The notes: generated by a model not told the origin, from the sequence alone. A DNA stretch of 64,000 bases from Paraphysomonas bandaiensis (GCA_965644295.1 CBFFRP010000348.1:62001-126000), one strand, 5' to 3'. Positions 1 through 64,000 are shown, counted from the stretch's first letter. Numbers and translations: made by a program.

Positions 1-3000
1 ATGGCATAGAAAATGCTGAGCGCAACGTTTTACCTACTTTAAACAATCTTCTGGAGAATAGAGAGATGGCACTGGACGATGGACGCTTCCTAATGCGACG
101 ACCAACAGATTCAGCATTCGCAGATGCCAGCTTGGGCCGGAATATTGTATTTGTGAGCGATAACTTTAGGGTAATTGCGTTAGGGCTTCCAGTACCACCA
201 TATTCGGGTCGTGCTTTGGACCCACCTCTACGTAGTAGGTTTCAGGTAAGAATAAGGCGCAGTAATGATGCTGTCGTAATGTTTCGCAGTGCCGTTTCGT
301 AGATGAACCCACTTCCGAAATGCTTGTGGCTGCAACTGATACCTCTGGAATTGATAGGCAGAAAATTCAGTCATTAGTTACTTTTTATGAGGTTACGATA
401 TATTATATGTTGTAGTTTTATGACTAATTCATGTGTATGCAGACTTTGCGCAATGTCAGGTATCTTTTGTATAGCAATGTAGCGCTGATACCAGGCTCAC
501 ATATATTCTAGAGAAGCAGCTGTGGGAGATGACGTCAGTTTGACTGGCCTGACAGGTACTACATGTATATTTGTCACGAAGTTTAGATTATATACACATG
601 CAGTGTTTTCGCAGAATGGATTCGCCCAGGCCATCAAACTGCTGGAAAACTTTCCTGGTGAGTGCGGTGTGGTGCCCTGCAGAATATCCTAATTAGATAT
701 GACTTGATAACAGCTATGACGCCTCTGGAGGCCGTGGAGCGGTTTGTTCCTACTGTCACATGGATGCACAAGTCTCTGCCGGAGCGGTTTCAGCATCCCC
801 TTAAGCAAGCAGTGGAAAGTCTCGGGGGTGGGCGAAACCATCGCTCATACGAGATTGCTGAGACTAGAACGGAGCAAGGGAAGGCAGAACTTACTTTTTG
901 CTCGATAGGGGGTGGAGTTATGGACACGCTTCGTAGTAATCCAGTCACTGTGCAAGCTGCTGCTGGTGACGAGAATGTGTCTCACACCTACTCTGATACC
1001 GCTGCTGCAGAGGAATCACTGAACAGTGCATCGGTAAAGCTACTTCCGACCCAAAAACAGATTTTAAGTGATCTCCTTTTGGACCACTCTATCGGACAGC
1101 ATATATGCCTTCTGGGTCCCAAGGTGAAACGTCTTCATTCTTTATCTCGCTTGATTAACGTACTCACAGGGTAGTGGAAAGTCTGTTATAGCACGTGAAT
1201 TCGGTAGAGCACTAGGCTACAACAGCATCCGCGTATTCCCTCTCTATCAGGAACTGACCTCTCGTGACTTACTTCAACGCCGAATAACTGACAGTGATGG
1301 TAATACGTCATGGGCTGACAGCCCTTTGGTTCGCGCTGCCAGAGAAGGGGGGCTGTGTATACTAGATGGTGTTCACACGCTCGATGTACATGCTCTGTGT
1401 TCCCTGCGACGTTTGTTGCAGGACAGCGCTGTCGATCTCCCTAATGGAGAGCGACTTGACCTTCTGTCTGCAGACGAAGCCCTCAAAGGAGTATCTGGTG
1501 CGTCTTGGTTGCCACTCGTGTGTTCACCAAGTATCACTCACTTCGTATTCTCTTGTAGGCGTGCATCCGTCATTTCGAGTGGTGGCACTGGGACTCTTTC
1601 CTCCAAAGAAGGGAGAGGGATCGCATGGTGTAAATGATAGTAGACAGAGATATATTACTTCTGATCTTGGCTTTTCGTACCATTATCTGCCGAAAGGTAG
1701 TAAAGACGATATTCTAGCTGTATTAGCGGCATCGGATACTGCAGCGAATACTGAGGGTGCTCACACGCGGCACTCAAAAATAATGCGATTGCTTACTGAT
1801 GCCCTGGCAGCACTGAATGAAATAGCCGGTATACACTATAGAATGTCTTGCTTTTCCGTTACAGTTACATGCATGTATTTAGGGGATGCACACCCAGAGC
1901 TCCAGCCATCTTTCCGACACGCTCTTAATATCAGAACAGCCCTGGGTACGCATGCTTATGACGAAACCGCGTCTGTGGAATCAATATTGCGTCATGCGCT
2001 TGAGAATGCTTTTCTTATTCGTTATATGCCGGGCATCGTATCTGAACAGTTTGAAGTTGCAATGGAAAAGGTCGGTTTGGCACGCAGCACAAACTCCAAT
2101 GATGATGTTACCTTTGAGTTAAACGACAATGAACTTTCCATTGGAAATATTACCGTGCCGAGGTCGAATCCTGTAAACATTGAGAAAGTTCCTCGTCCCC
2201 TCTTCTTCGATAACATGGCTCAGCGGCGGATATTACAGGGCATGTTACGGACACATGTTTCCACCGACCACAATGCTACACTTTTAATTGGCAATCAGGG
2301 TGTAGGGAAAAACAAGCTGGTTGACCACATGCTAGGTCTGCTTCGCCGGGAGAGAGAATATATTCAACTACATAGAGACACAACTGTTCAGTCCTTGACT
2401 GTACTTCCGCTTCTTCAGGACGGTAGGATTGTATATGAAGACTCACCGCTGTTGAGGGCAGCTAAATTCGGCCGTGTTCTCGTTGTTGAGTAAGTGTGAT
2501 GCAACGGTTTTTGAAAAATATTAACAGCTATTCGCAGTGAGGCCGACAAAGCGCCTGTGGAGGTACTAGGTTTGCTGAAAATGCTTGCAGAAGACGGTGA
2601 ACTTGTACTATATGACGGCCGGAGACTGCTGTCTCAAGACAGAATTAAATCAGAATTCCCTTCGCTGGAGGGTGATAACACTGCATTGCCAAGTGACATT
2701 ATTCCAATTCATAAAGATTTCCGCCTAATAGTTTTAGCTAATCGACCCGGATACCCTTTTCATGGCAACAACTTGTTTCGTGAATGTGGAGACGTGTTTT
2801 CTATTCATGTTGTGGAAAATTTAGATTTGAAATCTGAGATTGAACTGCTTCGTGCTTATGGCCCCGATGTTCCTATCGATATTATAAGCAGGATTGCCCA
2901 CGCCTTTCAGGAGCTGAGAAAAGCTCATGAATCACAAGAGATGTCCTATCCATACAGTGCCCGTGAAGCTGTTGCTGTGGTGAAGCACGTCCAGAAATAC

Positions 3001-6000
3001 CCAGAGGACGGTGTCGCTGCTGCTGTGGAAGACATACTCAGTTTTGAAGCGTATAACCCCCGAGTTCGAAAACAAATTGCGCTTATTTTTCAGTCGAAGG
3101 GCATACCCGTCCCTATCCAGCCAAAAAACGGGGGGCATGGCGGAGATTTGACTCGTAAAGAGTACGTAGAGTCCAATATTCTCTTGGCGCCAGTAAGACC
3201 CATTCCTGCTCCCATGACGTACAATGCATCTTTGAATAGTGAATCTCAAGTCATCCCATGTGGGGTATACTCGCGACATGTCAAGCAAAAGCCATGGTCG
3301 TATAATGTGCACAAAGTATCAGATTTCAATGTTGAATCGAGCCGTTTATTGTCTTTCAGGTACGCAATGCAATGCTTGAAGTATAATTCGTACTGATTTC
3401 TGTGCAGTGAAGAAGTGGGACGAATATATGTTGGGGACCGCCGAAAGACTTTTCACAGAAATATGGTGGCAGGAATGGTCACCGATGAAGCTAACTCCAG
3501 TGTATTACATGTTCTCACTCGCTATCCACTACAGCTTTACTCCTTTTATCCGGTTTGTCGTCAATTTTAAACTAGTTATCTTTTGATTTACATGTTCAGT
3601 CTGATGCATCTGCCGACTACAAAACTGGAGGAGGCGGAAAATGTGTTACTCGGTCTCTAATAGATCCTGAAATGTGAGATTCGTATTCTGACTGACTGTG
3701 TACTCTTTACCTGTGTTGTGTAGTCACTGGAGATTAGGTGATCCTGAAGCAGTTTTAAGCCCACTTCCTGGAGGTGGTGCAGTTGTATACCTCCCTGAGG
3801 CTCATATGGGCTTGATTGCGCCCGGAACTTCGTGGACTGATATCAAACCTGTAGTTCACTGCGCATTACCTGCGTTGAAGAATGAAGTTTCCAACGCTGC
3901 AAATAAATCCGGGGGATTATTTGGTGTTGATGGGGAGAGTGTACTGCGAAACTTCTACTCTTTCATTGACAAAAGCGTGCCCACTAGTGAAGACAACAGT
4001 CATGCACCATCACTGAGTGCAATTTTCAAACAAGGAAAAAATACATTTCATTTGCTTGATCATGTTGGTAAGAAGTCCCACTCCGTAGTAATGCCCAATA
4101 TGTCTGTTCAGTCCGTGAACAGACTCAATATGCCAGATTCTGACCAGTCTTTATCTCATTGGATTGTAACCGGAAATATTGGTGATAAAGGGGCACATCG
4201 CTTTGGGCAATGTGTTGTATCCGTATCCGCTGCAGACAGTCATGCTGTGAGTCACAGCTTTGAGTATACAGTTCCACCAAACTCGCCGTATGCCAATGAT
4301 AAACCGATGCGGTATGTTTCGGGCTGGCAAGAGAGGGGTGCCCAATGGAAAACGGAACTTAACAACTCTGTTCATGCCAGTCCTTCCGATGCCGTTGGCG
4401 ATGCGCACTTAAGTGGGTCGTCAACTGTTCACTGTGGTGTTTTGTCATTCCCGCTGGATGCCCCTTCAAGACCTAATGTGTCATCTGGTATGCTTACAGT
4501 ATGGCCACGCACTGAAAGTGTTTCGTCCTCATCTGCACAGAACTCCGGGAAATTACGTATTGTACCTAGCGCCAATGTGACAGGTGATAATATGATCAAT
4601 GTCGTAGAGAGGTCGAAGTACGGATCAAAGAAAAGTATGTGGTTGTATTATTTTTTAGTTATTCTAAAGTTTTCTGCAGACACACAATATGAATCAATAC
4701 TTGAGGTTATTGACACAAGGAGTGGTGTGGCTAAAGATATTGATATTACGAACCCGGCAAAGGTGTCATCGGAAGAATTCGATGACATGAAGGCAGGAAA
4801 AGTAGTTGCTGTTTCCACCATTAAGTCACCTGATTATTCACTGGCTGCTGTCTTGGACAGTCAGGGCCTAATACGACTATTTGAAACAGATAACACTTCC
4901 CTTGAGATTAGTAAGAGGAGTTGGAAAAGGATAATGGGTGTTGTTGAACGTGAAAGTGTCGATGGAAACGTCCAGGGTCTGCGTGGAGAGGAAGGTACAA
5001 GTAAGCCGAGATTTGGAGTGGATACTCCGAAACATGGAAAGGAAGATAAGAATAATGACCCCCATGTTGGAGGTAATACATGGGCTGGGGGCACGGGAGG
5101 ATCCGATACTGCAGGTCTCGGAGGACGTGGAGGTATTTACGAGTATATGCTATGTCGCATGCTAACAAGTAGATTACATTTTGCTTCAGGTCCGTACAGG
5201 TTAGATAAGGGACACAAAGTTCATCAAGTGTCAGAAGAAGACAAAAAGATATCTGCAGAAGCGAAAGCACGCGCTGCCAAAATGGCCAAAGTATGTTATT
5301 GTTTGGTAACAGGGCATAGTTTTACGGGTTATTCTGCAGGAAGCCTTTGAACAACGAATGCGTGATATTAACATGGGAAAGGTATGAACACCGTTGCACT
5401 GCTCGCGCGTTGTGACTCGAATTATTTCTATAGACGGAGTTCGAGAGTTATGAAAGATTCAGAAACGCTGTGCAGCAACAGGCAAACCAGTTGAGGTTAA
5501 TATTTGAAGAAATGACAACTCGCTCTCAGGTTTGTGAAAATACACCCTGTTTCTTGTACGCAATAAAGTGCGTGGTTAGGAGCGTGTGTGGCTGCGAAAT
5601 CAAAATCATGGGGAATTAGACGATACGAAACTGATTGATGGCTTGACAGGGGATAGGTACGTTAAGATTTAGATATGTCATGAGTTTAACATTGAATTAT
5701 AGACTGGTGTATAAGCGGCGAGGACTCGCTGATAATGCTGACGACTCTGCTGAAGGGACTGGTGCCACAGTTATGAAAAAGTTAGTCGATATATTTTGTG
5801 GAGGACATCAATAAGATGTGTATGTCAATAGGCTTCAATTTGTGATGGATTGCTCAGGAAGCATGTACAGATTCAATGGACAGGATCGGTAAGGCATCTT
5901 TGTGTACATCCTTAGAGAGGTGTTTGAATTGTTGGCAGGCGGCTGGAGCGCATGTTGGAAGCAGCACTTTTGGTATTACTTCACTCTTACATTTCCAGAG

Positions 6001-6866
6001 TATTGATATCAGTTCATAGGTCATGATGGCAATGCCAAGTGGGGAGCGTATCAGTGCTGAAACGAGTAATTTAGAGTATTCTATTACTGGTGTGCAACTT
6101 CTATAGCACTTATTGCTCGGTGTAATGTTAAATTGTAGGTCACAGTGGTGATTCGGAAAATATTAGCTTTGTTCCTTTCGGCTCATATTCAGCCGTGAAA
6201 GATGAAAAATCTCGTTTGAAACTTCTACAGGTAGTTCATTTGTACCAGTTATAATGTTGTATCATGTTTCTTGTAACAGAAAATGGTTGCGCACACGCAA
6301 TTTTGTATGTCCGGTGAGTGCTCGAAAGTTGTATGTAGTTAGTGTAATTCTGTCTGCAGGAGACAACACACTTGAGGCTGCATCATATGCAGTAAAGAGT
6401 ATTGTAAACTCAGACACGTCTGGGGGAGAAGATAAACAGTATCAGAGGTATATTAAATATATTATTGCCCTTGGGGACTAAACTTTGTTACAAGATATGT
6501 ATTTGTGCTCTCCGATGCCAACTTTGAGAGATACGGAATATCCGCTTCTGACATTCGTCGTACTATGGTAAGTAATTTGTTTTTCTGACAAGTCACTTGA
6601 CGGTATTCATTAAATATTTGAATTGACAGCTGAAGGATCCAAGAGTTCAGGTTAGTCTGAGATATTAGCATCTGATATGTTGTCTCAATTGGATACATTC
6701 TTAACAGGTTCACTTCATTCTCATTGCATCGCTAGGTGATGAGGCTGAGCGATTTGCGACTGCTCTTCCTGCGGGACGAGTGCATATGTGCTACGAGAGC
6801 ACTGACCTGCCTTCTATATTTAAACGTATTTTGACTAGCTATGGTGGCGCTTTGGACACAAATTGA
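1..6866 (+). CDS. VWA8: von Willebrand factor A domain-containing protein 8 (multi-AAA+ / vWA); 5' end outside window, more than 20 short introns
   Basis: AAA motifs include ERNVLPTLNNLLENREM, GRALDPPLRSRFQ, GNQGVGKNK, YIQLHRDTT and spliced VVD|EADK. Also HGKEDKNNDPHVGGNTWAGGTGGSDTAGLGGRGG and vWA MIDAS VMDCSGSMYRFNG. Exons join in frame via GT-AG introns (e.g. 246-289, 392-442, 460-511, 556-603, 658-713). Stop TGA at 6864-6866. Confidence 0.95.
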
Positions 6867-9714
6867 GCGGTGACCGCAGTCAGATTAGGTCCTTTTTAAG
6901 TTAGTGACAGGTTTCAGTTGCTGTAGACTAACCATGAATGAGCACTTTTACATGCCAGCATTAGAGAAGAAACTACACATATTGCATTGTTAGTTGCAAT
7001 GGTTGCTGTAATTGTGCTGGTAATTCATTGTCGGTATAATTCTGAGTTTTGGTTAAACAATGCGTAAAATAGATGCACTTCTACATTCAAGTGCACGATC
7101 ATTTACTCTCCCCATTTATCCATATTATATTTACTTTAATATTGTCATTGAATATATATTATGGAGCGCATCTTGCAATATATCGCTAGCGATACCCATA
7201 AAACTACAAGAGAAGCTGAAAAAACTTCAAGTCAGCATGAACTCTAACCAACAAACACTCAGACTTCGATATCAGCAGGTGCTGTGAGTATGGAAAAAAA
7301 GTTGGGATGGTCTGTCGCGTAAGCATGTATACTACTTAATACTACACAGATGAGAAGTATTTTTCAAAAGCTATGAGAAAAGCTAAATTATATGGTACAA
7401 TAGTGTAAACAAGCACATGTAAAAGCATTGTCGCCGCGGAAGAAAAGGTTGACTGTCTATCACAATGAGTTTTATATATAAGTTGCAAGTATTATACTTG
7501 ACCATAATAATATTTCCAAAAACTAATAAGATGTTTGTGCGTAAAGCGGGCCTTTAACTACACACATGCGCACCACAGGACATAACATGAATGTCGTTTA
7601 TTAACTGGACACTCGACTACTCGTGGATAGGCCTATTCAAAATCCAGATCTCTACCATTGATATACTAACATTAAAGTCGTTTGATAAAGTAGTGGTGGA
7701 TGAATATATTAAACGGTGTAAACATTTTACCACCTCGACTGGCAGGGAAGGAGACAGATAGATCAGAGGATTCCAGTTGGATGGATCCAAAGGCGCTGCC
7801 TTTAACAGAGTTTTACGCTTTCCTCAGTAACATTGCAAAGGGTTCAGTGGGGCATAACGATCACGAGTGGAGGGATGCATAAGATGCTATTGGAGGAGGC
7901 GGGCACTGCAGGGTGCAGAGATGATTAACATGCGCTGGATAAAGACTTTCAATTCAGAACCCGGTGAAGAAGCAATCAGTGGTGTGAGTATCTGCTCATG
8001 CTCTTGTCTGCTGCTCACGGGCAGGCCGTGTAGGCATCCTTTGTATATTTTTGTTCAAAGATGCTTCTAGTATTGAGATAACAATTATCTGTATATCAGC
8101 CGTAGTTGTATTGCAGTAATATAGATAATATTTGCTTCAATTTATTTCCGAAACATAATATGCTGACTGCCGATACGTTTTGGCATTTTCATCATTTTTT
8201 GATGTTTTTGATAACGAAGTGAAGTGATGTTATGACTATTAAGATGAGGATCACACTACCATCATACTGTACCCCTCATACGATACTCTGATACCTCCAC
8301 TATAGCATCATGAGGTCAGTGTAAGTCCATATCATAATATGCATATCTCATAACCTCTATTAGGCTTGACAAGGGATGGAAATGGATGCATAGAACCATG
8401 AGAGGATAATCAGAGAGATGAGCACACTGTGAGAGGAAGAGGGGCAGCATCCATATATGGAGACTCGGGGACTGTATGACAGCGATGGGAGACTATTGTC
8501 CTCTCTGCAGAGGGGCCAGAGGGCTCTGTGCAGTCTGTATATATGGGCTGATCTGCCCCCCTCTGTATTCGTCTGTACAGAGCAGCACACACAGCTGCAT
8601 GAGAGCATACAGAAGACCAGCCTCCATATAGCTGTGTATTCATGTATGTGAGAGTCCCCATAAAGAGTTTGGGTGTGAGTGTGATGCCATCGGAGACATT
8701 TTGTCGAGGTAAAAGGCGTTGTATAGATGTTGACTATATGCCTTGTAATATACGCTCCATACAGACGTCATATCACTCCCATTTCAAGAACCATTGTGGC
8801 AGCTGTGTGTCTATGGATTGTGGAGGGATGTGGACGGAAGCTAATATGTAGAATAAGTTCTCAAGGCGATGGAGAACAAGTTATCTGCTGATAGCGGTGA
8901 TAAGAAGGTATATATGCTAAGCACTAACGGTATAAGTGCTGATGAAATTGTACCACAGGAGTTTCAGAGGCCATGGCGCACCCCTACTTTCGTGAAATCA
9001 GAGCTGCGGAATCGTCAGCATAGAACTTTGTCGGGTCATAGTATTTTATGACATCTCTCCCCACAGCTTCGCACAGGTTTTTGTATACCATTCAAGTTTT
9101 TGGTGAATGATTCACATGTCATGTTGGGAGGTAGCTTACGTAAGGCATAGCTTTATTTCATTGCTGCATTGGTTTCTAGCACTAGTTATCATTTTTATGG
9201 CAGCACGTGCGCCCTCAAATACGTAATGTGTATTGGTAACGGACTGTGCCATACTAGAACCCCCTTTGCATACCGAAGTGTGGGAGCACCTTAGTATATA
9301 TGCCTATCTATGTATGTGGATATATTTGTATGTGTTCATTCAGATGAATATATGCGCAAATATACGCTCATTGTGTCGTTAATTTGTTATAGGGGGAGAT
9401 CTTCCAGAATATTGCCAGGAAATAATAGATTCATGGCGATCACACCACCCGTCCTGGGATATACAGTTATGGACTGATGAATAAGACCTAGAACTACGAT
9501 AGATTGTAGTTAGATAAGAGTAGCACTGGTCGAATAATAAGCTAGTGTTGCAGTTCCTTGAATAATAGTTTGTTACGCTACGTTAAACTAGGGAGGGTAT
9601 ATAGGCAAAGTAGCACGTTTCACTGTATCAAAAAGTAGAAAAGTAATCTGTGCAAGACTTGGTACCTATGTCCGATGTAGTGGTATACCCTACGGGGTAT
9701 ACCGGTGTAATTTT

Positions 9715-10455
9715 CTACTTTTTGTTTTCTGCAGTCAATAGTGATTCGGTTGTTTGAACCTCCTCAGCATCAGATATTTGTCGAAAGTTTTCCGCCGCAG
9801 AGAGACGAGGAATAAATTGTGACACGATGTCAAATGCATTGGGTCTACGATTTCTAAAGAATCTCACGTAGTCGATGCAACTAACAAGGATTTTTGAAAA
9901 AGCTTTCCATTCTCGATCTGATTCCCTGTCTCGGATCACTTTCTTTATCTCGTTTTTTATATCGTCATTGTCCAGGAAAGCCCTTGCCTCTCTATGCTTT
10001 GTGCGCAATCCAGATAAGAACGCGATATCAGAGCCCTCTTTTGCTTCTTCGTATCTCTTCAATAGTATCTGTTTTAAATTTGAATACTGAAAGGTTTAAT
10101 ATAAAAGATGAAATACCTCAATTGAGCATATATGAATGGCACTTCTCTCTAAGAAATCGTCGTCACCAAATACACAAGATGTATACCCTTCTTCGATAAA
10201 GTGCAGCTCGTGAATTCTTCGATTTTGAATCTGGGCCAACAACTCGAATATGCAATCTACAGTAACTCCTGAAATATTTCCCATGACGCGCTTCAAATTT
10301 AACAAGAGTGACCGTTCTTCTTCGTTGTCGTCCATACCCATGCGTTGTGATATGTTACTAAATTCATTCATCCAATAATATTCATTTTTTCCGAGGTTTT
10401 TGTGACTTAAATGACTTAATGTTGGCAGTGTAATTGTAATTGCTTGTGACGACAA
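9715..10455 (-). CDS. Hypothetical helical protein, two exons (start uncertain; first in-frame ATG at 10371)
   Basis: ORFs 10096-10455 and 9715-10062 join in frame through a 48-nt GT-AG intron (10116-10069), giving ...CSIE|ILLKRYEEAK... No family recognised. Confidence 0.55.
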
Positions 10456-10525
10456 TAACAGGTCAAATTCACCACACGATTATCTTCTGCAACGAACACC
10501 TCCACTCATTAATATCAGTCGTACA

Positions 10526-10579
10526 GTGGATGGCCCCTATAAGGATCTCAAATGGGCGCACCTTATAGGGGCCATCCAC
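10526..10579. repeat. Perfect 19-bp inverted repeat with 16-nt spacer (mini Tc1/mariner-like relic)
   Basis: GTGGATGGCCCCTATAAGG (10526-10544) pairs with CCTTATAGGGGCCATCCAC (10561-10579). The left arm is preceded by TACA, as in TA|CAGTG Tc1/mariner ends. Confidence 0.75.
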
Positions 10580-10817
10580 ACGGCAGAGTGGTAGCACTGG
10601 TACACAGGTACACTGTAGGTGTGCAGGTACAAACACACACACACAGCACACCTGTACACAGGTACACTGTAGGTATGCAGGTACCCACATCACACGGTGT
10701 GTATGTATGTATGCTGCCGGCAGAGCGGATAGTCCATCAATCCCACCCACTCACCCTCTCACACTGCTGTTAGTACCCTCCACTTTAAAGGAACCAGGCA
10801 TCAATTGCTATAGAATT

Positions 10818-12899
10818 ATGGATTCTTCCAAGAAGTTTCTTTCTGTAACAAAAGAAAATATTCAGCAGTTCTCTCAGGGTCACTTCCATGATGTGTTGGA
10901 GGACATCGAGGCCCTGTTAGCCCCTCCTCATACCAACACAGCTGCACAGATACTATACAGAGATATCAGCCTTGATGCAGCATTCAACTGCAGGAGGGAG
11001 ATGATTGCATTGAAGAAAGTGATGCAGAGAATGAGTGAGATGTCTCAGCAGCAGGAGAAGATATTATCTCGTCTATCTACATGGCAGTACAGGACTATAG
11101 ACCTTAACACTGATGAGAGTGCTGCTGCTGCTGCTGGATCGGATGGGGAAGTAAGAAAATGGGTGCTTTCGAAAGAGTACGAAGAATGCTCTGATGCTCT
11201 TCAGCTCTCTCGTGGACTCTCGCACTCTCTCGTGGAAGCCAGGGGGCTCATGAAGTCAATATGCTCCATTTCGCGTTGGCCCGATGCGCAAGGCATAAAA
11301 AACTGTCCGTCTACCTCGAGTGCATTGCAGTACATTAAGAGCATGCCTATTGGTAAGGTGTGGTGGAATGCTCTGCGGGATGCAAGCGCTTTTATGTTGT
11401 CAGTTGGGGAGTCAGCTTGTGAAAAGTGGGAGGATTGGGTGCGTTGGGATGGCGATGAGGAAAAATATATGAGTGGATGGGAGAGTATTAGACTCCTTCG
11501 GAATAGAATTAAAGACACTATTAGCGAAAGTGCTGCAGAGGGCGTGGTTTGCTCTTTCGTTGCTCGCGGAGGTTGGAAATCTTGTGAAATGCGATACCGT
11601 GCTAGTGTCTACGCCGCTCGCCTCAGTCGCCTGGGGGAAGCACTGAACAGAGCCTATAATATACTTACAGCACTCGTGAGTAATGTCGAGGCTGGTGATA
11701 GTGCGTTCAGTCTCTTGCGAACCCACGGGAAAAAACATTTGTTACGATTACGCTCAGCTGCCTGTGTTGTTTCTGAGCTATCCTTGTGGGTGCGAGAAAT
11801 ACTCACGAGAACACATCAACGCAGCCATGGTACAGAGAGAGTTATGGCATACGACGCTGTATTTGTGGCTGGTGACAGTACGCTCTCCTCGGGTGCAGGG
11901 CACAGGGCGACAATGCAAACTATGTTCTACCCAGTTACCTTCACACGCCTTCCGGGCTTGCTGAATGAAACTGCAAACGACATATTGGCTTTGACTCCGA
12001 CATTCCTGAACTCTGTGGAGGGTTCCCAATGGCCCCCTCGCGCTGACGCATCCAGGCCATCTGTGGAGGGGAGCTGCCAGTGTATAGGATGTGGAGGAAG
12101 TTTCTCTCGAGTGTGGATGGATCTCTGGATCGGTAACAAGAAAGGCGGTAACGAGAGAAATGGAGTGTGCTGTGAATGTGTCCGGCGACACAAGTCGGCG
12201 ACTTCGAGCTGTTCACATGACCTACTTCGTGCACTGCAACCCTCATCTGTCAAGCAACGAGCTGGGTGCAAAGATTTTTTTTGTTCTCATGAACTATACT
12301 GTCCTGTACATGATGGCGTCTCCAGAGCGGCCTTTTCATGTGATGCTTGCCGGTTGCATAGGGGAGATGGAAGCGACCTTTTGCAACTGTGCATCAGACT
12401 CAGCGCGGGGTGCGATGGTGTGATTCTTTTCCTAGATTTTGATCGTACATTGTGTACATCTAGGGCAGGTGCCGACCCTTGCCCCCCTGTGGATATTGGA
12501 GCAGCAGCCTCGCAGAAGCAAAAGCATATAGTCGACGAAGAGTTGAGGGCTGTTCTGCATGATGCTTCTCTCCGCCTCCGCTATATATGCACCAGGAATA
12601 GACATGGCGAATCTATAAGACAATTTTTGAGTAAGAACGACTGCCCCGTGGATGGAATCCACATTGTTGCGAAAAAGAGCAATAAATCAAGGGTAGATGT
12701 ACTGACTGATAACAATACAGCTCCTAGTATTGTGTGGGAAGAAACCAAGTTCAAAGGAAGTGTAGCTTCCCGAGTACTTTCGGAAAATTTAAACTGTGTA
12801 GGTATTCTTGTCGACGATGATATTGCCGAGCTTAGTGATTCTACAGCAAAATCACCTGAAAACCTCCATCGTTTTCTATTTTGTCGCTGTGCATTGTAA
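10818..12899 (+). CDS. Intronless protein: helical N-terminus, Cys/His-rich Zn-binding region, C-terminal HAD-superfamily phosphatase domain
   Basis: Long ORF with HAD motif I LFLDFDRTL, motif II CTRN and motif IV LVDDD. CxxC/CxxH clusters (CIGC, CCEC, CSH, CPVHD, CDAC) lie upstream. An in-frame ATG also exists at 10707. Confidence 0.75.
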   Translation: MDSSKKFLSVTKENIQQFSQGHFHDVLEDIEALLAPPHTNTAAQILYRDISLDAAFNCRREMIALKKVMQRMSEMSQQQEKILSRLSTWQYRTIDLNTDESAAAAAGSDGEVRKWVLSKEYEECSDALQLSRGLSHSLVEARGLMKSICSISRWPDAQGIKNCPSTSSALQYIKSMPIGKVWWNALRDASAFMLSVGESACEKWEDWVRWDGDEEKYMSGWESIRLLRNRIKDTISESAAEGVVCSFVARGGWKSCEMRYRASVYAARLSRLGEALNRAYNILTALVSNVEAGDSAFSLLRTHGKKHLLRLRSAACVVSELSLWVREILTRTHQRSHGTERVMAYDAVFVAGDSTLSSGAGHRATMQTMFYPVTFTRLPGLLNETANDILALTPTFLNSVEGSQWPPRADASRPSVEGSCQCIGCGGSFSRVWMDLWIGNKKGGNERNGVCCECVRRHKSATSSCSHDLLRALQPSSVKQRAGCKDFFCSHELYCPVHDGVSRAAFSCDACRLHRGDGSDLLQLCIRLSAGCDGVILFLDFDRTLCTSRAGADPCPPVDIGAAASQKQKHIVDEELRAVLHDASLRLRYICTRNRHGESIRQFLSKNDCPVDGIHIVAKKSNKSRVDVLTDNNTAPSIVWEETKFKGSVASRVLSENLNCVGILVDDDIAELSDSTAKSPENLHRFLFCRCAL

Positions 12900-13486
12900 A
12901 CTAGCAACTAGCAGAACGAATATTGGTATTGTCAATTAGTACATAAAGAAAATGCTTCTTATTAGCGTATGTGTTGTTGTTATGTTATAGTACTGTGTAA
13001 ATTATATTAAAGTAAACTATCTTACTATCAGAGTCATATGGAATAGCAAGCTTGCCAATGGTTATGCTTATCATTGCCAACAAGCAACAAGTATTTTAGC
13101 AACAAGTATTATTCTTACTACCTACACTACCATTCATTCAACAATACCTTAAACCTTAAACTCAAGAATAATTAGTCACACTAAATAATATTAGGATTAC
13201 TATCCCAACTTGAGTACACGCTGCTGACTACTGACTAGTACATATGTTATGCAGAGATACTAATTAGCTACGATGACATTACTCGTGCGATATCACGTAT
13301 ACTGAAGGACATGCAACAATGTAAATTAACGTAGACTACAACGCGATGACAAAAACAATATCTTCCACCGAAAAAATAAATGCACAGAATTACAATCCCT
13401 CGTAGAAGCGGTCCCACCATTTGTCTTGCTCTTGCCCTTGTCTGCAGTATATAAATTAAAAGAAACACATAATGCTAGCGAGAACT

Positions 13487-15657
13487 TTATTTATACCGAG
13501 CAATACTAAGAGTTGCAGGTATCGAAAGAAGCTCCCTAAGTGATGAGCTGTCGATATGCACATCCCCTCGAGCTACTCCCTCTGCAGCAAACTTTCGCAA
13601 AATCGAATCAACACTATCTGAGGCCTCTAACAAAGAGGCCACAGGTTCATGTCCTCCCTTGCTATCTCCAGCGGCACCACAGGTGAAGTCCGCCGGTACT
13701 CTAAAAGAAGTGCCTACCCAGAGGTAGTGGGGTTCGTCCACACATCTCAGAAAGAATAGAGAATGCTACAGATATACATAATAAGACAGGTCACAGAGCA
13801 ACTCTGCAAACTCACCTCATCAAGATCATCGTCATCGTAAACAGCAAAGTGTTGCCACTGCCATTTAATGTCACCTCCCTCTCTCCGCACACACTGGAAG
13901 AGCTGCGGCTTCTTAGTGCTCTGCTTTCCAGGAGATGGAGCAGAACCAATCACCTCTGTAACAACTTTAACAACATCTGCCTCCGCGTCTACCATCACCA
14001 AGTCTCCTGTACTCCCTTTTCCAGCAAGGCACAATGGGGGCACAGGCTTGTCGTTGATCGTTACCGCATTGTCAGCTGACACTGAAGGAACGGTGTCGCC
14101 AGGAACCTCACAGTTAGTGGTATTAACAATAGCACGTCTCTCAACAGTAACACTCGAGTCTGAAGTATTCATAGACAGATTCCGCTTAAGAGCGAGTTGA
14201 TTTGGTTTATGTAGGGAGCTTGGAGAGGCTACCAATTCTCCAGGGGGGTCTTCAAGAGGAAGTAAGAACCCAGCAGAAACATGACTCTTTATAACAATCC
14301 GCTCCACGCCACCGCCTTGACTATGTTGCTCCTCTATGGGGTGCTGAGAACCCATGGACATTTGTCTATCTATCGTGCTGTCTGTCTGCATATGCCCCAA
14401 CCCAGTGACCGTACCGATACTGCGTCTGCGGTGAGCTTCCTTTAGGGAGTCGGGCTCACAAACAAACAGATCATCAAACTCTATCTTGCTCCTCACATCA
14501 CCCGCACCTTCCTGTATAATGTGGTCCCTGAAGTCCACTGGCTCTGCCATGTCGTCTATGACCTCAATAGTGTCCGCCTCGCAGAAGACACCCATTATCT
14601 GTTGGACAAGAATGCACGTAATTTTCAGGCACTCAGGATCCGCGTCCCGACCTTTCCACACATATACACACTTACAGTCCCCTGCAGCAGGTCGCACCAC
14701 GAATACCCCCCCAGAATGAAGCAATGAGCTTCTGGGATGCACAATCTTTCGACTTTCTGGGTTACGCACTAGTTTCAGGACTGGTGTGCCCCTGTCGTGT
14801 GGTAGGTGCGATGCGCATCGGAAAAATATGGGCGTGTTCCTAGACTCCCCATGAAGGAGCTCATCCAATTCAATCAAATTACAAGTGAACCCTGTGTTAG
14901 GGGCACAAGCAGCACGACAGCTTTTTACGTAATCGAATGCCGATTTCCAGCTGCTCTCTGTACAAGCTACATTAAAAAAGCAGTAAATAGATGTGGTGCA
15001 TCTTACCAGAAGCCCACATCAAGTACGCTATAGCAAAGGAGCATGATCTTGATACTCCTCTCTCACAGTGAAGAAGTGTATTCAACTTAGAGTGGCGCCC
15101 AATTTCAATGAATTGTATCACCTCGCAAAAGAACCAGCTGATGTCGTCTTGGCGACCGTCAATCATATCAATGCTAAGGTAGGTCAAAGAGTCGTCGTCA
15201 ATAAAATGGTTTTCGACAACGCTGGGGGCAAAATTGATTATGCGGGTGATATTGTGTTGCCGAAGTATTTCACGTGAGCCGGCAACCTAAAAAATGTTAT
15301 GAGAGGTCGAACATATGTAGCCACGCGAAGCACAACCTTAGCGCCACCAACATATAAAAAATCCGTTACTTGTGAGCATTCCTCCTCACAAGTCGCCATT
15401 AATTGTCGACGACTTTGTCCTTCTGTATAATCAAAATTAAATGCTTCATTAGGAGTCCATCCGCCTATCCCTGAGGGCTCTCTCTTGGGCCCATCAGATA
15501 ACGGGGCGGGAGGGATACATCTCGTCTTCTCGATGGGGATATCTGTATGTACACGAACCACGCTCTCATTCCTCACCTTCTTCGCTGGAGTGTTGGATCC
15601 TGAGTACGGAACCACTGACTGGAAGTCTTTCTTATTTCTTGAGCTTGTGCCTCCCAT
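13487..15657 (-). CDS. Dual-specificity (MAPK) phosphatase with gelsolin-like domain(s), plant MKP1-like architecture; several introns
   Basis: CSQVTDFLYVGG, IDMIDG (general acid) and catalytic HCERGVSRS(C)SFAIAYLMW. Gelsolin-like SLLHSGGVFVV...YVWKG and C-terminal YLWVG. N-terminal MGGTSS is a possible myristoylation signal. Confidence 0.85.
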
Positions 15658-16431
15658 TATATCATACCTGATGAGAGGACAGTGAGAGGGGAGAGACGTC
15701 AGTTTATTCAGAACAAACACATTAGATTAATAGCTGCACCTGTTGTGATATAATGGTCATCAGTGACACTGTCTGTCTCTATGTGTATGTATATATGTGT
15801 GTATGAGTGTTGTTCATTCAAGTTCATCCAGCATCATACTGCTGTATGATAACACTGACACTTCGGCCCGCACCATCATTTCATACACATATACATATAC
15901 ATACCTGATACTGCTGTAGGCTACAGCACTTCTGTCTTCTGTAGCATACCACCTACAATCCCTATCATACCATATGCACGTACATACATGTACAGTAGGT
16001 ATACCACCCCATACACTGACTGCCTCCTACACTACAGGATACTAGTATCCACATCGACACCAGTTGCAGTGGTCTGTATACCACACCCCTACGACGTATT
16101 CCTGCTATATGGTATGATTGGATGGGTTAAAGTTCCTCATATATATGGCACTGTGCAGTGTGGAGTATGCTATAGTATAGTATGGGATAGTAGTGATCTC
16201 ATGATATGATGGTCCATTAGATCCACTCCACTGTTGATTCTATTGTGTGTTGTCTTGTTTTATAGATACTTTATAATTGAAATGAGAGTACATGGCCTCC
16301 TTCATGGGAGTTATCGGACACATATACATGCAATCCATACAACTCACTGTGCATATTGAACACAATTGATCCGTTCCATACATCTGCTCTGTGTACTATT
16401 CAAAGTATTCTTATTTGAAGTATAGCTGCCA

Positions 16432-17950
16432 ATGAAAGGCAGAAGGAAGCACAGAATCTGCATGGTATGTGATTTCTTCTATCCTAATATGGGAGGAGTG
16501 GAAACCCACATATGGTGTCTCTCTCAGTGCTTGATTGAAAGGGGCCATAAGGTTGTGGTAGTGACTCATGCATATGGTGACCGAAAGGGTATACGCTACA
16601 TGACAAATGGTCTGAAAGTATATTACTTACCGCTTGCAGTTATTTATGACCAAATAATATTCCCCACGTTATTTTCATTTTTCCCACTCTTCCGAAATAT
16701 TTTGATTCGGGAACGTATCAGTATCGTACATGGCCATCAAAGCACCTCGCCGATGATGCATGAGGCTATACTATATGCTCGGACAATGGGATACAAAGTA
16801 TGTTATACAGATCACAGCTTGTTTGGATTCGATGACATTGCTGGGTAGGTGTTTACTATTTTATGTGTGTGGCTCTAAATATACGTAGGCTACACATAAA
16901 TAAGATTCTTCAGTTTACACTTTCTGACATTGATCATGCTATTTGTGTGTCGAATACTTGGTACGTGCAAACAAAATTTGCATAGATAAACCTGCTGATA
17001 TTACACAGTCGCGAGAACCTGGTACTAAGGGCGTACTTGCATCCGTCTTTGGTGTCCACTATTCCAAACGCAGTGGACCCAACCAAGTTCACCCCTGATC
17101 CCTCCAGGCGTCAGCCAGCTAGTACTATCAACATAGTCATGCTCAGTAGACTTGTGTACCGGAAAGGTATAGACCTCGCTGTCAAGTAAGTCTCTGTGCA
17201 GTTGATTGTTCGCACTAAACTGTCTATCAGAGTCATTCCCCTGCTCTGTGCCCAATTTCCCATGATTCACTTTATTATTGGTGGAGATGGACCTAAAAAA
17301 CTCCTGCTTGAAGAGATGCGGGAACGTCACCAGCTGCATGACCGAGTGGAGCTCCTCGGAGAGATCCCCCACAATCGAGTGAGGGATGTGCTCGTACGTG
17401 GCCATATATTCCTTAATTGCTCCCTGACAGAGTCGTTTTGTATCGCCCTGTTGGAGGCTGCATCATGTGGTTTGTTCGTCGTCTCTACTAAAGTTGGAGG
17501 TGTTCCAGAGGTTCTACCAGTGGCCATGATAAAGTTTGCGGACCCCACAGTCGAAGGTTTACTTAACGCCCTTACCGATGCTATATCCATGTCACGGCGG
17601 GTTATTCCGAATGATTTGCATAACAGGATAGTTGTCATGTATAGTTGGATGGATGTGAGTGAGAGGACAGAAGTTGTATATTGTAGAATGGCACTCAGCG
17701 GTTCCCCTTCTTTAGCGACAAGGTTTTTGAGGTACATTGTGGAGTATACAAATGACCTGTATAATATTATATCAGATATCTTTCTGTTGGTCCTTGGGCT
17801 GGACTACTAGCGTGTGCCATAGCCGCCTGTCTGCACATAATGAGTTATATATATGATATATTCGTACCCGTTAGTTCTATTGAAATATGCCCGGACTATC
17901 CATCCCCTAAAACCTCGAAAATATATTCGAAGCGTATCATGGATACATAG
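16432..17950 (+). CDS. PIGA: Phosphatidylinositol N-acetylglucosaminyltransferase subunit A (GPI biosynthesis), 4 introns
   Basis: [51 protein letters not shown] and [21 protein letters not shown]. The spliced frame ends at TAG 17948-17950. Confidence 0.96.
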
Positions 17951-18853
17951 GTAGTTGTTAATAAAGCGCAGTCAATGTTGAGTTTTGCTTAGAGTTGAAC
18001 AATTAAATATTTTGGTTTACGGCATCTGGATATATTTCATGAAGTGACTGTATACCCACGCTGCGAGCCTTGAACAATCACTTCCCCTTTTTATCTAGAC
18101 CATGATACACATATACACAATACACACACACATCATCAACGATATCTGTTAGAATTAGACATTATACTGAAGTTGACCTTGCTCTACACTTAAACCTTAA
18201 CCTTGCTTTGTTGCATACAATGTACTTTCAAGTAGCTAAGAATTTTAAAATTATTAATCTGAGAACTCAGTACTTCCCTGTTCACACCATATACATTTAA
18301 CATCTGCTTACAGAAACACCTGTTTATCATATGTTCACCAGTCACTCCTATATCTTACATAGTACACAGGAGGCCTAGTCACACATCAGTAGCTGAATTT
18401 ACTTCCATTGCAACTATGAGTTGATTTCACCTATTGCAATCTATGAACTATGAACCCACTTAAATTGCGCATTCCATAACGCATCATGCTGCAGAAGTCA
18501 AGAATATCATTCTGAATAGTATATATACATTTGCATTTAGAAGCTCGTCTAGACATGACTATATTGCAATTGTAGTGTTAGAAAAGTATTGATGGGTAGT
18601 TAGCTTACAATACCAAGAATCTATTGTTCCCTAACCTACTATAAATGACTCTGATTTTGAGTCCAGGTAATAGAAGGAAAGAGTTTACACGAACCAAGAA
18701 TATATATTTTCAAGAATATTCAAGTACGGCCACATACATACTATCGAAGACTACGTTATGATGCACAAAACAAACAAAACAATTTGTTTAGAATCAACAA
18801 ATATCCATCTACTGGTGGTGTTAAGAAACACCAATTTTTTAAAGCACACAGAA

Positions 18854-19330
18854 TTACATTGAAGACGCTCCCTTCTTTCCTCCGGTTTTAGGAACAACAG
18901 GGGCTGATTGAGCAGCCGAAGAAGATTTGTTGATAAGAGCCTTGTGGATGTGGGGAATAACACCTCCTCCAGCAATAGTTGCCTTGATAAGTGCATCAAG
19001 CTCCTCATCTCCACGAATTGCTAGAAGCAAGTGTCTGGGAGTGATACGCTTCACCTTGAGATCCTTACAGGCGTTTCCAGCCAACTCAAGAACCTCAGCA
19101 GTGAGATACTCCATAATAGCTGCAGTATACACAGCAGCAGTTGCTCCTACTCTCTGATGAGAGTGCACACGCTGCTTGAGAAATCTGTGAATACGTCCAA
19201 CAGGGAACTGCAGACCAGCCCTAGAAGAACGAGACTGTGGGGACTTCTTAGAGGAAGGGGCTTTGCCACCTTTACCTCCTTTGCCACCCTTACCACCTTT
19301 GCCGCCTTTACCGCCGCCACCGAGATCCAT
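18854..19330 (-). CDS. H2A.Z: Histone H2A.Z variant
   Basis: [39 protein letters not shown] and [22 protein letters not shown] (H2A.Z-specific docking region). A probable 46-nt 5'UTR intron (19376-19331) abuts the ATG. Confidence 0.96.
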
Positions 19331-21239
19331 CTACGAACAAGGTTAGATAATATCAAGGACATGATTATCAACATACTTCGACTGTATTGAGATGTTAGTG
19401 AGAATATTTGATACAACAGAAATTTTAAATTAGTTTGATTCTGTTCAAGTCGCCCTCTACACTGAATCGGATCTTGAACAGGTACATTTGAGCATCTCGA
19501 ATACTTTTTTTCCGTATCTTGAATAGTCGCAAACTTTTGATTATCAATGTTGTGTGGTCTAATATATAGAATACATCGTATTATTGTGTATAGATATTTC
19601 CTTGTAGTTTCTGGATTTTTCTGCCTGTTGTATGATCGTTGTGTGTGTGTTGTTTCATGTAGCTATGCATTACGGACACAATCTGGCCCATAACGAATGA
19701 TTAGCCAAGCTTTCAGAGTTGGGCTTTCTCATGATGATTGTTTTGGGGGTTTGAGTTAGTGGCAGTGGCTCTGTACTGTGTGTTGGCATCATCTTGGAGT
19801 TATCATGTCTCGTGTGTATATATATATACACCATTCGATACATACGAAAAATGATAATGAGAGTTCATGTATATTAAGTCAGAGGAGGTGTCGCCAACCA
19901 AAACTTCGTTAGGGCTAGCGCGTGTTCCTGGTGGACAGAATGGAGAAAAGCGAGTACGTAGGTCCTGGAACTATAATTTATACGAACTTTCGAAATGTGG
20001 CAACTTCTTTGCAGTAAGAAGAAGACAACTACAATCTGCATCTGAGCTGAATTACATATTATAACAGAAAGATATAGGTAAAGCCAGTAAATGATGTTAA
20101 CACAGTCGTGGCTGTTGTGATGTCTAGATGATGGGTAGTGTTAGCCATCACATCAGTATATCAGTATCGCGCTTGGTTTAACCATACCAATTAACCACTA
20201 ATACTGAAGTGAAACTTGATTGAATTACTCTACTATATAACTTACAATATATATAATGTGTAAATATAGATACAGTGGACAATGTACACATCTTTTCTAC
20301 TTCTATGATAGAACATTCATCACTCAACTGGAATAGTAATACTTCAGGAATGGAGGTAGATGCTCTGTAGTTTCGTGATTACCATTCCGTTACTTTGTCG
20401 TATGAACCATATCATAGCTAATATTTTGTACACAGGGACCCATTATTAGATTTAACCCGTTATTTATAGCAATTTGTATATAGATATATCCAGCTTCAGT
20501 ACTACCAATTTGCCCTACATACTAATTTGCACTTGGTGTTGTAAATTAGCTGATGTACATTTATTGAAGTAATAACTAAGCCTACTAGTTCTTCGAAGCC
20601 TACGGTATCTAATTCTCAGGTATAAACTTCCAGAATGAAAGAAATCACTATAAACTAAACACTTCACATAGGACTTCACCGTATAATGTATATAAATATA
20701 GTGACACATATCACTAACTAATTCATCTTTTTCGTATTTAGTTTTGTTGCTTTTAAACTATGTATTTTCTTTGTCTATTTCACAACATATATCATATCAT
20801 ATAGCAGATATCAATGCTGCCAATTCCCTGGCATTGTAGCTGTGTAGTGCGTAGTACTTCGTACATTCTGCCCGTAAAAGTACTTGAATTGCTGTGTCAT
20901 CACTAGCATTCGAAAAATATAAAGAATATATTATGAATATCAGAAGCATCTCTTGTGAAAACGAATACACATGTCTGACGTGATTTCATAGAAGTCAGAA
21001 ATATATTCATGGTGATATTACATGTGAGAGGATGACACTGTGATACAATTCGCAAGAAATTCGACAAAAAAGGTGGAAAGTGTCTCAGCGATACTTATAC
21101 ATCTCTTGAATTAAAAGTTATTAAATCTTATTATTTGTATAATTGTCGCAATTATTTGCGCTAACAAGATACATGAGTAACACGGACATATCTCACAATG
21201 CGCAGCAAACAATCCGAAGGTCAAACGGAAATTACGACC

Positions 21240-21604
21240 TCAAGATGGTAGCATTGGCGTTTCCGGTGTTACTCCTCTCTTAACAGTCATAACTTTTGGA
21301 GGTTGCCCAGTATGTGGGAGAGGCTTGACGACCTTCACGTGCAGGTGTTCGTCGCCATCAACTTTTACGAGCATCAAATAAATCGTCCCAGCAACGACTT
21401 GAGTTGTATAATGAACCAATTCAAATTCAGAGAAACTGCTACCAGCTTCTTGTTCTACATTCTCCTTTACCCCATTCAGAATTTCACAGACCTCATCATT
21501 GGGTGGGCTCATTTCTGCAGTAACATAATAACATATTAAGAGATCAATCAAAACAAATATCCAAGCAGTATACCTGAACGAAATCCTCCTGGCATATCTG
21601 TCAT
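21240..21604 (-). CDS. Stefin (type 1 cystatin) cysteine protease inhibitor, 101 aa, one intron
   Basis: Exon 1 MTDMPGGFRS (conserved GG) is spliced via a 59-nt intron (21573-21515) to an exon with QVVAG and LHVKVVKPLP. The longer track ORF (to 21815) reads through the intron in the wrong frame for exon 1. Confidence 0.9.
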
Positions 21605-22134
21605 TGTTCTTAAGGTGTGAAAATATCTGTTGTAATATACTATCGCTTTCCTCTAATATACAGTGAGTGTTATGGTTATGATATGCAGACAATGAGCACA
21701 ACACAGTCACAGTCACAGTGCAGAGTACAGCTACCTCAAGAAGAATATCGTATCTCGTCAGCAGCAGCAGTACTGCTGCATACCGCTTCTTTGAATGAAG
21801 ATCTCGCTCAGGCATACGACTGTACTACAATGTATTCCCACACACACACTGCTGCTGATGATGATGATGATGATGAGGAGGACTTCAACTACAGTAAAAT
21901 ACAATATATACAGCAGTATCCTATAAAGTGTGATGAAGTGATGAAGAAAGAAGTATGATAATTTGCACCAATCAGCAATCACATGGCGAACCCAATTGAT
22001 TCTCTTGAGCATATGGATTTCAAGATGTTTCGACTGTCATCTCATGTATACATGAGCCATATACGACCCTCATATATAATCACAATTACACGATCATTGC
22101 ACGTGTTGTTGTGTCATCAGTGTCTTTAAAGGCA

Positions 22135-24978
22135 ATGTCGCAGTACTCTCCCATGGAGTCTTCGAAGGTCTTCGATAGCTCCACAACTTCTCCTTTACAC
22201 GAAGGCGATCAACACCTTTGCGACCTGCTCGATATGGACGTTAACGACATAGAAATGCGAAATATTGACTCCAAGATCATCAGGCGCATCACGAGGTAAG
22301 CGGATTGAAGTGAGATAAACGGTGGTTATCTGATCAGTGGTACAGAGATGATACGGAGATCGACTTGGATGATGATTTCACTATGCGGCCAGATATCGCT
22401 TATTATATTGACAGCAAGAAAGATGGTGCACGTGCTAAAGTTCGCCCTAATGTCATGAACTTAATTGATGGTGGCGAGCACGGAACCCCCCAGCAGCTGG
22501 CAGCCGACGAAGAGGAGATTATTAAGTACATGCCAGGCTATAACTTTGGCTGGATTGAGGGCGTTTTTATTCGCTGTACACTTAGTATTTTTGGAGTGCT
22601 TATGTTTTTGCGTCTCAACTGGATGTTTGCTCAGGCTGGGGTTGGGGGTGCATTGGGTATTATTATTTGGTCGGTTGCTGTTACATCACTAACAACAATG
22701 TCCTTGTCTGCATTGTCAACCAATGGCGTGATGAAAGGTGGAGGGGTGTATTACATGGTTTCCCGCGCCCTTGGTGCCGAGTTTGGTGGCGTTGTTGGAA
22801 TTACCCTATTTATTGCTCAGTCTGCTGCTGTTTCCCTTCATCTCAATGGTTTCGGTGAGGCGGTTGCCATTCTTGAGGATGGAAATTACGTATTCAGCGC
22901 AGATGGAGACAAAATATTTTTTGGGTGCCTTGGTCTTGTCTGTGTTCTCGGTTCTGCATTTCTTGGGGCTAACTTTGAGGTTCAGTCACAAAAGGTTTTG
23001 GCATTCAGCATGGCCCTTGCACTGCTTACTTTCTATATTGGTGTAATTATGAGCAAGAATAACTCTGAGATTGATTCAACGCCCCTGTCTTCTAAAACCC
23101 TGGACTCTAATATGGTAGGAGAGTACTCCAGTGGTGAATCCTGGTTGACTGTTTTTGGAGTCTTCTTCCCCGCCTGTACTGGTATTTCGGCAGGTTCCAG
23201 TATATCCGGCGATCTAAAGGATCCCTCTGAGGCAATCCCGAAGGGAACCTTTGCGGCAGTAGTGCTTACTACAATCATATATATATCAATGGGTCTCTTC
23301 ATGTGTGCTTGCTTCACTCCGGAAGGATTAGCTAATATTACAACTCAAATCAGCGCTATTGATATATCAATTGTGCCTCAACTTATGTATCTGGGTATGT
23401 TTGCTGCAGCCCTCTCCTCTGCTTTGGCCCTTGTAGTTGGCGCCCCTCGTGTCCTGATGGCGGTTGCTCGTGATGATATTCTTCCTATCAGCTTTTACAA
23501 GAAGGCTTACTTTGCTAATGATGAGCCATTGAGAGGATACCTTACCGTCATTGTCATTGCCTTTGTTTGTATCGTAGGCTTAGATCTCAACACTGTTTCA
23601 CCCATCGTGACCAACTTCTTCCTGGTGCAGTATGGCCTTGTCAACTACAGCGTGTATCATGCACACATATCCAAGGCCCCTGGATGGAGACCGTCGTTTA
23701 AGTACTGGTCACCTTATCTCTGTCTGCTAGGTGCCGTTATGTGCTTTATCTCCATGTTCATGGTAAACTGGATACTTGCCATTCTCACTATTCTAGCCAG
23801 CATTGGTATTTTCCAATATATCTCGCACTCCAAGCCTGATGTCAATTGGGGTGACAGTGGTGTTGCGCATTGTCAGAAACAGGCTGTTGAAGCAATATAC
23901 AGAATGGAAAGATTGAAGGATCATGTCAAAAACTTCAGACCTCAATTTTTGCTTTTGAGTAAAGACCCCAAGCTTGACACTGAAATGATATCCCTGATGG
24001 CTCGACTCAAAAAGACGAGAGGTCTTTCTCTGATTGGCCGCGTAATTATTGGTGATATGCACGACCCTGTCACATTTGCCGATGGAGAGAGAGCACGTCG
24101 AGATGTCATCATGGTTGAGAATGAGATTATTGCCATATTACAAGTAATATGTGCTCCCACCCTCCTCAGTGGAGTGGAGTCATTCTTACAACTTGCTGGT
24201 TTCGGAAAGCTGAAACCGAACACTGTCTTGATAGGCTTTAAAAACAACTGGCAAAAAGTTCCCGAAGAAGAACTCGTTGAATATATTTGCATTTTGAGAT
24301 CCTGTTTTGCGACCAAGCATTCTGTGTGTATACTACGCAACTGCGATGCGTCACTTAACTATGTTCCCCATGAAGCAGTGGTTGTAGAGAATACAGGTAA
24401 GAGTCGAAGAAGTGTGCGTTGTTTCATGTTTTTACACATTCTTAGGTGAAAATTTATATTCTCCCCCTGTAGAGCGTGGCCACATAGACGTTTGGTGGCT
24501 TGTGGAGGATGGAGGGCTTCCATTTCTGCTTGCGCACTTGATGGCTAGACATGCCCAGTACAGGAAGTCTGGTTCTGTCCTGCGTCTATTCGGCCTTATT
24601 TCCGTTAATGCGTCCGTCGATGAGGTTAAGCTCGAGAAGCTCAGATTGAGAGCGCTGCTTAACAGATTTAGATTTGTTGCCGAAGTGATTCTTGTGCAAC
24701 ATGATCTTATCCCTTCTATGGAGATGTCTAAGAATTACATTGATCTATCTGGTGACACAGAAACACCAGATAGCTTGACCCTAACGGTCATAAATATATC
24801 CAAGCATATGATGGACTACTCTTTACACGCTCATGTAGTGGTTATTTCTCTTCCAGTTCCAAAAGTGTCATACTCTACGAAAAAGTATCTTGCATACCTG
24901 GATTTACTGAGCTGCACTGGCAGACCGACCTTTATTTCACGAGGCAACCAGCAAACCGTACTCTCGTATCACTCATAG
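22135..24978 (+). CDS. Cation-chloride cotransporter (SLC12A / NKCC-CCC family), 2 introns
   Basis: FGWIEGVFIRC, FLRLNW, GGVYYMVSRALGAEFGG, FGVFFPACTGI, SGDLKDPSEAIPKGT, PGWRPSFKY, HVKNFRPQ, KLKPNT, IDVWWLVEDGGL and terminal RGNQQTVLSYHS. Confidence 0.94.
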
Positions 24979-25101
24979 TGAGGCATTTTTGAACATCCTG
25001 GATTATAATTATTCTCAGAAACGATAACTAGAATAATTTTGGCATATATTTTTTACATTCCTTTGAAATCTATTATATTACTTAAAGTTGATGTGATGAA
25101 C

Positions 25102-25710
25102 AAACCTGGAGAAGCGCTCTAAACCTGGTGAAATTTTGAAAATGTCGATTTAAGTTGTGTTTTTTATATGTTTTGCAATAAGTAATGTAGTAGGTGTAAA
25201 GAGAACATGTTTTTGGAGACATTTAATAAGTTTTATATTAGTTACAGGTCCAAAAAGTGAGAATGTAACGGTTAATGTAACGGTTAATACACACATACTA
25301 TAGATAGCACTATTATATATATTACAAAGTGCTATCTATACTTACAAGCGATAATCAACTGAACTTCTGGTACGTTTACCAGTAATAATAGAAGCAGAAT
25401 CAACTGCACCTGTGTCTACCCACTCCTTAGTGGGTTCCTGGATATATATCTCCACCTGGATATATTGTCTCTTTTACTGGAGGGAATATTATAAGGCTTA
25501 TCCTGGTGTAGTAAGTAGTAATACAGTAGATTTATATGAAAAGTAACAATATAATACAATATTTTAGTAAAATATTTTTAAAATATATTATAATTGAAAA
25601 TATACAAACAACTAAATTTTAATTATCATTCACCCTAGTCTTCAAATAAGTACATATACAACATTTTTGCATATATGAAACCTGGTGAAATCACTTTACC
25701 AGGTTTCATG
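25102..25710. repeat. AT-rich region with repeated AAACCTGG(T)GAA motifs and two hairpins; probable DNA-transposon relic
   Basis: AAACCTGG motif at about 25102, 25120 and 25678. Inverted repeat ATGAAACCTGGT...ACCAGGTTTCAT at 25676-25710. Inverted repeat TATAGATAGCACT...AGTGCTATCTATA at 25299-25340. Tandem AATGTAACGGTT x2. Confidence 0.45.
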
Positions 25711-26350
25711 ATCACACCGACTTTTATGGTGTTTCTTATGGTAATAGTTTTCTGCCATTGCTTTAGCGATTAAATAATAACTGAATAATATATTACCAGC
25801 ATGATGAACTTCATATAGATTTCGCAATGTAAAAATGATGAAAATGCTTGAACGACACATGTAGTGATTCTTGAAACAAATCATCATAATAAAAACTCCG
25901 CTATTTTGTACTTGATACTTGTAAAGGGACACTGACATAACTATAAGTAGTGAAAATTCTTGGCCCATCAGGGCTATATATTGTCAACAGATATTGTATG
26001 GAAACGTCAGTAAATAAACTGTTAACCTTTTAAATGTTCGAGCATGTGGTGTATCATGAGAAAACTTGTCTATCGATGACGAAATGTCGACCAGAGGGTA
26101 TAAAATATTACTCTATATATCAAATATATTTTATATACTTTTCAATTACATATTCGCGCTAGCCCACCATACGATTATGCTATATATTAAACAATTTGAA
26201 ATTATTTATTGGTTTAATACGTACAACTGTCAAGTACTCAATTGCTACATAAACTTCTGCATTGAATACTGTGGCTCTGCTAGCTTTAAATAATACAGCG
26301 TTTATCTCAACTAGTAGATGATCATTAACCACGTACTTCTACGATTGTAG

Positions 26351-28873
26351 TCAATTGATATCTAGACATACCCATGCAATTGCACAAAAGTCCTGCATGT
26401 CGTAATTGCCAGTGTTAAGTCGTAGTTCAGAGCGAGCTATCGCCATATCCACTCCTGCTTTCGCAATCGCATTGAGAGAGCGACAGAAGGACTTGGTCTT
26501 TTCTTTTGTGGTGGGTGAGCATACGCATACTATCGAGAGCACACCTGAAAAGTAGTCTACCAGAGACCCATAAGACACAGTTCTCTGCTCCGGCTCCTGG
26601 TTATAGTTAGCCTCTCCCTCCACATCCGCCAAAACCATGAAGGCAACGGCTATTTTATCCTCAACGGGAGAGTCACAGAGAACTGTAAGTGCCGCCAAAA
26701 AGAGTGCGTAACTAACGGCCTCTTCCCCCTCCCCAGTAAAAACTGGGTCTGAGAGCATCGCAACGGAGTAGAAAATCTTGGCGCCCAGTTGCAAGGCTTG
26801 TTTATTCTGTGAATGCGAAGAGGGTGTAGCAGCGAGGTCACGCATATTTTCTACTACCTTTAGCCAAGCAGACAGGGTAATGAGACCGGCATGTGAACAC
26901 TCACCGAGCAAATCCATGACATCTTCGGCAGAAAACCCCTCAAACCCCAACGAGACCTTTACATGGCCCAGCTCGTCCGAAAGCAAATCCCCTACACCAG
27001 CATTTGCTGGACTCTCACCAGGTGTGTCGAATATGTCATCATCGTCATCCTCGTCCAGATCTACTTCAACTGCCACTGCGCTGTCCGTCGGGGCCTCTTC
27101 CTCGACTTCACTGTCCTCATCCTCCCCTGCGCCCACCACATGGGAACTATTTCTCCCCCCAGAACTCACATCCACAGCGGAGTCAATCCAGTTTGCAAAG
27201 TCGATCGCTGATACGAGTCCACTCCCCTGACAAGGTATAGCACCCCCAGCTAAAGCGTCGTCTAACATCCTTGAGGCCAGACGTTGCACGGACGCTTCGT
27301 CTAGATCATAAACAGAAAACAGCAACACAGACTTGAGAACACATACGAGGTAGTCCACCATTTCACCCTGAGAGACCTGAAGCTGCAGACACGTCTCGTT
27401 TCGATGAAGAATAGGACGTTGCTTAAGTGCACTGGAGGTAAACATGGCGGTAACACGGTCGATCCAGGTGCCACCGCAAAATGGCGAGAGTCCACAGAAA
27501 ATATCGTCCTTGTTAACGTATCCCGATCTCAGGGGGTCAAAGAGATTAAATATCTTAAGCAGTAGTGTCTCCGTGCGCAAGAGTCGTTGCATTCGTCTCA
27601 TCTTGATTGAGTCTTCTTGTGATCTACTCTCACAGTCCTGCATATCCGGTGGACACGAAAAGGGGTCTAGGTTATGCACTCGACTAGACACAACCACAGC
27701 ACAAAACACTCCCCGGAGGCTGATGAAACTCGGTTGTTGATACTCTGCATAGTTCGCCAAGCAGTCCTTTAGTGTAGCAGGAATTATACAGTCCATACCA
27801 AGCATTTCCCGGGCTTCTCCAACACTTTCTACAGTCAAGTTATCGGTGCGGCCGACTACAGAGACGCATCTTGGCTGAGCAGAAAATATGAGATGGTCCC
27901 GATCACTGGCGGAGTACCACGCGTAAAACTCTTCCAACGAAATACAGCCCTCTTCTGATTCACTTCCACGGGAAATTCCTCCTATACCCTTAAACTTAAA
28001 GACACTCCTGGTAAGAATAAGTGCGACATCATCCAGGTAATATGTCCCGGACGTGTCAAACACGTCTGCGAAGAGTTCAGAGAAGGTTGTTAAGAAATCG
28101 AGAAAGCAGCTGTAGACATCCTTCGTTGACACGGACCCATCCCTGTCATCATCAAAGAGAAAATACAAAATTTTCACATTCTCCGCCGGAGTTCCGCCGC
28201 AGAAGAGTCCTAAGAACCTGCAGATACGAAAGACATTTACTGACGATGAGCCAGACTTGGCCAGAGCATCGAATATCTGCTCAAAAGTTGAAGTTGAATC
28301 AACAGAAGCAATAGCGGAATTTGGCCTATCAGAATGTTGTGTGAGATACTTCATCGACGTAACAAAACGACTCCTCGAAATGTCGTTGGTTGAACCGGAG
28401 AAGTGACTCAATGCCTGAAGAATAATTCCGATCTTGTACAAATGAATCCCAGTCTGTGAGCGGATCTCGTCGATAATTATTTTGATGTATGCATCTATAA
28501 ACTCAAGAGGGATAGAGCTCGCACTCGGATAGGAAGGAAAGTCTTCATCCACATCACCTCTTCCAGTATTTGTCTCTTTGTCTGTGTGTGTGTCTGTGTG
28601 TGTCTGTGTATAAGTATCTGTGTGTGTATTGGGACCATCTGATGAGGTCACCACTGTATACACCCCACTGGTAAGAGCTGGTGTGAGTCGAGTCACCATT
28701 GAGAGAGGAAAAAACACCCCATCATCTTCTTTTTTTATCCCCACAATCTCTTGATTGATACTGAGATGAGAGCAGAGGAGGCGACTCACGTCTGCAGGAG
28801 TACACGCACGATCAATACACACACGACGAGGTGGTTCTCCTGGTCGCCTCACTGCAACAGATATAGTTGACAT
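26351..28873 (-). CDS. Multi-EF-hand calcium-binding protein (recoverin/calcineurin B-like repeats), intronless
   Basis: 840-aa ORF. EF loops FDDDRDGSVSTKD and FDPLRSGYVNKDD, with repeated L..FCGGT...K/R helices. Possible ubiquitin-like N-terminus. Confidence 0.8.
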   Translation of the reverse strand: MSTISVAVRRPGEPPRRVCIDRACTPADVSRLLCSHLSINQEIVGIKKEDDGVFFPLSMVTRLTPALTSGVYTVVTSSDGPNTHTDTYTQTHTDTHTDKETNTGRGDVDEDFPSYPSASSIPLEFIDAYIKIIIDEIRSQTGIHLYKIGIILQALSHFSGSTNDISRSRFVTSMKYLTQHSDRPNSAIASVDSTSTFEQIFDALAKSGSSSVNVFRICRFLGLFCGGTPAENVKILYFLFDDDRDGSVSTKDVYSCFLDFLTTFSELFADVFDTSGTYYLDDVALILTRSVFKFKGIGGISRGSESEEGCISLEEFYAWYSASDRDHLIFSAQPRCVSVVGRTDNLTVESVGEAREMLGMDCIIPATLKDCLANYAEYQQPSFISLRGVFCAVVVSSRVHNLDPFSCPPDMQDCESRSQEDSIKMRRMQRLLRTETLLLKIFNLFDPLRSGYVNKDDIFCGLSPFCGGTWIDRVTAMFTSSALKQRPILHRNETCLQLQVSQGEMVDYLVCVLKSVLLFSVYDLDEASVQRLASRMLDDALAGGAIPCQGSGLVSAIDFANWIDSAVDVSSGGRNSSHVVGAGEDEDSEVEEEAPTDSAVAVEVDLDEDDDDDIFDTPGESPANAGVGDLLSDELGHVKVSLGFEGFSAEDVMDLLGECSHAGLITLSAWLKVVENMRDLAATPSSHSQNKQALQLGAKIFYSVAMLSDPVFTGEGEEAVSYALFLAALTVLCDSPVEDKIAVAFMVLADVEGEANYNQEPEQRTVSYGSLVDYFSGVLSIVCVCSPTTKEKTKSFCRSLNAIAKAGVDMAIARSELRLNTGNYDMQDFCAIAWVCLDIN

Positions 28874-29411
28874 TCTCTCTGCTGCGGTTCTATTGTATCC
28901 TTGATTAGTAGGAGTGGGATATGGTGATGGCTGGGTGGGTTACTATGAGCTGGCTGGAGCTAGACAGGACTGTACCTACATATACATATGCTGAGATGTG
29001 TGCACTTGATACGATACATACAACTGGGAGAATACTGCTGTACAATAGGAATACTATAACATTCCAAGATCTGGATAGGCACCTGAACATTGAAATACTG
29101 AAATACTGCCTTTTTCCTATAAAAATCCCTAAAATATAGCGCACAAGAAGAAAATGAAGTTCTGTTAGTATCTGCTGCTGGTGGTGATAGAATCTGTGTC
29201 CCTATGTATATGCATAAGCATACAGCATACAGCAGTAGTATGTCTATAGGATAACATGCATCTGCATGTATGTCCATATATATATACATACCTCACCATC
29301 TGAGTGTTACTATCAGAGATATGATAACACCCTGATGCACTGATATCCTTTCATGATAACGAGGGTGTGGTCAGGTGTGTGTATATGGATAAGGGCCCTA
29401 TATTTATAGCA

Positions 29412-30904
29412 ATGGACACGTCAGTGTACGGCAGAGAGATGGCCATGTCTCTCTCCTCCCCCGACATACCATCCCTACAGACGATTAGCATTGAGACTGC
29501 ACTCTTATCATACAGCGATACATCTGATGATTATGTGATGAGTGTTCTTTCCTCTCTAATTGAGTTTAATTTCCCTCTGAGTGTGAGAGAGAGAGCGTTC
29601 TTATGCCTCGCTAGGAGAGGAATCATATCGAAATCTCATGTTGATTTACTGGCTGCACATTTGTTTCATATTGATCTTAGAAACACGGACTTGTCTAATG
29701 CCACAAATGATCTATTTGATGATATTTGGTCGTTGGGTAGAGCAATCGAATCTATTGACTTGAGCGGTGCAGATATTTCTGCTTGTATCTTCAGGATGTT
29801 TTTTAAAGCCCACGTGTGTCGACCATCTAGTCTAGATAGAGTTATTCGTTTGTGCTTTTCTAATTCCGATGGTTTAACAGATTACGTTGTCTCCATAATA
29901 TCGGAATCTTTTCCATGCCTTACTACACTTGAGCTATCAAACTGTAAGCTACTGACACCTGTGTCACTTTGCGCGATTGCGTCGGCTTCGTATAAGGAAT
30001 CGCTTACCAGGCTAGATGTGTCGCATAACGAAGCTTCCGCAACATCTCTTCTTCAACTTTCATCCTTACCTGTGTTGCAATGGCTGAATCTGTCATTTTT
30101 ATGTGGGGTTCACGAATTTTCTCTCCCCTTGCAGTCACGAAATCTGAAGTCCTTAGACCTCTCTGCATTACATGGCCTTGATGATCAAGCAATAGAAGAT
30201 ATGTTGCTTGGTACACATATACTTACCTTTCTCACCGAGCTGCGTCTGACTGAAAGTTCAGTGTCGTCTGCGTGCTTTCGAAACATCTTCTCGTCCAGCT
30301 GTTCCGAGGACGGAGGTGGAAGACTACCGCTAGAGTTGCTGGACATTAGTTGGTGTGAGAATATTGAAGCCACTGATATTTCTAAAGTTGTACGTCTGTG
30401 TCCTCTTCTTCGTTCTCTTCTACTCCGCTCATCTCGTGCTGACGCCGACACTGTACTCACTGTTGCCGCCAGTTGCCCTAGCCTTACAGAGCTTCAGGTC
30501 AGCCGCTGTGATGACATCTCGGATATATGTTTGCAGGAGCTGTGCACATTAAAGGGCCTGCAGTCACTTGACGTATCGTGGGCGTCTATTCAGAATCAGT
30601 CGACAGTCAGCTTTCTATGGAGTTGTCAGACATTGCGTGTACTATCCTTGCAGGGATGTAAGGGATTGGGCGTAGATGTTGTGGATGCCCTTATACAGGG
30701 CGCAGCGCCTCAGCTAAAATTCTTAGATTTGGGATGGGTTAATATGTTTTCGTCTACTCTGGCGGAGACCCTATCGGGAACTAGGAGAGACCTTATAGTC
30801 GTAGGTATGTCTGCTCGCAATGTCGTGGTTGATTCGCTCACATCGGTATAGATTATTATATGCAGGTGTATATAGGAGGAGTGATTGTTGCTGACAGAAT
30901 ATAA
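29412..30904 (+). CDS. Leucine-rich repeat protein (Cys-containing / AMN1-FBXL-type LRRs), one 3' intron
   Basis: Repeated LxxLxLSxC/W units (LTTLELSNC, LELLDISWC, LQSLDVSW, LRVLSLQGC). An intron ending at 30851 gives ...DLIVVDYYMQVYIGG...* with stop at 30902-30904. Confidence 0.85.
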
Positions 30905-31699
30905 TTTGAACAACTTTATGCTTCTTTTTTCTGTTTATAAAATGTATAAAGTTCAGTAGTGTTTATAGTATCAGGTACTTCGTTGTGATAAACCATCGCC
31001 TGTTGAACTTTTTCAGCCTCAATCTAGTTTTGAAGATCATCATTTCTTATTAAGTATATGCTTCCTCCTTGCCACAGTCGTATTGATTTCGAGAAGCCAG
31101 GTTATAGAGCGCACAAGAATTTTGTATACACCCAACAGTACCGATGGTTGTGATGAACAGCTGCAGTATCTTTATGGCTTTATTTTTTTTAATAATGCCA
31201 CTATCTTGCATTATTGTGTTAGAAATAGACATTTTTAGTAATAAGACCTTCGTTAACACTTATATGGAATATTATATAATTATGAGAGATACCATACTTC
31301 ATTCACTAACGTTCACCAACTCTTTCTATCTCTACTACACCAACCATTTCTAGTACGATCTTACATCGTCACTATCTTGTACAGTCAGTATATTTCAGTT
31401 TTATCACTACAATGGCTATCATATTATTGGTTCTCATACTACAGCTAGCTACTACTGTATTCTTTGAGTAACGGATATAATTCTAATATCTTGGAAACTA
31501 CAGCTTTTAATTGCTCACAAACAGCAAAACTCAACATATTGTTACCTAAAATTTGTAGATGATTTTGTCTCAATAGCTTTCAATTTTAATAGATTTATGA
31601 AATGAAAGACGTCGACAACCGAGAATACACACGAATATTGCGCAAGAATATGGTTATATATTTGCTAGATCTTGGATCGACACAGTTTTTAGCTATAGT

Positions 31700-32474
31700 G
31701 AGTGCCACATTCCGAAAGCGTACCCTAGAAAGGTGCTACTAGTGTTGATTAAGATAAGTAACATATATATTGTTAATAAAAATCTCAGGGTCTTCTTTGT
31801 GTGTCGGCACCAAGAAAGCTCTAGCTAGATCTATACTATACTTGCATAGCCTATATGAGATTACGAGAAATCCCGCGCACTCTATGGGGGGCAATGTCAT
31901 ACTAGACCTATACTGAGTCATGCATGGTCACGAGAAGCTCCGCGTAATCTTTGTTAGGTAATGGGATGGTACACATGGTCCTACTAGAATCTGCGCGAAT
32001 TACATATTTATAAACCATGCATAGTTATGAGAAATCCCGCGTAACCTTAGCAAAGGTGATCGGGTGGGGCGGCAACAGAATCTGCGCGTGACCGATGCGG
32101 TCAGCAACGTTGGTACACGGATAGCGAGTGGTAGAATCAGTGCTATATCTCGGTGTTAGGTTGCACCTTGGTGCTTGCGGCGACGCACAAGCAGCTTCTG
32201 TAGCGCTAACTAGTAGGATAATAGAATTTGTGCTGATTAGTTATGGGTAGAGGTCTAACTAGTATGTCTAGCATTCAACTAGCCACTATATTGGAACGAG
32301 TTCTTAACGCCTATTGCTAAATAAAAAGATACATCTCGGTGTTATAGGTGGTATACCAGTGAGCAGTGAGCCTGCACGATGGCCACGCCCTCGGAATGGC
32401 TTATCCCATGTCCAAGTCCATACCTCTCGGACTGTATGCGCAAACTGTATTTAGGTCTTATAGGACACACCAAC
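31700..32474 (+). mobile_element. Probable LTR of the adjacent Copia element (interrupted by a 171-bp insertion)
   Basis: Clearly homologous to 39455-39925. Contains internal AGAA(N)3-4CGCG repeats, ends in CAACA (32470-32474) and directly precedes the pol remnants. Exact ends are uncertain. Confidence 0.6.
32159..32329 (+). mobile_element. 5'-truncated retroposed fragment with A-rich tail and 15-bp target-site duplication
   Basis: Flanked by TATATCTCGGTGTTA (32144-32158) and TACATCTCGGTGTTA (32330-32344). The empty site is seen in the paralogous LTR at 39865-39879. The insert is homologous to 58395-58555 and ends AAATAAAAAGA. Confidence 0.75.
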
Positions 32475-32489
32475 AGCACGTGTCAACTA

Positions 32490-34035
32490 AATATGGATAA
32501 GTTCAAAAGGCAAGGAAAGACAAAAAGGAAAATGCTACGAAGAGCGTGTAGCAGCCAGGATCAAAGGATTATACTGGTTGTCATATCTGTTGAGAGCTTC
32601 GTAGTGACAAAGCCCGACAATACAAGTTGAAAAAACGGAGGATATTGAGAAACCTCGAAAATCAAACAGGAAATTCGAGACAGAATGGATGAGAAATGCT
32701 AACGATGGAGAGTCACCTGATGATAAGGTGGAAACGTTTGGAGAAGAGGTTTTGCTATCTTCTGAAGTACCTAGTGTATATCTGGACAGTTGTGCAAGTA
32801 TAAGGCTGTTTATAGTAAAAGATACGATGGCACCGGAGTCGTTTACTTCAGAGTTTGGGGCAATCCAATTGACTAGGAAGGGTTCCCAATTGGAGATACA
32901 GGGAACTGGTACATTCAAGGAATGGAAAGATATCAGCGTTGGTGAAGAGGCGACGAACATTGTGTCAGGAGAATGTTGCGATCAACGGGCTACGAATTAC
33001 AACTGCTCAGAAAACCTAAAATTGTGGATATGGACTCCGGAAATGAGGTATTGACTGGAGAGAACGACGAGCATGAAGGAATGACGAACGTGGATTTGGC
33101 GGAGGTGTTAAATCTGCCAGATATGTCTATGTGCAATCAGATGGAGTAGGTAAATTTGTCGGATAACACAGGACAAGATGCGTTGGATCTCTTACATGGG
33201 CGTACTGGACATGTTTCAAAAAATCGACGTTAATAGAAGCTCACCGACGCATGTTATTCAAGGATCAGGACTGCAACGACAGCATCTTTCGAAGGCGAAG
33301 GAGAAGATTTGCAAGAAACCTCGGTGTAAATGGTGTGCCAAGGCGAAGATAACCAGACATTCGTTTAAATCACGGGATGATAAGGTGATAAGCACACAGT
33401 CAGGTTTCTGTAAAGGGTGACAGCTGACATCTCAGTGTATTTTAAATGTAAATAATCAAGACATGGATATAAATGTACTTCTATTTACGGACTTGGCAAC
33501 AAAGATGATATGGGAGTATGGATTAAAGACTGGAAGTGGAGATGAAGTTTTCAAATGCTTCGACACTTATGTCAGGTTCAGTTAGTGAAGTACGAGGGGT
33601 GGGACCGTATTGTAGAGTATCATGCCGATGGAGGATCTGAACTTATTAGTCAGCAGATAAGAGAGTATCTGTTGCAGCGATATAGGACTCGGGTGTCACG
33701 CGAGACACGCCAGAGCTCAATGCAGTATCTGAGAGGAAGTTTCGGACCGTTGGGGAGATGACATTGACTATGTTGACGGCATCCGGACTTCGAAGTGCAT
33801 GTTTCATTGTTCGACGTATGCCAACTCGGACGTGGAAAGGATGAATGTCGCCACGTGAGTGTGTCCCAGGGGTAGCGTTCCTAGCTTATCGTGGCTAAGA
33901 AAAATGTATATGTTCTAACGCCTAAGGCTTGGGATTGGGAGGAAAAAGAAGGATCGGGGGGATAAGGTGATGACAGGCTACTTCATAGGGTATCCAGCTG
34001 ATCGAAAAGGATACAAGGTGCTAGTGGGGGATACC
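32490..34035 (+). pseudogene. Degenerate Ty1/Copia gag-pol (protease - GAG-pre-integrase - integrase), truncated
   Basis: Protease YLDSCAS (about 32778), LLHGRTGH and CKWC zinc finger, integrase YHADGGSELIS and TPELNAVSERKFRT, then GYFIGYPADRKGYKV. The PR-INT order indicates Copia. Many stops and frameshifts. Confidence 0.88.
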
Positions 34036-34039
34036 ATAG

Positions 34040-34770
34040 ATGAAAAGCAGGAATTATAGGAGGACATAATTACAGCGTTGCTGGAGAGCTGTTGGCGAAA
34101 GATATGATCCGACCTGTACTACAGCGACAGTGAAGCATAACGATAAAATAATGGTTTGGGGATGTTTCTGTTCTCATGGCGTAGGAGATTTGTACCGTGT
34201 GGAGGGAATTTTAAGGAAGGAACAGTACCTATACATCGTTGAAAACCATTTCTATACCAGTGCAGAGCGACTATACCCTGATTTCGATTGTATTTTCCAA
34301 GAAGATAACGATCCGAAACACACCGCGAGAATTGTACGGCAATGGTATGATGACCAAGATCTTATCCGTATGGATTGGCCCGCTCAATCTCCTGATTTGA
34401 ACCCGATAGAGAATCTTTGGGCAATCCTAGATCATCGCATGAAAGATCAATCTTCCAACGACCTAAACGAGCTTTTTCAGCTGCTACTGAAGACATGGAA
34501 TGAACTCCCAGTTAGCTTATTATAGCATGCCTAGAAGATGCCAAGATGTGATAGATGCGAAAGGATATGCCACTAAGTATTTAGTAGGGGTTTTTATAAG
34601 AATCCTAAAAATCAAGGTTTTGACACATTAATTAAGAAAATTTTCACCAATTTTTAAGCTGAATAGCTCATTAGAAAGCCCTAAAAAAACTACACATTTC
34701 CTATTATTAGAGTAATATCCAGTTTTTACATTTGCTTGAGTGAAATTCTCATACTTTTACACTGCAGTCA
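34040..34770 (+). mobile_element. Tc1/mariner (DD34E) transposase 3' fragment
   Basis: TVKHNDKIMVWGCF, FQEDNDPKHTA and WPAQSPDLNPIENLW. The 5' part is missing and the frame is broken after 34525. Confidence 0.92.
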
Positions 34771-36034
34771 GCATCTTATTTTTCGGAAATAAATTGAAGC
34801 AAAATTACACTATATTACTGCAATAAAACTACGGCTGGAATACAGATAATTGTTATCTCAATATTAGAGGCATCTTGGAACAAAAATATACCAAGGATGC
34901 TTATACGAACAAAGGTAACGGGGGTATTCTGTCCGTATACGATCTGTAGCATCCGTAAAAGAATAGTCCGAGCACAGTACCGTATTTCACAAAAACAAGA
35001 ACAGGAGTTGAGAAGAGACTGAAGATGATGATATGCTGACACATACCAACGCTCCATAACCAGTGAGAGATAGATGCTGATGCTTGGCACACTAGTCACG
35101 TTCATGATGACAGATGTTTCCGGGAAGTCACGGCTCCAACCATGATGAAAACAAGAGCCCGCTTCACTCCGCAGGAATATGAAGACCACACAGAGAGCAC
35201 CAATGGCCTCCCAACAAGATGAACAAATCCTCAGGTGATACAATGTGGACATATACCATGTATACGTCATATTCATGTCTTGTATACATACAGATCGTGC
35301 TTGTGACTAGACTTGAATCTTATACAAGCATGTGTACTATATGCTATATTGTATGCAAGGTAATAAGAGTGTAGTGATGGGTATAGATGGTGATGTACAT
35401 ACATATATAGGAGGTATAAGGTATGAATGTACACATATTTGCCTTATTGATATCTAATTCTTTCTATCTGCAGCTAGAGAAGAATCAGTACCAACGCAGC
35501 ATACAGTGTTATATGTGTGTAATAATATGTCCTGTGTGTGGTGTGGGTGGTATAGGTGACACATGCATAGCACCAATGCAGTATGAATACCATGATGACA
35601 AGCAGTGCAATGACATAGTGTGGTGTACATACAAGCCTATATGTAATAATAATATACACAATATATATCACTAGCGAGAGGTCTCACTTTTCCTGATGTA
35701 GCCCGTATATAAGTGTAACTTGCTCCCAACCATAACCAGCAATCACATAATAGTCACCCGAAAGTAGACAGCCAGATCTTTATCATAGGAATAATAGTTT
35801 AACGCCACAGCGTTACACAGAGAATGTGAAAATTTAGAGCTCTACTGAGGTGAAGAGATGAAAGAAGACTCAGGTTTAGATTTACAGATCAGTCTATTTT
35901 ACTGTCAAGAATTTTTCTCAGTCGTACAATAGCTAGGAGGCATCATGGTACAACACTGAATTGAGTGGGAGTGTTGAGATCTGATGATTCTATATGCTTG
36001 CAATTGAGTGCAGTATTAGTATAAATAAAAGTGG

Positions 36035-36093
36035 TTTACTGGAGCGGGAATCCAACCCGCGCATGGACAGCCATACTTACCACTGGCACAGAA
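36035..36093 (-). ncRNA. tRNA-like (tRNA-Asp-derived?) Pol III element or tRNA pseudogene
   Basis: Minus strand reads ...CCAGTGGTAAGTAT-GG-CTGTC-CATG-C-GCGGG-TTGGATT-CCCGC..., followed by TTTTATTT. It has A-box-like and B-box-like motifs and a perfect T-stem, but shortened anticodon and acceptor arms. Confidence 0.45.
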
Positions 36094-36250
36094 TGGGCTC
36101 CATTGTCGAGCGAATACAAGTAGGACTCAGGACATAGACGGCACTTGATATATTATATATTATATATAAAGCAATGCAAACACGCCACCAAAACCTAAGC
36201 TGGCTTTGGCGGGTCATGCCTGTAAACTGAAAACTAAAAACCAGTAGCAA

Positions 36251-36592
36251 TTTTCAGCGCCACGCATTAAGGAAAATCCTATCATGTTTTGTTGTACAGA
36301 ACCTTAATCTTAACATCAACAGTCTCGTATATTTAGAATATCTCAAGGAGTGGTTTACAGCTATCGCCAAGTTACCCTGGTGGATATATGTAGATATGTC
36401 TGATTCTTCATTCAAGACTAATAATAATTTGTAATAATAAGGCGCTATGACTGTATTGTGTATTGTTGCATGTCTGGTTGTCATGTGCATATGGACGCTA
36501 AATGAAGTGGTAACAGCCATACCAAATTTACTGCAGTAATAATTCATATAAGTCAGTCTTTCATTAATTATTTCCTCAAAGACTCTATTTTT
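36251..36592 (+). repeat. Local segmental duplication, copy A (copy B at 38552-38915)
   Basis: Near-identical about 340-360 bp from TTTTCAGCGCCACGCATTAAGG to AAAGACTCTATTTTT. Both copies give the paralogous shadow ORFs ending FLNAWR. Confidence 0.9.
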
Positions 36593-36708
36593 CAATAACT
36601 ACAATTTGAAATAATTGCAATTGGCGGATGCAATCGAAATCGACTAATTGATTCACCATACAAGTGTGTATCCGTTCATCTATCCAATGTTCAAATGAAA
36701 TTAGCATG

Positions 36709-37239
36709 CTAAATCTTGCTGTCGGAGTATGTGGATTGCATGAGTTTATCCTTCTTTGATCGGATTACACCATATACAATCCCAGCAGCCAGCAGCACCA
36801 ATGGCACTCCCAACACGACAATGAGGACAATGCCGAGACTGTTGATATCCCACTGGGAGGTGTCATCATCATTGCTAGATCCCGATGACACGACAGGGTT
36901 CTTGCACACGACTTCCAGAGCTCCGTCAATGCATATGAAAGTTGCTTCAGACATACAGCACGCTGTCATGCCCGTAACACTTCCGCACGACTCTGTCATG
37001 GTGTATGTGTATTCCTCCTGACACTCATAGTATATATCATCAATGACCAATGGTGTGCAGTACCACTGAAAGGTATCATTCGTACATGTCACTCCACCCC
37101 ATCCATCACAGCATCCGACAAACTGTATGTCATGTGACGATCCACAGTAGCCTTCATAACCAGATGTCTCCGAGCAAGTGTTGTCAAAGCTATCCCCCAG
37201 AGTTACAGCTGTAGAAACTGCAGACTTAATGACGTTCAT
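36709..37239 (-). CDS. Small Cys-rich single-pass membrane protein with two internal Cys repeats
   Basis: 176-aa ORF with two C..C..CC.x7.C.x8.C units, a hydrophobic TM segment LGIVLIVVLGVPLVLLAAGIVYGVI and a basic stop-transfer RSKKDK. Confidence 0.7.
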   Translation of the reverse strand: MNVIKSAVSTAVTLGDSFDNTCSETSGYEGYCGSSHDIQFVGCCDGWGGVTCTNDTFQWYCTPLVIDDIYYECQEEYTYTMTESCGSVTGMTACCMSEATFICIDGALEVVCKNPVVSSGSSNDDDTSQWDINSLGIVLIVVLGVPLVLLAAGIVYGVIRSKKDKLMQSTYSDSKI

Positions 37240-37439
37240 CTCAGTGGTGTAAATGTGAGTAGCTTTAATGTAAGAGGGGTGTTATATTACCATACATATT
37301 GCGCTGCAGCGCAGTGGTGTCCCAGAAGAATGTCCTGCTGTGCACATATATGTATGGTCGGTATGGTAAAGGTCACTAATAGGACAAAACGAGGACAAAA
37401 TCCAGCAAAATTCCAACAATTGTTTTTGTCAGTTGCCAA

Positions 37440-37623
37440 CAGAGCTGGAATTCTGTCTGTTGGAATAAGTCGACCGAGCGGAATATGGCGATCCAGAAAA
37501 ACAATCCAGGCTTTTTTGATGCATGTTGTTTTTTGACGAATATATTTCAGAGAAATAACGAAAAAAGGTCGATTTTTTTGCTGGATCGACTTATTCCCAC
37601 AGACGGAATTCTTCCATTCTCTG
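37440..37623. mobile_element. MITE-like element with about 26-bp terminal inverted repeats
   Basis: GAATTCTGTCTGTTGGAATAAGTCGA (37448-37473) vs TCGACTTATTCCCACAGACGGAATTC (37586-37611), 24/26 match. Outer CAGAG...CTCTG. No clear TSD. Confidence 0.7.
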
Positions 37624-38551
37624 CTCGCTTGCTCTCACTGATGTGAAGCAAAGCATAAAGCATTGACACAAGTCACAAGTGACTGTATAAAGCTGATAGC
37701 ATGATATTTTCGCATGGGTGCATTGTCCCGAAAGTTGTCAGTGCATAAGAAGTAGAGGACATCCTTGATCAAACAGCTCTTGAAGTAATCTGGAGTGCCT
37801 AGCGAGGATAGTATATTGCAAGAAGAAATGTGTACGAACGGATTGACTACGATAGCACGCCATGGGGACTCCTGCTGAGGGGTTCAAGGATAAGAGACCC
37901 CACAACTCATGAAGGTATGACTCTTGGTATTGTATTATATACCATGTCACACTGCATCAGGCAAATAATTCAGCACGCGTTTTTGAATTCCGTATCAAAT
38001 GTTTAAAGGACGAGGCTTCTTATTGCCTTAATTAGCATCATCATTACATTTATATAAACATGCTTAACCTCTGCGAGTGCACCTGATTTGAATGATGTAT
38101 GTATGATATGAGACACACGACACAATATCCTGATAAGCACAATGTGACTCAAACCCTGAAAGAGTTGGGTGCTACTGCCCTTAACTACCTATACAGCATC
38201 AGATATGACACTTAAACTCTCCTGTATAATTCTTGAAGTTGTTTCGAAGTCCTGGTTATGAAGATAGATCGCTTGCACTGACATCATTATGATCTTCCAC
38301 ATCAGACGAAGGGTGGAAGATGACTTAGAGTGCTTGATGATCTCCTTTTGATAGCTGACTCGTCATTGTGGTTTCTCTATAATTGTGTAATATAATGAAA
38401 TCACATACATATGACTGTCAATATCATAATTAATTATTAAGATAAAAGTGAGTATTGTATTATATACCATGTCACACTGCATCAGGCAAATAATTCAGAA
38501 CGCGTTTTCGAAGTATAGCCCCGTCTGTACACAAATAATGTCAACTGGCAC

Positions 38552-39003
38552 TTTTCAGCGCCACGCATTAAGGAAAATCTTATCATGTTTTGTTGTACAG
38601 GACCTTAACCTCATCATCAACAGTCCCGTATATTTAGAATATCTCAAGGGGTGGTTTACATCTACGACCGCCAAGTTACCCTGGCGGATATATGTAGATA
38701 TGTCTGATTCTTCATTCAAGACAAATAATAATTTATAATAATAAGGCACTATGGCTGTATTGTGTATTGTTGCATGTCTGGTTGTCATGTGGTACACATC
38801 AACTGCACATGGACGCTAAATGAAGTGGTAACAGCCATGCCAAATTCTTTACTGTAGTAATAATTCATAGATAAGTCAGTCTTTCATTAATTATTTTCTC
38901 AAAGACTCTATTTTTACAGCACGTAGTCATGCCTGTTACATTCGCATGACTCAGTCATGGTGTATGTGTATTCCTCCTGAAACTCATAGTCTATATTATC
39001 AAT
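38552..39003 (-). pseudogene. Decayed, internally deleted duplicate of the Cys-rich membrane gene and its 3' flank
   Basis: 38552-38915 copies 36251-36592, then jumps directly to 38926-39003, which matches CDS positions 36965-37044. Confidence 0.75.
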
Positions 39004-39454
39004 TGTGAACGCTGCTCATATGCGATAAGTGTGGTAAATTGAATTTAGCCGCACATTTTTATCATCTTTTCAAGTCGTTGGATTGTGTGGTCGTAAATGT
39101 GGACATATCCTGGAAAACAGCACCACCTAATAGGAAACCTGTTAAGAAAGGTACTAGGCAGCAAGGAAATCAAAATGCTAAGCAATGTCAACGAAGAACA
39201 CTTAGTTGTTGTCGTATTGATATTTTTGTAAATCATTTAGGGATCTAGATATATGTGTTTTTATTATTATTCTAATCAATATGTGTGTAGAATTATACGT
39301 AATTAATATAATCGCTTCAGAAATATATAGGCCTCATTCTTTCCAATACTTATTACTGATAGCTCTGTTAGTTTAGGATTTACTTCGAGACACTGTGCTT
39401 ATGTTAATAGTGTGTGAGCAATCTCAATACCTGTTCGGAAGTACATGTCTGTCT

Positions 39455-39925
39455 TGCCTCATTCCAAGAGCGTGCTCTAGTAAAGTGCTAGTGTTGATTA
39501 AGCTAAGTAACATATAGATTATTAATTCTTTGTGTGTCGGCACCAAGAATGCAAGTACTTGCATAGCTTATATGAGATTACGAGAAACCCTGCGCATTCT
39601 ATGGAGGCCAATGTCACACTAGACCTATACTGAGTCATGCATGGTCACGAGAAGCTCCGCGTAAACTTTGTTAGGTAATGGCGTACGCGTTACCCTACTA
39701 GGATCTGCGCGAATTACATATATATAAACCATGCATATTTATGAGAAATCCCGCGTAATTAATCTTAACAAATGTGAACACAGGTGGGGCGGCAACAGAA
39801 TCTGCGCGTGATCGATGCGGTCAGCTACGTTGATACACGGGTAGGCGGGTGGTAGAATCAGTGCTACATCTCGGTGTTCTAGGTGGTATACCAGCGAGGT
39901 CGTGCAGGTCACGCCCTCGGACTAT
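39455..39925 (+). mobile_element. Solo/partial copy of the Copia LTR-like repeat
   Basis: Colinear with 31700-32395 (e.g. CTAGACCTATACTGAGTCATGCATGGTCACGAGAAGCTCCGCGTAA is identical) and lacks the 171-bp insert. Confidence 0.7.
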
Positions 39926-40145
39926 GTATTTGTACTCAATGGTGAACTACAAATGATTCCATTCTTGTTTTAGAGAAACACTTATGTTACTAGACAAGAC
40001 ATACACATATGGTCTTGTATAACTGCACGCAGAATAGGGCATATACTCTATAACTATGATGAACCATCATAGCAATGCAATGTGCAAGATATAACTACCA
40101 ACATAATGCCTTTAAAAGCTACATATCATCAACATTCTAAACAAA

Positions 40146-42193
40146 TTAAAACGAATCGACATCCTCCACCTCCTGCTCAACAGGTACCGCACCGCCAGTC
40201 TCAGTCTTGTACCATGTCGCTAATCGCGTCCTCTTCTCCAGGGCATCAACAAAAAACACCGGTGGTCTTAATCTGTGCTCTGCGTACTCCATATCCAGTG
40301 CATTTGCCAACCGCAGCAGGTGGTGTTCATTCCAGTGATTCGCCATCATATGAAATCCAACTGGAAGCATGAGTGGGGACTTTTTCTGTTGTCCAGGTGG
40401 TACATCCTCCGAAATGTAACCCACTGGAACGCTGTATCCCGGCATGCCAATAAAATTACCCATGAAAATGTACTTCAGCAGCTTCATAGTTAGAGGAGTG
40501 TTGTTCTCGCCACTGATCTTCGCCTCGTCGGACAGCTCTGGTGGCTTCACTCCAACCGTGGGGTTAGCAATCACGGTTAGGTTATGAGTGGCATAGAGGT
40601 CACGCACATAATGGAAGGTCCACGCCCGAAGTTTTTCTGCCGATATGACCTCCAGGGCTGTCATAGTCTTTCCGAGTCCTATAGTGATCTGAGTGTTAGG
40701 TTCGAGTAGATCCCAATTGGAATGGAAGACGGTGTCGAAACCAAGGGCAAATTCTGTAGAAATCTTGATCCCATGAGAAAGACTCATCCACTGAAGGTGG
40801 GGAATACTGATATCCACAACAGTTGCTCCCTTTTTAACCAGTACCGCTACGGCCTCTTTACATTTCGCTACAACTTCAGGGTCAGCGTCGTTAAACCATT
40901 CCTCAAATATGCCAATACGAACACCAGTGAGATCTTGTGTATCTTCAAACCCAGCAGTATGAGGTGGAGGGGGGCCTCTCGCATCACCATCGTAGAGAGC
41001 CGAGTAGAAGTGTCCAGGAAGTCGATCAGCTATGAGCTCATAGGCTAATCCAACGTCCAGTGCAGAAGTCGCAAGGGGGCCTGCCTTAATCATAGTAGTG
41101 TCCGTCTTATTGTTAAAAGGAATGCGGCTAAAGGTGGCCCCCAGTCCGTGCACTCCGGACATACTAGCTGGTATGCGGATCGACCCTCCACCGTCAAATC
41201 CTATCGCCACAGGCACTATACCTGTCGCTACCGCCACTGCAGACCCGGATGAAGATCCTCCAGAGTAATGATGAGGACTGTATGCGGAGAAAGGCCCTTG
41301 GAAGTGAGCACTCCACCCAAGGGGAGTCACCCCGCCTTCAGTCATAACCGTTACTCCAAAAATTATAGCACCCGCAGCACGGAATCGAGCTACAATGGGG
41401 TCATCAGTGTGAGCCGATTTACAGGTGCTACGGTGCTGTCCATTACATATAACATGTCCACCCACGTCTATCATGTCCTTAAAAGCAACTGGAACCCCAT
41501 CAAATAAACTTAATGGCTGACCCTGTTTATGTCTCATATCAGATGCGGCGGCTTGAGCAAGCACATTTTCTGGAATGATGGAAGAGAATATATTGAGGCC
41601 AGCATTCTCAAAGTCGCGAACAGCCCGCAAAGACGATTTCATGACATCGGTTGGTGTATGCGTCCCACTGCGGTAGGCATTAGCATAGTCGTTGATTGTG
41701 CGGAACTGGTGCTTCAATGGTGTCGTCGTCATACTCTTCAGACTCACTGATGACTCCTGCTGAGCCTTTGCAATTTCCCACTCCTCATTACTTGCCCTTC
41801 CGCACACAATGAGCACACAATCAGAATACACATGTTCATATACCTGTGCACCGGGTAGTACATCGGTGTGTAGTGTACCTGTGAGGCTAAAGTACGAATA
41901 TTTTCAAGGTGATTATTATTGAGCAGAGTGCGTCTCAATAGAGGGATCATAGTCAACGCCGCTGCAGCACACGTCACTCACACACAGTAACCCATGCACT
42001 ACTTACTGCTAAATACTTCCAGGATAGTTCCAGTTGCAACAGGTGCGATCACCCCCTGCATGTCGTAGCCTCCCTTACCCAGAGACAGACCCCCTCCTGA
42101 CACTGGGAGAGTGGGAACATCTCGAGCGGTATAAAACAAATACACTGAGAGGCACACCACTATCGCAAATGCGATATTCCAGAAAGAGGGCAT
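40146..42193 (-). CDS. Fatty acid amide hydrolase-like amidase (amidase signature family), 2 introns, N-terminal TM/signal
   Basis: GVPVAFKD (catalytic Lys), GGSSSGS and [13 protein letters not shown] (Ser-cisSer). Upstream exons [13 protein letters not shown]... join by GT-AG introns. Confidence 0.9.
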
Positions 42194-42652
42194 AATGAAT
42201 AGGCTGTATGTGATATTACTCGCAGTGATGTGGGCCCCTGCACACTCTACATATACATGAGTACATGCATCCACAGCATATGCGGGTCTTCATACTATAT
42301 ATACCCACATCTACAGCAGTGTATACACTCTGTATCTCCATATGTATGTGCTGCTGATGCTGTATGTGGAAAGATATCAATACATTTCTTAAAAAGCAGG
42401 ATTTCTACAACAAAAAACTGTGTTTTTGCTGTATACGTGGTAGAGCGATGGTGTACCGTATATGGTTGGTATGTACAAATATGACGATTGAAAAATTGAA
42501 AAATACGATATTTTGTGCAAAATTTGGAGAATTTTTAGCGTACTAATATTGAAGATCGTACTATGGAGGATATTATTGGACACTGTGACTGGGCGGGTCT
42601 GGCGACTCATTCACTCTCATCTCACAATTCTCATCGCATCACCACAATAAAC

Positions 42653-44224
42653 ATGACCAAGCAACAGTCTGGAGCTATCAACGGTGATGAAGTGGATACT
42701 TATTCCACTCCCCCGCAGAAGACAGCCACTGATATCCTCTTCACTTATGTGAAGTACATCATCTCGTCTGGCCTCACTATGACATACGTCGTTTACATTC
42801 TATGGGGCATATGGACGAATCAAGCAGTGTTGCCGGGACCATCTATTGCCCATTTCTTGATCTTTCTCTTCTGTATGACGTTGGTCGCTTATCTGGAGGG
42901 TCTGCAGGTTGCAATCTTAGCTGTTGAGCACACTGATCCGGAGAAATACCGAGAGTCACACCCTCGTGCGTACGAACTAATTTCTTCCGTCAAAAAGGGA
43001 AACAATGTTGAGCGATTTCTTGTTGGTCGTCAGTTTTTTACTGTTTTCGTCATGACTCTCATGGCTCAAGTGACAAGCTTTCCAGAGATTTCTAAATTGG
43101 GAATTCCGTCTATCATATGGTTCATTTTCATCCAAACCGGTCTTCCTGGTGCGATGGTTGTAACCACTATTGGGTCACTTCAGCCTCAGTTGCTGGCTGC
43201 TAAAGACCCTTGGAAGTTCATGAACCTTTACGGATCGTGCGCTACTCTGTACTTGTGCTACGGCTTGGAAGTGACTGGTATCTGCACACATTTCGCTTGG
43301 ATGCTCATCAACATTCTTCGCAACACTGTTTTTATCACAGATCAGAAACCGAAGAAGCATCAAAAGGAGCTCACTTTGCAGGACTATGTTCTTGAGGGAG
43401 CCAAGTATGTGGTGTCCACCTGTGTGATTTTGACGTATATGACCTACCTAATGTGGGGCATCTGGACTGGGCAGGCCGTATTGCCTGTTCCGCATATCGC
43501 TGTTTTTATCGTTTTCTGCTGCTGTATCCTCTTTCTCGCTCACCTAGAGGGTCTTCAAGTTGCTATTCTGGTTGCAGAGGCTAAGGACCCGGAGCCATAT
43601 GCCCAGACTCACCCTCGAGCCTATTCTCTCATGAAGAGAGCTACTTACGAGAAAAACGTCCGCCGATTCCTAATCGGAAGACAGTTCTTCGTCATATTCG
43701 TAGTGTTTCTGATTAATCAATGTACTATATTTCCCTCTATTTCTAATTTGGGTATTAACAAAGTGGTCTGGTTCGTGTTTGTCCAGTTGGGATTTCCCAC
43801 CGCTCTCAACATTCTCTGCTTCGCACAGCTGCCTGCTCAGTTGTTGGGTAACCAGGATCCTTGGATGTTTATGAACCGTTTCGGCCCTCGCTGTACTCTT
43901 GAGGTGTGCCTGTTCACGGAGATGACTGGACTGGCACACTTCAGTTGGGTGGTGACATCATTTTCTAAGGCCACCTGGTTCCCTATAACTGCTAGTGCAA
44001 TCTCTGAAATCGAGCAGTACAAAGACCTAGAGAGTATTAAATCACCCAACTGTAACTCAGCGGCTGCCACAGATGATGTGACTTCTGCTGCCCCTACTGC
44101 TACTGTTCAAGAGTATGACTCTGTTCCCGAGGCAGATCTCTCCACCGAGGAACTCGACCTAGAGATGCACTCCAACCTCGGCAGGTTTCTCAAGTCATTT
44201 AGAATTCCAACAGGAAAGAACTAG
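42653..44224 (+). CDS. SIT: Silicon transporter (10-TM SIT: two tandem SIT-L units), intronless
   Basis: Two copies each of EGLQ and GRQF, plus HPRAY and (G/A)xLxxQ. About 5 hydrophobic segments per half. An in-frame upstream ATG exists at 42563. Confidence 0.9.
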   Translation: MTKQQSGAINGDEVDTYSTPPQKTATDILFTYVKYIISSGLTMTYVVYILWGIWTNQAVLPGPSIAHFLIFLFCMTLVAYLEGLQVAILAVEHTDPEKYRESHPRAYELISSVKKGNNVERFLVGRQFFTVFVMTLMAQVTSFPEISKLGIPSIIWFIFIQTGLPGAMVVTTIGSLQPQLLAAKDPWKFMNLYGSCATLYLCYGLEVTGICTHFAWMLINILRNTVFITDQKPKKHQKELTLQDYVLEGAKYVVSTCVILTYMTYLMWGIWTGQAVLPVPHIAVFIVFCCCILFLAHLEGLQVAILVAEAKDPEPYAQTHPRAYSLMKRATYEKNVRRFLIGRQFFVIFVVFLINQCTIFPSISNLGINKVVWFVFVQLGFPTALNILCFAQLPAQLLGNQDPWMFMNRFGPRCTLEVCLFTEMTGLAHFSWVVTSFSKATWFPITASAISEIEQYKDLESIKSPNCNSAAATDDVTSAAPTATVQEYDSVPEADLSTEELDLEMHSNLGRFLKSFRIPTGKN

Positions 44225-44708
44225 GCTAACTATACTACATATGCATGAGTTAGTTTTGTGAATAGATAATTGAGCGCTATGCCGCTTATATTATTTCATA
44301 TGCTATAGCTTTAACAGCTTGCACTGGTAATATATTATGTTCTTTTTCAACGGAGCAAGCTGATATGAGTGAAGTCAATCTATGTCACTATTCATGATTT
44401 CTGTATACAATAGTCAATTGTTTGTGCGTCATTACATTAGGGTGTAAAAGTAGTTAGAATATATTGCGACAACAGATGTAGTATGATTTATGAACGATAA
44501 GAATATTGGTAAATTACTGCTGATGATTAGGCTGCGTAACACAGGTTTCACACGAGTCATAACTTGCTATATCTAATCATTGACACAGCCTCATCGCTAT
44601 TTGATTAGTTAACATATGGTGACGTCGCCATACAATGCATATACAAGACTTGGTCATTCTATTAAGACCTTAGCATTCTTGTTGATTATATGATTCTCTT
44701 TTATTGTA

Positions 44709-46262
44709 TTAAGTTGGGAGAGAACCCGTGAGTGATATACTACCATAGTTAGTGGCCCTAGTCTCGCGGTTACGTGGGTGTTCAGCAGTATCGCGGCAGT
44801 GACAAAATGACGGCTCTGACAAATCGACAGAGATAGTTCTAGATGACAGTGAATTCCTTTGCTTCGACAACTCTGGGAGACATGGCTTACTAACGATGTT
44901 ACGTTCATCCGGACTTAACCTTTCATTAGGGAACAATGGAACAGAATGTACAAACGACTGTGGACAGCATGATGTCGATTGAGATTTGAATCTCGGGTGC
45001 TCCAGATGTCGCTTGTAAAAATGTTTACGCAAGTTTGCAGCGTGATTAAACTCTGCTAAAGTCTTCCATCGGATAACACCCGGCATAGATGGCGAATATT
45101 GCCTTCGATGGCTGCGGAGAAGGTCAGACTTACTTAACGCGCCCACAAATTCATTGGAGCTATTTTCTTTGCCACTAACTTCGCTAATAAGGCTCGACGT
45201 CTCCTCGCCGTTACTTCTATTAAAACTGAGTTCCTCTGTTTCACCAGACAAGTTGTTAGATGTGGAACTAGGAACATCCGTATCCGACATTAAATTATAT
45301 CTAGCAAGCATTTTCTTATTAAGTTGCCCATCGGAGGAGTCATCGATCTCGTCGAATACATCTTTTATCTGTTGCAGATCATCCGATGTAATACGCCGCA
45401 ACCTTAGGAGCTCCAAAATTGTGAATTCTTCCAGGCTAATTAGTTCATCCTTGGAAAAGAGGTTCGCGGCGAAGTGATACTCCTCTTCGCTCATGGGACT
45501 GTATATGATGCTCTTCTCGTGTTCGCGTACACTTCTTTCTATCATCAAACTTGCAAAATGACCCAGTGCTAAGGTGAATAGTGGATAGCCAACTATCACG
45601 TATATTATTAACACCGTTTCTCGGAAAGGGCCAATTTCACAATCTGTATCATCGTTTCCGTAGCATGGAGGACCAACCATGCAGGCCCCACCTATGGTAC
45701 TTATTGCAAAGAACAGAGAGAATTGAAATGACCACCGCTCATATATTACACCGTATGTGGTACCAACACCAATCCAACCAGCAACAGCTGCAGCTGACAT
45801 ATATTTATACCTGTGCTCATTCCAGCCAGTGATATGTAAAACCCAATCCATTTTACGGTGGTTGGTATCACTACTTTCGTTCTTATTAGAATCATCAAAA
45901 TATAGAGATAACTTACGCCGCTCCCTTGCAGCAATCTGTGGAGCACGAGATATCATGACACCAATATACGTGCCGACAATACCCGTCAGAACAAACACAC
46001 CATACACGTAATAGAGTATAGTGAACGCATCTGCGGTGTCACTCTTGTTCCCAGGAACCATGTAAAGAATCCCTAATAAGGTGTTTATGGCATAGAAGAC
46101 TGATGTTGATAGCGGCCAGTCATTGGCGATCTTATAGAAGCATACTCCGACCAGCAGAGAGACTATCGCTATAGCTGGAGCCCTCCATAGTCTATGCCGA
46201 CACCATCTGGACGAGAGAGATACATCGTCATCGTCACAGGAGGACATTGATTCACTTGACAT
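44709..46262 (-). CDS. Two-pore K+ channel-like protein (TPK-type, 4 TM / 2 P, C-terminal EF-hands) with atypical filters
   Basis: TM-pore helix-TM arrangement twice (WPLSTSVFYAINT; WSFQFSLFFAIST). EF-like ISLEEFTILELLRL and FDEIDDSSDGQL, as in plant TPKs. Confidence 0.75.
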   Translation of the reverse strand: MSSESMSSCDDDDVSLSSRWCRHRLWRAPAIAIVSLLVGVCFYKIANDWPLSTSVFYAINTLLGILYMVPGNKSDTADAFTILYYVYGVFVLTGIVGTYIGVMISRAPQIAARERRKLSLYFDDSNKNESSDTNHRKMDWVLHITGWNEHRYKYMSAAAVAGWIGVGTTYGVIYERWSFQFSLFFAISTIGGACMVGPPCYGNDDTDCEIGPFRETVLIIYVIVGYPLFTLALGHFASLMIERSVREHEKSIIYSPMSEEEYHFAANLFSKDELISLEEFTILELLRLRRITSDDLQQIKDVFDEIDDSSDGQLNKKMLARYNLMSDTDVPSSTSNNLSGETEELSFNRSNGEETSSLISEVSGKENSSNEFVGALSKSDLLRSHRRQYSPSMPGVIRWKTLAEFNHAANLRKHFYKRHLEHPRFKSQSTSCCPQSFVHSVPLFPNERLSPDERNIVSKPCLPELSKQRNSLSSRTISVDLSEPSFCHCRDTAEHPRNRETRATNYGSISLTGSLPT

Positions 46263-47661
46263 CAATACTTCCCGCAGATAAAGCCGATGTCAGGAAGTAT
46301 GAGTTCACAGGGGCTGCTGTGGCCTTGTTCTGTTCTTCTGACATACATACATATCCATATCCACATACACATACACCTTCAGTGCAGTGTACAGCACTGT
46401 AGGCAAAGCAAAAAGAGGATTTTCAGGAATGTGTATCTCAATATCCTGATATTTAGGGTTGTATTCTTGTTTTATGCAATGTACAGTGTTTGTACAGCAG
46501 ATACACTCCTATGCATCACATGCAGTAGCTGTAACTGTAACACAACTATGGAAAGAGCGATATGTATGGTATATACATTGAAAGGTACAGGAACTTGCTG
46601 GGAGCAACATAATCACACAGAGAGGTCAACTCTGAGAGGAACTAGATGTGTGTGGCTGCGATGATTACGTTTCTATGCTATACTAATGAAACCAGTGGTG
46701 AGAGAGGTGATCTGTAGCTGTAGGTATGCGCATATATACGACATCTTGACAATAGCCACCTGTTTAGAACAGAATTACTGCTCCATTCTGAGCGCGTACT
46801 TAGGTAGATCCGGGTGGGGGCCGAGTGGGGGTCTAACTAATACTTGATTAACTCACATATGTTATTTGCTAGCTACCTACTGAAATCAACTAGCTACATA
46901 ATTATCTCACAGTTTTTAGCGCTGAATAAGCAGTGAGAACCCAGGTGGGGAAGAACTGAACTAAGCAATGTGTACACAGGTAGAGGTGCGCGGTCGCAAC
47001 ACTCAGCAGCATTCACTAGACGGTCAAACGCGGTGATTAGTTACTCTGTCAATATGAGGCAGTTACATGTCATTAGAGTACAATTAAACATAGGGAGAAG
47101 AAATATATCTCTAGTGGTGGTGTTGAGATGCTGCAGAGACTCTTCTTAGTGCTCTGTATCTGGAGCATGGTGCTACCCACTCACCACTGCAACTAAAATG
47201 ACTTCAAACTCGAAATGTTTTCCTCATTGCAGTGTCTGTCTGTGTAGTTGTCGTCAGGAATTTGCCCTGTCGTATATTTCGTATTTCCATGTTGAGATGA
47301 GAGTGTTTTCACTTATCTCTAAGAGTATTCACCTTTGAAGCAATGGCTAAAGGGGGTTGTGTTCCAGTGGTCTGGAGTCCTGTAGAACATATATCTTCTT
47401 GGAATAAATAAACTAACCACCTCAATCAAGTTTTTATTGCAAAGAGAAGATGAGACACAATCGACATACCCCACAAATTACATGAAGCTAAGAAACGACG
47501 TTAAATACTATACAGAGGAAGCAAGTGTAGATATAATTTAGTATAGAGCGTTATATCTCTCACTGGATGACACTTTCTTACTTGACTGCTCTACATGTTA
47601 AGTATCTATATACAACAGTACAACAGAACGCATAGTGCACTTCCCTTCAAAAGACGTTGAA

Positions 47662-47714
47662 CTAACCAAGTACAGGCATATTTACAACACTGGACCGATG
47701 AACTCAACACGAAC
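47662..47714 (+). repeat. 53-bp perfect direct repeat, left copy (duplicate of DIS3L2 3' end)
   Basis: CTAACCAAGTACAGGCATATTTACAACACTGGACCGATGAACTCAACACGAAC, identical to 53754-53806. Confidence 0.95.
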
Positions 47715-48023
47715 CCCACTACATATGCACATACCAAAACACACAAAAACAAGCAACGCATTATATGCTGTATTAGTTATAGGGAAAACAATTCACTTAT
47801 GTTTTTTTACCTTTATGGACACCGAGTCCATTCAAATTGATGATATTATAGTTGCTGATGATGTTTAAGAATGTTGTTCGCATTAGCTATCTGACCTGAC
47901 TGTAACATGGGAACGAACTGCTCATCAATGCTGTTAAATAGCTAGTACTTAGTCTAATTATTAACACTTTCCATTTACTTCTTTCTAAAGCAATAAAGCA
48001 ATAGTAATCAAACCATAAATGGT

Positions 48024-48117
48024 CCATTAATGGCCATAAAAATGGTGGGATTTTTAAAATTAATGGCCATAAAAATGGGGGAAGCAATGCATCGCCATTA
48101 ATGGTTACGCAAGCCTG
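48024..48117 (-). repeat. Transposon-end-like segment: ATTAATGGCCATAAAAATGG x2 plus CAGGCTTGCG terminus (hAT-like)
   Basis: 20-mer at 48026-48045 and 48059-48078. Palindrome CCATTAATGG occurs twice. Reads CAGGCTTGCGTAACC on the minus strand from 48117. No partner end found. Confidence 0.4.
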
Positions 48118-48249
48118 ATTCTGATGACGTATAACAGCACCAAGATTCACAACGCACACACACGCTACCGTCGTCAGGGTCATCCGCTTGGGTTTGATTC
48201 TTCCCCATCGCCACTTTTATATTCCTTTAAAATCTTGAACCATTTCTTA

Positions 48250-49700
48250 CTCCTCATCACTACCTACGACTTCCTTCAAACCCTGCATAGCTCTTCATCA
48301 CTCTCCTCCATATGCATGTCCTCCCAGATTGTATCGTCATCTGTAGTTTTGCTCTCAGTATGCTGTTTCTTCCTGTGTGCAGGACGGAAAATAATACTCT
48401 GCACCCATCCATTCATGTCAAAGTTGAAGCACATCAAATCCTTGTATTAGCGTCCCCGGATTACTACAATATGACTAAGTAGGGCAGACTCTGCACTCAT
48501 GGTGGCTGTATACTTTACGGATCGTGTCTTCTTCTCCTTCTTGACAATCGCGACAGAGAGGACGCTTCTTTTCATTAATTTCTTCATATTCTGTGATAAA
48601 ATTCTGTAAATAAAGTAACCACAAATCGCCAACGATACATACCTTTGCACTGCTTCTGAAACCCTAGCATAATGTTGTGAGTGTCCGAATTGGACTTGTT
48701 CCAGGGCAAAAATCGGTTGTCTTGAGGATTTTCGGATGGTACCCCTAAGACGGCGCCTACTATGGCTACGCTGGATACGAAATTGAAGGCCTCACGGGTG
48801 CCCTCCTGCCTTCGCGCATTGATTGTGGAAGGCTTTGGCTCGATACGAGGGGAAACCATATTCAAATACTTGTATAGGGCTCCTTGGGATCCTTAAGGAA
48901 GTTGCCCTCTCCTGCTTGTTGACAGCCCCTACACTGGTCAGTGTCTTAACAAAACCCCGCCGGACGCAGAAGTGAACGAGTTCCCAGTTGCAGTGGCATC
49001 ATAGCTCACGTCGGACATGATGGCCGCACCGCTTTCGTCCGTCCACGCGGGATGGCCAGTATAGCTACGACCGGGGTCTAACCCTCTTTCTCACTTGTCC
49101 TTGGCTCTAAAAGACAGACACTTCATCATAAATACATATGCTCCGACAGAAAAGAGTTACATGAAGAACACTCCTCGACAGAAATCTGTATAAACGCATA
49201 GATAGACAAAAGTAGCTTCCTGAGGAGCATTCTTCGAGATATATTTTGCTCTCAGCAGTGCAGGTTCACACTGCATAACTGCGCAACCTTGAACCAATTA
49301 AAACCATTATTGAGGTCAACATCAGATCCATAACTGTCTTTCGACTGTGCCTTTGCAAATTTAGCTGCCTGGAGCTTGTCTATGGCGTCTTGTCGGTTCT
49401 CTTCTCGTATGCTTTTGAAGTCATGCAAAGAAGTCACTGAAAGAACACAAATCAGACATTATTCAAAAACAAGTCGTAAGAATTGCACAGCACTCGTATA
49501 TGTGAGAGTCCATCTGTATACAAACCTTTTAAGATCTTCATGATGAAAATTCAATGTAGGGATTTCGAGCAATGGTGCCGGATGTGAGGGGTACTCGACG
49601 AATTGGAACGATATAGGAAACCTTGCGATATTGAAAGAAGCAGTGAATGAAATGAAAATCTGGTTGCATATTCGTGTCCAGTGGTCCATGATTGCCATAG
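48250..49700 (-). pseudogene. Decayed intron-containing gene with PHD-like Cys cluster
   Basis: A 52-nt GT-AG intron (48642-48591) joins QKQCK|EYEEINEKKRPLCRDC...HECRVCPT*SYC. Further open fragments at 49252-49698. In-frame stops present. Confidence 0.4.
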
Positions 49701-50032
49701 AATGATAAGTGTCCAGTGTCGGGTCAGTTCAAGTGTTGCTTGTGTTAATTGTATTTCAATGTCACTGAAATGAGATAAAAATGAGAGTTTAGAACGACAT
49801 TTTTGGACTTTTTATCAAAAAACGATTGTTCGGACTTTTGAATTGTTCGGACTTTTGACGCCGGCTAGCAGTGTTGAGGAAGTGTGTAATCAGAACTTCT
49901 TCTGGTTCATCTCTCTGTGAATTCGATCTTCTTCTCAAGAAGTTGCCGCCTATGATCACGATGGAAGCTTTCATCTCAATCTTCTACCAACCAACAAAGA
50001 ATGTAATTTAATTTTATGTGGTATTGTTAACC

Positions 50033-51988
50033 ATGAGCGCAACCTTCTATACAACTACCGAATTTGCTATTGTACGTGCCGTGAGTTCGGGTCATGCCAA
50101 TACCTCAAATATTCCATCTGAATTAAAGTCCATCGTTCCCGAGTTAATAGATTGTCGCAATAAAGCTCAGAACTCTGTTCGTGGTAGTAACCGCAAAGAT
50201 TTTACGGATGCCTGCTTGAAAGCTTGGGATTTGTTATCAACCTTGAGCTCCCCGTCATTGAGTAATAAATATGCTCTACCATCAAGATATAATTCGGAAA
50301 GTTTTGATCTGTTGTTACAGTCGGCTTCAAAATCACTCTATGCAATGGAAACTGGGGCGCGCTCAGTGGGAAATAATTATATATTAAATGGGCTCAAAGG
50401 AGTAGGAAAAACTTGCATGCTTCACGCGATGGGTGCAATTTCTGCCTGTGTTTGCAAAGATATATTTCCAACTTACTGGATTTATGAAAAGCGAACTCCC
50501 AAGGAACCTGCAAACCCGTACACTCTGATCGAAGCTGCCCGACTTCTTTATAAATTGGAGTTAGACGATTTGCGAAACTCTAGTTTTGAATCAATTGTTT
50601 TGAATTTGATGCCCGACGGAACAGACATGGGAAGCACTGACAGTAGAGAGGTGAGCAAGTTCTTCCTTCTGCTCGATGAGATCACATATTTGTACATCCC
50701 CATTAAGGGACATGAAAGTAGCGAAGAGATTTCTCGTCGAGACACGTGTTGTTTTGTCCTTGGCCAGTTGAGGGAGATTGCACGCAAGGGGGATGTGATT
50801 ATTATGGCAACTGCGTCCAAGGTGAACATTGCGGATTATGTCTTTCACCCCGACTCCGTACATTCAGGTGTATCGATGTATCCTGATTTCAATTGCGGTC
50901 TGTTTACCATATCTCAAATTCGTCCTCCTCGCACCATTGCATTACTTAAGGAGTATTGCTGCGCACGGTATAAAGAAAACTTTACAACGGATTTGGTGAC
51001 CGAGATATTTTATTATACTGGAGGCATTGGGACGTTTGTCGATTGCTATAAGACAGAAGAAAATAAGCGCACAAACTTCGACGGGAGTTGCCTGCTGAGT
51101 GACCCTAAATTATTTCACCTCTCCTGCTCCCTGCTGTCTACTCCAACGATCGGGCTTGCCTCACTAAAAGCGTTCGGGATTGATATGTGCTCACTGAATC
51201 ATTGGGTCGATACCATGATATTTTATTGCGACAATTCCAAAATTGAGTTTCTGACGCCCCAGATTGCAGATATAGTTAAGGAATTCCTCAGTAATAACCA
51301 CATATATGAGCTTATTCATGTCTTCAACCGTACACGGCATGGGTTTCATGGTGGAAGTCCTGGTCACTCGAACGAGGAACTGCTCAACCTCATCGCGCCC
51401 GCGGTGCTGAAGTTGGAAGGGTATATGGAACCTCAACGAGAAATAGCTTTCATCAAATTGGATACGGATGTACGTCTGTACCTGGATGGGAACCACTTCG
51501 GTGAAGATATTTGCGGCTTATGCAACAGACTGCTGCGGTGGAATATAGAAGGCATCGAAATCGGAATAGATCGGATTTGGTTCGAGTTTACTGGTGGTGT
51601 TCTGTACGTCTCTGGTGCACAAATAAAATCCGGAAAAGACAAGCAAATAACCGCAGGCGTTTTGGAGACTCAGCGACGAAAGCCAACTCAGCGAATTGAT
51701 GACACAACTATCGCAGGTATTCTTGTCAAAGCCGAAAGAGGATTTGACGCCCTGTTATCCCATCTTGCCCAGGTATTCCAAGGTCCCATCCAAATCAAGG
51801 AGTTGGTAATACTCACTAATAAAGACGCGCGCGACGGGTTCGAAAAGTTTTGGATTGCAAACGCAGCCACAATGCCTGAAGAACGTTTTGTTACGGCCTC
51901 CGTAAACCATTTTTACTGTACGTTGCATGATGGTATGTCGTGGATAATAGACAACATCACTGTGGAGGTTTCAAGTTTGCTTCTGTAG
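50033..51988 (+). CDS. P-loop NTPase + C-terminal PD-(D/E)xK restriction-endonuclease-fold protein (Crinkler/RHS 'CR' effector-like), intronless
   Basis: Walker A GLKGVGKT (50390-50413), Walker B FFLLLDE and sensor strand IIMATAS. The C-terminus has G..NEE...IGIDRIW...AQIKSG (E-D-QxK nuclease pattern). Confidence 0.75.
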   Translation: MSATFYTTTEFAIVRAVSSGHANTSNIPSELKSIVPELIDCRNKAQNSVRGSNRKDFTDACLKAWDLLSTLSSPSLSNKYALPSRYNSESFDLLLQSASKSLYAMETGARSVGNNYILNGLKGVGKTCMLHAMGAISACVCKDIFPTYWIYEKRTPKEPANPYTLIEAARLLYKLELDDLRNSSFESIVLNLMPDGTDMGSTDSREVSKFFLLLDEITYLYIPIKGHESSEEISRRDTCCFVLGQLREIARKGDVIIMATASKVNIADYVFHPDSVHSGVSMYPDFNCGLFTISQIRPPRTIALLKEYCCARYKENFTTDLVTEIFYYTGGIGTFVDCYKTEENKRTNFDGSCLLSDPKLFHLSCSLLSTPTIGLASLKAFGIDMCSLNHWVDTMIFYCDNSKIEFLTPQIADIVKEFLSNNHIYELIHVFNRTRHGFHGGSPGHSNEELLNLIAPAVLKLEGYMEPQREIAFIKLDTDVRLYLDGNHFGEDICGLCNRLLRWNIEGIEIGIDRIWFEFTGGVLYVSGAQIKSGKDKQITAGVLETQRRKPTQRIDDTTIAGILVKAERGFDALLSHLAQVFQGPIQIKELVILTNKDARDGFEKFWIANAATMPEERFVTASVNHFYCTLHDGMSWIIDNITVEVSSLLL

Positions 51989-52005
51989 GACAAACATTGG
52001 CCCGC

Positions 52006-52299
52006 CGCAGGTATTCTTGTCAAAGCCGAAAGAGGGTTTGACGCCCTGTTATCCCATCTTGCCCAGGTATTCCAAGGTCCCATCCAAATCAAAGAGTTGG
52101 TAATACTCACTAATAAAGACGCGCGCGACGGGTTCGAAAAGTTTTTGGATTGCAAACGCAGCCACAATGCCTGAATAACGTTTTGTTACGGCCTCCGTAA
52201 ACCATTTTTACTGTACGTTGCATGATGGTATGTCGTGGATAATAGACAACATCACTGTAGAGGTTCAAGTTTGCTTCTGTAGGACAAATATTGGCCCGC
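52006..52299 (+). pseudogene. Tandem 294-bp duplicate of the 3' end of the NTPase-REase gene
   Basis: Copies 51712-52005 with a few substitutions, a +1 T (AAAAGTTTTT), a GAA>TAA stop and a -1 T. Confidence 0.92.
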
Positions 52300-53753
52300 C
52301 GTATTCGAGGAGAGCTGGACAAACCGAGACCACCGCCCCAGATGCCTTTGTCAATTGTGTAATGGCGTTATTGCGTCAACATTTACTGAGATTGATTTGA
52401 TTTGCTGACAGAAATTGCATGATATTTAATTGGATTAATTTGAGTACTTGCTTGCGTTGGATTGCAAATCATTGCTTGTGAATTGATAATTTTTAATGGA
52501 TGCATTTTAGAAATTGATTACTACATAAAAATATTGTTAGTAAATATTAAAACATGAAAACGAGAAATTATGCACAACCCTCTCAGCGGGGAGGAAAATT
52601 TCGGTCGAGAATTTACAATAAATTCACAAGGTTGCTGTCGCGATGCAACCGTTTAAGCAAAGAGAATTTGTCCAACAAGCTACTTCAAATACAAAAGAAA
52701 GAACAGTAGGAATGTGAGCCGGAAGCAGTAGTAGAATTCGAATCCTCCGAATCTGAAGAAAACATGAACAACAATAATCTTAATTATGATTCCCCCATAT
52801 ACCGATTACTTTTAGACGAAAACAAAAGCATTTTATGCTCTGACTGCCTGGATAAAGTTTAGTTGTTAGCAGCGAAACCGAAAAATAGACCTGCAATTGA
52901 TTAAATGGAGTGTGTGCAGTGCAATAAGCGCACAACGCCGCCTTACCTACTTACCATTGCTGGTGTAATCAATAACAACGCCGTTTCATCGTCATGTTTT
53001 TTGAAGCGAAATTTGTAGATTTGACAATCAATGCATCAAAGCGTTCCATATCGCTATTCGCTTGGATAAGCATAATTGGGTGTGCTGCCGTTTCAAATGT
53101 GGTTTTGGGATAAAAAACATCACGGAGTTTTAACGTAACGTTTCCGTTGATACTTGGCGTTGGCGTTGGCTTTGTAAATGATTACCGGCCGCTTTAGTAT
53201 TTTTCCGCACAGGATGGCTTCTTCCAGCCCCGCCTTATAATACACGTTATCTGGATTGATAGAAAGGCGACGAATATGTAGTGAAGTGTTCAGAATAATA
53301 TTTATAATTTCTTACTTGAAAGTGCATTGTGTTCAACTGCAAAGTTAAGGTTTACGTGTAGAGCAAAGTTAACTTCAGTGAAATGTCCAATGCTAACACA
53401 ACAGAACGCATACTGACAATAGCTGAAATTGCATTGATGAGAGGAACATTATGTGTCCAAATTTCACAACACATATGTTGTAACAGTGCCAAGTGGAGCA
53501 GCCCCTCATGTTGTAAGTTGTGAGACCTTTCAGTGCAGGAGGTGGATTGACAAACAAAGCGATATACTCTTTATTGCACGGAATATGCGTTATTATAGTG
53601 TAGATATATGATTCAAAGTAAGCTGATAATGTATAATCAAAAAATACTGCATGATATGCACATACTGAAATACACACAGGAAAACTTCGATTAACTGCGC
53701 AGTCATGCTATCAATACAGGACTTCACAATACATAACGCTTTTAAAAATAAAC

Positions 53754-53806
53754 CTAACCAAGTACAGGCATATTTACAACACTGGACCGATGAACTCAAC
53801 ACGAAC
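53754..53806 (+). repeat. 53-bp perfect direct repeat, right copy (last 33 nt of DIS3L2 CDS plus 20 nt 3' flank)
   Basis: Identical to 47662-47714. Includes the codons VRVEFIGPVL* on the minus strand. Confidence 0.95.
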
Positions 53807-56395
53807 AGATATTGGTGGTTTCGTATTTGCAGACAGGCGGATTCTAACCTTGGTTAAAAGTGATATATGAAGGAGAGAGAATTCGTGAATGCAATTATCA
53901 TGGCGTTTGGAAGTACCGCGGTACAACGTAAGGCGCTTATCCTGCTCGTTGTATTGCGCCTCCACATCATCCATCTTGTCTATAAACACCCTTTCCTCGA
54001 ACGAGTATTTACTTACTAACACAGTGAAGCTCTTCTCCCCAATACCTATTACAACTCCTTCCGTTACCTCCGGTCGATGATGAAGGTACACCGCCAAAAA
54101 CACCACATCACTCCTCTGTTGCGCCGCCTTTGCAGCATCCTTGCGAGTATTACAATGCGCCGCAATCTCGACCATATCCTGAAGGCGCTTCTCTTGAACG
54201 TTACCGCTCCTACTCAACTCACAACCTGATAAACCTTCCTCTAGAAGCCGATGCACCATCACGTCAGCATATCGTCGAATGGGAGAGGTAAAATGAGTGT
54301 AGTATGGAATAGAGAGTGCATAATGTCGCCAATTTGGTGCCTCTGTTTCTCCCACAACGAAGTATTGGGCTCGGTTCATTGGGTGCATGATGAGAATCGT
54401 TATAACCTGAATTAGAAGGGGGTCTGCGCGCTCAGATATGCGCTTAAGAGACATCTGTAAGGTGTGCGCAGAGGACGTGTCAATTTCTAGGCCAATGTGC
54501 GACACAAGGTCCACAAGAGTATCTAGTCCTTGCATGTTAGGCGGGGGGTGATGGCGGAGGAATGAATACGGTCCTACTGTTTCCAACAATTTTTCCGCCA
54601 CAAGATAATTAGCTAGTAGCATATACTCTTCAATCAACTGGTTTGATTCTCTAATGATGTACGAAGCAGTTGATATTGGATTGCCGTCACTATCCAATCG
54701 AAACGTGAGTTTCGGCTGATTTAGCACGAGGGCACCATTCCCCATTCGCCTCTGCCTCCTAGGCATAGCCACTCTGTGCAAGAGACACACGTCTCGAGCC
54801 ACCTTCCAGGCTTCCTGAAACTGCCTTCCTTGGCTTACCTTCGGTCGTCGTGAGTGCTCCCATAACTCCTCGGATAAACACTTTATGTGAGAGTCTGGAT
54901 CATCGGAGTCATCACTAGGAACAGAGGGGATAAGTCCTTCCACCATGCGCTGTGCAGTTGGGTAGTCCAACTTCGCACAGGAACGTATTACCGTTCGACC
55001 AAACCAGGGAGTATGGCCAGGTGCTAGGTTCCCATCTCCTGTCATGCGGAATATGACAGAGAACGCTAATCTGTCAGTATCGGGGTTGAGTGAGCAGAGA
55101 TGCTCGCAGAGCAGTGATGGTAGCATAGGAATCACTTTTTGTACAAGATATACGGATGTCGCCCGCTTTTTTGCCTCTGTATCAAGAGCACTTCCAGGAC
55201 GCACGAAGTAACTGACATCTGCGATGTGTACCCCGACCTCGTAAAGTTCTTCTCCTGTGTCCGGGTCAACAGATAAGGGGGTGATATGCAGAGCATCGTC
55301 CAAGTCGCGAGCAGACGGTGGGTCGATCGTAAATATGCGTGTGTCGCGCAGATCGAGACGATTGTCAATCTCCTTCTGTGGAATCTGCCATCCAACACCT
55401 GAAGCAGCTTCTTCCTCGGACATTCCCAACTCAATTCTCAGCTCCTCCAAAACCTCATCCGAGAAAATATCGTGCCTGACTTCATTTTCTATCAGTAGCG
55501 CCTCCGTCTCTGCGGAAATACTCCCAACTTCACCCACCGATCGGACGTTCTCACCAAAAGGTAGCTTCGAAGAGGCTGGCCACTCGCGCACCACGTCAGC
55601 CACAAATATATGTGAAGCCATTTCGCAGGGACGCAGCACGAATGCGTCAGGGAGCTGTCCCCGAGGAATAATCATGTACGGCATACGTGTGTCAGATGGT
55701 GTGAAGGTCACATATCCCTCACTATCTGGTAGTCGTTCGCCGGGCGCAGGAAGGCGACGCAAGGTCAATGCACCAACTATGTTCTTATGATCGTATACCT
55801 CTACTATTCCCACAACCCGCCCACGTGGCTGCAGCCCAGCTTTGTGAGCTGCAATATCCACTGGGTGGCGATTTTTAGCGGGTGGCGGAGCATTCTGACA
55901 GCCCCCTTCCAAAGCCTGACGACGAGAGTCCTGCTTGAATGAAACCAGCAAGTCTTCTCTGGGTCGCCATAGCTCTTGCACTTTCTCCGTACTCTCGATA
56001 TGCATTGCAGAAAATTCCTCTGCAAGCTCACTCCCGCCTTTAATGGTTTCACTCTGGACGGAGCTCTCGTCGTCATCGGCAGCTGTTAATTTCGTAAACG
56101 GCACCCACGAGTCCTCTGGAAGCAACTCAACAACAACAACATCTCCATGATGAGCGCGATTCCTCTCGATCATATCAATCACTACCACATCAATACTAGC
56201 ACCTGGTACATCAATATATGCAACCTTCCTCCGCATCGGGTTTATTTTAACTCTTCCTCTGATGATATGCGAGGGGTCGTCCGCTGCCCTCCTGTCCATC
56301 TCATCAACACTCCAGTGATCAGGATACACTGGATTATTCATTCGAGAGGATTTATTGGGGGTTGATGATTTATTCTTTTGCATATTCGAAGTCAT
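53774..56395 (-). CDS. DIS3L2: DIS3-like 3'-5' exoribonuclease 2 (RNase II/RNB family), intronless
   Basis: ERNRAHHGDVVVVEL, RNB FTIDPPSARDLDDAL, VGVHIADVS, RATSVYL, LCSLNP, IEEYMLLAN and YTHFTSPIRRYAD. No PIN domain. The track ORF extends to 56557 through low-complexity sequence. Confidence 0.93.
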   Translation of the reverse strand: MTSNMQKNKSSTPNKSSRMNNPVYPDHWSVDEMDRRAADDPSHIIRGRVKINPMRRKVAYIDVPGASIDVVVIDMIERNRAHHGDVVVVELLPEDSWVPFTKLTAADDDESSVQSETIKGGSELAEEFSAMHIESTEKVQELWRPREDLLVSFKQDSRRQALEGGCQNAPPPAKNRHPVDIAAHKAGLQPRGRVVGIVEVYDHKNIVGALTLRRLPAPGERLPDSEGYVTFTPSDTRMPYMIIPRGQLPDAFVLRPCEMASHIFVADVVREWPASSKLPFGENVRSVGEVGSISAETEALLIENEVRHDIFSDEVLEELRIELGMSEEEAASGVGWQIPQKEIDNRLDLRDTRIFTIDPPSARDLDDALHITPLSVDPDTGEELYEVGVHIADVSYFVRPGSALDTEAKKRATSVYLVQKVIPMLPSLLCEHLCSLNPDTDRLAFSVIFRMTGDGNLAPGHTPWFGRTVIRSCAKLDYPTAQRMVEGLIPSVPSDDSDDPDSHIKCLSEELWEHSRRPKVSQGRQFQEAWKVARDVCLLHRVAMPRRQRRMGNGALVLNQPKLTFRLDSDGNPISTASYIIRESNQLIEEYMLLANYLVAEKLLETVGPYSFLRHHPPPNMQGLDTLVDLVSHIGLEIDTSSAHTLQMSLKRISERADPLLIQVITILIMHPMNRAQYFVVGETEAPNWRHYALSIPYYTHFTSPIRRYADVMVHRLLEEGLSGCELSRSGNVQEKRLQDMVEIAAHCNTRKDAAKAAQQRSDVVFLAVYLHHRPEVTEGVVIGIGEKSFTVLVSKYSFEERVFIDKMDDVEAQYNEQDKRLTLYRGTSKRHDNCIHEFSLLHISLLTKVRIRLSANTKPPISVRVEFIGPVL

Positions 56396-56804
56396 TCTTA
56401 TGATAGTTATGGATGCAGACTGTGCATGTGAGTAGGCTGCTGTGCTGTGTGCTCCTGCCTCTGCATGGATACATACATACAGCAGCATACAGCATACAGA
56501 TGGACGTACACATACATACCCACAGAACAATCCAAGTACGTTCTGTATTCCAGCCACTGTATTACTACCTCCATTGACACCATGAAGAACGATTGAAGAT
56601 ACACAAAGAAGAGGAGAAATACAGTGTAGTAGTGATGGTATACGTCAACCGCACTACAGTACGCACTTCTGCCACATGATGGAAGTGAGGCATATCGTAC
56701 ATGCACAGAGCTGTATGCTGTATAGGTATGACAACCAGCAGTGTGCATGTGTATACTGCTGTACTCTGTAGGATATCGCCCTGCTGTACGTGATGAGGTC
56801 GTCC

Positions 56805-57195
56805 AGTACAGTACTGCAGTACAGTACACCAGTACAGTACACCAGTACAGTACAATCAGGACATAGAGGTGATGATAGGGACAATGCAGCATGTCCATAA
56901 CATCTACTTTAAGTCCTGCGATCCACACATTCTCTTCTAAGTAACACACGTTCATATCAACACATCAACGTGATAGTACAGTGAGCCCTGATGATAAGAG
57001 CAACAGCCGATGACTCTTTCTTGCTTGAATGTTGCTGCTGGTTGCATTGAGCGGCAATCCTGTAGAGGCTGTGTGAGTGGAATGAAAGAAAGACATGGAC
57101 TAGATATACAGTACCACTACATCGACTGGTCATTTTTCTCACGGGTCGTAGCATGTATGTATGCATGTATGTATGTATGCATGTATGTATGTATG
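56805..57195. repeat. Simple repeats (CAGTA)n-type and (ATGT)n upstream of DIS3L2
   Basis: CAGTACAGTACACCAGTACAGTACACC... at 56805-56853 and ATGT/ATGC tetramers at 57152-57195. Confidence 0.8.
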
Positions 57196-58099
57196 TCGGG
57201 TGGGGATGTGATGCGGTGATTCCATCTCTCAAAGAAGTGTGAAGTATGAAAACGTAAGCATTAGTTAGTGAGAAGGTGTCGTATGTCTGCCATATAGCAC
57301 TACAGGGAGATCCTGAGTAAACAACGGTGCAGTGCTGCGCTATATTAGTGGTATGATGTGTAAAACGTAATAAAGTAACTACTGGATCGATAGGAGAAGT
57401 TGGGGGTAAATGACGTTATGGCTACGCTCACATTGTCACACTATTATACAGTGCTACTAGAAAAGTTGATACAACAACTACCGAAATAGATACGTTACAA
57501 AAGCTACCTTTAATGTATATGTGAATACTATATACATAAAAATATAATAAATTGAATGTAATTGAATGACTTGATATCGGACATGTAATTAATAATTAAG
57601 CTAACTTTCCTTGCTTAATTCGTATTAGTCCAATTCCTAATGCCGACAAAAAGCTGATGAAAGAGTTTTGAAATATTAGAAGGACGATATATAGTTACAA
57701 GAATCTTACTCACCTATACAGCCCCCTTGTTGCTCCCTTCATGAATAGTTCAGCACTTGTCTGTGCATGCAATGGTAACGTCGTGAAGAGACATTTATAC
57801 TGTGTATTGTGTGAAATTATTATTAGTAGTAGGCGTTAAGAACCGACACCAGATGAGTAGGTAGATGAAGACTTATATTAATGTCACGCCAATTGCTAAG
57901 TTGCTATATAGCAATGCAGAAGCTATTATCCCTCAACAAAGTCGGACTCGCACCTTTTCGTGGTGTTCTGGGGGATAAGTACCGGAGATATTTCTCCGGG
58001 AAACTAGCGTGAGCCGCAAACATAGCCGCTCACTCATAGCGGAATGCTTGTGTGGTACAAAGGACACCAGTATATGTCATTTGTGTAGACGTCTTTGGG

Positions 58100-58560
58100 C
58101 CTTGACGAAGAAACAGACGCCCGGGAGTGGGCCCACCTCAAGGGTATCCGCGAATGGGCCCACCTGAAGAGTAACCGGGGTATTGGGCTGCCTGCTGAAG
58201 TCAAGCATCCGGGCTGTTCACCTTAAGGACTCAAGGGATTTGAAGCCAGCAGATGTCAGGTATATCATCAACATTCTGCTTTCTCGCGGCGTTTGCTTTG
58301 AGCAATAAAGCGACCTGAAGTCAGCAGATGTCAGGTATGTTATTAACATTCTGCTTGCACACGGCGTTTGCATTGAGTAATACAGCGGAGGTGGTAGCAC
58401 CTTGGTGCATGCGGCGACGCACAAGCAGCCTCCGTAGCGTTAAATAGTAGGATAATAGAGTTTGTACTAGTTAGTTACAGGTAAACGCCTATCTAGCTTG
58501 ACTAGTTTTCTTCAAGCAAAACTGGTGCTGATTCTTAACGCCTATTGCTAATATAGAAAT
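58100..58560 (+). pseudogene. Degenerate ankyrin-like repeat relic; source family of the 32159-32329 insert
   Basis: A 75-bp tandem duplication (58241/58316) translates DLKxADVRY(I/V)INILL(S/A)xGVC(F/I)E*, followed by GGGSTLVHAAT. REWAHLK occurs twice upstream. In-frame stops present. Confidence 0.45.
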
Positions 58561-59138
58561 TTGGGGTTTATTGTTTTTAGTTGATCTAGTGCAACTGCTA
58601 TTCCCTAAGCATACAGAGTATACATACCATTGATTTGAAGCAACATGAGTTATCATATGTTTTCTAAGCGCTAAATTTATGATTGTCATTATAACGATCG
58701 TCATTGTCAGTTACATATCTAATTACTCCGTTGCAGTGATAGATATCTTTTACTTCATTATTCACTTCTTACATTACTGTGTTCTGTGTTCACTACTTAT
58801 TACTCTTGCATTCTAATAATCACAACGTTCTGTGCACTACTATTAAGATTAAATCTTCATTTGGTGTACATTAGATAGATAGATATCTGGCAAGACTTCA
58901 TGTAGACTATAGACAATGATAACTCTTCGGCCTTGTTGCTGTAAGCTTTAATTCATCATGGAAATAAAAAAGTGTAGTATTTCGTAATTAGTAATACAAG
59001 TATAGCAAATTGAGAGCAAGAAAGTATAAGTGGCTTTAGAACAATGCAATGAACGACAAAAATCGGTTAAAACGTAAGTTATAAAGTTGTACACTTAAAA
59101 ATTATGCTACGAACAAAAATATACTCCTCAAATCATAT

Positions 59139-62100
59139 TTACAAAATATCTTCGCGTGTTGATTTGAACAGTGTGTGGCTAATATACATCTTGTCTCTAT
59201 ACCTAGCAGGGGAGCTACTGATTTCCGAACAGCCAAAAACATCGGAATCTACAGCTTGGCGATACGGTTCCGTGTACCACTCCGAGAATGAGGTATAGCC
59301 AGGCAAGCGAGATGAAGCTGATGATCTTTCCCAATAGCTACTCGGGGAGAAGAGTCTTGAAGACACTGGGAAAACGCAGGAGCCTGACTTACTCACTTGT
59401 ACAACATCATGCGACGACGGTATGCAACCATTGCAAGCATTCCTTTCATCTTTATGCAACGGACTGTGCGCCATAACATGAGAAGTGTCTGGTGAATCAC
59501 GTGGTAAGGATGACAGCGAGCGCTTCATGTCATTGACATCCTTTATCACCATTTCCAACTTGATATCCATTTCACGAAGACACGAAGTTGCACTTTGCTC
59601 TGGATTGGTAAAACTATCGCTGAAAGCAGTGTGTGCGGAGTGGCAAGTACCCACTGATTCAGTGGTAGATGCCGCCAACATACTGGTCTTAAAGTAGTTG
59701 ATTTCTGACCCTGATGCGCAGTCACTGTACGTATCAGTAGCTTCTTCAATCTTAGACTTAGGTGATAGCTTACAGTTCCAGTCCACAACAAGGCCCAGCT
59801 TCGCTTCATCAATAGAATAAGAAGATTTTCCTACCTGACATTGCTCATCTGCGTCACTTGAAATATAGGTCCTACTACACCTGGGACCAGGTGACATGGC
59901 TACATCACGAAGTGGTGAGAAGCGCATTGGGCTACCTATGCGACGTACGCTAGTCGATACTCTGTTTTCCTTGTTGTCGTGCAGGCGTTTTTCATTACGA
60001 GCTATTCTTTTCTCCAACTGATTCTGCCACCACCTCAAATACGAATCCTTATCGTCAGAAGAACTAGCAGCACTCTGGCAACTATCGGATGACATCATAG
60101 CGAAATCTGAAGCCATGCTTTCGACAAGGTCCAAGTCAGGGACAGATGTTAATCTGTCAGTCAATGATACTCCATCAGTAACCTGCGACAGTAAACTATC
60201 TTTCGACTGACCAAACTCGCCACCTTGTAATTCTCCAATACCACTCAAAAATCTAACTGGCTGACGGACACTTTTCACAGCAATGTGTGTGAGAAAGCCT
60301 ATCAGAGAAGGCTGACTTTTATCACAAGTATCCTTGCCCTCAATACAGGCGTTGCGAAAAGTATCCGAGAGTAGAACATTGCTAAGATTACAGATCCCAA
60401 TTGTAAAAACACCCCCCAAATGATCTCCTACAAGCCATTCTCTAAAAGGTGGAACATAAACAAAACGAGGCCTTAAACAAGACGACATCTTAAACCAACC
60501 AAATCTGCTCTCTACAACTGGTGACTCGGAAAAAACTGAAGTAGCATAATCTGACTCAGAAACATTCCTACTGCGCCTGCTCGAAGATGGTGAAGATCTA
60601 GATACCTTTGATGACTTCTTACTGCTTCTACTACCATGATCACGGTGATGACGACGTCTTCTCTTGCCATCATCCATCGACAAATTAGATACTAAGCGCT
60701 TCCACATTCCCTTCCCATCTCTACGTCGAACACCGTGCTTCTTCGTTGGCTTAACATCACTGACTGAACTAACTATACTGGACTCAACACTATGTACATC
60801 AGAATCGCTAGCATCGACTTCATCAATGATATTGGCCTCATCACTGGCGCCATCAGCATCTGACTCAGAAACATTCCTACTGCGCCTGCTCGAAGATGGT
60901 GAAGATCTAGATACCTTTGATGACTTCTTACTGCTTCTACTACCATGATCACGGCGATGACGACGTCTTCTCTTGCCATCACCCATCGACAAATTAGATA
61001 CTAAGCGCTTCCACATTCCCTTCCCATCTCTACGTCGAACACCGTGCTTCTTCGTTGGCTTAACATCACTGACTGAACTAACTATACTGGACTCAACACT
61101 ATGTACATCAGAATCGCTAGCATCGACTTCATCAATGATATTGGCCTCATCACTGGCGCCATCAGCATCTGACTCAGAAACATTCCTACTGCGCCTGCTC
61201 GAAGATGGTGAAGATCTAGATACCTTTGATGACTTCTTACTGCTTCTACTACCATGATCACGGTGATGACGACGTCTTCTCTTGCCATCACCCATCGACA
61301 AATTAGATACTAAGCGCTTCCACATTCCCTTCCCATCTTTACGTCGAACACCGTGCTTCTTCGTTGGCTTAACATCACTGACTGAACTAACTATACTGGA
61401 CTCAACACTATGCACATCAGAATCGCTAGCATCGACTTCATCAATGATATTGGCCTCATCACTGGCGTCATCAGCATCTGACTCAGAAACATTCCTACTG
61501 CGCCTGCTCGAAGATGGTGAAGATCTAGATACCTTTGATGACTTCTTACTGCTTCTACTACCATGATCACGGTGATGACGACGTCTTCTCTTGCCATCAT
61601 CCATCGACAAATTAGATACTAAGCGCTTCCACATTCCCTTCCCATCTCTACGTCGAACACCGTGCTTCTTCGTTGGCTTAACATCACTGACTGAACTAAC
61701 TATACTGGACTCAACACTATGTACATCAGAATCGCTAGCATCGACTTCATCAATGATATTGGCCTCATCACTGGCGCCATCAGCATCTGACTCAGAAACA
61801 TTCCTACTGCGCCTGCTCGAAGATGGTGAAGATCTAGATACCTTTGATGACTTCTTACTGCTTCTACTACCATGATCACGGTGATGACGACGTCTTCTCT
61901 TGCCATCATCCATCGACAAATTAGATACTAAGCGCTTCCACATTCCCTTCCCATCTCTACGTCGAACACCGTGCTTCTTCGTTGGCTTAACATCACTGAC
62001 TGAACTAACTATACTGGACTCAACACTATGTACATCACAATCGCTAGCATCGACTTCATCAATGATATTGGCCTCATCACTGGCGTCATCAGCATCTGAC

Positions 62101-64000
62101 TCAGAAACATTCCTACTGCGCCTGCTCGAAGATGGTGAAGATCTAGATACCTTTGATGACTTCTTACTGCTTCTACTACCATGATCACGGTGATGACGAC
62201 GTCTTCTCTTGCCATCACCCATCGACAAATTAGATACTAAGCGCTTCCACATTCCCTTCCCATCTCTACGTCGAACACCGTGCTTCTTCGTTGGCTTAAC
62301 ATCACTGACTGAACTAACTATACTGGACTCAACACTATGTACATCAGAATCGCTAGCATCGACTTCATCAATGATATTGGCCTCATCACTGGCGCCATCA
62401 GCATCTGACTCAGAAACATTCCTACTGCGCCTGCTCGAAGATGGTGAAGATCTAGATACCTTTGATGACTTCTTACTGCTTCTACTACCATGATCACGGC
62501 GATGACGACGTCTTCTCTTGCCATCACCCATCGACAAATTAGATACTAAGCGCTTCCACATTCCCTTCCCATCTCTACGTCGAACACCGTGCTTCTTCGT
62601 TGGCTTAACATCACTGCTGAGACTAACTATACTGGACTCAACACTATGCACATCAGAATCGCTAGCATCGACTTCATCAATGATATTGGCCTCATCACTG
62701 GCGTCATCAGCATCTGACTCAGAAACATTCCTACTGCGCCTGCTCGAAGATGGTGAAGATCTAGATACCTTTGATGACTTCTTACTGCTTCTACTACCAT
62801 GATCACGGTGATGACGACGTCTTCTCTTGCCATCATCCATCGACAAATTAGATACTAAGCGCTTCCACATTCCCTTCCCATCTCTACGTCGAACACCGTG
62901 CTTCTTCGTTGGCTTAACATCACTGACTGAACTAACTATACTGGACTCAACACTATGTACATCACAATCGCTAGCATCGACTTCATCAATGATATTGGCC
63001 TCATCACTGGCGTCATCAGCATCTGACTCAGAAACATTCCTACTGCGCCTGCTCGAAGATGGTGAAGATCTAGATACCTTTGATGACTTCTTACTGCTTC
63101 TACTACCATGATCACGGTGATGACGACGTCTTCTCTTGCCATCACCCATCGACAGATTAGATACTAAGCGCTTCCACATTCCCTTCCCATCTCTACGTCG
63201 AACACCGTGCTTCTTCGTTGGCTTAACATCACTGACTGAACTAACTATACTGGACTCAACACTATGTACATCAGAATCGCTAGCATCGACTTCATCAATG
63301 ATATTGGCCTCATCACTGGCGTCATCAGCATCTGACTCAGAAACATTCCTACTGCGCCTGCTCGAAGATGGTGAAGATCTAGATACCTTTGATGACTTCT
63401 TACTGCTTCTACTACCATGATCACGGTGATGACGACGTCTTCTCTTGCCATCACCCATCGACAAATTAGATACTAAGCGCTTCCACATTCCCTTCCCATC
63501 TCTACGTCGAACACCGTGCTTCTTCGTTGGCTTAACATCACTGACTGAACTAACTATACTGGACTCAACACTATGCACATCAGAATCGCTAGCATCGACT
63601 TCAATGATATTGGCCTCATCACTGGCGTCATCAGCATCTGACTCAGAAACATTCCTACTGCGCCTGCTCGAAGATGGTGAAGATCTAGATACCTTTGATG
63701 ACTTCTTACTGCTTCTACTACCATGATCACGGTGATGACGACGTCTTCTCTTGCCATCATCCATCGACAAATTAGATACTAAGCGCTTCCACATTCCCTT
63801 CCCATCTCTACGTCGAACACCGTGCTTCTTCGTTGGCTTAACATCACTGACTGAACTAACTATACTGGACTCAACACTATGTACATCACAATCGCTAGCA
63901 TCGACTTCATCAATGATATTGGCCTCATCACTGGCGTCATCAGCATCTGACTCAGAAACATTCCTACTGCGCCTGCTCGAAGATGGTGAAGATCTAGATA
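59139..64000 (-). CDS. Large repeat protein (more than 1550 aa, 5' end outside window): 103-aa basic/Ser-rich/acidic tandem repeats plus about 470-aa unique C-terminus
   Basis: Uninterrupted frame across more than 11 repeat units and 1.4 kb of unique sequence. The only indel seen in the array is 3 bp. Confidence 0.7.
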   Translation of the reverse strand, partial: SRSSPSSSRRSRNVSESDADDASDEANIIDEVDASDCDVHSVESSIVSSVSDVKPTKKHGVRRRDGKGMWKRLVSNLSMDDGKRRRRHHRDHGSRSSKKSSKVSRSSPSSSRRSRNVSESDADDASDEANIIEVDASDSDVHSVESSIVSSVSDVKPTKKHGVRRRDGKGMWKRLVSNLSMGDGKRRRRHHRDHGSRSSKKSSKVSRSSPSSSRRSRNVSESDADDASDEANIIDEVDASDSDVHSVESSIVSSVSDVKPTKKHGVRRRDGKGMWKRLVSNLSMGDGKRRRRHHRDHGSRSSKKSSKVSRSSPSSSRRSRNVSESDADDASDEANIIDEVDASDCDVHSVESSIVSSVSDVKPTKKHGVRRRDGKGMWKRLVSNLSMDDGKRRRRHHRDHGSRSSKKSSKVSRSSPSSSRRSRNVSESDADDASDEANIIDEVDASDSDVHSVESSIVSLSSDVKPTKKHGVRRRDGKGMWKRLVSNLSMGDGKRRRRHRRDHGSRSSKKSSKVSRSSPSSSRRSRNVSESDADGASDEANIIDEVDASDSDVHSVESSIVSSVSDVKPTKKHGVRRRDGKGMWKRLVSNLSMGDGKRRRRHHRDHGSRSSKKSSKVSRSSPSSSRRSRNVSESDADDASDEANIIDEVDASDCDVHSVESSIVSSVSDVKPTKKHGVRRRDGKGMWKRLVSNLSMDDGKRRRRHHRDHGSRSSKKSSKVSRSSPSSSRRSRNVSESDADGASDEANIIDEVDASDSDVHSVESSIVSSVSDVKPTKKHGVRRRDGKGMWKRLVSNLSMDDGKRRRRHHRDHGSRSSKKSSKVSRSSPSSSRRSRNVSESDADDASDEANIIDEVDASDSDVHSVESSIVSSVSDVKPTKKHGVRRKDGKGMWKRLVSNLSMGDGKRRRRHHRDHGSRSSKKSSKVSRSSPSSSRRSRNVSESDADGASDEANIIDEVDASDSDVHSVESSIVSSVSDVKPTKKHGVRRRDGKGMWKRLVSNLSMGDGKRRRRHRRDHGSRSSKKSSKVSRSSPSSSRRSRNVSESDADGASDEANIIDEVDASDSDVHSVESSIVSSVSDVKPTKKHGVRRRDGKGMWKRLVSNLSMDDGKRRRRHHRDHGSRSSKKSSKVSRSSPSSSRRSRNVSESDYATSVFSESPVVESRFGWFKMSSCLRPRFVYVPPFREWLVGDHLGGVFTIGICNLSNVLLSDTFRNACIEGKDTCDKSQPSLIGFLTHIAVKSVRQPVRFLSGIGELQGGEFGQSKDSLLSQVTDGVSLTDRLTSVPDLDLVESMASDFAMMSSDSCQSAASSSDDKDSYLRWWQNQLEKRIARNEKRLHDNKENRVSTSVRRIGSPMRFSPLRDVAMSPGPRCSRTYISSDADEQCQVGKSSYSIDEAKLGLVVDWNCKLSPKSKIEEATDTYSDCASGSEINYFKTSMLAASTTESVGTCHSAHTAFSDSFTNPEQSATSCLREMDIKLEMVIKDVNDMKRSLSSLPRDSPDTSHVMAHSPLHKDERNACNGCIPSSHDVVQVSKSGSCVFPVSSRLFSPSSYWERSSASSRLPGYTSFSEWYTEPYRQAVDSDVFGCSEISSSPARYRDKMYISHTLFKSTREDIL
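60551..64000. repeat. 309-bp tandem repeat array (more than 11 near-identical units, one of 306 bp)
   Basis: Shadow ORF starts recur every 309 bp (60664, 60973, 61282 ... 63445). Confidence 0.98.

What the first reader, a model, noticed from the sequence alone, without database searches (positions are those of the whole stretch)
47662..53806. 6-kb island inserted at the DIS3L2 stop codon, bounded by a perfect 53-bp direct repeat
Seen: the last 11 codons of DIS3L2 (including the stop) plus 20 nt of 3' flank (53754-53806) recur with no mismatch 6,092 bp away (47662-47714). Between them lie only accessory sequences: an NTPase-nuclease gene, decayed Zn-finger genes and transposon-end-like repeats. 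Known: this geometry, where the gene 3' end is kept intact and a copy is displaced to the far side, is typical of attL/attR of prokaryotic integrative elements. Long duplications are also made by site-specific REase-type retrotransposons (CRE/SLACS), whereas DNA-transposon TSDs are usually much shorter. Inference: a recent insertion of a mobile unit, possibly mobilised by its own NTPase-REase protein, that leaves the host ORF intact but swaps its 3'UTR. No reverse transcriptase, tyrosine recombinase or intact DDE transposase is visible inside, so the mechanism is unexplained.
Basis: partly seen in the sequence, partly recalled or inferred. Interest (0 to 1): 0.85.

Follow-up and report, generated by a model that had tools for sequence, protein, structure and literature searches.

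The report
Patchwork repair scar beside DIS3L2
The perfect 53-bp repeat is real, but it is the largest of at least five short pieces of the DIS3L2 3' flank re-copied in scrambled order 6 kb away, which looks like error-prone break repair and not like the footprint of a self-mobilising element.

Summary
The 53-mer at 47662-47714 equals 53754-53806 with no mismatch and occurs only twice in the 62.5-Mb genome. The right copy holds the last 10 codons and stop of a genuine DIS3L2 gene plus 20 nt.

The mobile-unit reading is not supported.
- The interior has no recombinase, RT or transposase, and no terminal repeats.
- It has no second copy in the genome.
- The one intact paralogue of the cargo gene shares only its coding sequence, with no flanking repeats.

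The new result is that the 53-mer is not alone. Region 47524-47750 shares five direct exact matches of 12 nt or more with 53308-53806. GC-matched controls gave a mean of 0.043 and a maximum of 1 in 1,337 windows. The pieces are compacted and partly out of order.

My best reading (about 0.6) is templated filler made by template-switching end joining. I could not decide whether a block of about 5.6 kb was captured in the same event at a break about 355 nt 3' of the DIS3L2 stop, or whether an unrelated break 6 kb away was patched.

The block carries an expressed NTPase-HTH-REase gene. Its only close relative (94.7% nt) sits in an otherwise unrelated eukaryote, which looks like horizontal transfer.

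The left junction was never checked with spanning reads. Earlier first-reader notes report other long flanking duplications in this genome; none was verified here.

The parts
47524..47750 (+). Patchwork region: five direct copies of pieces of 53308-53806, separated by 8-38 nt of unmatched sequence. In order these are P1, P2, A, B and C.
   Evidence: Five exact direct matches of 12 nt or more, against a mean of 0.043 and a maximum of 1 in 1,337 GC-matched control windows.
47524..47535 (+). Patch P1, 12/12, equal to 53597-53608.
   Evidence: Not significant on its own; it counts in the cluster test.
47574..47585 (+). Patch P2, 12/12, equal to 53308-53319, which lies inside the LTR fragment.
   Evidence: The 12-mer is also present in 8 of 9 other LTR copies examined, so its template is ambiguous.
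47620..47637 (+). Patch A, 17/18, matching 53398-53415. It is preceded by a native ACAACAG (47612-47618), giving a 7-nt microhomology and an 8-nt tandem TACAACAG.
   Evidence: alignment score 31, above the maximum of 29 in 300 shuffles..
47662..47714 (+). Patch B: the left copy of the 53-mer, which is the derived copy.
47723..47750 (+). Patch C, 26/32 with three small gaps, matching 53654-53685.
   Evidence: p about 0.004-0.006; score 34, above the null maximum of 29.
53754..53806 (-). Right copy of the 53-mer, the native one: the last 10 codons of DIS3L2, the stop codon and 20 nt of 3'UTR.
53399..53753 (-). The 3' flank of DIS3L2, probably native. It holds the templates of patches A, P1 and C. 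The mRNA contig ends at about 53737.
53270..53398 (+). The last 129 bp of a 344-bp LTR (5'-truncated), with its natural ...AACA end. The template of patch A starts at its last base.
   Evidence: In intact copies the family has pairs 3.82 kb apart, the primer-binding site TGGTAGCGAGTGG and 5-bp TSDs.
53774..56557 (-). DIS3L2 gene, 927 aa, intact.
50033..51988 (+). Intronless 651-aa gene. It has a STAND/ORC-Cdc6-like P-loop NTPase, a helical or winged-helix region, and a C-terminal REase-fold domain (D513, Q530-x-K532). It is transcribed, with the mRNA 3' end at about 52408.
51712..52301 (+). Tandem duplication of 294 bp (two units, 97.6% identical) spanning the gene's stop codon. The metatranscriptome contig and the Logan contig of unstated library type carry one unit.
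48118..49866 (+). Right half of a 3.58-kb multicopy element with 711-bp terminal inverted repeats. The left half is missing.
47836..48122 (+). Dispersed repeat of 287 bp (MITE- or SINE-like, at least 17 copies listed at 90-98%) that abuts the broken end of the 3.58-kb element.
46776..47391 (+). Two further dispersed elements of about 285 bp in the left flank (46776-47066 and 47106-47391).

Best explanation
The left 53-mer is templated filler. A double-strand break whose left end lay near 47520-47620 was repaired by an error-prone, microhomology-primed pathway that switches templates, of the polymerase-theta end-joining or MMBIR type. The invading 3' end repeatedly annealed to the 3' flank of DIS3L2 (53308-53806) and copied a short stretch of 12, 12, 18, 53 or about 30 nt. 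It then dissociated and re-annealed elsewhere. This left a compact, partly scrambled mosaic, in the order P1-P2-A-B-C, at 47524-47750. Patch B happened to span the DIS3L2 stop codon.

Shown:
- the patches, their exactness and their direct orientation;
- their clustering against controls;
- that the right-hand copy of B is the native one.

Inferred: the repair pathway.

Two sub-versions remain open.
(a) About 55% of this explanation. The break lay in the DIS3L2 3' flank at about 53398/53399. The two break ends were the left flank and 53399 onwards. A block of about 5.6 kb (about 47751-53398, carrying the NTPase-REase gene) was captured between them. The filler was templated from the opposing break end, and in P2 from the far end of the captured DNA.
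(b) About 45%. The block was already there, and a separate break 5.6-6.2 kb to the left used the DIS3L2 flank as a distant template in cis. That break was perhaps the deletion that removed the left half of the 3.58-kb element.
For: 1. Region 47500-47900 has five direct exact matches of 12 nt or more to 53300-53999. It has none to any other 700-bp bin of 40-59 kb. GC-matched controls gave a mean of 0.043 and a maximum of 1 in 1,337.
2. In 19 kb the only clusters of such matches are this one and the 294-bp tandem duplication.
3. Patches A and C each beat every one of 300 shuffles. C against the island's two ends gives p about 0.005.
4. The order is A-24nt-B-8nt-C on the left and A-238-C-68-B on the right. 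The offsets differ, so this is not a colinear duplicate.
5. Patch A starts at a 7-nt microhomology (ACAACAG) with the sequence just before it, which creates an 8-nt tandem repeat. This is typical of primer-template slippage.
6. B encodes the conserved DIS3L2 C-terminus, so copying ran from right to left.
7. No element features are present: no inverted termini and no recombinase, RT or transposase domain.
8. There is no second copy of 49867-53753, and the paralogue has no flanking repeats.
9. Published polymerase-theta end-joining work describes the same pattern. Fillers arise by iterative microhomology-primed extension. [quoted passage not shown] Filler DNA at foreign-DNA junctions is reviewed in PMC8395108.
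10. For sub-version (a): the template of patch A begins within 1 nt of the natural end of the LTR fragment. The cargo gene is 94.7% identical to a copy in an otherwise unrelated genome.
Against: - Fifty-three nucleotides is long for a single polymerase-theta-type patch, and a filler of about 230 nt is large.
- Only patch A shows clear microhomology at its start. B and C do not.
- P1 and P2 are not individually significant, and P2's 12-mer occurs in most copies of a repeat with about 700 copies.
- For sub-version (b), templates 5.6-6.2 kb away are atypical.
- For sub-version (a), the block contains resident repeats (98% to other genomic copies), and no donor locus or empty site was found.
- Whether this organism has a true Pol theta was not established. 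A family-A polymerase in an open frame of 1,276-1,384 aa exists, but its helicase part was not seen.
- The left junction rests on the assembly plus indirect assembly-graph signatures.
Confidence: 0.6

Rival explanations
1. The pieces are remnants of a long target duplication of at least 500 bp, made when a retroelement or other DNA inserted. The left copy was later broken up by deletions and small rearrangements, leaving islands of identity. The long flanking duplications that other first readers noted in this genome would be the same process.
For: - An LTR fragment lies exactly where patch A's template begins.
- Three patches (P2, A, B) are colinear on both sides.
- Unverified first-reader notes list LINE, Copia and Gypsy insertions in this genome flanked by duplications of 218-1,640 bp, often copying host gene 3' ends.
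Against: - P1 and C are out of order.
- The spacers between patches (8-38 nt) match nothing in the template. Deletions alone cannot give the order A-B-C from A-C-B.
- Identity is all-or-nothing: 53/53 sits next to no similarity, rather than the even decay expected with age.
- Intact copies of this LTR family have ordinary 5-bp TSDs.
- Copies of the 3.58-kb element have no long flanking repeats.
Confidence: 0.13
2. A discrete mobile or integrative unit of 6,039 bp inserted 20 nt after the DIS3L2 stop, making a 53-bp TSD or recombining at a 53-bp att-like core, possibly driven by its own NTPase-REase.
For: - The perfect, unique 53-bp direct repeat has sharp edges.
- The cargo gene shows a patchy, transfer-like distribution.
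- NTPase plus REase modules are linked to mobile elements in prokaryotes, according to PMC5289972.
Against: - It does not explain patches A, C, P1 and P2.
- There are no terminal repeats, no recombinase, RT or transposase, and no other copy of the unit.
- The paralogue and the foreign copies share only the gene.
- A homologue is an ordinary chromosomal gene elsewhere.
- The island is present at flank-like depth in the deepest run: X5, island 88-103 against DIS3L2 76. No empty site was seen.
Confidence: 0.07
3. This is an assembly artefact. The left mosaic or the left 53-mer was created when haplotypes or contigs were stitched across a heterozygous structural variant.
For: - The left junction was not checked with reads.
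- X8's contig crosses the whole right 53-mer without branching, which would fit a single copy in that sample.
- The many long flanking duplications noted elsewhere in this assembly could be false duplications.
Against: - A mosaic of five exact pieces of 12-53 nt in scrambled order is not a known stitching artefact.
- In X5 (depth about 100) a contig stops exactly 30 nt into the 53-mer. In X10 a contig starts at its first base. Both are expected only if the 53-mer has two left contexts in those independent data.
- X8 has only about 4x depth.
Confidence: 0.06

Closest known systems
Templated insertions or 'filler DNA' of polymerase-theta-mediated end joining (TMEJ), as at T-DNA/genome junctions and CRISPR-break scars in plants, worms and mammals (PMC10923293, PMC8395108)
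   Same: - Several short exact copies of nearby sequence lie at one junction.
- All are templated from one small region.
- The order is scrambled.
- Microhomology is present at the start of one patch.
- The templates map to what would be the opposing break end and, possibly, to the far end of the captured DNA.
   Different: - The patch size (53 nt) and the total filler (about 230 nt) are at the upper end of what is described.
- This is a fixed germline event in a diatom-like genome, not an experimental junction.
- The enzyme was not identified here.
- If the block was not captured, the templates lie about 6 kb away, which is unusual.
Replication-based template switching (FoSTeS/MMBIR) complex rearrangements (from my own knowledge)
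   Same: Both involve serial template switches over kilobase distances, junctional microhomology, direct orientation of the copied pieces, and possible insertion of a multi-kb segment.
   Different: MMBIR segments are usually hundreds of bp or longer. No duplicated donor of the 5.6-kb block exists in this genome.
   Same: A perfect direct repeat of about 50 bp brackets several kb, with the host gene's end preserved.
   Different: - There is no recombinase, RT or endonuclease-RT gene.
- There are no defined termini and no other copies.
- Extra out-of-order patches are present, which these mechanisms do not make.
CR (Crinkler-RHS-type) toxin module NTPase + HTH + REase (Zhang et al. 2016, as summarised in PMC5289972), for the cargo gene
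   Same: - The domain order is the same: P-loop NTPase, then a helical or winged-helix region, then a C-terminal REase-fold domain with a D...QxK motif.
- It is eukaryotic and intronless, and belongs to a multi-paralogue family.
- The protein-atlas search lists Crinkler clusters among its neighbours.
   Different: - There is no Crinkler/Ubl header: Pfam PF20147 was not hit.
- No secretion signal was examined.
- The REase assignment rests on weak fold matches (Z 5.7 or less) plus the motif.
- The architecture also resembles prokaryotic STAND-nuclease defence proteins such as Avs3, which appears in the fold matches.

Membership tests
Site-specific integrative element (att sites) | Identical core sequence at both ends | tested here: met
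   53/53 identity, unique pair.
Site-specific integrative element (att sites) | Element-encoded tyrosine or serine recombinase (or equivalent) | tested here: not met
   No Pfam hit in any interior ORF tested. The only long ORF is an NTPase-REase.
Site-specific integrative element (att sites) | Empty site, excised circle or further integrated copies exist | tested here: inconclusive
   No second haplotype in the assembly. The four runs laid all carry the island. 31-mer contigs cannot reveal a heterozygous empty site. No further copy is present in the genome.
Transposable element with target-site duplication | Defined termini (TIR, LTR or poly(A)) directly inside the duplication | tested here: not met
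   No inverted pairs of 20 nt or more. The ends are CCCACTAC... and ...AAAAATAAAC.
Transposable element with target-site duplication | Several copies sharing the same boundaries | tested here: not met
   49867-53753 is single-copy. The paralogue C234 and the foreign copies L040/L041 share only the gene.
Transposable element with target-site duplication | Duplication is a single contiguous stretch of the target | tested here: not met
   At least four more patches with different offsets and a different order.
TMEJ-type templated filler | Inserted stretches map to nearby sequence, often several, in mixed order | tested here: met
   Five direct patches, all from 53308-53806. Controls: mean 0.043, maximum 1 in 1,337.
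TMEJ-type templated filler | Microhomology between primer end and template at patch starts | tested here: inconclusive
   7 nt (ACAACAG) for patch A. None is evident for B or C.
TMEJ-type templated filler | Organism encodes polymerase theta | tested here: inconclusive
   Family-A polymerase hits include one in an open frame of 1,276-1,384 aa on C28. The 500 aa upstream showed only DNA_pol_A.
CR-type NTPase+HTH+REase module | P-loop NTPase with Walker A and Walker B | tested here: met
   GxKGVGKT and hhhDE are invariant in 27 homologues. AAA_22, AAA_16 and ATPase_2 are hit in family members. Foldseek matches ORC/Cdc6, NACHT and CED-4 at E about 1e-6.
CR-type NTPase+HTH+REase module | C-terminal restriction-endonuclease-fold domain with catalytic D...(D/E/Q)xK | tested here: inconclusive
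   D513, Q530 and K532 are conserved. The best fold matches are mostly REase-fold nucleases (AF1548, Avs3 nuclease, MspJI, LlaBIII, Can2), but at Z of 5.7 or less. One family member hits Mrr_cat_2 at E=0.004.
CR-type NTPase+HTH+REase module | N-terminal Crinkler (Ubl) header for delivery | tested here: not met
   No PF20147 or other N-terminal domain hit. Residues 1-100 are modelled as plain helices.

The most novel reading that the evidence does not exclude
The mosaic at 47524-47750 would be the preserved integration scar of a recent eukaryote-to-eukaryote gene transfer. A block of about 5.6 kb carrying an expressed, headless Crinkler-type NTPase-HTH-REase gene was captured at a chromosome break about 355 nt behind DIS3L2 by polymerase-theta-like end joining. 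The gene would be a candidate STAND-nuclease immune or conflict gene. The same gene is 94.7% identical in an otherwise unrelated protist genome. The locus would then show both the cargo and the mechanism of horizontal gene acquisition in a diatom.
Probability: 0.25. Interest if true: 0.7.

Novelty: new member of a known kind. Interest (0 to 1): 0.4.

Why it matters
If the reading holds, the locus is a natural, fixed example of multi-patch templated repair in a diatom-like genome. In the capture version it would also show how foreign or ectopic DNA enters such genomes without any integrase.

It also carries a practical warning. A perfect long direct repeat bracketing 'accessory' DNA is not enough to call an integrative element. 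Looking for further short shared pieces around the repeat changed the reading here.

The near-identity of the NTPase-REase gene to a copy in an unrelated eukaryote gives a concrete candidate for recent transfer of a conflict or immunity-type gene between eukaryotes. The unverified notes of other long flanking duplications in this genome suggest that unusual break repair, or false duplication in the assembly, may be widespread here and is worth one systematic check.

Tried and rejected
Looking for an empty site, a sister-species locus or the left junction:
- Searches of the own genome with both flanks found no second haplotype.
- A scan of JGI metagenome contigs for a 29-nt core of the 53-mer gave 0 hits.
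- Exact look-ups of the two ORFs that span the left junction found nothing on record.
- Protein searches with the DIS3L2 C-terminal piece and the full length gave best hits of only 38-59% identity, so no close relative was available.
- Read laying could cover only 6,000 bases and all four runs were 31-mer contigs.

Testing the mobile-unit idea:
- No shared boundaries or flanking repeats were found at the C234 paralogue.
- No long flanking repeats surround three full copies of the 3.58-kb element.
- Intact LTR copies have 5-bp TSDs.

Looking for a viral or metagenomic vector of the gene:
- The search for related loci found no relatives in viral contigs or JGI metagenomes.

Other checks that led nowhere:
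- Zn-finger genes: no Pfam hit in 19 ORFs.
- Rfam: nothing in 46-55 kb.
- An association between the NTPase family and a MULE-like transposase (C360, L040) was considered and rejected. The transposon at C360 is a separate 2.5-kb insertion next to the paralogue, not around it.
- Reading L040 and L041 as two genomic contexts was rejected. They are two haplotypes of one locus.
Full report
**Setting.**
The window is contig C348:62001-126000 of a 62.5-Mb, 669-contig nuclear genome. A silicon-transporter gene lies at 42563-44224. The best named DIS3L2 relatives are stramenopiles. The host is therefore a diatom-like stramenopile.

**Observation.**
The repeat is exactly as described. 47662-47714 equals 53754-53806, 53/53, direct, 6,092 bp apart. 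Allowing three mismatches, it occurs only at these two places in the genome.

ORF 53774-56557 on the minus strand is a complete DIS3L2, with RNB at E=8e-91 plus OB_Dis3 and Dis3l2_C_term. The coding part of the 53-mer, VRVEFIGPVL*, aligns with the C-termini of orthologues. The right copy is therefore the original and the left copy is derived.

**What lies between the repeats.**
From left to right:
- 121 bp of unique sequence.
- A 287-bp dispersed element at 47836-48122, with at least 17 copies listed at 90-98%.
- The right 1.75 kb of a 3.58-kb element with 711-bp inverted ends, at 48118-49866. Full copies are seen on C79, C232 and C258.
- A single-copy stretch at 49867-53753 that holds a 651-aa gene at 50033-51988.
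- A 294-bp tandem duplication across that gene's stop codon (97.6% identity).
- The last 129 bp of a 344-bp LTR, at 53270-53398. The family is high-copy, with pairs 3.82 kb apart, the primer-binding site TGGTAGCGAGTGG and 5-bp TSDs.

No ORF gave a zinc-finger, recombinase, RT or transposase hit. No Rfam family matched.

**The cargo gene.**
It has no Pfam hit itself. An exhaustive profile search found 138 relatives, with full-length ones at 31-36% identity. Walker A and B motifs and a C-terminal D513...Q530-x-K532 motif are conserved. Family members hit AAA_22, AAA_16 and ATPase_2.

The AlphaFold model has pLDDT 90. Its first 430 residues or so match ORC/Cdc6, NACHT and CED-4. The C-terminal domain modelled alone gives only weak matches (Z 5.7 or less). 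These are mostly REase-fold nucleases: AF1548, the Avs3 nuclease, MspJI, LlaBIII and Can2.

This is the NTPase + HTH + REase order described as the commonest Crinkler C-terminal module (PMC5289972), but without the Crinkler header.

A poly(A) metatranscriptome contig covers 50233-52408, while the 52450-53250 interval has no coverage. A second Logan contig, of unstated library type, also ends at 52408. The gene is therefore expressed.

**Is the island a mobile unit?**
I found no support.
- The genome has one intact paralogue (C234, 56% aa). It shares only coding sequence with the island and has no flanking repeats.
- A 35% homologue sits among housekeeping genes in the same context in all three contigs shown, of 24 read.
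- The island is present in all four runs laid. In the deepest run (X5), island contigs have depth 88-103 and DIS3L2 has 76, so the island is not hemizygous there.

**The key new finding.**
The 53-mer is not the only shared piece. Between 47500-47900 and 53250-53950 there are five direct exact matches of 12 nt or more:

| Patch | Left copy | Right copy | Match |
|---|---|---|---|
| P1 | 47524-47535 | 53597-53608 | 12/12 |
| P2 | 47574-47585 | 53308-53319 | 12/12 |
| A | 47620-47637 | 53398-53415 | 17/18 |
| B | 47662-47714 | 53754-53806 | 53/53 |
| C | 47723-47750 | 53654-53685 | 26/32 |

- GC-matched control windows gave a mean of 0.043 and never more than 1 match (1,337 windows).
- No other 700-bp bin between 40 and 59 kb has any such match to the left region.
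- In that 19 kb the only clusters of such matches are this one and the tandem duplication.
- A and C each beat all 300 shuffles.
- The pieces are compacted and partly out of order. The left order is A-24nt-B-8nt-C and the right order is A-238nt-C-68nt-B.
- The spacers between patches match nothing in the template.
- Patch A is primed by a 7-nt microhomology (ACAACAG), which leaves an 8-nt tandem repeat.

**Interpretation.**
A staggered cut (TSD) or a crossover at a core site (att) yields one contiguous duplicate. Neither yields a scrambled set of exact fragments from one 500-bp template. Even decay of an older duplication would give graded similarity and colinearity, which is not seen.

The pattern does match templated filler made by iterative microhomology-primed synthesis. 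At junctions of captured DNA, such fillers map to the opposing break end or to the far end of the captured molecule (PMC10923293; see also PMC8395108).

Read that way, the flank from 53399 to the stop codon is the native 3' region of DIS3L2. This agrees with a DIS3L2 contig, from a poly(A)-selected metatranscriptome, that crosses 53754 and ends at 53737.

Two versions remain:
- (a) Capture. The break lay at about 53398/9, and about 5.6 kb (about 47751-53398) was captured in the same event.
- (b) In situ. A separate break 6 kb away borrowed this template.

Version (a) is favoured in two ways. The templates would then lie 0-410 nt from the break. Patch A's template also starts at the natural end of the LTR fragment. 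Version (b) needs no donor for a block that contains resident repeats. I put them at roughly 55:45.

**A transfer-like signal.**
An ENA metagenome assembly holds two haplotypes of one locus (L040 and L041; shared neighbouring genes). Each carries a copy of the gene that is 94.7% identical over 49887-51994 only. There are 111 substitutions, spread evenly over codon positions, and the ORFs are broken.

The surrounding 24 kb has no DNA match in this genome. Its PPR-methyltransferase gene finds only a 47% match, and a dynamin-like gene finds none. This looks like recent transfer between distant eukaryotes. The direction is unknown, because the 56% paralogue in this genome is the next nearest relative.

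**Limits.**
- The left junction was not examined with reads.
- The support for a second copy of the 53-mer in other data sets is indirect. An X5 contig ends 30 nt into the repeat, and an X10 contig starts at its first base.
- No close sister genome was reachable.
- Pol theta was not identified.
- First-reader notes list other insertions in this genome flanked by duplications of 218-1,640 bp. I could not locate or test them. They could reflect the same repair biology or false duplication in the assembly.

**Verdict.**
The mobile-element, att or TSD interpretation is not supported. The best reading is a template-switching repair scar, possibly marking the capture of a 5.6-kb gene-bearing block.

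Noticed in passing
window 49887-51994; L040:9860-11964; L041:9860-11970: The NTPase-REase gene plus 146 bp upstream is 94.7% identical (111 substitutions, codon positions 28/22/36) to a copy on two haplotype contigs of ENA assembly ERZ25071330. The other genes on those contigs are only distantly related to this genome: the best is 47% aa, and 24 kb has no DNA match. This looks like recent transfer between eukaryotes. The foreign copies have broken ORFs.
   Followed up: partly
window 51712-52301: A 294-bp tandem duplication (two units, 97.6% identical) spans the NTPase gene's stop codon. A metatranscriptome contig (X11) and a Logan contig of unstated library type (L022, SRR6342624) both carry a single unit and end at 52408. 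Either the duplication is strain-specific or the assemblers collapsed it.
   Followed up: partly
L037:986-4564 (C79); also L038 and L039; window 48118-49866: A 3.58-kb multicopy element with 711-bp terminal inverted repeats (98.7% identical) and no ORF longer than 127 aa. It may be a non-autonomous Mutator-like element. The window holds only its right half.
   Followed up: partly
window 53270-53398; L063-L071: A high-copy LTR retroelement family. The LTR is 344 bp (TG...CA), the primer-binding site is TGGTAGCGAGTGG, LTR pairs are about 3.82 kb apart, and TSDs are 5 bp. The word depth of this stretch is about 700 times that of single-copy DNA in run X5.
   Followed up: partly
L054:4407-6953 (G000:C360): A 606-aa ORF with a weak MULE transposase match (E=0.002) is flanked by 63-nt imperfect inverted repeats. 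At least 20 genomic copies of the family exist. This one sits directly after a distant (25%) paralogue of the NTPase gene, and a truncated relative lies next to the foreign copy in L040.
   Followed up: partly
window 59139-63794 (minus strand) and on to the window's end: A 1,551-aa ORF without a Pfam hit contains 11-12 near-identical 309-bp tandem units (94-100%) and shows a strong GC skew.
   Followed up: no
same genome, other contigs (first-reader notes): Eight unverified first-reader notes describe LINE, Copia, Gypsy or unnamed insertions flanked by direct duplications of 218-1,640 bp, several copying host gene 3' ends. This could be a genome-wide repair or integration peculiarity, or false duplications at heterozygous insertions.
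   Followed up: no
window 47612-47626: An 8-nt tandem repeat, TACAACAG TACAACAG, lies at the start of patch A. It has the form expected from microhomology-primed slippage.
   Followed up: yes
window 47406-47419 versus 53746-53760: A 14/15 match (AAATAAA-CTAACCA) to the right junction itself lies 250 nt left of the left 53-mer. Its score is within the shuffle range, so it may be chance or a sixth patch.
   Followed up: partly
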